DNA of 51,890 nt from positions 1-51,890 of the IMG/VR virus record IMGVR_UViG_3300032397_000018. One strand, 5' to 3'. This DNA is from a virus (taxonomy: Duplodnaviria; Caudoviricetes). The translations under genes were made by a program, and so were the position numbers. Below are positions 1 to 51,890 of this stretch, piece after piece (within the stretch, counting starts at the first letter, position 1; each line of letters starts with the position of its first letter). Under the pieces are notes generated by a model. The model did no database searches. It was not told where the DNA came from and was given only the letters and a program-made list of their open reading frames with translations.

Positions 1-215
1 CCACATTAACCTGAATCAGTCTCACCTACTGCTGTCTAACGTTTTTGCCCTACAATCCTACCTCAAAATGTTGGCAGCGGTTTCCTCTTCCCCCCCATTG
101 TGATTGGTTGACGATGATACCGCTCAGCCAGTAGTCTTAATAGTCTGAGAATAGTTTTTTTTGATTTTTGGCTGTCCGTGCGGGTTCCAAGGTTAAGTTG
201 TCTACCAGTAGAGCA
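1..215. repeat. Terminal direct repeat, left copy
   Basis: Matches 51675-51890 except for a C7 (here, 90-96) versus C8 homopolymer. Confidence 0.95.
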
Positions 216-220
216 TCAGC

Positions 221-260
221 AGTAGACCAGAGTAGCCGTCAGTAGTCGTCAGTAGCTAGA
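221..260 (+). repeat. Four AGTAG-led 10-bp phased repeats, possible terminase-binding (pac) region
   Basis: AGTAG starts at 221, 231, 241 and 251, with another at 207; lies just upstream of the terS candidate. The function is inferred. Confidence 0.6.
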
Positions 261-277
261 TCGAGGATTAATTTGCC

Positions 278-1306
278 ATGCCAGCGACTAAACCACTCCC
301 TTCGAGACCCACTAAACCACTCCCTTCGAGACCCACGCGAGGCACACCACGAGGCACACCACGAGGCACACCACGAGTAATCGATTGGCGGGACCTGTAC
401 CGCAAATGGCTCACGAGTGGAGTGACGCGGTGCCAGTTTTTGAGGAAACACATTGGATATTTTGGTGGTTCAGTCATCGCTTCCACCGAAGCCTGGCCGC
501 AGGCTCTCATCAATCATGTACGTGAGTATGGGTGGAGCAATCATAGCGTGACCAAAACATTTCTGGCTCAGTTTAGCTCAGCGTACAGAGGCAATGTGAC
601 TCTGATCGGTCTGTCAGTCGAACCTGCCCAGGCCACGGTCAAAAAACTCAACGAGTCAAATACAACGAATATGCTCAGAGTCATACCAGACGAGTTAGAT
701 TTTGTGGTCCACGCCGTTAGAGAATCAGAACGCCAAAAAGAATTCCCGTCGTTACCATCAGTGCCAATCGAAGTTGTTCCGAACATGCCGGATGAAAGCC
801 ATGCCAATCAGTCGTCATTCATGATTTCTCCCGCAGAAGTTGAGCGTGCGGCAAAGGCGATGCATCCGCGCGTGCTGGAGGTTTGGGGACAGGTTCAAGA
901 GTGGAGAGCCAACCAAGCGGTCAACGACTGGAAAACTGCTGAACGCATCAGAAATCACATACACATGATTGCTCATCAGAATGTTGCAGAGGAACCGTTA
1001 ACTGACGCCAAAGGCAAGCCGGTACTTGATGATCATGGCAAGCCAAAAATGAGATTGACGTCCAAACTGAAGCCATCGGATGTACGACAATTGGCTACAG
1101 CTGCATCGGATATCCAAAGGATGCAGCGCTTGGCCGTTGGTCTCAGCACCGATAACATAGGCATCGATCTCCCGCGAAATGCTGGGGATGGTTCTCACAT
1201 CTCCAAACCTGCCGAGCAAGATACCGGCATACTTTTCGTTGTTGAGATGAGCAAGGATGGCAAGTTTGTTCGGCAAAGGCCACGAATGATTGAGCAAAAT
1301 GAATGA
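278..1306 (+). CDS. Putative terminase small subunit
   Basis: First gene of the packaging block; GAGGA RBS; IDWRDLYRKW N-terminal motif, helical C-terminal part (KPSDVRQLATAASDIQRMQRLAVGL); N-terminal TKPLPSRP x2 and RGTP x3 repeats. Confidence 0.6.
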   Translation: MPATKPLPSRPTKPLPSRPTRGTPRGTPRGTPRVIDWRDLYRKWLTSGVTRCQFLRKHIGYFGGSVIASTEAWPQALINHVREYGWSNHSVTKTFLAQFSSAYRGNVTLIGLSVEPAQATVKKLNESNTTNMLRVIPDELDFVVHAVRESERQKEFPSLPSVPIEVVPNMPDESHANQSSFMISPAEVERAAKAMHPRVLEVWGQVQEWRANQAVNDWKTAERIRNHIHMIAHQNVAEEPLTDAKGKPVLDDHGKPKMRLTSKLKPSDVRQLATAASDIQRMQRLAVGLSTDNIGIDLPRNAGDGSHISKPAEQDTGILFVVEMSKDGKFVRQRPRMIEQNE

Positions 1307-1506
1307 GATGCTGTATGACACCAATTCCAAAATACGTGCATAACCCATTGCGATCTTACCCACGCAATCTGCCGTGCTTTTGCAAGAGCGGGAAGAAATT
1401 CAAGATGTGTTGCCTGAATAAACTGGCAGACTATATCCCTGACGATGATCACGCCGAGGACGCTCGCAAAGCCGTGCGGTTTGCTCGCGAATATCACAAG
1501 AGATAA
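1303..1506 (+). CDS. SEC-C (SecA C-terminal type) zinc-binding motif protein
   Basis: RNLPCFCKSGKKFKMCC matches the RNxxCxCxSGKKxKxCC consensus; ATGA overlap with the upstream gene. Confidence 0.85.
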   Translation: MRCCMTPIPKYVHNPLRSYPRNLPCFCKSGKKFKMCCLNKLADYIPDDDHAEDARKAVRFAREYHKR

Positions 1507-1538
1507 CATATCGATAATGCTGGCAAAGGAGACATGTC

Positions 1539-2315
1539 ATGAGGACCTATACGCTGTTGCAAGGAAATTGCAAAAAGCATCTTCCCGATTTAGCTGGAAA
1601 GGTTGATCTCATCGTCACATCACCGCCTTACGACAACCTGCGACAGTACAAGGAATATGAGTTTGACTTCGATAGCATCGCTCCACTGCTCGTGCAATCA
1701 CTCAAGCCAGGTGGCGTGATGGTGTGGATCGTGGGAGATGCCTGTATTGACGGCAGCGAAACGGGTACCAGCTTCCGGCAGGCTCTGTCATTCATAGACC
1801 TGGGGTTCAAACTGCATGACACGATGATTTATATGAAAACTAGCGTGGCCTATCCTGATGAAGTACGCTATTACCAGGTTTTTGAATATATGTTTGTTTT
1901 TTCCAATGGATCACCACTAACATTCAATCCGTTAATGGATCGTATAAATAAAACTTTTGGTATACCCACGCATTGTAGTACGGAAAGACAACCAGATGGA
2001 ACAACGAAACCAAGAGTACGTGCGGAAGCCATAACTCCGCAACTGGGTAGGAGATACAACGTCTGGAAAATTCCCAACGCATTGAGAATCAATACGTGGC
2101 ATCCCGCGATATTCCCGCTTGCATTAGCTATGGATCACATCAAATCTTGGTCAAACGAAGGCAACCTCGTGCTTGATCCATTTGTCGGTAGCGGTACAAC
2201 CATCGAGGCAGCCATGCGCCTTAATCGCCGAGTGGTGGGCATCGAGATATCCGAGGAATATTGCGTGCAGATCAGGCGTCGTATGGCCTGGCTTGGCACA
2301 GAACAACAGCTATGA
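1539..2315 (+). CDS. DNA methyltransferase, N4C/N6A family, beta class (probably m4C)
   Basis: TSPPY catalytic motif precedes HPAIFP and LDPFVGSGTT SAM-binding motif; AGGAG RBS. Confidence 0.92.
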   Translation: MRTYTLLQGNCKKHLPDLAGKVDLIVTSPPYDNLRQYKEYEFDFDSIAPLLVQSLKPGGVMVWIVGDACIDGSETGTSFRQALSFIDLGFKLHDTMIYMKTSVAYPDEVRYYQVFEYMFVFSNGSPLTFNPLMDRINKTFGIPTHCSTERQPDGTTKPRVRAEAITPQLGRRYNVWKIPNALRINTWHPAIFPLALAMDHIKSWSNEGNLVLDPFVGSGTTIEAAMRLNRRVVGIEISEEYCVQIRRRMAWLGTEQQL

Positions 2316-2334
2316 AGGGTACGCAGATAACCCT

Positions 2335-3795
2335 ATGCAACGTCACAGCATCCGTGTCCGCCTTCCTTCACCACATCCGAGCCAAGATGTCTTTGTCTAC
2401 TGGAACGACTGGCACCCTAAAGCCCAAGTGCTTGTAGGCCCATGCGGGACGAAGGCGGGAAAATCGTTTGGATCTGCCATTTGGTTATCTCGTGAGGCAA
2501 TGCTGTATTCTGGCCTGTACTGCCTCTGGATTGGTCCTACGATTGAAAAAGCAAAGATCGGTTACCGATACGTCAAAGCCATGATGCCCGAATCCATGGC
2601 GCAATGCAGCGATGCTAAATTAGAGATACGTCTGGCCAACAACACGTTTGTCAAATTTACTCACGGTCGTGATGCCGAAGTGACCGTTGAAGGCGAAAGC
2701 GTTCATCGGTTTGTGATGGATGAAGCTGGAAAACAACGCAGGCAGCTCTGGTACTCACTGCTGACCACGATTACTCAGACGCTCGGGCTTGGGATCATCA
2801 CGGGAACACCTAGAGGACTAAACTGGTACAGTGAGGTTTACCGACAAGCCATAAGTGGGGATCCATTTTTCTGCCACGCTCAACTCCCTACCTCAACCAG
2901 CCCGTATGTGTCGCCGCAGGCCATCGAAAACGCAAAAAGGATCCTCCCAACGTCGTTGTTCAATCAATACTATTTAGCGCAATTTGTCAGTGAAAGTAAT
3001 GTGTTCGGAGATCTTGGCGAGATTTGGTTTAGAGATCCACCAGTCAGAACCAATACCAAGTTGTGGATTCATCCCGATTTGGCACAGCGCTCTGTAGACA
3101 CCGTGACTGGCGTGGACGTGGCCAAAAAACGAGACTACACCGTCTTTCTCACGACCAATACCAACGGCATAGTCGTGGGATATTGGCGCTTCCGTGGAAT
3201 GGCCTACACAGAGCAGGCTCATGCGTTGGTAAAATACCTGAGCAAATTTCCGGGAGACAAGCACGTGCGTTACGACGCGACCGGCGTGGGCGAAGGCTTC
3301 GGTGACATTCTGAACGAAGTGGCCGACAATGTTGATGCCGTATTTATCCCCGTGTTATTCACAAATTTAGCAAAACAAGACATGGTTACCCGTACACGTA
3401 TCGCAATCGAGAGTGACTGGTGGAAATGTCCATATATTGAACAGATTGAACACGAATTCGCTGCATACGAAATGCGGGTATCTCGGACAGGTCTGCATAC
3501 TTTTGCTGCAGTTGAAGGCGAAAACGATGATTGCGTGTCAGCTGGTATGTTGTCGATCAGTGGAGCTTTTCAGAGCGCTAAAGCGGATTACGCAGTCGAG
3601 GTTCTGGAAAAATTAAACACTGGAAACAGAAAAAAGGACAGTGACGGCGAATATCAAACAGAAGACAATGACGAGATTAGCCAATGGGCAAATGCAGTAG
3701 GCAATGATTTCGATGAAATTGAAAACTGCGATGGTCTTGGCAGCGAAGCCGATGATATCGATGAAGAATCTATTTTTGGTGATTTGCAGGATTGA
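2335..3795 (+). CDS. terL: Terminase large subunit
   Basis: Walker A-like GTKAGKS, Walker B FVMDEA, motif III TGTP, nuclease motifs GVDVAKKRDYTV, DATGVG and NDDCV; start set at ATG 2335, after the MTase stop. Confidence 0.93.
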   Translation: MQRHSIRVRLPSPHPSQDVFVYWNDWHPKAQVLVGPCGTKAGKSFGSAIWLSREAMLYSGLYCLWIGPTIEKAKIGYRYVKAMMPESMAQCSDAKLEIRLANNTFVKFTHGRDAEVTVEGESVHRFVMDEAGKQRRQLWYSLLTTITQTLGLGIITGTPRGLNWYSEVYRQAISGDPFFCHAQLPTSTSPYVSPQAIENAKRILPTSLFNQYYLAQFVSESNVFGDLGEIWFRDPPVRTNTKLWIHPDLAQRSVDTVTGVDVAKKRDYTVFLTTNTNGIVVGYWRFRGMAYTEQAHALVKYLSKFPGDKHVRYDATGVGEGFGDILNEVADNVDAVFIPVLFTNLAKQDMVTRTRIAIESDWWKCPYIEQIEHEFAAYEMRVSRTGLHTFAAVEGENDDCVSAGMLSISGAFQSAKADYAVEVLEKLNTGNRKKDSDGEYQTEDNDEISQWANAVGNDFDEIENCDGLGSEADDIDEESIFGDLQD

Positions 3796-3797
3796 AC

Positions 3798-6194
3798 ATG
3801 AAAAATCCATTCTCTGGTCTGTTCTCTGGTCTGTTCCGTGGTCGCGTGATCCATCCAGTCGAAACTATTTCCAGCATTGCTGAACTGACTGAGATGGCAA
3901 TGATCCACGAGCGATTGGACGCTTTTATCGAGGCTGCCATGAAAAGGGAGATGGACCCGAACCTGGCAAACAGCATCAACGAGTATGGCGCAGATGAAGG
4001 CGCAGGTTATTTTGGCCGTGAATTTGAGTTACGGGCCACAGTAGGACGCCTGAAAAGCCTCTACTCCAGGGAGCCGTGGATTTATGCTGGGAGCACGCTG
4101 ATCGCACGGACGCTCACGTCTGTGCCCATGCGGATTTACGACAAACGCACGGGAGCAGTGATTCCAAATCATCCGTTAGAATTGTTGTACAAAACAGGGA
4201 GTCCTCTTGAAGATGGAATATCGGCGCAGTGGTCATCTGATCTGGACCTGGATCTGACTGGCAATGCCTTTCTGGTGCTAGATCCTACGATGCGCACCTA
4301 TGTCCACGTGCCAGTAGAACTATGCACGATGAAACTGGCTGATCCAAAAATTGACAATCGTATTGGCCTGCAAACGCTCGTGGTGACAGATCCCACGAAA
4401 CAAAACGGCAGCAAACAAGAGATTCCATATAAACAAATCATCCACTTACGCTTGCCAAATCCATCAAACAAATTCTATGGCATGTCAGCCTGGTGCGCGG
4501 CAGCTCGTCCGATCCTGCTTGACCGGTACAAGAGCGAATATGACATGGCGTTTTATCTGCGTGGCGCAACGCACACAGGCGTGATTGAGACAACCGAAGA
4601 CATGACTAAAAGTCGCATGGAACGGTTGATGCGCACATTCGAGGCAGCGTTTACTGGTCGCAGGAACTGGTGGCGTCCGCTGTTCTTGCCTCGTGGAGCC
4701 AAATGGATTTCTAGTAGTCCAACGATGGCCGAGATGCAGCATCTGGAAGGTCTCCGCGAAAACCGAAAAGTCATCCTCGCTGTTCGTGGAGTACCAGGTG
4801 CCATGGTTGGATTGGTAGAGGATGCCAATCGCGCGAACATGGAAACACAGGCACGCATATTTTGGGAAAATACGATCGTCCCGATGGCTGTGTTCAAGGC
4901 TGCGTGCTGGAATAACAGTTATTTGGCCAGAGTCATTTACCCGATGGTTGAGATGCGCCCAGATTTCACGGGCATCGAATCCCTGCAAGGCTCGCTCATC
5001 AGTCGTGGCGAGCAAGCTAAGGCCGTCGAGAACCACTGGAAACTGGACGAAATAAGGACCAAGATTTACGGCTTGCCTCCGATGGGTGATGAGCGTGGAG
5101 ATAAGCTGTTTGTCGAGATCAAACCAGCAGCACCAGCAGCCATACCAACGGGTCAAACTGGCCTGCCAGCAAGCGCAACGCCGTTGATGGATGCTGTGGC
5201 GGGGGGGACGCCTCCCAGCTCCCTACCGCCATCGTCAGCTCCCCAGGAGACCATTCCTGCTGAACCTGTTGCGCCACCACCTGCTGAGACACCGCCAGCT
5301 GAGACACCGCCAGCTAAAGGCAAGCGCACAGTCAATCTCCGCGTCAAAGACGAGGTAACGACGAGCCAAAATCGGATTGAGGAAAAATTGTCCGAAGCCG
5401 TGGACGTTGCCTATGCCGCGTTCATCGATCAGACATTGTCCGTAGCGCAACGTGCTGTGGCTGATCATCGTGATGTGCGGAGAGCATTAAATGAGTCAGA
5501 ACAACACCGAGTTGCGTCGTATTGGCAAGCGGTAAAATCATCAATGGATAAGGCGCTTGACCGAGGTTTCTTGGCAAGTCAGGCCAACGTGAGATGTTTG
5601 CCTATTGCCGTAGGCACCAAGGAAATCAAATACGAGTGGACAGAACTAGATCGACAGGCCGTGGAGATACTGCGAGAGCGTACAGTCGATGGTCAACGGA
5701 GATTGATGGCAGAGCGTGCTTTACAGCGCTTCTTTGGGCACAGTGTCCGCGTTACAGAACAGATCAATACCCTGGTCGATCAGGGGTTTGAGCAGGGATT
5801 GTCGTGGTCTGAGATTGCTCGCACAATCAGGGACAACTACACGGAGACCTATCCGAACCAGGCGAACACGATCGTGCGCACTGAAATTCTTAGCGCAGTC
5901 AGCCAGGGGTGGAAATGGAACCAAGAAGCGCTCACGACCATTTTTGACAAAGTGGACAAGCAGTGGCTCCATCAGGGAGATGCGGCGACCAATCCAGACG
6001 CCAGAGAGTGGCACGCTGATTTTGAAGATCTTGGTGTGGTCGATGCTGAATACGAGTTTGCATCTGGCCTTGCTTTTCCGCGTGATCCTCGTGCCGAGGC
6101 TGGGGAAATTATCAATTGCAGGTGTTCTGCTGTGAGCGTAATAGCGGGTGATGCTACCTCGCATGCCGCTACCATCATAGATTCGGAGTTTTAA
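3798..6194 (+). CDS. HK97-family portal protein fused to a MuF/gp7-like head morphogenesis domain
   Basis: Portal motifs (LTGNAF, IIHLRLPNP..FYGMS, GVPGAMVG); Pro-rich linker; C-terminal IVRTE...KQW...REWH...FPRDP...EIINCRC. Confidence 0.9.
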   Translation: MKNPFSGLFSGLFRGRVIHPVETISSIAELTEMAMIHERLDAFIEAAMKREMDPNLANSINEYGADEGAGYFGREFELRATVGRLKSLYSREPWIYAGSTLIARTLTSVPMRIYDKRTGAVIPNHPLELLYKTGSPLEDGISAQWSSDLDLDLTGNAFLVLDPTMRTYVHVPVELCTMKLADPKIDNRIGLQTLVVTDPTKQNGSKQEIPYKQIIHLRLPNPSNKFYGMSAWCAAARPILLDRYKSEYDMAFYLRGATHTGVIETTEDMTKSRMERLMRTFEAAFTGRRNWWRPLFLPRGAKWISSSPTMAEMQHLEGLRENRKVILAVRGVPGAMVGLVEDANRANMETQARIFWENTIVPMAVFKAACWNNSYLARVIYPMVEMRPDFTGIESLQGSLISRGEQAKAVENHWKLDEIRTKIYGLPPMGDERGDKLFVEIKPAAPAAIPTGQTGLPASATPLMDAVAGGTPPSSLPPSSAPQETIPAEPVAPPPAETPPAETPPAKGKRTVNLRVKDEVTTSQNRIEEKLSEAVDVAYAAFIDQTLSVAQRAVADHRDVRRALNESEQHRVASYWQAVKSSMDKALDRGFLASQANVRCLPIAVGTKEIKYEWTELDRQAVEILRERTVDGQRRLMAERALQRFFGHSVRVTEQINTLVDQGFEQGLSWSEIARTIRDNYTETYPNQANTIVRTEILSAVSQGWKWNQEALTTIFDKVDKQWLHQGDAATNPDAREWHADFEDLGVVDAEYEFASGLAFPRDPRAEAGEIINCRCSAVSVIAGDATSHAATIIDSEF

Positions 6195-6198
6195 AAAC

Positions 6199-7251
6199 AT
6201 GGAAATCAAAGCACCGCAAGGCATGCACGTTGGGAAGATTGATTGGAAGGAAGCCATCGCTAAGCGATCCGTGGTCGAAATATATGGCGCGGTGCTGGTC
6301 AAAGAGCCCGTGGCTGCGGCAGAGCCCGCCGACCCAACCACGCCAATGCCTAACCCAGTGACAGGCGAAACGTCACTAAAAGATGATGAACCCTTGCGTA
6401 TCTCTGGAATGGCCAATGCCAACATCACGGATCGGGTGGATGAACGCCTTGATCCTGCTGGATGTTCTCTGATCAATTTTCTCAATAATCCTATTCTGTT
6501 AGTGAATCACCACTACAGGTGTGATGCAGCGATTGGCCGTGTTGATTACATCGAGTGCAAAGACACAGGCGTGGAATTTGCCGCGTGGATTGGCATGCCT
6601 TCCAAGGCTCCACTGACTGACATGCAAAAAAATGTCAGAAGTCTGGTCGCTCAGGGAATACTATGTACCGTCAGTGTCGGTTTTATCCCGCTGGAATTCA
6701 GTGAGGCGTTGTGGAGCGAAGCTGGGGAATTGCGGGAACCAATGACCATCGTGAAATGGGAGTTGCTCGAAATCAGCATCATTCCTGTCCCATGTAATCA
6801 AGGATCGTTGTTTAGTTTGAAGGAAAACAGAATTAAGATCATGGCAGAAGCAGAGCAAATCGCTAAGGGCTTCCAACCGGGTGGCGTCGATGTTACGCTG
6901 ACCGGATCAGAGGCCAACACGACAAAGCAACCAGGAGGAGAGATCGGCGCAATGGATGAACTATTAAAAGAGTTGGTTGTAAATGTGAAGGCCGTTCATG
7001 AAGTGTGCAATCGCACGATGGGTATGTGCGAAAATATCCATACCAAGGTATGCAACAGCGACAATCCAAATGGCGGTGAAGGGAATGGTTCGGGAGACAA
7101 TGGTCCTCCTACTACTCCTCCACCTGCGACAGAAGAAGGGAAGAACACTGAAAATTATGCGACAAAGGCCAGCCTAGAAGCGTTGACCGCGAGCGTCAGC
7201 GATTTGGCCAAGGCCGTGGCGCTTATTGCGGGACGTGTTGACGCTACGTAA
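6199..7251 (+). CDS. HK97-type prohead maturation protease with C-terminal extension
   Basis: DRVDE, NPILLVNH, IGRV, SVGFIP, WELLEISIIPVPCN motifs; lies between portal and capsid. Confidence 0.92.
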   Translation: MEIKAPQGMHVGKIDWKEAIAKRSVVEIYGAVLVKEPVAAAEPADPTTPMPNPVTGETSLKDDEPLRISGMANANITDRVDERLDPAGCSLINFLNNPILLVNHHYRCDAAIGRVDYIECKDTGVEFAAWIGMPSKAPLTDMQKNVRSLVAQGILCTVSVGFIPLEFSEALWSEAGELREPMTIVKWELLEISIIPVPCNQGSLFSLKENRIKIMAEAEQIAKGFQPGGVDVTLTGSEANTTKQPGGEIGAMDELLKELVVNVKAVHEVCNRTMGMCENIHTKVCNSDNPNGGEGNGSGDNGPPTTPPPATEEGKNTENYATKASLEALTASVSDLAKAVALIAGRVDAT

Positions 7252-7302
7252 TCTGGCGTGCGACAGTTTTACTACTCTTTTTGAATTTTTTAGGAGATCA
7301 CA

Positions 7303-8679
7303 ATGTCAGTTCAGAATCCCATTGCGCCAGGTTCCGAGAACGTGAACGACCATATCAAAGGCATTTACGACATTCTGTCGGGCAAACAAGCACCTGCTCA
7401 AATCGGCAAACCGATCTGGGAGAAGGATCTCGAAGTTGCTAAGGCGCATGGCGTGCGCACGATGGGCGATTTGTTCGGTCACCGAGACGACCAGGACAAC
7501 AAGCAGAGCGTGCGATCTATCAATTTCGGCAGCAAGGCCGATTGTCGGTTCATGGGTGATGACGTTCGTCTGCGCCTGTTCAATCTCAAGCGTCTGTTGA
7601 GCGATTGCGAAATCCAGGCCGGGTATGTTTTCAAGACGGGAATGCCATCCGCTGCTCAGATCATGGAAACACCGCTCTATCGAAACTACCTTGAACCCAC
7701 GCTAAAAGCCTTTAATATCACGGACTTCAGCCAATGGTTGCCCACCGTGCATTCGCGTTGGTATTTTGAGGAATATGAGATCCCGTATTTGCTCGCGAAC
7801 GAATTCGACACGATGCCCATGGACAGTTCGATTGTCCATATTCCAGGCGTGCTTGGCTTGTTGGAAGGCAAAGAAGAAACCGACGTTGCCACTTTCACAG
7901 AACAAGCGAACACGCAATCCTCGTTCGATGTGTACGCTCGTAATAACGTCGTCCACACGACCATCACCGAAGACCTGTCGATGGATTCCGCTCCTGCGGT
8001 GATTGACAAGCTTCGCCGTGAAGTTGTTGCCGGTAACGCCAGGGCATACGAGAGAGCAGTCATCAATGGCGATATCACGGGATCTCCTCGTGGTGCCTCG
8101 CACATGGATAGCGACATTGCAGCGATCGGCAAGCACTTCTGTAAGGCGTTCAACGGATTCCGCAAACGCGCCATGGACAACAGTTTGACTGTTGATCACA
8201 AAGGTGATTCGCCGAGTAAGGCGTTGTTCCTGAATATGCTGAAGAAAATGGGAAAATTCGGCAGCGAAAAATCCGATCTTCTTTGGGTTTATCCGTCAAG
8301 TGTTGGCACCGATCTCGTCGGTGGAGCGATCCCAGAATTGTTTACCGCATTTGCGTTTGGCGGCCTGGCTTCCAACGTCACTGGCGCAGTTCCTCCGGTT
8401 TTCGGCATCAAGGGTATCGAATCGCAGTATGTGCGCGAAGACCTGGATGCCACGGGCGTGTACGGCAGCGGCCAAACGAAGACCAATCTGTTGTTGGTCA
8501 AGAAATCACGGTTCTACAATTTCGCCAGAGCTGCGATTCGCGTCTGGGCCAGTCCGTCGCTTCCGAGCAGCGACATCATGCTCATGACAAGCAAAATCAG
8601 ACATGCCTTTTCAGGGACTCCTCAGACATCACTTGAAAAAAGTGTTGTTTGTGGAATCAACATCGAAACAGTCGCCTAA
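7303..8679 (+). CDS. Major capsid protein (HK97 fold)
   Basis: Position and size, strong AGGAG RBS; WLPTVHS, ITEDLSMDS, AVINGD and FNGFRK motifs; ~135 aa N-terminal extension before a possible K/A cleavage site. Confidence 0.88.
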   Translation: MSVQNPIAPGSENVNDHIKGIYDILSGKQAPAQIGKPIWEKDLEVAKAHGVRTMGDLFGHRDDQDNKQSVRSINFGSKADCRFMGDDVRLRLFNLKRLLSDCEIQAGYVFKTGMPSAAQIMETPLYRNYLEPTLKAFNITDFSQWLPTVHSRWYFEEYEIPYLLANEFDTMPMDSSIVHIPGVLGLLEGKEETDVATFTEQANTQSSFDVYARNNVVHTTITEDLSMDSAPAVIDKLRREVVAGNARAYERAVINGDITGSPRGASHMDSDIAAIGKHFCKAFNGFRKRAMDNSLTVDHKGDSPSKALFLNMLKKMGKFGSEKSDLLWVYPSSVGTDLVGGAIPELFTAFAFGGLASNVTGAVPPVFGIKGIESQYVREDLDATGVYGSGQTKTNLLLVKKSRFYNFARAAIRVWASPSLPSSDIMLMTSKIRHAFSGTPQTSLEKSVVCGINIETVA

Positions 8680-8685
8680 TTTAGT

Positions 8686-8759
8686 GGGCCAGACGTGGCC
8701 CTTGTAGCGCGACGCCTGGCCCTTTGGCCCTCGCCAGATCAGAGGGTTGAAGGGCCAGG
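8686..8759 (+). promoter_or_regulatory. Double stem-loop after the capsid gene (stabiliser, processing site or weak terminator)
   Basis: GGGCCA/TGGCCC (8686-8701) and an 18-bp stem with G-U pairs (8715-8759). Confidence 0.6.
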
Positions 8760-8777
8760 TTATTTCTGGGAGAAAAA

Positions 8778-9116
8778 ATGCCACGATATATCGAATACGA
8801 GGCTCTGCAATCCCTGGAGATCGGGCATCTTCAAGGTCGTCCAAAACTAAATCGTGGGGATCGCATTATCGTCTCCGTATCCTTCGCTGAAAATGTAATT
8901 TCCACATTTTATTTTGGATTGCTCATGCAGAAAAAAGAGCATGTTCTTGCCGCTGCATTGCCTGGTAATTTATTCATTAAACGAAAAGATTTCACAATTG
9001 TCCCAAATGAGTCTCAATCGCCTACACCGCAACAGGAATTAGCTCCACCGCTTCCGCGAGTGCGTAACCGTAGCATGGCCGATAAAGCTACGCGCAAGAC
9101 CAAGGGGTGTCCATGA
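8778..9116 (+). CDS. Hypothetical head-associated protein
   Basis: GGGAG RBS; sits between capsid and connector genes; ATGA overlap downstream. Confidence 0.65.
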   Translation: MPRYIEYEALQSLEIGHLQGRPKLNRGDRIIVSVSFAENVISTFYFGLLMQKKEHVLAAALPGNLFIKRKDFTIVPNESQSPTPQQELAPPLPRVRNRSMADKATRKTKGCP

Positions 9117-9712
9117 GCCTTTGCACGCTTCAAGAGATCAAGGATTGGCTCAAAGTCACTGACAGCAGTCAAGACGCGATCTTGACGACTGTTCAATTGT
9201 CTGTGGAGCAATCCATCAAAAACTACTGTGAAACGGATTTCTCTGCGCGAGAGATCACCAATGAGGTGCTTGATGGTGCGGGAAACGATGTCATCGTGCC
9301 ACGATATTGGCCAATCCTTGTCGTAGACGAGCTGCGCTTTTATATAAAATTGAACAGCACAGCAGGGAGCGTGGTTAGTTCCGAGGATTACCAAGTGGGA
9401 GAGACTGCCATTTACCTGGGTAATGGCCTACTCACGCCCAAAGGACGCGGTATTGTCGGTCTGGCTTACCATGCTGGTTATGCCGCAGTTCCTGCTGACA
9501 TCCAACTGGCTGTGCAAATGGGTGTCGAGGCTTACATGGCACGTAGACAACGTAAGAGCATTGGCGTGTCCAGTCGAGGCAAGGAAGGCGAGAGCGAGTC
9601 ATTTACCTCTGCGTGGGATAAGAAGTCTGGTTTGCCTCTTGAAGTGGTCTCAATGCTTGGCGCGTATCGTCCGATGGAATTCCCGTTGGGTACCGCCACG
9701 CGAGGACAATGA
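9113..9712 (+). CDS. Head-tail connector (gp6/gp15-like adaptor)
   Basis: LCTLQEIKDWLK, IKNYC, WPI, YHAGYAAVPADIQLAV motifs. Confidence 0.85.
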   Translation: MSLCTLQEIKDWLKVTDSSQDAILTTVQLSVEQSIKNYCETDFSAREITNEVLDGAGNDVIVPRYWPILVVDELRFYIKLNSTAGSVVSSEDYQVGETAIYLGNGLLTPKGRGIVGLAYHAGYAAVPADIQLAVQMGVEAYMARRQRKSIGVSSRGKEGESESFTSAWDKKSGLPLEVVSMLGAYRPMEFPLGTATRGQ

Positions 9713-10524
9713 TGCCAACATTGCGTGACATCAGCGAGATGAGTGCCTGGGTCCGTCAGATCCCTGACCGGATCGAGAAAGGTGCTGCTAAAGGCGTGAT
9801 CAAAGCCACGACAGAAGCTGAACGCATATCTAAGCAGATGGCCAGGATACAGTTCACCGGTCGCCGTGGTTATCGTAAAACCGGCAATCTCATGAATGCG
9901 ATCAAGGCGCAATATGAGATGGGCCAGCCAAACGCCAGTATCCATGGCAGGCCATTGCTGCAGGGTTACATCGTCGTCCGTGGGCAGAAAGGCAAGTACC
10001 CTGGCACCAAACCCTATGGTCGTGTCCACGAGTTTGGCAAGCCTTCTCAGACCGATCCTGAACCGATTAGACCTCGTAGGGCTAAGCACTTATGGGTGAA
10101 AAACTGGGAAGGAGATGCCAGGAAATTCAAGGATCTGACACCGACTGATTTTTTCAATCGCATGAAACAAGATCCGAGCAGTTATCGTTTGATTTATCCT
10201 AATCCAAAGATCAATAAGCAAAAGATTCCAATAGCTTGGTTCTTTGGAGAAATCAAAAAGCAGGCGAAATCAAGACGAAGCGCAACGGCCAAAACACGTA
10301 AATCCCGGATCGGAGCGGTAAAACCACATGGAAAAAATAAACGGTATGAAGGAAAGGCGGGCCCAAAAATAAAAGGTCCCCGCTGGATCCCGCTCTTTTT
10401 CTTGCGCAAGTCAGTCAAAATACCTGAGCGTCCATTTGTGCGACCAGCGGTCATGGCCGTGGTTGGCCCTAACATGAGAAGGTTTTGGTCCATTATCCAT
10501 TCTTCCATCGAACAGGAGCCCTAG
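9709..10524 (+). CDS. Neck/tail completion protein (HK97 gp10-like) with basic insertion
   Basis: KTGNLMNAI, YGRVHEFG and IPERPFVRPA motifs. Confidence 0.75.
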   Translation: MMPTLRDISEMSAWVRQIPDRIEKGAAKGVIKATTEAERISKQMARIQFTGRRGYRKTGNLMNAIKAQYEMGQPNASIHGRPLLQGYIVVRGQKGKYPGTKPYGRVHEFGKPSQTDPEPIRPRRAKHLWVKNWEGDARKFKDLTPTDFFNRMKQDPSSYRLIYPNPKINKQKIPIAWFFGEIKKQAKSRRSATAKTRKSRIGAVKPHGKNKRYEGKAGPKIKGPRWIPLFFLRKSVKIPERPFVRPAVMAVVGPNMRRFWSIIHSSIEQEP

Positions 10525-10989
10525 ATGGCCTGTAAACGCGCCGAAATACTGACAGCCCTTGCAGCTCGCCTAGCCACGGTAACGACGGATAACGGGTACA
10601 CTCTGAGCGTTAAGAAGGTATATGCCGATGATATCCCGTTGGGACTTGAATTGGCAGACCATGAGGTTCCTGCGATCCTGTTGCTCGACAAAGAATGTCG
10701 GCTCAATCACGAGTTCCAGGACTTGGATGCCGAATGGTTCCTGGAGCTGCAATTGATCCATGGGCAGGTGAATGATAGCGTGATGCTTGATTTCACTCGT
10801 CAGGTCTTGAAAGCTCTTTTTGTCGATCATCCGACAGCGGAAGGGAATTTGGGAATTAGGACACTCCATCCACTCGTGTACGATATCCATGCATTGTCTG
10901 CTTTCGGGGATTTGAATACCATCGAGGGTAATCGGTTCGCTATACTGGAGATCACGATCATGTTCAAATCAAAGACGTGGGATTTTTAA
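10525..10989 (+). CDS. Tail terminator-like protein
   Basis: KRAEILTALAARLATVTTDNGY N-terminus; size and position. Confidence 0.7.
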   Translation: MACKRAEILTALAARLATVTTDNGYTLSVKKVYADDIPLGLELADHEVPAILLLDKECRLNHEFQDLDAEWFLELQLIHGQVNDSVMLDFTRQVLKALFVDHPTAEGNLGIRTLHPLVYDIHALSAFGDLNTIEGNRFAILEITIMFKSKTWDF

Positions 10990-11010
10990 TTTTTTGGAAG
11001 GGAGCACCGT

Positions 11011-11391
11011 ATGAAGTCGTTTTTTTTCACTGTTATTTTTGCCGTCAGCACCTTGGCTTTCGATGCCAATGCGCAGGTGTTCTTTTCTAACACTCGCGTT
11101 GGATCAGTTGTTCAGACTCACACGACCGTGGACACATCGACGACTCTCGCCATTTCCTCGTCGTCTGTAGCGGCCAATCTGTTGGCGTGGAAGTTGTGCA
11201 ATGACGCAGTGAATACTTCCACCCATCTGTACGTGGGAAAAGCCACAGACGTGGCGACTGACGGCGTACAACTTGGCAAGGGCCAATGTTTCGATTGCCC
11301 GAATTGTACCGGAGCCACGCTAAAACTGATCAAGGTCAAGGGACAAGCGGCAACCAACGGTTATTCGATCATCCAATATAAGCAGCAATAA
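11011..11391 (+). CDS. Signal-peptide-bearing small beta-sandwich protein (paralog A)
   Basis: MKSFFFTVIFAVSTLAFDANA/Q signal peptide with AxA site; C-terminal ~70 aa paralogous to the next gene. Confidence 0.75.
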   Translation: MKSFFFTVIFAVSTLAFDANAQVFFSNTRVGSVVQTHTTVDTSTTLAISSSSVAANLLAWKLCNDAVNTSTHLYVGKATDVATDGVQLGKGQCFDCPNCTGATLKLIKVKGQAATNGYSIIQYKQQ

Positions 11392-11413
11392 CGACACGTA
11401 CCTGGAGGAATAA

Positions 11414-12157
11414 ATGATGAAATTGTTTACGTCTGTTTTGGCCATTGGGATCTTTGTTTTTAGTGGATTGGCGCACAGCCAGACCGTCATGCCTGGGACC
11501 AGGATAACCTCACAATCGTTTACAGCAGGCACGGCGGCTCCGACTGCGTATGAACAATTCGTTCAGACAGCTGGAGCTGATACCTCTAAATCCCTGCAAA
11601 ATAAGTACATTACGTTCTGTTTGCCGAATCTAGGGACGTGTTATGCGCCTTGGCTTAACGTGAACAGTGAAGGCGTGGCTCCGACTGTTGTTGGGCACAC
11701 ATTGATCGAAGTCGCTATCGCTACGGATGCGCTTGCTGGAGCTGTTGGAGACGCCTTGCAAGTCGCTATAGACGGCGTAACTGGCGTGACTTGCACCGAC
11801 AATAACGCGGGAGTGGTCACGTGCATTATGGATGCGAAAGGGCCAGCGACCAATGCTGCCGCTGGAAACACTGGGTGGGCAGCTCCGACTGTGACTCAGG
11901 GATTGCTCTCGACATATGCGATCTCTGCCGGTTCGATCCTGACTAATGTCATGGGATGGCGCATCTGTAATGCTTCTGCGAATGCCAGTACGTGGCTCGC
12001 TGTTGGTAAGAGCACTGATCCTGAGACTGACGGTGTGCGGATTGCTCAGGGTGTCTGTCTTGATTGTCCTAGTTGTTCCCGCGACACGCTTGGTCTGACC
12101 AAAGTCAGTTCACAGGCCGGCAGCAACGCTTATACCGTGATCCAGTTCAAGCAATAA
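11414..12157 (+). CDS. Signal-peptide-bearing beta-sandwich protein with inserted domain (paralog B)
   Basis: MMKLFTSVLAIGIFVFSGLAHS/Q signal peptide; GGAGG RBS; shared WxxCN...VGK.TD..TDGV....G.C.DCP.C...IQxKQ. Confidence 0.75.
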   Translation: MMKLFTSVLAIGIFVFSGLAHSQTVMPGTRITSQSFTAGTAAPTAYEQFVQTAGADTSKSLQNKYITFCLPNLGTCYAPWLNVNSEGVAPTVVGHTLIEVAIATDALAGAVGDALQVAIDGVTGVTCTDNNAGVVTCIMDAKGPATNAAAGNTGWAAPTVTQGLLSTYAISAGSILTNVMGWRICNASANASTWLAVGKSTDPETDGVRIAQGVCLDCPSCSRDTLGLTKVSSQAGSNAYTVIQFKQ

Positions 12158-12190
12158 CATACGCGCCAAGGCGCATATAGGAGACAGCAC

Positions 12191-13786
12191 ATGGCCAAGC
12201 GCCGATCCAGAGTCGATTTCAAAGCCATTTATGAAGGCGATAAGCAGGGCTATAACGTTGGCCTCGACTGCTCGCTTTTTCTTCGCAAAGAAGTCACTGC
12301 GCGTGTGTTTCAGGTCCCTCGCGTAGGGACAGCAGGAACGAGTACCAGTGCCTCGACACCAAGCACCGATATTTCCGCAGGAACCGACACATCGTTTAAA
12401 ATCGTCGTGGACAGCATGACTGTGGCTGTGACTGTGACGTTGGTTGTGACTGGTCTTACCTCTGGAGCGTTGATTGCTGCTGCCCTTGAGACCAAGATCA
12501 ATGACGCATTGATCGCAGCCAGTCGTGATGAGCGTGTGACCGTGACGTATGGGACCACGTATGTGATCACCAGCCAAGGCAGTGGGACATCCAGCAAGGT
12601 GGTCGTGACCGATGCCACGTCTAATAATGTGGCTGACGATCTCAAGATAGGCGTGGCCAATCTGGGCGTCGAAACGGTAGGAACCAACGATCAAGATTTC
12701 TTGCTCCATACCACGGGTGGCGCGTCGTTCAATCAACCGATCGAAAGCAACGCTCACCGCAGTGGACGGTTCCATAGTGGCGTCATCAAGCAGAAAAAAG
12801 TTGCTGAATTTGACTTTGACACCTACATCAATATGTCGGGTTCTGCTGGATCCAGCCTTGATACGCCAGTCAAATTGTTGTGGCAGCAGCTTCTGGGAAC
12901 CGAAGAATTGCCAGGAACGACAATCGTCTACAAACAAGGACTGCCCAATTTCACGTTCTCCCTGGTTCGTGTCAGCACGATCTTTGCTGAATATTACACG
13001 GGAGGCTACGTGCGCTCAGGCACGCTCACAGCAGACGGTGCTGCGCCAGCGACGATGAAATGGGCAGGCAAGGCCAGTAAGGCGGTCGTGGCGGGGATCA
13101 GCAAGATCTCTACACCAGTTAGCGGTGTGGCTCTTATCCCATTGACGAGCGGCGAAGAATTGCGCTTCGAGGCTGGCGCTCCTGTTATGACGCTCAATGC
13201 GGATGGCCGTACTATTCTCGATGGTTTCGATGGATCTTTGACTGTGTTGAGCAGAGATGAGACTGGACACACGATCACGTTGTCGTCTGTCGTGACCATC
13301 CCTGCCAGTGGGTTTGTCGTGTACTGGCATCCTGGCGCTTTGGGTACCACGGCGAAAAACGCGATCTTTACGGATCTCGTTGGTTCATTCAAGTTGCGTT
13401 CGGCGGGATCTGCTGTGGACACCAGTAATTTGTCGTTGGAAATTGCCAATGATCATAACGACCTGGACACTTATTTCGGCAAAGATGCGAATGCCGGGTT
13501 TGTGGCTGGCAATCGTTGCACGATGAAACTGAGTGTGACTGCTGATTTGAGCAACGAGAACTTTGGTGAGATTGTGAAGTTGCGTGACTTCAGCGGTCTC
13601 GATCCCGTGTTCCTCTTGGGGGATCCGACAACTGGTCGTGCAATGCGAATCAGTGCGACCAAATGGATTCCATCAGTACCGACGATTGAAGTCCCTGAGA
13701 ACGGGACAACGCCTGTCACGCTGGAGGGAAACCTTTTTGAGTCCACTCCTGGAGCAAAAGATCCTGTCGTGGTATCGTTTGAATAA
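12191..13786 (+). CDS. Major tail tube protein with two inserted domains
   Basis: AGGAG RBS; followed by a terminator, chaperone and tape measure gene; tube-like core interrupted by Thr/Val-rich insertions. Confidence 0.75.
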   Translation: MAKRRSRVDFKAIYEGDKQGYNVGLDCSLFLRKEVTARVFQVPRVGTAGTSTSASTPSTDISAGTDTSFKIVVDSMTVAVTVTLVVTGLTSGALIAAALETKINDALIAASRDERVTVTYGTTYVITSQGSGTSSKVVVTDATSNNVADDLKIGVANLGVETVGTNDQDFLLHTTGGASFNQPIESNAHRSGRFHSGVIKQKKVAEFDFDTYINMSGSAGSSLDTPVKLLWQQLLGTEELPGTTIVYKQGLPNFTFSLVRVSTIFAEYYTGGYVRSGTLTADGAAPATMKWAGKASKAVVAGISKISTPVSGVALIPLTSGEELRFEAGAPVMTLNADGRTILDGFDGSLTVLSRDETGHTITLSSVVTIPASGFVVYWHPGALGTTAKNAIFTDLVGSFKLRSAGSAVDTSNLSLEIANDHNDLDTYFGKDANAGFVAGNRCTMKLSVTADLSNENFGEIVKLRDFSGLDPVFLLGDPTTGRAMRISATKWIPSVPTIEVPENGTTPVTLEGNLFESTPGAKDPVVVSFE

Positions 13787-13823
13787 CCCCTGACAGGTTG
13801 AGCATCACTTTCTCCTTTAGAAG

Positions 13824-13854
13824 CCTCATCAAAATTTTTGATGAGGTTTTTTTT
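13824..13854 (+). terminator. Rho-independent terminator
   Basis: CCTCATCAAAA-T-TTTTGATGAGG inverted repeat followed by T8. Confidence 0.85.
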
Positions 13855-13907
13855 ATTTGTGTGGTACGTTTTTGCTGACACGATTTACCACAAATAGGGA
13901 TAAAACG

Positions 13908-14396
13908 ATGGCAATCAAGGGAAATCAAATAGGGAATCGACATAATGCCGTGTGCATGATTTCAAAGATTGATGACGCGATTGACTGGCAAGTAAGCGAT
14001 GCTGATGCCTATGCCAAAACACTGGATGAGAAGTATCTCATCTTGCTTTCTGGGAAAGAGCCCACTCGATTTCTCTGCAATTTTGATCTGGATGCGAAAA
14101 GCAACAGCGAGATTGAAGATGCCATGATTGCTGGCGTAACAGAGAATGGAACGATGAAGCCTGGGATCGGATCGTATAATCTGGCCGTAGTGCGCCACGT
14201 CCTGAAGGATATCAAAAACCCTGTCAGTTTGCCCGTGGAGGAACACCTGCTTTTTAAGCGCACAGCTGATGGCAAAGTATCGGACGAAACGCTTGACCAG
14301 CTTGCTCGATTGGGAATAATCACAGAAATTTCTGCTGCTTTCTCAAGCATGACCAAAGGCAGCGTGTTGCGTGATCGTCAATCCGCAAAAAACTAA
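13908..14396 (+). CDS. Tail assembly chaperone (gpG-like)
   Basis: Between tube and tape measure genes; ends GCA AAA AAC TAA, containing slippery heptamer A AAA AAC. Confidence 0.8.
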   Translation: MAIKGNQIGNRHNAVCMISKIDDAIDWQVSDADAYAKTLDEKYLILLSGKEPTRFLCNFDLDAKSNSEIEDAMIAGVTENGTMKPGIGSYNLAVVRHVLKDIKNPVSLPVEEHLLFKRTADGKVSDETLDQLARLGIITEISAAFSSMTKGSVLRDRQSAKN

Positions 14397-14836
14397 TTTG
14401 CGCTCTGGTTGATCTTTCTTTTGCGAATCGCAGAGCGCTCAAAAATTTCACCTGTGCCAATTGTCCTCCATCCAGGATCGCACAACGCAAATGTGAGGAT
14501 CCTGGTTTTGAAAACATCAAGCGTCCAATTCGAATTGACGAGTCCAGCCTCGACTATCGATTTTGCCCAGGGAAGGCTACAAAATACCCTGAAATTGCCG
14601 AATTATTCATGCAATGCTCTATCGCTCGGTCAACGGGTATAATGCCCAGAGACGGCGGTTTGGATCGACAAGATGCAGTCTTTCCAGACGCCTTGTATGT
14701 GTTCCTGGAGCGATGGACAGCGCGAACTTACGCCATGATATGGCATGATGTTGGTGAATTCACGAGCAAGGTTCTGGCCGCAGTGTTTGGCAAAAAAGGT
14801 GGAAGCTCTACCGGATCTCCACCAATCGAGAGGTAA
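14390..14836 (+). CDS. -1 frameshift extension of the tail chaperone (gpT-like part of the G-T fusion)
   Basis: The -1 frame is open from 14390 (KLICALVDLSF...) through the listed ORF 14609-14836, including MPRDGGLDRQD. Confidence 0.8.
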   Translation, partial: KLICALVDLSFANRRALKNFTCANCPPSRIAQRKCEDPGFENIKRPIRIDESSLDYRFCPGKATKYPEIAELFMQCSIARSTGIMPRDGGLDRQDAVFPDALYVFLERWTARTYAMIWHDVGEFTSKVLAAVFGKKGGSSTGSPPIER

Positions 14837-14839
14837 ACC

Positions 14840-17800
14840 ATGGCAGTTAGTTCTTCCGCTGATTTTTTTGTAACACTAGGCGTGCAAGACAACTTCACTC
14901 CTGCTATGCAACAGGCTGTAAATACTGCCGAACAAGTCGTCAGTTCAATGGGTCGTCTGAGTCTTAATATCATCACCATGAATCAGGCTCTTGAGTTGGC
15001 TCAAAAAGCATGGTCGGCGTTAGGTAAGATCGTCGAAATGGTTGGCATCCATGAATATGCTGAGGCTGAAAAAAACGTACTCAAGCTAAGTTTCGCTCTC
15101 GCCAATCAAGGTCAAGATGTCGAGGCTGGAGTAAAACATTTTGAACACCTTACGAATGAGATTCAGCGCAACAGCACGGCCAGTGAAGACACATTGATGA
15201 AGTTGGCCGCTCAGTCTAAAGCGCTGGGATTAACCACAGACATGACAGACAAACTGTTGCGTGGGAGCGTGGACCTGGCTGCGGTCATGGATACAGACGT
15301 CGATCAAGCTTTTCAGCAGTTGCTGTCATCGTTGGCGGGCAATGCTCGTGGGATAGGCCGGTACATCAAAGCTGTGAGGGACATGACTCCTGAGATGCTC
15401 CAGGCAGGTGGAGCCGTTGAATATGTAGCCAACAAAATGAAAGGGTTCGCGGAGAGAGAAGCCGGAACAATGCTTGGGCGCACAGAGCAAATAAAGAATG
15501 GTTTTAAACAATTAAAACAATCTCTTGGAGAGTTGTCTGTTACAGCATTTACGATCCCTGGCCTAAATGCTGGTCCTAGTCCGATAGCCAAAACTATTTT
15601 TGATATCGTCGAGGAACTGAAAAGTCTGATCCCAGTTGTTGTCGAGGCACGCAACAAAGTTTTGGCTTTTTTTGGCGGTTTGAAAATTGCGTTTATCGAT
15701 GTCGATTGGACAGGAATCTTTGGCTCGTTTACACGGGCTGTTTTGCAAGCTGCCGCTGCTGTTGCGGTCTTTGCCGTGGCGAGTAATTTGAGTCTGATTA
15801 TTGCGTCGATTCCGTTGATCGAGATTGGCTTTGCGCTGATTACAGCTCGCCTATGGGCTATGGCCAAAGCGTTCACGGCAGCCTCTGCTTCGATAGCCGT
15901 TACGGCTGTCAAATTTACTGCAGTTGCACTTGGAGCCGTGACAACGGCCATAGCGATTGATTTGATCATCCGCAATATCGACAAATTGGGAAAACTTTTT
16001 GCTACCTCATTTTTGCACATTATCGGTGGCGCGGTAATTGTCGTGCGTGAGTTGGTAAATCTGATCGGCATGATCCCTGGGATGGGAGGACCAACAGAAG
16101 CGGCTTTGGGAAAAATAGATGGTCTTTTGGAATCCATGGCTGTGTCTGCGGGAGAGTTCAGCGAAGGTCTCGATCTTGGTTTTGCAGGAAAGGTGTTTAC
16201 CGAAGGCCAGAAGTTCATGCGCAATCTGGCTGAAGGCACTGATCTTACAGCAAAAAAGCTGAAAGAAGCAGAAGCTAAAGCAAAAGATTTTGGAGTTGTC
16301 TTAAAAGCGTCAGTAGGCACAGCAGTGAAACTCACTGACGATTTGAAAAAGCAGCTCGATGAGATCCTGAAACGCTACAAAGACAATCAGCAAGCCATTT
16401 CCGAGGCTGGTCTAACCGAAGGGCAGGCCATCATTCTGCGAGCAACTGCTGCTCGTGAAGCGATCGTGCAGTTTGAGCGAGAACTGAAAATCCGTGGCAT
16501 GTTGACTACGGAAATTAAAAATCAACTGGCTGCTGCACGCGAGGCAGAAGGCGTTCGCGGCAATATCGAGTTGGACAAACTGCGTGTCAAAATGATGACC
16601 GAGGCAGTTACCAAAGCCGATGAATTACAGCAGTCTCTCGACAAGCAGCGGATGACTGAGAGAGAACTGGTCGCAGCTGATCTAAAGCGCACAACGGCAG
16701 CAATCGATCTCCAGCGGTTCAATGCTCTGCAAAACGAGACGTGGACTCCTGAAATGGAGCGTGTGTTACAGGGCTCTGCAAAGGCTGCCAAAGAGTTGGC
16801 AGCGATCAAGATGTCCGAACTACCGATGACGATGCGGGATGCCTTTAAAGAGATCTCCAAGGGCTTTAAAGCGGTAGGTACTGGTTCGGTATGGTCTGGA
16901 CTCTGGCAGATGGGAAAAGGAGTTGCTAGCGCGATTGGCACTGCGATCATGATTGCTGCCGATTACGTTGGGGAAGTCTTGGAAGGCGCGTTCTCCGTAG
17001 CCAAGGGATTATTTGGAGGAGGATACGTTGATGTGGTCAGCGACATTATCGATGCTGTCGGCAGCATTCCACAAATGCTCACGACGGCCATGACACGGTT
17101 GGGGAGTGTGATCGATAAAATCGTGTCTCAATTTCCTGTCATGGTGCAACAGCTCGTTGCCGCTTTGCCAGGGATTGTCGATAAGATCGTGGCCGCTTTT
17201 CCGCAACTCATAGCTACTATTGCGGATTCATTACCAAAAATTGCTCAAACCATAGGTCAACAATTTCCGCGAATCATTGCCGCTCTGATGGATGCGATTC
17301 CAAAACTGGTGGAAATGTTGCCGTCAATCATTGCTCCCTTGCTCGATGGATTGGTCAATGCTGTAGGCATTATCATTGACAAATTACCTGCGATCCTGAC
17401 GAGCATTTTCCAGACGTTACCAAAATTAGCTGTCGAGATTTTCCGTGCCATTCCTTCCCTCGTGGCGAATCTCTTGGAAAACATAGATGACGTTATTTTT
17501 GCTTTTGTCGATGGATTGATTGCCTCTGAAGGAGAAATCGTCGGTGGGTTTATCGATCAGTTTTTTATGCAAGGTGGTGCTGAACGCCTTATTGGTTCTA
17601 TCATTCGATCGATTCCAAAAATAGTGTTCGCTCTTGTACGCGGTATCGCATCAGGCTTGAGCAAGGCTTTAAAAGGCATAATGGGTGGAGGTTTTGGCGC
17701 AATCAAGGCACCAGCAGCGTTGATTGATTTGCCCAAAAAATTAGAAGGAGCCTTTAAAAAACTCGGCCAGGTCGTGAGTGCAGATACCAGCAAGTTGTTT

Positions 17801-19240
17801 GCGGTCAAGGATTTTGAGCGTGTCAGTAAAGGTGCGACATCTGTTGCTACATCGATCGGAAATGCGATTACACAGGCGACCACGGCTGGAGAGGAATCTC
17901 TGAACAGTTGGTGGAGTAAATTTAGCGATTGGCTCTCGAAAGTTTGGGAAGGCATGATTGCTGGTCTCGTCGAGGTTTGGCGTGGAATCATCGGAATGCT
18001 AACGACAGTCTGGGAATTATTGCGTCAGGTATGGCTATTTATTTTTGATCTTTTGAATAGGGCATGGGCTGTGCTGACAGAGGTCTGGCGAGGAATCGTT
18101 GATTTACTTGGTCGAGCGTGGACTGCTTTGACAGAAGTTTGGCGCGGAATATTTGACCTGCTGGGAAAAGCTTGGGCCGCGTTGACGGTTGTATTTCAAT
18201 GGGTTATCGACAAGGTAATAACGCCAATTATTCAAGGAATTACAGCCGTTTGGCAGTGGGTTCTCGATAATGTAATTTTGCCGCTCATCAATGGTCTACA
18301 AGCGGTATGGCAGTTCGCTCTGGACTTGATTGTGAATCCACTCATCAATGGATTTAAGGCCGTCTGGCAATTCGCTCTAGATTCGATCGTGAACCCGCTC
18401 ATCAATGGATTTAAGGCCGTCTGGCAATTCGCTCTAGATTCGATCGTGAACCCGCTCATCAACGGGTTACAAGCTGTTTGGCAGTTCGCTCTAGATTCGA
18501 TCGTGAACCCGCTCATCAACGGGTTACAAGCTGTTTGGCAGTTCGCGTTGGACTCGATCGTGAACCCAATCATCAACGGTCTCAACTCAGCATGGCAGAC
18601 TGTGATCGACAAAGTAGTCACTCCGCTGACATCGTTTAAATTACCAAACTGGTCGTGGCCAACGATGCCCAAATTCACGTGGCCGTCATTCAACGCTTTC
18701 AAATGGCCAGCATTGCCGTCTTTCCCTAGTCTGCCACGTTTTCCAGCACTTCCTTCATTCCCCGCTATAGCAACGCCAACCTGGCTACAGAACTTCATCA
18801 ATGCTGTTTCGTCTCTTGTGAACTGGAAATTAGAGATACCAGCAGTTGGTGGTGGTGGTGGTGCAACATGGCCTCCCTGGTCAACAGGTGGCAAGCTACA
18901 GCCGATTTATGCTGCGGAAGGTCTTGCTGTGCCTCGGCCAATTGGCGCGGACATCATCCCGATTATGGCTTCTCCTGGTGAATTTATCGTCAATGCTCGC
19001 AGCGCATCGGCTAATGCCGGAACACTCGCTGCCATAAATGCCAGTCGAGGGATTCCCGTGTCATCTGCTGGGACATCAGCACCACAGACCGTACAACTCA
19101 ACGTAACGATCAATGCCAAAACCATACTGGATGCGGATGAAATCAAACGCCAGGTGATACCGGCTATCGATCAACATCTCAAACGTCGTTCTCTTGACGG
19201 TGCTTTTGTGCTGGCTGCTGCTGGCGTACAGACGAGGTAA
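14840..19240 (+). CDS. Tape measure protein
   Basis: 1466 aa, helical, hydrophobic segments, 11-, 18- and 19-aa aromatic repeats, C-terminal PGEFIVNA motif. Confidence 0.93.
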   Translation: MAVSSSADFFVTLGVQDNFTPAMQQAVNTAEQVVSSMGRLSLNIITMNQALELAQKAWSALGKIVEMVGIHEYAEAEKNVLKLSFALANQGQDVEAGVKHFEHLTNEIQRNSTASEDTLMKLAAQSKALGLTTDMTDKLLRGSVDLAAVMDTDVDQAFQQLLSSLAGNARGIGRYIKAVRDMTPEMLQAGGAVEYVANKMKGFAEREAGTMLGRTEQIKNGFKQLKQSLGELSVTAFTIPGLNAGPSPIAKTIFDIVEELKSLIPVVVEARNKVLAFFGGLKIAFIDVDWTGIFGSFTRAVLQAAAAVAVFAVASNLSLIIASIPLIEIGFALITARLWAMAKAFTAASASIAVTAVKFTAVALGAVTTAIAIDLIIRNIDKLGKLFATSFLHIIGGAVIVVRELVNLIGMIPGMGGPTEAALGKIDGLLESMAVSAGEFSEGLDLGFAGKVFTEGQKFMRNLAEGTDLTAKKLKEAEAKAKDFGVVLKASVGTAVKLTDDLKKQLDEILKRYKDNQQAISEAGLTEGQAIILRATAAREAIVQFERELKIRGMLTTEIKNQLAAAREAEGVRGNIELDKLRVKMMTEAVTKADELQQSLDKQRMTERELVAADLKRTTAAIDLQRFNALQNETWTPEMERVLQGSAKAAKELAAIKMSELPMTMRDAFKEISKGFKAVGTGSVWSGLWQMGKGVASAIGTAIMIAADYVGEVLEGAFSVAKGLFGGGYVDVVSDIIDAVGSIPQMLTTAMTRLGSVIDKIVSQFPVMVQQLVAALPGIVDKIVAAFPQLIATIADSLPKIAQTIGQQFPRIIAALMDAIPKLVEMLPSIIAPLLDGLVNAVGIIIDKLPAILTSIFQTLPKLAVEIFRAIPSLVANLLENIDDVIFAFVDGLIASEGEIVGGFIDQFFMQGGAERLIGSIIRSIPKIVFALVRGIASGLSKALKGIMGGGFGAIKAPAALIDLPKKLEGAFKKLGQVVSADTSKLFAVKDFERVSKGATSVATSIGNAITQATTAGEESLNSWWSKFSDWLSKVWEGMIAGLVEVWRGIIGMLTTVWELLRQVWLFIFDLLNRAWAVLTEVWRGIVDLLGRAWTALTEVWRGIFDLLGKAWAALTVVFQWVIDKVITPIIQGITAVWQWVLDNVILPLINGLQAVWQFALDLIVNPLINGFKAVWQFALDSIVNPLINGFKAVWQFALDSIVNPLINGLQAVWQFALDSIVNPLINGLQAVWQFALDSIVNPIINGLNSAWQTVIDKVVTPLTSFKLPNWSWPTMPKFTWPSFNAFKWPALPSFPSLPRFPALPSFPAIATPTWLQNFINAVSSLVNWKLEIPAVGGGGGATWPPWSTGGKLQPIYAAEGLAVPRPIGADIIPIMASPGEFIVNARSASANAGTLAAINASRGIPVSSAGTSAPQTVQLNVTINAKTILDADEIKRQVIPAIDQHLKRRSLDGAFVLAAAGVQTR
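18188..18586 (+). repeat. Seven 57-nt (19-aa) tandem repeats in the tape measure gene
   Basis: Unit AVWQFALDSIVNPLINGxx; copies start at 18359 and 18416, 57 nt apart. Confidence 0.9.
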
Positions 19241-19243
19241 ACC

Positions 19244-21193
19244 ATGAGTCTGACATTTTATGGCTACTGCGAAACCGCTTACGCCAGCGAGGAAACGTAC
19301 TGTGGAGGGAGAGCAGAAGACGGCATTGCTGCGCAGGTAGCACAGATAATTAATGCGTCAAACAAAATAAACGGCCAAGTGCATTTGCAGCTCGTTAATG
19401 CCACGGATGCGGTGAATAGCCAGGTACTGATGGCAATCGTCGATGAGCCAGCAGTTCAGCAATCCCAGGTTTCCATGTTTGTGCTCGATCAAGAGGAAGC
19501 ATCTAACGCGCAAGTTGAACTAGTGATCGAAGCGAGCGTGGCGGTATCTTCTCAAACAGGCATGATAATTGCTGACGAGTTAGCTGCTCTTTCGTCACAA
19601 ATCATGCGGTATGTCTCAGACCGAGAAGACGCTGCGCCAAGTCAAGTGACAATAGATATTGGATCCCTCTCATCGATGCCTTGTCAGGTAAGCCTGGACA
19701 TTGTTGCCGCATTGGATACCTTGCCATCGCAAATCATGCGGTATGTCTCAGACCGAGAAGGCGCTGCGTCGAGCCAAACGCTGATGGGCATAGTCGAGAA
19801 ACAGGTCTCCACAATGTCCCAGGCTGAGTTGCTTCTGTCTGCTCAATTGCATGCGACAAATACCCAGGTTGAGATGCTTCGGAGCACCACGACCTCATTA
19901 CGTACGCAAGTGGCATTGTTCCTTGCAGATCAGAGCAAAATAATCCACGGCAGTGTGCTGCTCGACAAATTGGCCCACCATGCCATTGCCGGATATTGCG
20001 AAGATCCATACTGCGGTGTTGGATATTGCTCTTATCGGATGGGTGCCTACGAACACACGCAAGTTATTTTGGAGAACAAAAAAGAAGTTGAGTTCAATCT
20101 GCAGGTGGAGGCAGTGGTCAAAAAGGATAGTGATCGCCACGTCCAGGTGCTGATGCACATTGTCGATCACCTGCTTGCCAATCCCACACAGGTTTACAAC
20201 AGCATTCGGATACTTAATCCACTCCCTCTCCAGGTTTTGGGGATTATCAACCGAGAAGTTGAGCAGCATACTCAGATTCAGATGATCATCCATAAGCAGA
20301 TTCCAGCGCATCATCAAGCGCAGATGATGCGTGGAGATCGTACTGTTGCACAGGTTACAGCCGTCATTTACAACACTCGTCGCTTGCGCTTTATGGATGT
20401 CTTCCCAAGTCGAGGCACAGCTGCTTTATTGGGGAATAACTGGACGTCTTATCCCTACCAAAGCAATCCAGATTTCTCCCCAAATAACGTCAACACGGAT
20501 GTGCCAGAACAAGTTTTCCGCTCTCCTGACGGTACCAGTGCATTTGTCACGTTGACGTGTGACTCTGGTCTGCCTCAAGGCGTTTTCTTGGATACGTTAG
20601 CCATCCTGAACCACAATCTCACTCGTGGAGCCGTAGTCAGTCTGCAAGGCAGCAACGACAATTTTGCGACTACCGGAGTGAATATCCCGATTGAGGTAAC
20701 GACTGGAGATATTTACTATATCTCTCCATCGCTGCCACATGATGGTTGGCGGTACTGGCGTTTGACATTCATCGACAACGCAAACCCGGATACGTTTGTG
20801 CGTGTCGGGATTGTCCTGTTTGGTGCTGCAAGGATTTTCACGATGAGCGAAAACTTCGTCCAACCACTGATTTCTGGTTTGCGTGATTTCAAGGACGTGA
20901 TGGCAACGGAAGGTTACACCAACGTCTCTAACGACCGTGCGTTGCGCAGAAGTCTGCGCCTACAGTTTGAGAATTTGGCTCTTGATCGTCAGAATTATCA
21001 GCAACTGGATACCGTCTTCCAGACGGCTCGCACAACCAGTAAAGTTCTTTGGATTCCAACGCCATATAATCCTGAACGATATTCGGTGTTTGCTAAATTG
21101 ACTCAGTTGCCAGACATGACCGTAATCAGCAACGCGGAAGATGGTGGCACTGACTATCTAACGTTCTCAATCGAAGTAGACGAAAGCCTTTGA
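19244..21193 (+). CDS. Distal-tail-like protein with long N-terminal repeat region
   Basis: Directly after the tape measure gene; C-terminal LAILNHNL...LQGSNDNF...RYWRL; N-terminal recurring SQVxMxI units. Confidence 0.65.
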   Translation: MSLTFYGYCETAYASEETYCGGRAEDGIAAQVAQIINASNKINGQVHLQLVNATDAVNSQVLMAIVDEPAVQQSQVSMFVLDQEEASNAQVELVIEASVAVSSQTGMIIADELAALSSQIMRYVSDREDAAPSQVTIDIGSLSSMPCQVSLDIVAALDTLPSQIMRYVSDREGAASSQTLMGIVEKQVSTMSQAELLLSAQLHATNTQVEMLRSTTTSLRTQVALFLADQSKIIHGSVLLDKLAHHAIAGYCEDPYCGVGYCSYRMGAYEHTQVILENKKEVEFNLQVEAVVKKDSDRHVQVLMHIVDHLLANPTQVYNSIRILNPLPLQVLGIINREVEQHTQIQMIIHKQIPAHHQAQMMRGDRTVAQVTAVIYNTRRLRFMDVFPSRGTAALLGNNWTSYPYQSNPDFSPNNVNTDVPEQVFRSPDGTSAFVTLTCDSGLPQGVFLDTLAILNHNLTRGAVVSLQGSNDNFATTGVNIPIEVTTGDIYYISPSLPHDGWRYWRLTFIDNANPDTFVRVGIVLFGAARIFTMSENFVQPLISGLRDFKDVMATEGYTNVSNDRALRRSLRLQFENLALDRQNYQQLDTVFQTARTTSKVLWIPTPYNPERYSVFAKLTQLPDMTVISNAEDGGTDYLTFSIEVDESL

Positions 21194-21203
21194 AGGGGAA
21201 ACC

Positions 21204-23165
21204 ATGGCTTGGAGTGATAGGCGTCCCTACGAAACTGCCATGTTAATCACGCAGGTATTGCTCGATGCCTGCGCTGACAATTTGGTTTTTCGCCTGGAAA
21301 CCATCGCAGATATCGAAACGCCATCTGCCACGATTCATGCCAGTGACCGAAACAAATATGTTGGAAACACATATTACGGATCACGGATACAGCTTCCAGC
21401 GATCAAGCGCACGATCGGCGAATGGCTGGCACCTGTGCTGGAATTCTCGACGTTGCAGATCAGTGTTTCAAACGTGGACGGCATCTATAACCCATTAATG
21501 CCAGGAGGAATAAACTGGTCGGGATGGGTGGGAAAGGCTCTGGAGATTAAACGTGGATTGTTCGACATCGCATCATCTTACACCACGGTGTTCAAGGGCT
21601 ATGTGACAGAAGTTGGTGGATTCTCTAGGGATAACAAGTCATTGACTGTGATCGCTAGGGATGAATTTGATCGTCTGAACGCTGATTTCCCGATGGCGGT
21701 ATGGGATCAGGCCACATACCCAAAAATCAGTGCTGCCGTGGCGGGGACATATATCCCAGTAATATATGGCGATTGGACTGTGGCACTAGATCCAAATCCT
21801 GCCATCGTTCCTGCGGTCGTGGTCAATTCTGGAGATCCTTTTCTCGATTGGCGCGACAGCAACATCGAGATCACTGTAGGCGCACCAGGAATAGTAACTG
21901 CGGCTTCTCATTGCCTCGATACAGACGATCCGATTGAAATTGACACCAATGGGACTCTCCCATCTCCTCTGAGCCCTGGCGGTACCTATTACGCCGTCGT
22001 GCTCGATGTTGATAATTTTGGTTTGGCCACGCTCCCTGGTGGGTTGGCCATCGCTATGACGGGACCACAAACGGGACAGCATCGTTTTCGGCCAGCTGCG
22101 ATAGGCACTCGGGCTGCGGTGCAATGCGTGATCACGACACAGGCATTGCTAGAGTTACAGACCGACCAGATTTATCTCAAGCGCAGTGATGGGTTTTATG
22201 CAGTTCCGATATCCGAGATCGGAGGACTGGTAGGGACCAATAACCAGTTTACTGTGACACAGAATAACTTGGGTGTGCTGTGGGTGGGCGGTAAGGAATT
22301 TCTCTATTCGTCGTCTGATGTGTTTGTTGTCCGATGCCGTGGCAAAAACTTAGGCGGCAACAGCGACAACATTGTAGCTATTGCTGCTGATATCTTGCAG
22401 ACATACGGTGGAGCCGTAGCAGGTGATTTCCACGCCAATTGGGCTACGTACATGGCTAAGATCACGCCAGCACAGAGTGCTGTGGCCACGTTCAAGGCGC
22501 GAGTATTTGAGGCTGAGAAACAGCAGGCTATGCAGTTTGCACTTAGCCTTTTGGAGCAAGTGCGACTCGAAGCATTTATCGATTCCAATCGAAAAATTAA
22601 AATAAATTCAATGCATTTTGAAGATTGGCCAGCAGCGCCTTCTTTCTCGATCCAGACCTGGGATGCTGAGAGAGACTCATTCAGACCAAAACTGGATGAC
22701 CGCAACACGTTCAACCGTGTGGCAGGAGATTACAATTTCAGTCCTTTGGATAAGCGCAACACACGGCAGACAGGCGTGTTACGAAATCAAGCGGCCATTA
22801 CTCAAATGGGTAAAGAGATTAGCAAAAAAATCGTTTTCCCAAATCTGTATGACGAAATCACGGTCAAAGCGCAATGCACAGAAATATTGCGTTTAGCATC
22901 GGCGCAGAGTGAACTAGTCGAAATAAACGTCTCTCCTCGGGCAATGCTAAAAGACCTTGGGGATTGGGTTTTGATTAATGTTTCCTTTGGCGCATCGATA
23001 TTTGAGAACGTGCCTGCTATGATTCGGGACATAGGTCAAGACCAGAGCGGAGTCAAAATAATTATGAAGTTGTGGTCGATGCAATTGGTCCCGTTTCCTG
23101 GTTGGAATCCAGGTTATGCTGGTATCGTCGGTGGCTACGCGGCCACTATTACAGAAGAAACGTAA
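21204..23165 (+). CDS. Tail tip/baseplate hub protein
   Basis: ISVSNVDG, VFKGYV, IPVIYGD and DLGDWV motifs; position after the Dit-like gene. Confidence 0.7.
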   Translation: MAWSDRRPYETAMLITQVLLDACADNLVFRLETIADIETPSATIHASDRNKYVGNTYYGSRIQLPAIKRTIGEWLAPVLEFSTLQISVSNVDGIYNPLMPGGINWSGWVGKALEIKRGLFDIASSYTTVFKGYVTEVGGFSRDNKSLTVIARDEFDRLNADFPMAVWDQATYPKISAAVAGTYIPVIYGDWTVALDPNPAIVPAVVVNSGDPFLDWRDSNIEITVGAPGIVTAASHCLDTDDPIEIDTNGTLPSPLSPGGTYYAVVLDVDNFGLATLPGGLAIAMTGPQTGQHRFRPAAIGTRAAVQCVITTQALLELQTDQIYLKRSDGFYAVPISEIGGLVGTNNQFTVTQNNLGVLWVGGKEFLYSSSDVFVVRCRGKNLGGNSDNIVAIAADILQTYGGAVAGDFHANWATYMAKITPAQSAVATFKARVFEAEKQQAMQFALSLLEQVRLEAFIDSNRKIKINSMHFEDWPAAPSFSIQTWDAERDSFRPKLDDRNTFNRVAGDYNFSPLDKRNTRQTGVLRNQAAITQMGKEISKKIVFPNLYDEITVKAQCTEILRLASAQSELVEINVSPRAMLKDLGDWVLINVSFGASIFENVPAMIRDIGQDQSGVKIIMKLWSMQLVPFPGWNPGYAGIVGGYAATITEET

Positions 23166-23181
23166 CTGAGAGAGGTAAGTC

Positions 23182-23847
23182 ATGGCCGTAGTTCTCACCG
23201 TCGCCAAAACGATCAATGGCGCTCAAATTGCTGATTCGCTGGCTGGTGGATCGAGCGGATTAGATTTGGGCTCTTGTGTCAACAACGAATACTGCCCGAT
23301 CACGTCAAAATCCGCGAACACTGGATGGATGAATCTGTTCATTCGGCACAACGCGACGATCGATCCCATTACCGACGTCAAGACGTTTATCGCTGAATTT
23401 TCAGGAACCTACGGTGGCGCTGATAGTTCTGTAAACGATATTGCCACGCTGATTGCCAAAGGCGCAGCTGACAATGAAGCCACATCGAATAACAGCGACG
23501 GCCTGTCGAGCGGTCTCAGGATCGAACACGACGCTGACATCGCTGCTAGTCTTGGTCTTTCCGCGTTTCTGCCCTCCCGTGGACAGGTCGAAATTTACGG
23601 CAACAGCAGCACGGATGGTATCGATCTCGCGTCTGCTTACCCGTTGCACGTTGACGCCTTGTCCTACAACAACGCGGGAACTGAGACTGATGCCGTTACG
23701 CCAGTAACTGGCAAAATCGGGAAAGCTGCGGACACCACGCTCGGTGATCGGGCGCACATAAAATTACGTTTTTATCTCGAATCAGCAGCTCCAGATGGCG
23801 GTATTTTGCAATGGGATTATGTGGTCGCTTATAGCTTTACTGCCTAG
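23182..23847 (+). CDS. Putative virion structural protein
   Basis: GAGG RBS; Gly/Ser/Thr/Ala-rich beta-type composition; tail module. Confidence 0.6.
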   Translation: MAVVLTVAKTINGAQIADSLAGGSSGLDLGSCVNNEYCPITSKSANTGWMNLFIRHNATIDPITDVKTFIAEFSGTYGGADSSVNDIATLIAKGAADNEATSNNSDGLSSGLRIEHDADIAASLGLSAFLPSRGQVEIYGNSSTDGIDLASAYPLHVDALSYNNAGTETDAVTPVTGKIGKAADTTLGDRAHIKLRFYLESAAPDGGILQWDYVVAYSFTA

Positions 23848-23861
23848 TCCTATAAGGATTT

Positions 23862-24308
23862 ATGCTCATGACCACGCCAAAAAAAGTTTGGGGATTGAAC
23901 ACCGATAAATCGCTCTATCGTCTGCGCTGGCGTTTTGATTTTTCAGACGATAAGCGATCTCGATTCGGGATCTGGAATAACAGCGGTGCTCTTGCTACGG
24001 ACGGTGCGTGGTGTGTTAACAAGACCAATTTGCTTCGGGCAGCAATCGAGGCTGAAGACACGCGCACGTGGGAGACAGTTGCACTCTGGGAATGTGATGG
24101 CTCAGAATTCGTCAATTTCGAGTGGATGGCTGGTGCTCCAATGGGTTCGCCTTTCTCGTCGGGCACGGTAACGCTCAGATCAACGATCGTGGGAATGGCA
24201 GGTATCAGTAGGGATTTTAGATGTGAGGTCTTCGTTGATGGCTCGTCTAGGCGACGGGAACGCAGCGAACATGACAAGAAAAACATTTTAGCTGCGTGGA
24301 AACTTTGA
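23862..24308 (+). CDS. Hypothetical protein
   Basis: AAGGA RBS; fills the gap in the operon. Confidence 0.6.
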   Translation: MLMTTPKKVWGLNTDKSLYRLRWRFDFSDDKRSRFGIWNNSGALATDGAWCVNKTNLLRAAIEAEDTRTWETVALWECDGSEFVNFEWMAGAPMGSPFSSGTVTLRSTIVGMAGISRDFRCEVFVDGSSRRRERSEHDKKNILAAWKL

Positions 24309-24316
24309 GGTTTTAA

Positions 24317-26035
24317 ATGACAATAATTTCACGATTGAAATTAGATCATCCAATACTCGGTACCTCTGCTGGCGCTGGTTTACATTCTAGCCTCGAAAGC
24401 ATCTATCTAAAAATCGGTGATTCTCTTTCCAGCCGATTCTTTACGATCGAAAACCTCAATGACTCTACTTCTGTTGATTGTGACCATAATTTCAACACGT
24501 TAATTGGCAATCTACGTTACGACCTCTATCTGTGGGACACGGTCACTGGGGAAATAACACTCCTCACAGAAGACACGACTCCCACGCTGGCGTCTTTTGG
24601 CATCATCGCCAAAGTCGGTGACACCAAAAAACAGTTCACTGTGACCAATAATTCTGGTGCTCAACGCGATCTAGTCCTCATGGTCTTCAACGATCCCCTG
24701 GAGCTGAATGAGCTGACCGATGTGGATACCGCAGGGAAAGAAGATGGTCAGGCGATGGTCTATGACCTCGCTACGAAGCTCTGGAAGCCGGGAGCCTCTG
24801 GAGATGCCTCCTTTAAGCTGCAATCGATCACAGATCCCAATGCGATCCTCAAGGGGGGATATTTGATGCTCCCTGATGGCAGGGAGCTTGCGACTTACGA
24901 CGGGACTGGTGGAGCATCGACTGATTTCGGCAAAGACATGACGGTAAATCTGGACACCATCTTGGGCGGAAGTCCAGCCAATGCCACGTCCTATTTTTTG
25001 TACATCGATCTGAACACGCTTGGAGCAGTAACGGTTTGCTCAGACAATGGTCGCAGACTTTACGCTGTTACTCAGGCCAATCTGGTCCTGTCTGTGACCG
25101 CTCCAGAGGTCGCGAACCTCAATCGCTATGTTGCGCGTGGGGTGATTCGATCGGCGACAACAGGGACGGTATGGTCGGGTACAGGATCAACATTTGCGAC
25201 GATGGCGTCGTTGCGCCATGATCCGCTCGGATCGTTTTTTTCTTACATCGAGGAAAAACTGGACAGTGCCACGTCTGCTGCGGTCAAAACTGTCACACAT
25301 GGATTGAGTGGTAGGCCGAACCTTCCTCCCACTTTGGAGTTTGTGACATTTTTGACGGGCAAACGGACTCCGCTTTCCGCTGAAACGTATTGCACCGACA
25401 ACAACGCGACCACAACGGTTTTCGATTTTTCTTCTCTGACGTTTGCCTCCAGTGATCGTGTCGAGATTGGTCTCTATTACTGTCCCAGGGTGGCCAATGG
25501 ATTCGTCTCCAGCTCGCAGCAATACGAGAGTCCATGGTTTGATTCGGCGCTCCCCGCAAGCGCAACGCACGGTCAGGCGGACAAATTCGCGATCAGAGCG
25601 GTGTCCTACCTCGAATGGGATGTGACAGCGGGAACAATCAAGCAGCGGGAATGTACGCTTGGTTTAGTCACATACTGGAACGACACCACGATCTATTTTA
25701 ACGGCACTGGCATTACGCCATCGAGCACGCTGAAATATAAAATCGTGGCTGGTGGTTCTCCTCTGCCGCAGGCAGCAGCTCCGATCATGGGCAGCATGTT
25801 CGAGTTTACGGCTCTTGGGCAATTGGCATCTGGGAGCACGGCTTACGTCTGCTCGAAGATGTTTGGTGACAGCCCGACAGAGATTGCCGTGGTTCAGAAG
25901 AAGACCAATGGCTGGCAGCCTGTCCCCATCGTTGACTCGATTTGGGTCACTGCTGATGGCAACAAGTATCTGCGCGGGGACATCGATGTTCTGGTGCCGT
26001 CTGTGTCTGAACCTGTGAGAATCACAGTAAGATAA
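24317..26035 (+). CDS. Tail fibre-like protein
   Basis: LNELTDV...DGQAMVYD...LWKP fibre motif; repeated HN/HG beta modules (CDHNFN, VTHGLS, ATHGQ). Confidence 0.7.
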   Translation: MTIISRLKLDHPILGTSAGAGLHSSLESIYLKIGDSLSSRFFTIENLNDSTSVDCDHNFNTLIGNLRYDLYLWDTVTGEITLLTEDTTPTLASFGIIAKVGDTKKQFTVTNNSGAQRDLVLMVFNDPLELNELTDVDTAGKEDGQAMVYDLATKLWKPGASGDASFKLQSITDPNAILKGGYLMLPDGRELATYDGTGGASTDFGKDMTVNLDTILGGSPANATSYFLYIDLNTLGAVTVCSDNGRRLYAVTQANLVLSVTAPEVANLNRYVARGVIRSATTGTVWSGTGSTFATMASLRHDPLGSFFSYIEEKLDSATSAAVKTVTHGLSGRPNLPPTLEFVTFLTGKRTPLSAETYCTDNNATTTVFDFSSLTFASSDRVEIGLYYCPRVANGFVSSSQQYESPWFDSALPASATHGQADKFAIRAVSYLEWDVTAGTIKQRECTLGLVTYWNDTTIYFNGTGITPSSTLKYKIVAGGSPLPQAAAPIMGSMFEFTALGQLASGSTAYVCSKMFGDSPTEIAVVQKKTNGWQPVPIVDSIWVTADGNKYLRGDIDVLVPSVSEPVRITVR

Positions 26036-26045
26036 AGGAGAATCC

Positions 26046-27284
26046 ATGCGCTTCATTTTTGCTTTTTTGGTTTTGTTTACGGCTGGCCAGTCATGGGCCA
26101 CATCCGATGATTGGGTGGTGCCAGCCCGTGGTAATGGTGGATCTGTCATCATTGCACCCAAAGACGCCACAGGCACTGCTCAAACGCTCATGACTTTTGA
26201 TCCTGTGAATGGCGTGAGTGGGAGCGGGTTTGCGGGGAAGAATTATATCATCAACGGCGATATGACGTTTTTCCAACGTGGGACGGTGTTCACTTCTATC
26301 GTTACTGCTCAATATTCCGTAGACCGTTACCGCTATGATAAAAGCGGTACAATGGTTCATGAGGTGGGACTATCTAATGATGTTCCTACTTTGGCTCAGA
26401 GTAAGTGGGCATCAACAAACAGTTTTAACATGACGTTAACAACGCCACAAGCCTCAATTGGTTCTTCTGACTGGTTGATGTTATCCCACAGAGTTGAGGG
26501 GTATAACTGGGCAGCTCTCTACGGAAAGACGTTTACTCTATCGTTTTGGGTTAAGGCTACGCAGATTGGGTTGTACAACGTAGCATTAAGGTCTGGTTCG
26601 GTGGACGCAACTTACATAGCACAATTCCCTGTGAATGTGACAGACACTTGGGAAAAGAAGATCATTACAGTCCCTGCTCCTACAATTGGAACGTGGGATC
26701 TTTCTACTGGTATTGGATTGATGATCGGATGGCATTTGGTGTGTGGTTCTAGTCTTCAAGCTCCTTCGGTTAGCACATGGGTGGCTGGCAGCTACCACTG
26801 TGGTGCTGGCCAAGTGAATGGGGTGCAGAGTGGGGCCACTAATTTCAAATTAGCACAAGTCATGCTCAACGAAGGTTCCGTCGCCGCTCCCTTCCAGTTG
26901 GCAGGGGGGACGATTGGTGGGGAACAACAACTTGTTCAGCGGTATACTTATAAAGTGTCTTATACAGGAACTGCCAATCCACTGGCTGTAGGGTTCGCCA
27001 TTTCAACAACTGCTGCGAGTGTTATGGTTCCTTTTCCTGTTACTATGAGGGTTACTCCTACATCTTTGATGACTTCTGCTGCCGCTGCTGATTACAGGTT
27101 ATATGATTTTTCTTCAGCAACTGCCGTTACGTCTCTTCCAAGTCTTAGCGGCAATGGAAGTAGTCCTACTATGGGAAATGTTTCTCTCATTTGTACCGCT
27201 TGTGGGTTGACAGCTTTTCGCCCATATCAGCTAATTCCTAATACTAGTCCAGTAGCGTTTTTACTCTTTGACGCCGAACTCTGA
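26046..27284 (+). CDS. Tail-fibre/carbohydrate-binding-like protein with N-terminal signal peptide
   Basis: MRFIFAFLVLFTAGQSWA/T; KNYIINGDMTFFQRG, DRY, TLSFWVKA, EQQLVQRY and FPVTMRVTP motifs; AGGAG RBS. Confidence 0.8.
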   Translation: MRFIFAFLVLFTAGQSWATSDDWVVPARGNGGSVIIAPKDATGTAQTLMTFDPVNGVSGSGFAGKNYIINGDMTFFQRGTVFTSIVTAQYSVDRYRYDKSGTMVHEVGLSNDVPTLAQSKWASTNSFNMTLTTPQASIGSSDWLMLSHRVEGYNWAALYGKTFTLSFWVKATQIGLYNVALRSGSVDATYIAQFPVNVTDTWEKKIITVPAPTIGTWDLSTGIGLMIGWHLVCGSSLQAPSVSTWVAGSYHCGAGQVNGVQSGATNFKLAQVMLNEGSVAAPFQLAGGTIGGEQQLVQRYTYKVSYTGTANPLAVGFAISTTAASVMVPFPVTMRVTPTSLMTSAAAADYRLYDFSSATAVTSLPSLSGNGSSPTMGNVSLICTACGLTAFRPYQLIPNTSPVAFLLFDAEL

Positions 27285-27300
27285 AAAGGAGCCTCTCAAT

Positions 27301-28146
27301 ATGAAACGTCTAATCCCTCTAATCCTAGCCCTCTTCGCCAGCACTGCGTTTGGCGTGGTCATCAAAGAATCGAAGTCGAATACACCGATTGATTTCTACA
27401 CTGCGCCTAGTGGGGTGGTGACGAAGCAGGCATCGCTAACTAGCACAGGCACCTGGACTTTAACCAATCCAACTTTTACGACTAATACGGCAGACGGAGC
27501 AGACAGTGCTGCGGTGTCTCTTGCTGGAGGTGGTTCAGGTAACTCAACGAGAGGTGCAACTTTATATCTAGGTGGCAACGAGAACGCTAACGCTGGAAAG
27601 ACGTTTTTCAGTGCGGGAGACGCTGCTGGTGGGTCCGCTACAGCGTTTAGCTGGTACAGCAGCTCAACAGTTGGCGGTGCTAGCACAGAGAAGATGGCTT
27701 TGACTGGAGATGGTGTTCTGACTGTCAACGGTTATTCTGTAGCTACAGAAAGCAGCGGAACTTTTACTGTTACATGGAAGGATAGTGTAGCAACACCTAT
27801 GGCCATAGATGTAGTTAGATACGCTAAATCTGGAAATGTTGTTACCTTGAGGTTCCAAGCCGGAATTTGGGGATCTGCCCCAGCTGTCGGCGTATTCACC
27901 ATAGCTGCGGGGACAATACCAGCAGCATTACGTCCCAGTGGTACGGGATTTGTACTTCTTATGGTATTTGCTAGAAACGATTCTGGTTCAAACAGCACAA
28001 CTGCCAGCAATTTATATATTTATGGAGCTACGCATGCAAATGCTGGTGGGGGATATCTCGCTTTCGGAGCGAATGACGCCAATTTTGGGACTAATACTTA
28101 CGTCGGTATGTTGGGCGGTGCCTCTGTTTCTTATGTGGTGAATTAA
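27301..28146 (+). CDS. Fibre/adhesin-like protein with N-terminal signal peptide
   Basis: MKRLIPLILALFASTAFG/V; EKMALTGDG fibre motif; C-terminal RYAKSGNVVTL...IPAALRP module; AGGAG RBS. Confidence 0.75.
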   Translation: MKRLIPLILALFASTAFGVVIKESKSNTPIDFYTAPSGVVTKQASLTSTGTWTLTNPTFTTNTADGADSAAVSLAGGGSGNSTRGATLYLGGNENANAGKTFFSAGDAAGGSATAFSWYSSSTVGGASTEKMALTGDGVLTVNGYSVATESSGTFTVTWKDSVATPMAIDVVRYAKSGNVVTLRFQAGIWGSAPAVGVFTIAAGTIPAALRPSGTGFVLLMVFARNDSGSNSTTASNLYIYGATHANAGGGYLAFGANDANFGTNTYVGMLGGASVSYVVN

Positions 28147-28147
28147 C

Positions 28148-28513
28148 ATGAAACACTTACTCCTCCTCATCTTGGCCCTTTCCCTAGGCTCCTGCAAAAC
28201 CTGCCCCCTCAACGAGCCCATCACTGAGGTTATCGTCACTGGCCTTGCTGGCTACGGTGAGTGTGGTGGCTATGACGAGATGAAGTCAGACGTGAGTAAT
28301 CTCGTCGCCAAAGTCGGCATCTGCAAAAAAGATCTCGATGTGCAGCCCTGCCTAAAATTCGTCCCAGACGGTGTTTGCACCGCCAAATGCATCGCGTGCT
28401 CGGTGGTCGGTAAATCCATCGCAGGATACGCCAAATGGCCGTCTGCATGGCTCTGCAAAAAGCCCGTGATCAAACCTGAGATGATCGACACAATTTGCCA
28501 GGAGCTGGATTGA
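28148..28513 (+). CDS. Cys-rich lipoprotein
   Basis: MKHLLLLILALSLGS/C lipobox; 10 Cys in 121 aa. Confidence 0.75.
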   Translation: MKHLLLLILALSLGSCKTCPLNEPITEVIVTGLAGYGECGGYDEMKSDVSNLVAKVGICKKDLDVQPCLKFVPDGVCTAKCIACSVVGKSIAGYAKWPSAWLCKKPVIKPEMIDTICQELD

Positions 28514-28515
28514 CC

Positions 28516-28863
28516 ATGCTGAACGACGAGCAGGAGAAGGCCATCCGGTTCTCTGGACTGGTGAAGGTCAAGATGGGATGGCTTCCCGCCAAAAAATACG
28601 AATTCAACGACAAGTACAACGTGGCACGAGAGCGCCTGCTGTCTGCCAACGTGAAGCAGGGCCAGGTGATCGACTTGAATGGGAAGGGCTCTATCGAAAT
28701 CCTCACCAGGACCGAAACGAGTGCCACGGCACGTCTCAGCTCTGCCCAGTATAATGGGACAGTAGGGATGGACTTGACTCACGAGTTGCTCGACGCCACT
28801 TACGTCAACGCCCGTGTAACCTACGCAGGGGTCGATGTTACGATCCAGGCGGAACGAGTCTAA
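28516..28863 (+). CDS. Hypothetical protein
   Basis: ATG just after the previous stop; TAATG coupling to the next gene. Confidence 0.6.
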   Translation: MLNDEQEKAIRFSGLVKVKMGWLPAKKYEFNDKYNVARERLLSANVKQGQVIDLNGKGSIEILTRTETSATARLSSAQYNGTVGMDLTHELLDATYVNARVTYAGVDVTIQAERV

Positions 28864-29132
28864 TGTCTGACATCACGATCACAGCAGCTATAGCAGTGTG
28901 GGGAGCGTGGGAGGCTGCCAAAGTGTTCGGTATTCCGAAAGCAATAATAGACAAGTTTATTTTTCATAAAAATGACGAGTGGAAAAAAGACGATCACGAC
29001 GTGATTCTCAGACATATTGTATCGTGTGAAAACTGTCAGGAACACCAAGAAAAACAGATTGTTCTGCTTGATCGAATTGTTGAGAATACGTCAGCCATCA
29101 AAATTATTATGGAAGTACAATCGAGAAAATGA
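28863..29132 (+). CDS. Small membrane-anchored helical protein (possible holin or antiholin)
   Basis: N-terminal hydrophobic stretch, helical C-terminus; coupled on both sides. Confidence 0.45.
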   Translation: MSDITITAAIAVWGAWEAAKVFGIPKAIIDKFIFHKNDEWKKDDHDVILRHIVSCENCQEHQEKQIVLLDRIVENTSAIKIIMEVQSRK

Positions 29133-29482
29133 CGAGCAAATCAGCACGCGACATTCATCGAGCCTACCTATTTGAAGATCATGATATGAGCGTGTCTTTG
29201 GCGAGTGGTTCAGCCGACTTCAAAGAGATGTCGATGGGCAGTGTGCAGGCATGGTGGACTGGCAACGATGCCACAGACGGCTCGATCGAAGTCGAGGCCA
29301 GTGACGACAATATCCATTGGGACGTGATCCTTGGTAGTTATCGTGCAGTCGATAATCCCCGCCTGACGTGGCTTTGGGATCTAGGTGTGGTGGGATATCG
29401 CTATGTTCGGATCGTGTATGCGCATGGGAGCATAACGACGGGCATTTTGAACGCATTTGCGATTGGGAAGGCTCATCGATGA
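29129..29482 (+). CDS. Small beta-sandwich virion-type protein
   Basis: VEASDDNIHW and YRYVRIVY motifs. Confidence 0.65.
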   Translation: MTSKSARDIHRAYLFEDHDMSVSLASGSADFKEMSMGSVQAWWTGNDATDGSIEVEASDDNIHWDVILGSYRAVDNPRLTWLWDLGVVGYRYVRIVYAHGSITTGILNAFAIGKAHR

Positions 29483-29826
29483 GTGTCATCGAACTACCTG
29501 TTGTCACGGTTCAAGGGCTCTCTGGAGGCACGGCTGTGTCAGTGGTCGTGTCTGAGCCAAACACGCCACACCAGACGATCCTAGACATGCCTATAGCCCT
29601 ACAGGAGTACACGCACGACCTGCCTATTGGCACGCGATCTTTCATCGTGCATCCGACTGTGGGTGTGGTCACGCTCAGTTATGGCAGCGGTCCCCAGACT
29701 CACAAGGTCACGATCAGTGCAGGAGGCAATACGGAAGTGAGCAATATCAGTCTCACGTCAATTTTGAAGTTGCGCCTGGTCGGGAAAAAAGCTGCTGAAA
29801 AAACAGAAATAGAATGGTGGACTTAA
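29479..29826 (+). CDS. Small beta-sandwich virion-type protein
   Basis: ATGA overlap; beta-rich sequence ending EIEWWT. Confidence 0.6.
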   Translation: MSVIELPVVTVQGLSGGTAVSVVVSEPNTPHQTILDMPIALQEYTHDLPIGTRSFIVHPTVGVVTLSYGSGPQTHKVTISAGGNTEVSNISLTSILKLRLVGKKAAEKTEIEWWT

Positions 29827-29865
29827 CACCTATCGTGTTCACAAAAATCAATCTCCTTCACATCC

Positions 29866-29874
29866 TGATATAAT
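29866..29874 (+). promoter_or_regulatory. Extended -10 promoter element
   Basis: TGATATAAT in the intergenic gap, 44 nt before ATG 29918; no good -35. Confidence 0.45.
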
Positions 29875-29917
29875 CACCACAGGACAAACGCCAATTCTAG
29901 CGTAACGGGAGGTTCCT

Positions 29918-30745
29918 ATGGGAGCTGGCTTAGGCAAGGACAAACTGATTTACGACGCAACCACACCAGGCGAAGGCGACAGCGTTGCCTCGTATCTGCG
30001 TACCAGCGAAGGCGCGTTACACGCTACGGAGGTAGCCGAAGATATCTGGGCTCTTGACGTCAACATTGCAGGTGGATCGATCACGTGTAACCTAGACGGT
30101 ATCTATGTTGACGACACAAATCTGCTGCCTGACAACGTAGGTATCATTGGGCATACCCGTGCTGAGACTCCTGGAGCAGCGCAACAGGTCGAGCGGACCA
30201 CGGTAGGCCTCCCTGGCGATGGCGTGGTCAACAACAACGTCCACGGCCTGGATACGATTGCCTTCTTGATGGGCTACAACGGAACCACTTACGACCGCCT
30301 AAAGGCGACCAGTGGAGCATTGCACGTCCGTGGTGACGTTGCCGATGATGATACTGATGCCGGGAAACCGATCAAGATCGGTAGTCGTGCGATCAGTGGC
30401 CTATTGGGAGTGGTACAGACGGGCGATCGTGCCGACGTGATCTCGGATCTTTATCGGCGCATCAGGACGACCAGTGCTCCAAACATTTCTCTGGCAGCCA
30501 ATACTGTGTCGATCCCTGACACGACAGCGACATTGATTTGCACATCCATTGCTGGCCGTGAACGTGTGTTGGTCCAAAACCTGGGCGGCAAGGCCATGTA
30601 TGTCGGTGGCAGTGCTGTGGCTACTACGACAGGAGTTAGGATTGCTGCGGGAGCAAACATGGAAATTCCGCTAGGTCCAAGTGTGGATCTCTACGGTATT
30701 TCCAGCAGTGGTGCTCTCGATGTGAGGTTCTTGCAAGTCGCGTAA
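29918..30745 (+). CDS. Virion-type protein with C-terminal beta-sandwich
   Basis: GGGAGG RBS; YNGTTYDRL motif; C-terminal RERVLVQNLGGKAMYVGG...TTGVRIAAG. Confidence 0.65.
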   Translation: MGAGLGKDKLIYDATTPGEGDSVASYLRTSEGALHATEVAEDIWALDVNIAGGSITCNLDGIYVDDTNLLPDNVGIIGHTRAETPGAAQQVERTTVGLPGDGVVNNNVHGLDTIAFLMGYNGTTYDRLKATSGALHVRGDVADDDTDAGKPIKIGSRAISGLLGVVQTGDRADVISDLYRRIRTTSAPNISLAANTVSIPDTTATLICTSIAGRERVLVQNLGGKAMYVGGSAVATTTGVRIAAGANMEIPLGPSVDLYGISSSGALDVRFLQVA

Positions 30746-30827
30746 GTTCTGGACGGTGCCATGTTTTGTTTTTGATGCGATGATGGGCGACAGGGATGTT
30801 TCCTGTCTCACAAAGGAGAATAAGACC

Positions 30828-31169
30828 ATGGCACCGTCAATTCGTGAACCATCAAAAGCCAGCCTTGAACTAACCAGACGTGATCTTGATCGCTGTAGCG
30901 AGTTGGTCAAATACCTCAAACGCGCACAGATAACCGTTGATGGCATGGAGCTATTGGCGGGAAGTCAGGTGCTGACCTGGGCATTTACGTTACATCGTGA
31001 TTTGGTCAGAGCTGTGGAGGATGCAGAAAAAGCCGATCAGGAAATGATTGACCTTGGTCTGGCTGCTCTTTTGCCGAAACCGTCTATTGAGCCCGTAGAG
31101 GCCTCGAAACCGGATGAGGGTAGTGTTACTATCCCCAAAGGCAAGAAACCGCTACAGAAGGCGAAATAG
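30828..31169 (+). CDS. Hypothetical helical protein
   Basis: AGGAG RBS before ATG 30828. Confidence 0.6.
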   Translation: MAPSIREPSKASLELTRRDLDRCSELVKYLKRAQITVDGMELLAGSQVLTWAFTLHRDLVRAVEDAEKADQEMIDLGLAALLPKPSIEPVEASKPDEGSVTIPKGKKPLQKAK

Positions 31170-31177
31170 AGGCTCCA

Positions 31178-31495
31178 ATGGGAATCAATGAATCTCCAGA
31201 CAGAGCGGATGTAAACGACACAGGATTTACCAGCCTTGTGGTCGCCGTGAGTACGACTCAGGTGGAACTAAAAACCAGCACGACACGCGATCCTAAGCGC
31301 CAGATCGTCACCGTGACCAACGACAGCGACACGACCGAGGTTTATTTTGGCCCTACTGGCGTGACAGCCACAGGATCGACGAAAGGAAGCGTTCTGTGGC
31401 CGCGTCAAGACGCGTCCATACCGCTCGGTGATGTCGCTATTTTCGCTATTGCTCCCAGCGGAACTGTCAATGTCATTGTGCAGGAGTATCGCTGA
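31178..31495 (+). CDS. Small beta-sandwich virion-type protein
   Basis: RQIVTVTNDSDTTEVYFG...KGSVL resembles the C-terminus of 29918-30745. Confidence 0.65.
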   Translation: MGINESPDRADVNDTGFTSLVVAVSTTQVELKTSTTRDPKRQIVTVTNDSDTTEVYFGPTGVTATGSTKGSVLWPRQDASIPLGDVAIFAIAPSGTVNVIVQEYR

Positions 31496-32292
31496 TGTTT
31501 TTTAAAAGTCCGATTGCGCGTGCGATTCCATTCTGGAACACGCTGGGCAAGGCGCAGCCGATCAATAAAAAAAACGTGCAGCAAGCCATTGAAGAAACGC
31601 TTATCCCAACACCCGCAGTGACACCAACGACATTGAACGGAACAACCACGCTCACGGCTGCATCTAGTTTGTGCCAGCAGTTTACGGGTACTGCTTCTGG
31701 TCACTCTGTTGTGCTGCCAAATGCAACCACGCTCAGCGAAGGTTGGATTTATGAGGTGTGGAATTTTACAACCAAAGTGTTGCTGATCAAGGATGCTGGC
31801 GCAAATGTATTGACCAATCTAAGAGCTAACTCTCATACGGTTGTCTTGTTACGGGTCAATGCCACATCCAATGGAACATGGGCATTGACGTACACGCTCG
31901 ACAATGGCAACGCTTTTGGTACAGAGTTACAAATTACGCAGGACAACACAGAGACTCAAGACAACTCACAAACCACCTGGAACAACAAGCTCTCGTTGAC
32001 GACTCCAACAAGTTTGTCTCTTGGTGATTACTTGATGAATTTTCAATTTATGTGGCGATCAGCTAACGCCAATCGAAGCATCGATGTGCGTACTCAGATT
32101 GGTGGGATAAACATTGAAAATTTCCAGCCATTTTTATCAAATGTTGCCGAGAAACCTTTGATCTCTGGTTTTTCAAAACTCAGTAATATTTCTGGAGTTA
32201 ATACACTAACTTTTGATTTCCGCGTGGGACCAGCAGCTGGAACCACCGTGTATGTGTCCAATGCCCGTATGTTTGTCTGGCGTATCGCATAA
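31495..32292 (+). CDS. Short fibre/spike-like protein
   Basis: NVQQAIEE trimer-type motif; VVLPNATTL..G..YEVWN motif; C-terminal beta domain. Confidence 0.6.
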   Translation: MFFKSPIARAIPFWNTLGKAQPINKKNVQQAIEETLIPTPAVTPTTLNGTTTLTAASSLCQQFTGTASGHSVVLPNATTLSEGWIYEVWNFTTKVLLIKDAGANVLTNLRANSHTVVLLRVNATSNGTWALTYTLDNGNAFGTELQITQDNTETQDNSQTTWNNKLSLTTPTSLSLGDYLMNFQFMWRSANANRSIDVRTQIGGINIENFQPFLSNVAEKPLISGFSKLSNISGVNTLTFDFRVGPAAGTTVYVSNARMFVWRIA

Positions 32293-32302
32293 AGGATTTA
32301 CG

Positions 32303-33232
32303 ATGAAACCGAGAAATTGTCTGATCTATTACGGCTGGCTCAATGCGTTCAACTCCGCTCAAAACGGGTGGGACAATGAAAAGGTAGCTCAGGAGCTGGC
32401 GCGGTACGGGATGTTGGTGCTGGGAGATGGCATCCAAAACCCAGAGCACGGGGACTTCGCCAATAGCGTCATCATCATAACTCGTCTGTACGAACTGAAT
32501 CCTTGTATTTCCATCTTCGGGTATGTGTCCGTGAACCAGTCTGCCCAAAACTTTGCGACCAAATCCGATCAATGGAACGACCTTGAGATTGACGGCATTT
32601 TCATGGACGAGGCAGGCTATGATTACGGCACAACGTCTACCAATGGTCGGGTGGCGTTCAACGAGAAGGTAGACTTTGTCCACAGTCAGACTGATGCGTG
32701 CATTTGCTTTGTCAACTCGTGGAAACCGCGCTACGTGTTGGGGACAGAAGACGACGCCAATAATTTCCCCAATTCGACGTGGAATCCAAACTTGGTTCAA
32801 TCAAACCTCTGCGAATGTGACATTTGCCTCATGGAAAGTTTCGCAGTTACCTCTGCTGGCTCGTATGAATCTGCGACACTCTGGGCTGCCAGAGGCCTTG
32901 CATGGCACAGTTACCAGGATGAGTTTGATATTGGATTGGTGGGTGCATCTGTGATTTCAGACGGTGATGTAGACGGTCAGAAAAAATTTGATTTCGTTTA
33001 CACGTCAGCATGCATGTGGGGATTGAATGCCGTGAGCACGTCAGATCTCTACTATGGCGCGAGTTCCGCAGCTTCCAAAATGTGGACACGGCCAGACGTT
33101 GAAGGCCTTTTTGGTGAGCCTGATTGCGTGATCTCTATCGAAAACAATGGCACCAAATATTTGCGCTACGTGGAATTCGGTCTTTTGACTCTCGATTTCG
33201 GAAACGAAACTTCATTGCGAGTGAAATACTGA
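32303..33232 (+). CDS. TIM-barrel glycoside hydrolase (GH114/GH135-like)
   Basis: LIYYGW, IFGYV, IDGIFMDEAGYDYG, FVN and MESF motifs. Confidence 0.7.
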   Translation: MKPRNCLIYYGWLNAFNSAQNGWDNEKVAQELARYGMLVLGDGIQNPEHGDFANSVIIITRLYELNPCISIFGYVSVNQSAQNFATKSDQWNDLEIDGIFMDEAGYDYGTTSTNGRVAFNEKVDFVHSQTDACICFVNSWKPRYVLGTEDDANNFPNSTWNPNLVQSNLCECDICLMESFAVTSAGSYESATLWAARGLAWHSYQDEFDIGLVGASVISDGDVDGQKKFDFVYTSACMWGLNAVSTSDLYYGASSAASKMWTRPDVEGLFGEPDCVISIENNGTKYLRYVEFGLLTLDFGNETSLRVKY

Positions 33233-33240
33233 GGTAACTT

Positions 33241-33837
33241 ATGGATATTACAGGACTACTACAAACAAAGATCAAGTTGGTTGTGGATGCCTTAACCACG
33301 ATGCACAGCGAAGTCGTTGACATCGGAAAAGCGTATTGGGCCACAGATGCCAATGTTCTGGTCGTGGCGTTGACCAACGACACTGATGCTGCCACGTTGA
33401 CGACAAAATTAACCAAGGCTGAGTACGTTGCTGGAGTAACTCTATGCTCTGAGATGGCTGATTTTTTTGATAACGCAGCAGTCTCGACAGCAGATTACAT
33501 CGTCAGTTGTAACAAGTTGAGATATGGGTCGCATGCCACGGGAGCAAAGCTTTCGGAAGCGACGGAGCAACTTGGCACAAGGATGAATCTCGTAGCGTTG
33601 AATTGCGTGGAACTGTTCAAGATAGTCAAAGACATTTTGAGTATCTACTTAGCAAACGAAGTAGGAGATATGATTGCCAATATCGATGCCCAGCGACACG
33701 TCCCAGGCTCGCAGATGACGAGAGATGAATTGAACTCTGGGATCGCGCTGGTCGAACAGTTCAAAAAAATGATGAATAATGAAGCTGTTACGCCAGGAGA
33801 TTACGCAACGACACTTTCGCAGTGGCAAGTTCTTTAG
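33241..33837 (+). CDS. Hypothetical helical protein with internal duplication
   Basis: GAGG RBS; two related halves. Confidence 0.7.
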   Translation: MDITGLLQTKIKLVVDALTTMHSEVVDIGKAYWATDANVLVVALTNDTDAATLTTKLTKAEYVAGVTLCSEMADFFDNAAVSTADYIVSCNKLRYGSHATGAKLSEATEQLGTRMNLVALNCVELFKIVKDILSIYLANEVGDMIANIDAQRHVPGSQMTRDELNSGIALVEQFKKMMNNEAVTPGDYATTLSQWQVL

Positions 33838-33844
33838 TGCGTTT

Positions 33845-33871
33845 GGCCGGGATCTTCCCGGCCTTTTTTTT
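33845..33871 (+). terminator. Rho-independent terminator
   Basis: GGCCGGGA-TCT-TCCCGGCC followed by T8. Confidence 0.9.
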
Positions 33872-33896
33872 ATTGATCGCCATGGAAGGACGACCG

Positions 33897-34049
33897 ATGA
33901 AAAGCAGCACATGGATCGTAATTTTGACTGTCGTGGTTCTTTTTGGGTGTGGAAGTAAGGATGTTTCCATCCAAAAAATCGAACAAATTCTGACGTATAT
34001 CAGAAATTCAGGAAATCAAATTATCCTTGAAGTGGAGACGGTGCCGTGA
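33897..34049 (+). CDS. Small lipoprotein
   Basis: MKSSTWIVILTVVVLFG/C lipobox; GTGA overlap with the endolysin. Confidence 0.6.
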   Translation: MKSSTWIVILTVVVLFGCGSKDVSIQKIEQILTYIRNSGNQIILEVETVP

Positions 34050-34552
34050 CCCGCACATATGCTGCTTTCAAAGCTGCTTTGGGACAGCGAGAGAGCAGCA
34101 ACAATTATCAGGCCAAAAACCGCTATGGGTACCTCGGGAGATATCAGTTTGGCAAGGTACGATTGTGTGATCTCGGATTGTGTATGCAAATGACTCGGAT
34201 GAGGATCGAATGGCTACACGGCTTGACTGAGCAGGCTTTTTTGGATTGTCCGATGTTGCAGGACTTGGTGTTCGATCTCCACGTTGCCAAATTGCGTGCT
34301 CATGTGCATTGGAAGTTTACGCTAGAAGAAAAAAGTCTAACGATGAGTGGAGCGATTGCCGTGATGCATTTGGTTGGTCCTGGCGGTCTAGTGGGACTGC
34401 TTAAGGGCATCAATTTTACAGACGGCAATGGAGTGCAAGCGTCTGAATATTTACGGTTATTTAGAGGATACCAAATACCAGACACTCATCCAGGTCAGAT
34501 CTCTCTAAATGCTGCCATTGCCATGGCTTTAAAAAAGGAGATTCACTCATGA
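34046..34552 (+). CDS. Endolysin, lysozyme-like fold
   Basis: LGQRESSNNY..KN..GYLGRYQF catalytic region; HLVGPGG. Confidence 0.8.
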   Translation: MTRTYAAFKAALGQRESSNNYQAKNRYGYLGRYQFGKVRLCDLGLCMQMTRMRIEWLHGLTEQAFLDCPMLQDLVFDLHVAKLRAHVHWKFTLEEKSLTMSGAIAVMHLVGPGGLVGLLKGINFTDGNGVQASEYLRLFRGYQIPDTHPGQISLNAAIAMALKKEIHS

Positions 34553-34887
34553 ACAAATTTATTTTTTTTGCATTGCTGTTCTGTTCGTGTTCAGGAGGAT
34601 CTGAGATTAGCGTTGTCGATATCTTGTCAATCGTGTCTAGCTTGCCGTTCAACGCTTATTGGAAGGAAATCGCTGTTGCTGCGTTGACCTTACTCGTAGT
34701 CTGCCGTTGGTTGGCAGAGCTGCTATTTATCTTGTCACGTGTCCTGCATAATGACGAGATGGGTTTTGTGGCGTTTGGCCTCTATAAGAGCATCAGAGCG
34801 GTCGCGCAAGTGCTAGGGTACGTAGGCATGGGTATTCCAAAAGAACTGCTCAGTGAACGCATTGAAGCAGCCATGAAAACTAAATAA
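34549..34887 (+). CDS. Membrane protein (holin- or lipoprotein-like) of the lysis cassette
   Basis: Hydrophobic N-terminus with LFCSC and further hydrophobic helices; ATGA overlap with the endolysin. Confidence 0.55.
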   Translation: MNKFIFFALLFCSCSGGSEISVVDILSIVSSLPFNAYWKEIAVAALTLLVVCRWLAELLFILSRVLHNDEMGFVAFGLYKSIRAVAQVLGYVGMGIPKELLSERIEAAMKTK

Positions 34888-35403
34888 ATGTCTAATTGCA
34901 TTGAAGAAATCAGGATTCTTGGGAGTAAAGTCGAAGCACTCAGACATGAGTCCGTCGTGTCTTTTGACGAGATTAGATTTTTGATTGTTGATAGGCTGGA
35001 TCGGATCGAGGATATTCTGCGCCTACCAAGAATAACCAAGATCAGGTTTGCAACAACAATGTGTGGAATGAAATTGGAGATCACTGAGATGCAGCTGAAA
35101 GTCACGAATAAACTTCCTCTATCCTTGAAACTGATCGATAAATTTGGAAACGACGCTCGTGTGGATGGCCTCCCTCTGTGGGCACTGACTAATCCGGCCA
35201 TGGGAGTTCTCGCTGTGGCTACAGACGGCATGAGTGCCGTCTTGACACCAGCTGGTGTTCTGGGTTCATTTGCAGTTCAGGTGTCGGCAGATGCCGACAT
35301 GGGCGAAGGCGTGAAGGTCATTGTTGGAAATCTTCGAATCGATCTTTTGCCCGGTGATGCGACCGAAATCCAGATTGTTTCTGGCGAACCAATTCTGGAA
35401 TAA
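34888..35403 (+). CDS. Ig-like domain protein
   Basis: DKFGN...W...DGMSAV...VQVSADAD pattern. Confidence 0.55.
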   Translation: MSNCIEEIRILGSKVEALRHESVVSFDEIRFLIVDRLDRIEDILRLPRITKIRFATTMCGMKLEITEMQLKVTNKLPLSLKLIDKFGNDARVDGLPLWALTNPAMGVLAVATDGMSAVLTPAGVLGSFAVQVSADADMGEGVKVIVGNLRIDLLPGDATEIQIVSGEPILE

Positions 35404-35409
35404 TTTATC

Positions 35410-35601
35410 TCATCGACGCCGAAACATTTCGGCGTTCAACGCCATGTCTGCGTAGCCTGCATCTCCTGGTCTCATCTTTTTCTTGAACGTGAATAGATCG
35501 ACCAATATCTGTGTGCAACGCCAAATAAAATATAGAATCATGAGACCACATATTTTTGGGATGTTGGGGAATCTTATTTGTTGTTTTCTCGGCATGATCA
35601 C
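35410..35601 (-). CDS. Small hypothetical membrane protein
   Basis: AGGAG RBS on the minus strand; hydrophobic core; follows the resolvase. Confidence 0.55.
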   Translation of the reverse strand: MIMPRKQQIRFPNIPKICGLMILYFIWRCTQILVDLFTFKKKMRPGDAGYADMALNAEMFRRR

Positions 35602-35612
35602 AGCTCCTTACC

Positions 35613-36119
35613 TCACCTATTTAAGGCCCATCTGGCGATGAATAATGCGTCGATTAATCCATCTGATGTTTTGCCGTTACGGTTGGAAAACAGTGGTTTG
35701 GTAGGATAAAAATTACTGTATGCCCAAGCAGTTGCGTCCTTGGCAGCCATTTTTTTTGGGCACCCAGTATGCGCCAGTTTTTGCCATGTTCGTGGCTCGA
35801 CAAAGTGCAGCACGAAATTATAGGTTGGCTGAATCATCCTAATCATGGTCACTATTTGCCCGTAATTAAAACCAAAATTGAAGTTTTGCGTGGCTCCCCA
35901 TCCCTTAAACGCTGCTCCTGGAATAGCACCACGACCACGTACTCGTTCGATCACGATGATTGATGGAGACCAGTGATGCACATACAATGCGAAATCATTT
36001 GTTTCGAGCATACCAGCCTTATCAAATTCTAGCACCCATGCTGCCTGTAGGATTCCTCGCTCATTAATCACAACAGCAGCGCCTTTTTTCCCAGGATCAA
36101 TTCCCAAAATAGTTCCCAT
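35613..36119 (-). CDS. RuvC-like Holliday junction resolvase
   Basis: ILGIDPG, VIERV, FNFGFNYG, PRTWQK and DALFIA motifs; AGGAGG RBS. Confidence 0.88.
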   Translation of the reverse strand: MGTILGIDPGKKGAAVVINERGILQAAWVLEFDKAGMLETNDFALYVHHWSPSIIVIERVRGRGAIPGAAFKGWGATQNFNFGFNYGQIVTMIRMIQPTYNFVLHFVEPRTWQKLAHTGCPKKMAAKDATAWAYSNFYPTKPLFSNRNGKTSDGLIDALFIARWALNR

Positions 36120-36226
36120 GTGGCCTCCTTATGCGTGATCTTTTCGTAACACGATAATAGTTGGCTGGCAAGCTAATTTGTGGCAAGTTGGTCGGGAGCT
36201 GAAAAAATTCGGAAATTGGAGGAAAG

Positions 36227-51890: not shown

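Follow-up and report, generated by a model that had tools for sequence, protein, structure and literature searches.

Two adjacent genes, ORF1 (11011–11391, 126 aa) and ORF2 (11414–12157, 247 aa), lie between a tail terminator-like gene and the tail tube gene of a tailed phage, and encode proteins that, judged from their sequences, very probably work outside the cytoplasm, the compartment in which the phage particle is built. It is highly probable that both pass through Sec and lose their leaders to signal peptidase I, that they form small jellyrolls held by two disulfides, that ORF2 carries in addition a surface-type domain with its own cysteine pairs, and that they and the putative leaderless jellyrolls of the fibre module come from one stock. 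The reading that we prefer, with a likelihood that falls somewhat short of even, is that the two proteins bypass cytoplasmic virion assembly and instead act late in the host envelope, in a protective or receptor-jamming role from the periplasm. All positions refer to the window, the whole stretch of 51,890 nucleotides that was analysed.

Genomic setting

Both reading frames are present at these coordinates, each with a Shine–Dalgarno motif 6–8 nt upstream, and the intergenic gaps around them are 21, 22 and 33 nt (table 1). The preliminary description placed them between tail terminator and tail tube, and PHROG, Atlas and structure matches of the flanking genes agree with it. The terminator-like gene is syntenic at every related locus, and the tube gene has Atlas features of 0.96–0.98 to PF18906 clusters and a structural TM of 0.64/0.86 to a PF18906 cluster.

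The inverted repeat at the junction of ORF2 and the tube gene is not a plus-strand terminator because no T-run follows it on that strand. The first plus-strand terminator downstream of the two ORFs is at 13819, past the tube gene, and ends their unit. Promoter-like sites between 8500 and 15000 number three, against 6.2 expected; the sole plus-strand site is at 14293, and within this interval none lies 5′ of ORF1 and ORF2 on that strand. The ribosome-binding sites of both are strong, like those of the capsid and tube genes. We regard both as true genes of the late tail operon.

Lambda-type morons (bor, lom) likewise encode exported proteins among structural genes; they come with a promoter and a terminator, have a sporadic distribution and benefit the lysogen. 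ORF1 and ORF2 were rejected as morons: they have no plus-strand promoter or terminator of their own, 17 of 18 related contigs keep them in place, and neither an integrase nor a repressor family came out when 51 proteins from the window were scanned against Pfam and PHROG. The source is a complete, probably lytic siphophage of 51.9 kb whose capsid and tail tube are T5-like. Searches by tblastn and megablast of 50,697 phage records gave no match to ORF2, the 11-kb region or the tube protein, and genome contigs scanned with the ORF1 and tube families contained no relative and therefore no prophage copy.

Table 1. Features of the ORF1/ORF2 locus and of the signal-less proteins of the fibre module.
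Feature	Position	Strand	Remarks
Upstream neighbour, tail-terminator-like (154 aa)	10525–10989	+	PHROG 5078 tail terminator, weak, E 1.9e-4, residues 3–66
ORF1 predicted signal peptide (21 aa)	11011–11073	+	Ends ANA, cut before Gln22; shape kept, sequence variable in 42 family members
ORF1 mature protein (105 aa) and stop, putative complete small jellyroll	11074–11391	+	Fold taken from the homologous part of the ORF2 model
ORF1 invariant Cys codons	11197–11199, 11287–11289, 11296–11298, 11305–11307	+	
ORF2 predicted signal peptide (22 aa)	11414–11479	+	Ends AHS, cut before Gln23
ORF2 N-terminal strands completing the predicted jellyroll (residues 23–43)	11480–11542	+	Model matches; alignment with ORF1 N-terminus
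ORF2 predicted inserted alpha/beta domain (residues ~44–165)	11543–11908	+	VIA-align; four extra Cys in this subgroup
ORF2 C-terminal part of predicted jellyroll (residues 166–247) and stop	11909–12157	+	
ORF2 invariant Cys codons	11966–11968, 12056–12058, 12065–12067, 12074–12076	+	
Inverted repeat, ORF2/tube gene junction	12157–12179	.	Listed solely as a minus-strand pattern
Downstream neighbour, tail tube protein (531 aa)	12191–13786	+	T5 pb6 / Phage_tube_2 type; Atlas and structure
Strong terminator-like hairpin (15-pair stem) and T-run after tube gene	13819–13851	+	
Signal-less 275-aa protein	29918–30745	+	C-terminal ~105 aa paralogous to 31178–31495; HMM, BLASTP
Signal-less stand-alone small jellyroll (105 aa), predicted	31178–31495	+	ORF1/ORF2 fold class; model pLDDT 82.4

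Distribution and conservation

ORF1 and ORF2 share 41 of 82 residues (50% identity, E 7e-30), which confirms the paralogy proposed for them earlier. Homologues found number 41 for ORF1 and 13 for ORF2. The family is closed: a profile search of 1.84 billion representatives gave 30 clusters, all of viral type and of two lengths, and in the Atlas ORF1 matched nothing but unnamed viral clusters (scores 0.93–0.94). Neither ORF has a family in Pfam, PHROGs, NCBIfam or the PDB, the two NCBIfam rows for ORF1 falling far under the cut-offs, and nothing significant was found among PDB sequences for the tube protein or the ORF1 profile.

One to three copies lie between the tail terminator and the T5 pb6-type tube gene in 17 of the 18 related viral contigs. 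The layout is short plus long in ten, short plus short in three, short plus long plus short in two and a single short copy in two; the one relative that has none was judged on 8.2 kb of sequence. Variable copy number and one loss fit an accessory rather than a core part. Mean identity to three complete relatives is 65.9% for ORF1, compared with 57.9% for the capsid and 52.8% for the tube protein, and ORF1 ranks first among the 10 genes common to all three. In distant relatives ORF1 identity is 41–53%, level with or under capsid and tube, and the description ‘most conserved’ is therefore limited to the closer subclade.

Predicted export

Leaders were called by a rule of our own making (a K/R n-region, an uncharged hydrophobic core and small residues at −3/−1) together with conservation, in place of SignalP. 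The Sec signal peptides claimed for both ORFs are borne out by this rule and by the conservation of leader shape. The rule is passed by 37 of 42 ORF1-family sequences, and the five misses are anchor-pattern failures whose N-termini, read by eye, are ASA, ASA, VMA, AAA and AQA, each followed by Q. Most leaders have one K or R, a length of 18–27 aa and a core hydrophobicity of 2.2–3.4; the features expected for Sec and signal peptidase I (a basic n-region, a core of ~10–15 residues and small −3/−1 residues) are present, and the n/h/c layout and small −3/−1 residues are kept in all full-length homologues found. Of 27 additional representatives that the profile search supplied, 25 likewise open with a leader; the other two are truncated fragments of 97 and 52 aa. 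The leaders are free to vary and the sequence past the cleavage site is highly conserved, a pattern that marks a cleaved signal.

Mature sequences begin with Gln in all 40 short and 13 of 14 long members (53/54, alignment A3) and never with Cys; with no lipobox Cys, a lipoprotein identity was rejected. Export of the family by Tat was rejected too, since the leaders lack a twin-arginine consensus and are Sec-type. Gln at +1 would suit the Bacteroidetes Q-rule as set out in one paper (PMC5837995). Against a Bacteroidota host stand the heavy use of Shine–Dalgarno motifs (at least 5 nt before 26 of 67 ORFs, versus 6.3% of 2000 random sites) and the G, D, A or E found at +1 in the more distant subclade, and this host was rejected. 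ORF1 and ORF2 have no Pfam or NCBIfam match to the type IX cargo domains (Por_Secre_tail / CTD), which go with a Bacteroidota host. For a soluble periplasmic protein, the cell surface is out of reach unless there is a further secretion step, a point against the preferred reading.

Cysteines

All 54 of the aligned sequences have the same four cysteines, C63, C93, C96 and C99 in ORF1 numbering. Mature short members have exactly four Cys (40/40), long members have eight (six sequences), six (six), four (one) or nine (one), and altogether 53 of 54 sequences have an even number. The additional Cys of long members are gained and lost pairwise between subgroups. Conserved Cys in even numbers, with paired gain and loss, are as expected for the predicted disulfides.

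The C-x2-C-P-x-C spacing with a remote Cys might alternatively serve to bind a metal. Sec transports unfolded chains. A ferredoxin-type 4Fe-4S site was rejected: the C-x2-C-x2-C spacing is present, but the leaders are Sec-type rather than Tat-type. More broadly, the N-terminus may be no export signal, or may stay uncleaved, so that cytoplasmic or membrane-anchored proteins would join the tail in the usual way and the four Cys would bind Zn or Fe-S. Export is a prediction from sequence, the Cys spacing is like that of metal-binding knuckles, and among PDB sequences the family profile has a single match, a zinc-finger pocket, at a non-significant E of 3.3. We nevertheless consider this reading very improbable. 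The n/h/c layout and small −3/−1 residues are kept despite drift, a pattern that makes little sense unless the export machinery maintains it; even an uncleaved leader would place the domain in the periplasm; and the extra Cys arise in pairs. Mature ORF1, moreover, contains no Met, and hence offers no internal ATG (the only start codon considered) for a leaderless form.

Predicted folds

Jellyroll matches to the ORF2 model span residues ~26–247 and skip the middle, the N-terminal strands (~29–45) completing the jellyroll, and alignment A3 pairs this N-terminal stretch with the N-terminus of ORF1. The part common to the two proteins is, on this model, a whole small jellyroll, into which ORF2 has a domain inserted at ~44–165. 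The preliminary description spoke of a C-terminal domain with four conserved Cys; the four Cys stand, in 54 of 54 sequences, and the restriction to the C-terminus falls, because the N-terminal strands of ORF2 belong to the domain too.

The insertion blocks of the ORF2 model have pLDDT of 85–92. Their VIA-align matches are 8kee_A (Z 8.9, rmsd 2.2, 89 aligned), 8i4m_A (8.8), 4nx9_A (8.7) and 9cb9_A (8.4), and the modelled insertion appears to resemble the outer domains of tail sheaths, T7-type nozzle proteins and flagellin. Its origin as a copy of the insertion in the tube protein was rejected (hhalign probability 0.3%). The best solved match of the jellyroll is the receptor-binding part of PM2 spike P1 (2vve_B, Z 7.5 for the ORF2 model; 2vve/2w0c), which appears to belong to the fold class of both the ORF2 and the 31178 models and has no sequence similarity to them; the PM2 P1 scores (Z 7.5–8.7) lie in or just over the range that VIA-align calls common (background 7–8). 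Foldseek with the ORF2 model against the PDB gave 0 matches at E ≤ 0.001. Small jellyrolls also occur among BFVD proteins of 85–100 aa from tailed phages, many of them unnamed (TM 0.5–0.9, normalised by target length).

Bacillus Ena (7a02) is likewise a small jellyroll with structural Cys (Z 7.3 for the ORF2 model and 7.2 for the 31178 model). Ena subunits have no leader and are cross-linked by an N-terminal connector that bears Cys, whereas the N-terminal stretches of ORF1 and ORF2 contain no Cys; the resemblance is generic to the fold. Folds of the virion-surface type suit a role on the virion too.

Relatives in the fibre module

A likeness of ORF1 and ORF2 to the signal-less proteins at 29918–30745 and 31178–31495 had been noted from sequence patterns. 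It holds for the fold class, through common structural match lists only, and the sequence link is weak. The 31178 model matches PM2 P1 (2vve_B) with Z 8.7 (rmsd 2.6, 84 aligned), and it shares with the ORF2 model 21 of the 50 PDB entries and 8 of the 50 BFVD rows listed. In sequence, BLASTP gave E 0.011 and 2.0, hhalign of A3 versus A4 gave a probability of 19.6% (E 0.0012, 65 columns, in the register named by the preliminary description), and the two groups of families are reciprocal best HMM matches at sub-threshold E of 0.33–1.1. The 29.9–31.5 kb proteins were absent from what the ORF-family profile retrieved among 1.84 billion proteins. Between these two the link is closer: an HMM of the 31178 family finds 29918–30745 at E 3.7e-7 among ~270 proteins (BLASTP E 0.003). 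A search of four relatives and of viral contigs gave no homologue of 29918–30745, and a local HMM found the pair in relative G006.

Further leader-bearing proteins are encoded beside the fibre genes, at 26046–27284 (with a PHROG 4492 tail-fibre domain) and 27301–28146, and 28148–28513 is a Cys-rich lipoprotein-like ORF. These proteins of the window suggest a wider envelope-directed programme. In relative G003, a leader-like stretch of 26 aa extends the N-terminus of the central-fibre orthologue and is preceded by a ribosome-binding site of its own. Conservation of the leader-bearing 412-aa fibre-like protein was rejected, as it had no match in five relatives.

Site of action

The preliminary description foresaw two fates, a decoration folded in the periplasm and an envelope protein; the premises that these have in common (predicted export, an even number of Cys and a virion-surface fold) are upheld. 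In the preferred reading, late action in the envelope, a Sec-type leader would take each protein across the inner membrane, where signal peptidase I would cut it, mostly before an N-terminal Gln. Outside the cytoplasm a small jellyroll would form, with two disulfides from the four invariant Cys, and ORF2 would bear its additional surface-type domain with Cys pairs; the jellyroll may have been drawn from a stock of small viral jellyrolls used leaderless in the fibre module. Their ligand would be a conserved envelope component that faces the periplasm, such as the inner side of the phage's outer-membrane receptor or of its DNA-entry route, and binding would keep progeny or superinfecting relatives from being lost to infected cells and the debris of lysis. 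The conserved first copy would be directed at this conserved target, and extra, faster-evolving copies (1–3 per genome) would widen or retune it.

Several phage proteins act from this compartment. The T4 antiholin RI and Spackle are periplasmic proteins with cleavable leaders; like ORF1 and ORF2 they are lytic-phage proteins, Sec-exported and periplasm-active, and they differ in having other folds and other genome contexts, outside any tail operon. Cor of T1/phi80-type phages is small and inactivates an outer-membrane receptor from the periplasmic side. Passages of one paper describe T5 Llp as periplasmic and as inactivating FhuA by reverse allostery (PMC9586334), a mechanism that is a precedent for periplasmic receptor jamming. 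Llp, in the same passages, is similarly small, phage-encoded, Sec-exported, Cys-containing and active in the periplasm, and its purpose, guarding progeny from infected cells and debris, suits a lytic phage (PMC9586334). The tube and capsid of the phage that carries ORF1 and ORF2 are also of T5 type. As lipoproteins whose genes adjoin that for the receptor-binding protein, Llp and Cor differ from ORF1 and ORF2, which have no lipobox, would act as soluble proteins and adjoin the tube gene; ORF1 and ORF2 differ further in their presumed late expression and far higher conservation.

The position in the tail operon just before the tube gene and the capsid-level conservation in closer relatives lean against an envelope role. 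The genes for the exclusion or receptor-jamming proteins Llp, Cor, Sp and Imm lie close to receptor-binding or early genes, and they are not known to rank with the best conserved genes of the phages that carry them. Superinfection-exclusion proteins, moreover, are expressed early, according to passages of the source on Llp (PMC9586334).

There is a live rival, and a far more novel one, which we hold to be possible and yet doubtful: a tail decoration matured in the periplasm. The proteins would be exported, oxidised and folded, and would bind the finished tail (the tube/terminator region) around lysis. Holin lesions and then lysis would merge periplasm and cytoplasm, and the virion might by this doubtful route gain disulfide-hardened surface domains impossible in the reducing cytoplasm. 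In its general form, for which we see a similarly limited chance, a clade of tailed phages would finish its virions outside the cytoplasm, with jellyrolls Sec-exported, oxidised, capped by pyroglutamate and loaded onto tails at holin lesions; the leader-bearing fibre-like proteins (26046–28146, and the G003 fibre orthologue) would take the same two-compartment route.

Such a decoration would account for the terminator–tube position fixed in 17 of 18 contigs, the transcription unit common with tail genes, ribosome-binding sites as strong as those of capsid and tube, and ORF1 conservation on par with the major structural proteins. It is also consistent with the virion-exterior folds of the models (sheath outer domain, T7-type nozzle and flagellin, Z 8.4–8.9; PM2 P1, Z 7.5–8.7), with the signal-less paralogous folds in the fibre module, with the leader-like 26-aa extension of the G003 fibre and with the absence of the genes from one relative, as is possible for dispensable decorations. 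The Ig-like domains of lambda gpV and T5 pb6, and Hoc, are leaderless, and both their folding and their attachment take place in the cytoplasm. The likeness to these modules is that they are non-essential, surface-exposed, beta-rich, variable in number and situated in or beside major structural genes, and the difference is the leader that opens every full-length member of the ORF1/ORF2 family.

Other observations count against periplasm-matured decoration. Searches of open-access full texts turned up neither a Sec-exported component of a tailed virion, the lack of which weighs against this reading, nor a leader-bearing protein between terminator and tube. The tail would have to be found within a short interval around lysis, and the tube protein has no conserved Cys and therefore allows no covalent link to ORF1 or ORF2. 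Decoration proteins are, besides, usually less conserved than the proteins they decorate. A complex prediction of the tube protein with mature ORF1 (residues 22–126) scored 0.00 in two runs, which had no controls and weigh neither way.

An effector of lysis or release, acting late on peptidoglycan, the outer membrane or a periplasmic enzyme (for example a spanin stand-in or an inhibitor of a host periplasmic enzyme), seems improbable. The proteins are late and predicted to be exported, a release function would be conserved, and near the endolysin gene (34046–34552) only small lipoprotein-like and holin-like ORFs were recognised and no two-component spanin pair. The lysis cassette, however, is 23 kb away from ORF1 and ORF2, the proteins have no amphipathic or cationic peptide character and match no enzyme family, one relative lacks the genes in the 8.2 kb examined, and copy number is variable.

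The fixed place by the tube gene and the capsid-level conservation lean towards a link with the virion, and topology and the absence of precedent in the literature searched lean towards the envelope role.

Implications

The assembly of tailed phages is taught as purely cytoplasmic, and exported proteins encoded by phages are seen as peripheral accessories. Here, a protein predicted to be exported and of the disulfide type is among the best conserved genes of its clade, with a fixed place in the tail operon, virion-surface folds and local duplication; such export is odd for genes this conserved and so placed. Either reading provides a clean, testable handle, as the proteins are small and easily expressed and virion proteomics would give a yes or no. 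If they join the virion, tailed-phage assembly would for the first time include a step split between two compartments, which would explain a particle carrying pre-formed disulfides. If they act in the envelope, they would constitute a new family of phage effectors, soluble and periplasmic, whose target is under unusual constraint.

Genomic setting of ORF1 and ORF2

The window spans an entire IMG/VR virus record (51,890 bp) with a completeness rating of 100%. Pfam and PHROG families in its first half comprise a methylase, large terminase, portal fused to a Mu-F-like domain, prohead protease, capsid protein, head–tail adaptor, tail completion protein, weak tail terminator and 1466-aa tape measure, and those of the second half an endolysin, resolvase, Sak4-like protein, helicase, primase-helicase and papain-family peptidase. 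The 51 window proteins scanned gave no match to integrase or repressor families (Pfam and PHROGs), and no tRNAs were found in the window. The capsid protein matches solely distant T5-like Vibrio phage capsids (21–25% identity). The tube protein has no Pfam match and was assigned from Atlas features (0.96–0.98) and structure (TM 0.64/0.86 to a PF18906 cluster).

Features of the window
Feature	Position (nt)	Length (aa)	Remarks
N6/N4 DNA methylase	1539–2315
Portal	3792–6194	800	PF04860 and Mu F-like head-morphogenesis domain PF04233 in one fused protein
Tail terminator (weak)	10525–10989		PHROG 5078, E 1.9e-4
ORF1	11011–11391	126	Starts 21 nt after terminator gene; Shine-Dalgarno motif
ORF2	11414–12157	247	22 nt after ORF1, 33 nt before tube gene; Shine-Dalgarno motif
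Hairpin	12157–12179		No T-run; immediately 5′ of tube gene
Tail tube protein	12191–13786	531	Phage_tube_2 (T5 pb6-type), by Atlas features and structure
Strong hairpin	13819–13851		T-run; just past tube gene
Central fibre	24317–26035
Leader-bearing fibre-like protein	26046–27284	412	PHROG 4492 'tail fiber' domain, E 2.7e-42
Leader-bearing protein	27301–28146	281
Cys-rich lipoprotein-like ORF	28148–28513	121	11 Cys in total, 10 past presumed lipobox Cys
Signal-less protein	29918–30745	275	C-terminal small jellyroll
Signal-less protein	31178–31495	105	Stand-alone jellyroll
Lysis region	33822–34887		Small lipoprotein-like ORF (lipobox LFGC) ends at start of endolysin gene
Endolysin	34046–34552
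Membrane protein	34549–34887	112	3′ of endolysin gene
Papain-family cysteine peptidase	43280–44509		PF00112, E 1.9e-53; replication half
N6/N4 DNA methylase	44571–45887		N-terminal part ParB-like (PHROG 8071, 620)

The preliminary description had placed two paralogous genes between tail terminator and tail tube, and both points hold: a PHROG 5078 gene lies 5′ and a Phage_tube_2-type gene 3′, and ORF1 and ORF2 are identical at 41/82 residues (E 7e-30). No promoter-like site was found upstream of them on the plus strand, and the earliest plus-strand terminator downstream is the hairpin with a T-run. The two hairpins that flank the tube gene would fit high, discrete tube expression.

Scanning viral contigs three times added 17 that carry the terminator–tube junction, making 18 with the window; several are near-identical, leaving about a dozen independent types. 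Ten of the 18 carry a short (ORF1-like) and a long (ORF2-like) gene, three short+short, two short+long+short, two a single short gene and one none. The last (L040, 10,661 bp, tube 49% identical) has an AT-rich spacer of 128 nt alone between terminator and tube (3863–3992), and tblastn found no family member in the 8.2 kb examined. ORF1 has the highest mean identity to three complete relatives (65.9%) of the ten genes common to all three, compared with 57.9% for capsid, 52.8% for tube, 48.6% for terminase and 28.3% for tail completion; at the most distant loci its identity (41–53%) is equal to or under that of capsid and tube. ORF2 is less conserved (31–55%).

Extent of the family

A word-indexed search returned 41 homologs of ORF1 and 13 of ORF2. 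The family profile was built from 54 of 56 sequences, P0047 and P0054 being omitted for their long N-terminal extensions. Of 1.84 billion representatives, 30 were matched with E values of 1e-10 or lower, and the range from 1e-10 to 1e-3 was empty; of these proteins six are 240–249 aa long, 22 are 119–150 aa and two are fragments. Because of this gap in E values and these length classes, the family is closed, with two architectures only. Searches for it in Pfam, PHROG, NCBIfam and PDB sequences, in 50,697 phage records and in 185,579 prokaryote species (one genome per species) all came back without a match.

Leaders, export and cysteines

In the alignments the first 18–32 residues drift freely in sequence while keeping a constant layout of one or two K/R, an uncharged hydrophobic run and small residues at −3/−1; conservation sets in abruptly past the leader end in both the ORF1 and ORF2 families. 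Leaders were called by our own sequence rule together with conservation. The signal peptides that had been read on both ORFs are borne out: 37 of 42 ORF1-family sequences pass the rule, and the five misses, all failures of the anchor pattern, show A-x-A|Q at their N-termini. The same leader type occurs in 25 of 27 further representatives, the other two being truncated. Gln is the first mature residue in 40/40 short and 13/14 long sequences of the joint alignment; a more remote subclade has G, D, A or E there.

The +1 Gln is reminiscent of the Bacteroidetes Q-rule, by which Gln exposed at +1 is cyclised to pyroglutamate (PMC5837995, PMC10653852); phage proteins that follow the rule are described in PMC10367356. 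Of 67 window ORFs, 26 have a Shine-Dalgarno match of at least 5 nt ahead of them, against a rate of 6.3% at 2000 randomly chosen sites, which argues against a Bacteroidota host. For this reason the Gln is read as a family trait, and the N-terminus is probably blocked.

The four cysteines described as conserved (C63, C93, C96 and C99, ORF1 numbering) are invariant in 54/54 sequences. Mature short forms have exactly four (40/40); long forms have eight (n=6), six (n=6), four (n=1) or nine (n=1). By subgroup, the long form has two extra pairs in one, a single extra pair in another and, in one sequence, none. The count is even in 53/54 sequences of both forms together. In sequence, the pattern is that of disulfide-bonded exported proteins, and export with extracytoplasmic folding is well supported for the predicted products. 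A metal site is a possible alternative role for these cysteines; that the products are metal proteins that are not exported at all is very improbable.

Predicted fold and the signal-less proteins

The ORF2 model has a mean pLDDT of 74.4 (leader <50), and Foldseek gave no PDB match at E ≤ 0.001. VIA-align against 48,161 chains, with Z values level with or slightly over the background given for the tool, matched two parts separately: residues ~44–165 with outer domains of phage tail proteins and flagellin (best 8kee_A, Z 8.9, rmsd 2.2, 89 aligned; then 8i4m_A, Z 8.8; 4nx9_A, Z 8.7; 9cb9_A, Z 8.4), and residues ~26–45 plus 166–247 with small jellyrolls (PM2 spike P1, Z 7.5; Ena, Z 7.3; PirA, Z 7.3; cupins). 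Since the matches split in this way, ORF2 is predicted to be an ORF1-like jellyroll carrying an inserted domain; in agreement, the joint alignment aligns the N-termini of both forms. Among the 14 BFVD matches at E ≤ 0.001 are large 'baseplate J-like' proteins from uncultured phages, together with small proteins from phages, 89–101 aa in length.

The two signal-less proteins at the fibre end of the window are genuine paralogs, as BLASTP (E 0.003) and a local HMM (E 3.7e-7 in a set of ~270 proteins) show. The pair also occurs in the relative G006 (L023:9076–10611) and is absent from relatives G003 and G005; it is part of the genome's variable fibre end. The resemblance proposed between these proteins and ORF1/ORF2 is weak in sequence (BLASTP with ORF1, E 0.011 for the 275-aa and 2.0 for the 105-aa protein). 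Alignment of the two families by hhalign recovers the register described (probability 19.6%, E 0.0012, 65 columns), and in reciprocal HMM searches each family is the other's top sub-threshold hit. The 105-aa model (pLDDT 82.4) matches PM2 P1 (Z 8.7, rmsd 2.6, 84 aligned), and 21/50 PDB entries and 8/50 BFVD rows listed for it recur in the ORF2-model lists. The two models are thus predicted to be of one fold class, and common descent of exported and signal-less jellyrolls is plausible.

Other leader-bearing proteins

Leader-bearing proteins form a second cluster right behind the central fibre gene; the 412-aa member of this cluster has no match in five relatives. The central fibre ortholog of G003 (1395 aa, L025:2613–6800, minus strand) has a 26-aa leader-like N-terminal extension, which is missing from the orthologs in the window and in G006. 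It comes with a ribosome-binding site of its own, 3 nt past the stop of the preceding gene, though translation may instead begin at the conserved N-terminus. The papain-family peptidase may also be exported, because a leader-like hydrophobic stretch follows an internal Met (residue 31). No two-component spanin pair was recognised in the lysis region.

Possible functions

A lysis-related role for ORF1/ORF2 is improbable, if slightly less so than a non-exported metal protein, and both trail the two readings that remain. Gene position, conservation and fold favour a tail decoration that matures in the periplasm and is added once holin lesions join the compartments; topology speaks against it, as does the lack of a precedent in the open-access literature searched, and we regard it as rather unlikely. 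Ranked first, and tentatively, is a protective or receptor-jamming role in the periplasm, for which T5 Llp, described in PMC9586334 as a periplasmic protein that inactivates FhuA from inside, offers a precedent; ORF1 and ORF2 may act in this way.

Follow-up and report, generated by a model that had tools for sequence, protein, structure and literature searches.

Predicted Sec-exported, fibre-type carbohydrate-binding proteins encoded in the tail-fibre locus of a tailed phage

Gene content of the locus

The window, the whole stretch of 51,890 nucleotides analysed here, encodes a terminase, a portal, a tape measure protein and a lysozyme. No integrase was identified among the window ORFs scanned, and the phage is apparently non-temperate; tRNAs were also not found in the window. 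The lysozyme lacks a signal and has membrane-protein and lipoprotein neighbours (33897-35403). This arrangement fits holin-type lysis, in which the inner membrane is opened before the outer one breaks.

Little space separates the fibre genes within the late operon (Table 1), and promoter-like and terminator-like sites do not exceed the frequency in shuffled sequence. Behind a tail fibre gene, here called the base fibre, lie the genes for signal fibres A and B and a Cys-rich lipoprotein. We conclude from their sequences that A and B are real late genes for predicted Sec-exported, fibre-type carbohydrate-binding proteins. The preliminary description of this DNA had noted two consecutive genes with strong ribosome-binding sites (RBSs) and signal peptides directly downstream of a signal-less fibre. 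This holds: AAGGAG precedes both ATGs, both N-termini have the features of predicted signal peptides, and the base fibre has no hydrophobic N-terminus. A longer reading of fibre B from TTG 27268 lacks a comparable RBS, and its homologues P0122 and P0123 begin at the Met equivalent to the ATG. Given these starts and the AAGGAG 9 nt upstream, ATG 27301 is the preferred start.

Table 1. Features of the fibre locus, in window coordinates.
Feature	Position	Strand	Description
Signal-less tail fibre (base fibre)	24317..26035	+	572 aa; located after tape-measure and distal tail genes
RBS AAGGAG of fibre A	26035..26040	+	5 nt upstream of ATG 26046; read in sequence
Signal fibre A	26046..27284	+	412 aa; N-module A, a CBM4-like lectin and a small C-terminal domain behind the signal peptide
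Predicted Sec/SPase I signal peptide, fibre A	26046..26099	+	Residues 1-18, cut after SWA; own rule
N-module A	26100..26228	+	Mature residues ~19-61; alignments A2 and A9
CBM4/CBM22-like beta-jelly-roll carbohydrate-binding domain, fibre A	26238..26945	+	Residues ~65-300, pLDDT >90
RBS AAGGAG of fibre B	27286..27291	+	9 nt upstream of ATG 27301; read in sequence
Signal fibre B	27301..28146	+	281 aa; N-module B, an endosialidase-stalk-type repeat and a C-terminal beta domain behind the signal peptide
Predicted Sec/SPase I signal peptide, fibre B	27301..27354	+	Residues 1-18, cut after AFG; own rule, alignment A7
N-module B	27355..27450	+	Mature residues 19-50; I21 K22 E23 K25 F32 Y33 G38 G50 invariant in 8 proteins
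Stalk-type repeat, fibre B	27433..27654	+	Residues ~45-118; resembles repeats of large End_tail_spike/S74 fibre proteins
Cys-rich lipoprotein	28148..28513	+	121 aa; lipobox LGS|C; 10 Cys in mature part
Two small genes	28516..29132	+	116 and 89 aa; within stretch absent from L094

The N-terminal ~300 aa of the base fibre are common to related ~50 kb siphophage contigs, and its C-terminal part (~160-572) is common to a cassette of a 157 kb phage. The protein is short compared with its relatives (667-1011 aa), which fits a transfer of receptor binding to separate proteins. The lipoprotein gene, whose start overlaps the stop of fibre B (TAACATG), matched no Pfam, PHROG or NCBIfam family. It was overlooked in the preliminary description and belongs to the same four-gene unit.

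Fibre and lectin bodies

The bodies of both proteins are of fibre or carbohydrate-binding type, as first proposed. Fibre A matches phrog_4492 'tail fiber protein' (E 2.7e-42) at profile positions 772-1043 of 1096, the C-terminal part, and tail-fibre genes of 65 cultured-phage records match it, including that of HMO-2011 at 33% identity. Its AF2 model (pLDDT 82) has a helix at residues 2-13 of the signal region, a CBM4-like jelly roll and a small C-terminal domain. The lectin fold matches CBM4-2 (1k42, TMt 0.69) and 5w6h (E 1e-7), with CBA120 TSP4 as the top PDB match, and BFVD tail fibres match the fibre A fold with TMq up to 0.72. This lectin domain is present in more than 1000 tail-fibre relatives. 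In sequence and fold, fibre A thus resembles the phrog_4492/CenC-like (CBM4) C-terminal unit of tail fibres from marine, freshwater and soil phages (HMO-2011, cyanophages, ACP17). Elsewhere, however, this unit ends longer, signal-less fibres, whereas fibre A has only 412 aa and starts with a signal. Two of the 65 matching records were inspected as examples, a 1104 aa protein of P-SCSP2 and ORF38 of RP13, which has a plain N-terminus.

Fibre B is related by phmmer, over residues ~45-118, to an endosialidase-stalk-type repeat present in up to 10 copies in large proteins with Pfam End_tail_spike, one of which also carries Peptidase_S74. The link to End_tail_spike (PF12219) runs through the phmmer matches P0129, P0132 and P0137, which carry that domain; fibre B itself matched no Pfam, PHROG or NCBIfam family, the PF12219 model included. 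Its AF2 model, computed without an alignment, has pLDDT 33.9 and no fold was assigned. A resemblance between the C-terminal domain of fibre B and L102 9419-10027 was marginal (pairwise E 0.002) and was set aside. Inspection of the translations revealed no C-terminal hydrophobic segment in either A or B.

Predicted signal peptides and their distribution in the family

Signal peptides were called with a rule of our own: a basic n-region, an uncharged hydrophobic h-region of ~7-15 residues, and small residues at -3/-1. Both fibres have MR/MKR n-regions and an uncharged stretch of at least 10 residues, with a mean Kyte-Doolittle value of 2.9 over 10 residues, and predicted cuts at SWA|T (fibre A) and AFG|V (fibre B). 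Applied to the 69 plus-strand ORFs of the window as a control, the rule flagged nine, seven strongly and two (21204 and 44571) as borderline cases taken to be false. The genes at 11011 and 11414 also have signal-like N-termini; they are paralogues with a common 82-residue Cys-containing domain, and domain and profile searches matched them to no family. An earlier count of four exported structural-type proteins, which included these two, is therefore supported as regards the signal-like N-termini, but not as regards a structural type.

Signals are rare in the fibre A family yet retained in a diverged clade, as judged from the homologues. Only 6 of the best 120 homologues are flagged, with the query counted, and the other 114 have no hydrophobic N-terminus. 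Among 80 IMG/VR family loci, 78 lack such a segment, one is flagged from a doubtful internal start, and one further locus was mis-parsed. The preliminary description had proposed a survey of homologues for retention of the signal, and its outcome is mixed: the closest relatives, P0002 (90%), P0003 (50%), P0122 and P0123, keep the hydrophobic N-terminus, in contrast to the 114 without it. In the family tree, which was printed without support values, P0001, P0002, P0003, P0011 and P0104 form one signal-bearing clade at 36-44% identity to the query, and P0081 and P0123 are signal carriers elsewhere. Signal-like N-termini also occur in 34 of 150 relatives of fibre B among the matches listed.

Other searches added little. 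A genome scan returned six loci; the one inspected, L085 in a Cytophagales MAG, has a homologue without a signal. A metagenome scan gave three uninformative loci, the P0002 contig not among them, and neither the IMG/VR single-protein scans nor a profile search with N-module A found useful close relatives. Blastn and tblastn against cultured phages with the region, fibre B, the base fibre and 11414 found nothing useful, and an ESM Atlas search returned only unnamed viral clusters.

Conserved N-modules with exchanged bodies

A short module directly behind the predicted cut is conserved in both proteins. N-module A is kept in P0002, P0011, P0104 and L091 8363-9865 (blastp 53% over 53 aa with the last), and more loosely in L102 9419-10027 (alignments A2 and A9). 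P0011, P0104 and L091 8363 have the same signal features as fibre A in a different sequence. Among proteins with N-module B, pairwise identity averages 0.30-0.35 over the signal part versus 0.51-0.55 over the 32 residues behind it. Alignment A7 shows a variable h-region, with conservation of the module setting in 1-3 residues past the predicted cut. N-module A has the same pattern of signal drift and module conservation (A2 and A9).

Conservation stops ~30-45 residues past the predicted cut (A7 and A9). N-module B heads at least eight proteins with different bodies, and in P0123 it is joined to the lectin body of fibre A. With N-modules conserved and bodies swapped, the architecture is, by sequence comparison, that of exchangeable receptor-binding proteins. 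A candidate resemblance of N-module B to an 'IKET..FDF' stretch near the N-terminus of the upstream signal-less fibres of L091 and L092 was rejected by hhalign (probability 0.13, E 0.44).

A four-gene unit in other phages

Gene order in other genomes indicates that the signal-less fibre, signal fibre A, signal fibre B and the lipoprotein form a four-gene unit that moves between unrelated tailed phages. In the 157 kb phage L091, four consecutive genes match the four consecutive window genes in the same order. The C-part of the fibre matches at 36% over 421 aa, the two signal fibres match in their N-modules only, and the lipoprotein matches L091 11387-11755 (34% over 96 aa, E 1e-15). The 92 kb myophage L092 has the unit in part: three signal fibres and a lipoprotein accompany a homologue of the fibre. 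L091 and L092 are complete records with terminal repeats, and the portal of the window has no match in either.

In close relatives of the window phage the unit is absent, or other signal-bearing fibre-like genes are present. In L094 the fibre gene adjoins a homologue of 29129-29482 and the intervening stretch is missing; L093, L095 and L099 have a lipoprotein-type gene alone at the cassette position. Loci L098, L101 and L102 have related fibre C-parts, and blastp detected no N-modules common to their signal proteins. The central fibre region (~130-300) is conserved at all loci.

Signal-bearing neighbours carry virion-fibre domains, specifically Pfam Collar (83 and 52 bits) and Peptidase_S74 (26.6 bits; cut-off 22), and phrog_9116 'tail protein' also matches among them (1e-29). 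A Peptidase_S74 carrier in a cassette relative is L091 11764-13611. The Collar domain of L101 9361-10191 begins ~15 residues past the predicted cut. In L102, a myophage-type locus, the main-fibre homologue itself begins with a basic and hydrophobic segment. Baseplate hub and wedge genes (phrog_196, 1.6e-54; phrog_120, 1.5e-33; phrog_6, 3.9e-57) precede it, with one unassigned 210 aa gene between. Lipoproteins and small membrane proteins abound in the cassettes, for example a 78/79 aa protein with 57% identity between L091 and L101; NCBIfam gave no match for 13 cassette proteins. The initial observation that export signals stand where a virion anchor would be expected is strengthened by both the conservation in a diverged clade and the syntenic cassette in unrelated phages.

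Predicted docking on the base fibre

A fold-based complex prediction combined three copies of base fibre residues 300-572 with three copies of N-module B residues 19-62, in line with an earlier suggestion to co-fold a mature N-terminus with the base fibre C-terminus. The score was 0.56 (runs 0.56, 0.55 and 0.63) versus 0.00 for the best of three controls, which gives weak support for docking of N-module B on the base fibre. At least 71% of contacts agree between runs, and partner pLDDT is at least 77. In calibration, 58 of 80 solved complexes passed the mark, as did 2 of 110 mismatched pairs; passes at 0.60 or less comprised only seven of the 80 solved complexes and both of those mismatches. 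A pass of this kind is wrong more often than it is right, unless the interaction was already probable. The run also departs from the calibration in its thin alignments of our own (6 and 8 rows) and its multi-copy set-up.

Comparison with known systems

CBA120 (TSP1-4) and G7C have branched or adaptor-docked sets of receptor-binding proteins. As in CBA120-type sets, the locus has several consecutive genes of receptor-binding type, short conserved N-terminal modules that are candidates for docking, exchangeable C-terminal bodies and a neighbouring fibre as the presumed platform. However, CBA120-type proteins are assembled cytoplasmically from chains that lack a signal peptide, and docking in the window phage is predicted, weakly, in silico. 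The pIII protein of filamentous phages is a receptor-binding virion protein that has a Sec signal peptide and is added to the particle outside the cytoplasm. It has a C-terminal helix as inner-membrane anchor and joins a particle that is extruded without lysis, whereas fibres A and B have no C-terminal hydrophobic stretch and belong to a tailed phage that encodes a lysozyme.

Superinfection-exclusion lipoproteins such as T5 Llp and Cor (T1/phi80-type phages) are exported products of genes next to those for receptor binding. The lipoprotein of the window shares with them a lipobox and a position directly after fibre genes, although it matched no described family in Pfam, PHROG or NCBIfam. The exported outer-membrane protein Lom of lambda is encoded between tail-tip and side-fibre genes (PMC12309495). 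Like Lom, Llp and Cor, the window proteins have signal peptides or a lipobox, adjoin tail-tip or fibre genes and are accessory in distribution. Lom, Llp and Cor act in the envelope, and none has a tail-fibre or lectin body, unlike fibres A and B.

A further parallel in architecture is bacterial. The 21 MAT (mosaic adhesive trimer) fibres of Bdellovibrio bacteriovorus are located at the surface and combine a signal peptide with a conserved N-domain and with S74 or other tips (PMC10769870). The window proteins share the signal, the conserved N-part, the phage-fibre-like body and the swappable tips, and an S74 chaperone/protease occurs in some MAT members and in the cassette relative L091 11764-13611. 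MAT genes are chromosomal and their products lie on the predator surface, whereas the genes described here belong to the tail-fibre locus in complete phage genomes. The MAT N-domain is beta-rich and ~130 aa long, versus ~30-45 aa for the conserved mature N-part here, and fibres A and B, in a further difference, are short (412 and 281 aa). The MAT parallel prompts the guess that the host is Bdellovibrio-like.

Virion components or envelope proteins

Our preferred reading, held tentatively and at somewhat below an even chance, is that the two proteins are exported, exchangeable receptor-binding fibres that join the virion once lysis merges the compartments. The genes, their signal features, the fibre and lectin bodies, the conserved modules and the synteny are observed; we infer export, cleavage, docking and timing as follows. 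The signal peptide would direct unfolded fibre chains into the periplasm, where signal peptidase I (SPase I) would cleave them and the fibres would fold and oligomerise, perhaps with the help of the lipoprotein, which sits at the usual position of a fibre chaperone. After holin lesions or lysis have joined cytoplasm and periplasm, the short conserved mature N-termini would attach to the C-terminal domain of the base fibre, which is by then part of the tail. A fuller version, about which we are more doubtful, is a two-compartment route carried by a lineage-crossing cassette, in which periplasmic fibres, with the Cys-rich lipoprotein as their chaperone or holder, would dock on a cytoplasmically assembled tail fibre only in the seconds between holin triggering and outer-membrane rupture. 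Two-compartment assembly gains from the weak docking prediction and from the signal on the main-fibre homologue of L102. Also in favour of the preferred reading are the drift of the signals beside conserved modules, the signal-bearing clade, the exchangeable architecture, the syntenic cassettes, the virion-fibre domains of signal-bearing neighbours, the short base fibre, the close packing in the late operon and the lysis genes. To our knowledge, all tailed-phage virions, fibres included, are assembled in the cytoplasm. A literature search, with subscription journals mostly outside its coverage, found no report of a Sec-exported virion protein or signal-bearing tail fibre of tailed phages, which sets a strong prior against a virion role. 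Several features of the relatives also argue against it. Co-occurrence of the fibre C-part, N-modules and lipoprotein is known from two to three loci and could be explained by linkage, as the conserved central fibre region could be a recombination site. By gene content the unit is accessory among relatives (L094; L093, L095 and L099), the signal proteins of L098, L101 and L102 appear to have no N-modules in common despite related fibre C-parts, and L101 9361-10191, with its Collar domain so near the predicted cut, has no space left for an anchor. The small membrane proteins and lipoproteins of the cassettes point to an envelope role.

A reading in which the proteins are exported but never enter the virion is nearly as likely. 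They would then be moron-like envelope lectins that form a periplasmic or outer-membrane-associated complex with the lipoprotein and, in relatives, with small membrane proteins. Possible roles are masking or interception of receptor glycans (for superinfection exclusion or protection of progeny from debris), or service as MAT-type surface adhesins. The Sec-type signals beside a lipobox neighbour, the patchy distribution among close relatives, the abundance of lipoproteins and small membrane proteins in the cassettes and the frequency of 'signal + fibre repeat' proteins outside the cassette (the 34 of 150 listed fibre B relatives) all fit, and no new assembly route is required. MAT and Lom are precedents (PMC10769870, PMC12309495). 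T5 Llp and the Cor lipoproteins, whose genes adjoin those for receptor binding, are further ones. The surface adhesin or decoy reading gains from the accessory distribution and from MAT. However, the N-module is conserved between phages and the lectin body is not, whereas a receptor masker should keep a receptor-matching body. Apparently late expression in an apparently non-temperate phage would leave little time for an envelope function, and Sec export alone is insufficient for a cell-surface location in a diderm. The signal on the L102 main-fibre homologue and the docking prediction, weak as its support is (0.56 vs 0.00), also count against it. The preliminary description had offered two-compartment assembly or surface adhesins and decoys as alternatives; its interpretation is partly supported, as these are the two leading readings here and are not separable.

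The hydrophobic N-termini might instead be inactive as export signals, so that A and B would be ordinary cytoplasmic side fibres in which helix and module form an unusual anchor or are removed otherwise. We consider this unlikely. It agrees with the cytoplasmic assembly of known tailed-phage fibres, and the N-conserved, C-variable modules, the gene position and the weak docking support all fit; export of these proteins is also a prediction, not an experimental result. Yet all features of a cleavable Sec signal are kept while the signal drifts faster than the module, and a packed structural helix should show conservation. For h-regions this hydrophobic, capture by SRP or Sec, or else aggregation, is the expected fate. 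The absence of such a segment from 114 of the 120 best family members and from 78 of 80 IMG/VR loci, and the lipobox proteins in the same cassettes, also speak against cytoplasmic side fibres. Finally, an artefact of mistaken start codons or chance hydrophobic N-termini on normal fibre genes is very improbable. The alternative TTG of fibre B and the two probable false positives of the signal rule in 69 ORFs would allow it; against it stand the properly spaced AAGGAG before both ATGs, the homologues on other contigs that begin at the same Met with the same architecture, and the recurrence of the feature in syntenic genes of independent phage genomes.

Significance

In at least four different phage backbones, the fibre locus contains fibre-type lectins with export signals that show the N-conserved, C-swapped pattern of host-range determinants. 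Under either reading, automatic annotation as 'tail fiber' hides the difference. If the proteins are virion parts, as we tentatively prefer, assembly would span two compartments and the timing of lysis would become part of morphogenesis. Prediction, engineering and expression of host-range modules would change, and periplasmic expression would be needed. If they are not, they would represent an undescribed class of exported fibre-derived lectins in phages. Such lectins could account for exclusion, the masking of debris or the adhesion of infected cells, and would link phage fibres to bacterial surface fibres such as the MATs of Bdellovibrio.

Genome setting and signal prediction

The window record is estimated to be complete at 51,890 bases. 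Almost all genes lie on the plus strand, no tRNA genes were found, and the gene order is of siphophage type: DNA methylase, large terminase, portal fused to a MuF-like part, prohead protease, head-tail adaptor, neck protein, tail terminator, a 1466-aa tape-measure protein, distal tail proteins, lysozyme, recombination and replication genes, a secreted papain-family peptidase, and a second methylase. Secreted proteases are unusual in phages. None of 50,697 cultured-phage records matches the fibre region (24000-29000) at the nucleotide level.

Two consecutive genes, for fibres A and B, carry predicted signal peptides. Both occur where the preliminary description placed them, and the strong ribosome-binding sites it reported are present, AAGGAG lying 5 nt before the fibre A ATG and 9 nt before that of fibre B. 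The ATG of the next gene, for a Cys-rich lipoprotein, overlaps the fibre B stop (TAACATG, 28146-28150) without a clear ribosome-binding site, suggesting translational coupling.

A signal was called where the net charge ahead of the hydrophobic (h-) region was not negative, 10 uncharged residues with a mean hydropathy of ≥1.8 began no later than residue 16, and small residues at -3/-1 followed closely. The rule marked 9 of the 69 plus-strand ORFs of ≥45 aa in the window. Seven calls are strong: the genes at 11011, 11414, 26046, and 27301 and the lipobox proteins at 28148, 33897, and 34549. Two borderline positives (21204 and 44571) were taken as false. The count leaves out the papain-family peptidase, for which another start was used; from the start at 43370 a signal can be seen. 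The rule does not favour fibre proteins: six of the 120 best database homologues of fibre A were positive (query included), as was one of 80 IMG/VR loci of its family, a doubtful call at an internal start, with one further locus mis-parsed.

The paralogues at 11011 and 11414 lie between the tail terminator and a 531-aa gene at 12191. Their common C-terminal domain spans 82 residues at 50% identity (E 7e-30) and has the pattern C..C.DCP.C; no family match and no relatives among cultured phages were found.

Coordinates of features in the window and in related IMG/VR loci (L-numbers)
Record	Position	Feature	Details
Window	1539-2315	N6/N4 DNA methyltransferase
Window	11011-11391	Signal-bearing paralogue	126 aa
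Window	11414-12157	Signal-bearing paralogue	247 aa
Window	24317-26035	Signal-less base fibre	572 aa
Window	26046-27284	Fibre A	412 aa
Window	27301-28146	Fibre B	281 aa
Window	28148-28513	Cys-rich lipoprotein
Window	33897-35403	Probable lysis block	50-aa lipobox protein; signal-less lysozyme-like protein (phrog_27932, E 8e-17); 112-aa protein (lipobox-like N-terminus, internal membrane helix); 171-aa protein
Window	43370-44509	Papain-family cysteine peptidase (Pfam Peptidase_C1, E 1.9e-53)	Among replication genes; signal-like N-terminus, Pro/Thr/Glu-rich linker, additional C-terminal domain
Window	44571-45887	N6/N4 DNA methyltransferase	ParB-like N-terminal part (phrog_8071, phrog_620)
L091	11142-11378	78/79-aa protein, one N-terminal membrane helix	57% identical to the L101 protein; among signal-bearing fibre genes
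L101	10201-10440	78/79-aa protein, one N-terminal membrane helix	Among signal-bearing fibre genes
L092	13033-16859	Several signal/lipobox proteins, downstream of cassette	Two with CxxCH-type motifs, resembling cellular envelope or cytochrome-like genes; amidase-type endolysin next
L093	9836-10780	Lipobox protein family
L095	9833-10699	Lipobox protein family
L098	10059-10601	Signal-bearing protein	Label "fibre-like" not backed by fibre-family matches
L098	10605-11663	Lipobox protein family
L102	6302-9337	Main-fibre homologue	1011 aa
L102	9419-10027	Signal-bearing protein	Label "fibre-like" not backed by fibre-family matches
L102	10046-10600	Body matches internal domain of signal-less fibres of L093 and L097
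L102	10594-11691	Lipobox protein family

Fibre bodies

The phage fibre-type bodies described for both genes were borne out, as a phrog_4492/lectin fold in fibre A and an End_tail_spike-linked repeat in fibre B. Fibre A matches the C-terminal part of the phrog_4492 "tail fiber protein" profile (E 2.7e-42) and, in 65 cultured-phage records, genes annotated as tail fibres; the best of these matches is in Puniceispirillum phage HMO-2011 (33% over residues 58-412). Its AlphaFold2 model, from a 121-row alignment, has a pLDDT of 82, exceeding 90 across residues ~65-300. For those residues Foldseek returned CBA120 tailspike 4 and the carbohydrate-binding modules CBM4, CBM22, CBM11, and CBM16, and for the whole body many BFVD phage tail fibres (TMq up to 0.72). 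In both cultured phages inspected, the fibre A-type unit forms the end of a larger signal-less protein.

Fibre B has no Pfam, PHROG, or NCBIfam family, and 170 proteins reached E ≤0.001 in an exhaustive phmmer search. Residues ~45-118 match a repeat of which proteins of 600-1900 aa contain as many as ten copies. Among the four largest scanned matches (P0129, P0130, P0132, and P0137), End_tail_spike (Pfam) reaches the cut-off in two and lies just below it in two; P0132 additionally has Peptidase_S74. Five metagenomic proteins (P0143, P0165, P0199, P0228, and P0233) combine a signal peptide and a conserved YTSRYFHYNQY.DAP.PF start with the same stalk repeats, and look like a separate exported fibre-like family.

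Signal retention and conserved N-terminal modules

Retention of the signal among homologues, on which the preliminary description made its proposal depend, held in part: the signal is kept where it occurs, but is absent from 114 of the 120 best fibre A homologues. The closest signal-bearing homologues (P0001, P0002, P0003, P0011, and P0104) form a single clade in a FastTree of 121 sequences; P0003, P0011, and P0104 are 36-44% identical to fibre A. Signals also occur in P0081 and P0123, on other branches, suggesting at least three origins on a tree read without support values.

Right behind the signal, P0011, P0104, and fibre A have a short mature stretch (N-module A) in common, while their hydrophobic cores differ. 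Fibre B has few relatives. P0122 and P0123 are ~80% identical to it over the first ~55 residues and then continue into other bodies, in P0123 the lectin body of fibre A. The corresponding N-module B occurs in eight proteins (fibre B, P0122, P0123, P0197, P0214, P0253, and two IMG/VR genes), with 8 invariant positions. The signals ahead of it vary in length and sequence, and conservation begins 1-3 residues past the predicted cut; pairwise identity averages 0.30-0.35 over the signal part versus 0.51-0.55 over the module. Real signal peptides evolve in this way. The pattern speaks against an N-terminus that is hydrophobic by chance and against a misassigned start.

A cassette in otherwise unrelated phages

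An N-module B profile search of IMG/VR identified two loci, L091 (157 kb) and L092 (92 kb), both complete records with terminal repeats. A run of four adjacent L091 genes corresponds to an uninterrupted run of four in the window. A signal-less 598-aa protein matches the base fibre (36% over 421 aa). For a 500-aa signal protein the match to fibre A is confined to the first 53 fibre A residues (53%), and for a further signal protein the match to fibre B is confined to the first ~51 fibre B residues. A 122-aa lipoprotein matches the window lipoprotein (34%). One more L091 signal protein has a Peptidase_S74 domain. L092 encodes, downstream of baseplate wedge genes, a fibre homologue, a lipoprotein, and three signal proteins, one with Pfam Collar (83 bits) and one with N-module B. 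Neither the window portal nor the 11414 protein has a match in either record, so the cassette is common to otherwise unrelated phages; judged from sequence, it is conserved and apparently mobile. A small membrane protein occurs both in L091 and in L101, a ~50 kb relative of the window phage (table).

A base-fibre profile identified nine more loci. Eight have the N-terminal ~300 residues and the same upstream tail genes in common with the window; the ninth, L102, has only the central part and different upstream genes. Fibres are 667-1011 aa long in the eight of nine loci with a complete gene. The central part (~130-300) is conserved in all loci and the C-terminal part is variable, that of the window being common only to L091, partly L092, and three database proteins. 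Across 12 loci (window, L091, and L092 included), signal-bearing non-lipobox proteins follow the fibre in six (window, L091, L092, L098, L101, and L102) and a lipobox-type protein only in three (L093, L095, and L099). L094 has nothing of the kind, its next gene being a homologue of 29129-29482, and two loci (L096 and L097) end too early to judge. Fibre-family matches back the label "fibre-like" for the L091, L092, and L101 proteins and window fibre A. Together with the domain match among L102, L093, and L097, this survey indicates an accessory, variable unit whose domains move between signal-less fibres and signal proteins. The lipobox family of L093, L095, L098, and L102 (288-365 aa, 28-37% identical to each other, no family match) lies behind the fibre gene, just ahead of holin-like and endolysin genes.

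The L102 main-fibre homologue begins with a strongly basic stretch and 17 hydrophobic residues, which could be a signal or signal-anchor. Ahead of it lie the baseplate hub and wedge genes typical of a phage with a contractile tail, separated from it by one unassigned 210-aa gene.

Possible roles of the signal-bearing fibres

The observation is real, non-random, and conserved, and reaches well beyond the window. As to function, periplasm-matured virion fibres and envelope lectins carry similar weight. Our tentative preference is for exchangeable receptor-binding fibres that would mature in the periplasm and attach to the tail's signal-less fibre once lysis merges the compartments. This is consistent with the fibre domains (Collar and S74 included), the gene position, the conserved N-termini with swapped C-termini, the short base fibre, and the hydrophobic N-terminus of the L102 main fibre. 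A complex test of base-fibre residues 300-572 with N-module B lends weak support, scoring 0.56 against 0.00 for the best control, with thin custom alignments and 3+3 copies, a set-up unlike the calibration. Agreement between runs is 71% of contacts or better, with a partner pLDDT of no less than 77. In the calibration, 58 of 80 solved complexes and 2 of 110 mismatches passed the mark; passes at ≤0.60 comprised only 7 of those 80 plus both mismatches. Keeping the partner and replacing the fibre gave 0.00; the score is therefore not accounted for by the module associating with itself. The window lysozyme lacks a signal and has membrane and lipoprotein neighbours, which fits holin-type lysis, where the inner membrane is opened before the outer one fails. 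The fibres would then meet the virion at the moment of inner-membrane opening.

Nearly as likely, A and B remain in the envelope and act there as accessory lectins, with the lipoprotein perhaps holding them in place. This is supported by their patchy occurrence, the abundance of lipoproteins and small membrane proteins in the cassettes, an L101 Collar protein that leaves no room for an anchor, signal-like N-termini in 34 of 150 fibre B relatives among the matches listed, and the precedents of Bdellovibrio MAT fibres and Lom; between phages, however, it is the N-module that is conserved and not the lectin body. That the signals go unused and A and B are ordinary fibres is unlikely, given the evolutionary pattern of the N-termini, and an annotation artefact can practically be dismissed.

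As described (PMC10769870), Bdellovibrio MAT fibres are the closest functional parallel: a signal peptide precedes a conserved N-part and a fibre, whose tips can be swapped and may or may not carry S74. Their ~130-aa N-domain and their genomic setting set them apart from the window fibres. Architecturally, the adaptor-docked tailspike sets of phages like CBA120 come closest, but lack signals. Lom, Llp, and Cor are exported and likewise encoded beside receptor-binding genes, but have no fibre body. The pIII protein of filamentous phages, also exported, serves in adsorption but follows a different assembly logic. A full-text literature search, incomplete in coverage, returned no report of signal-bearing fibres in tailed phages. 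If A and B are virion fibres that mature in the periplasm, this would be a new assembly route.
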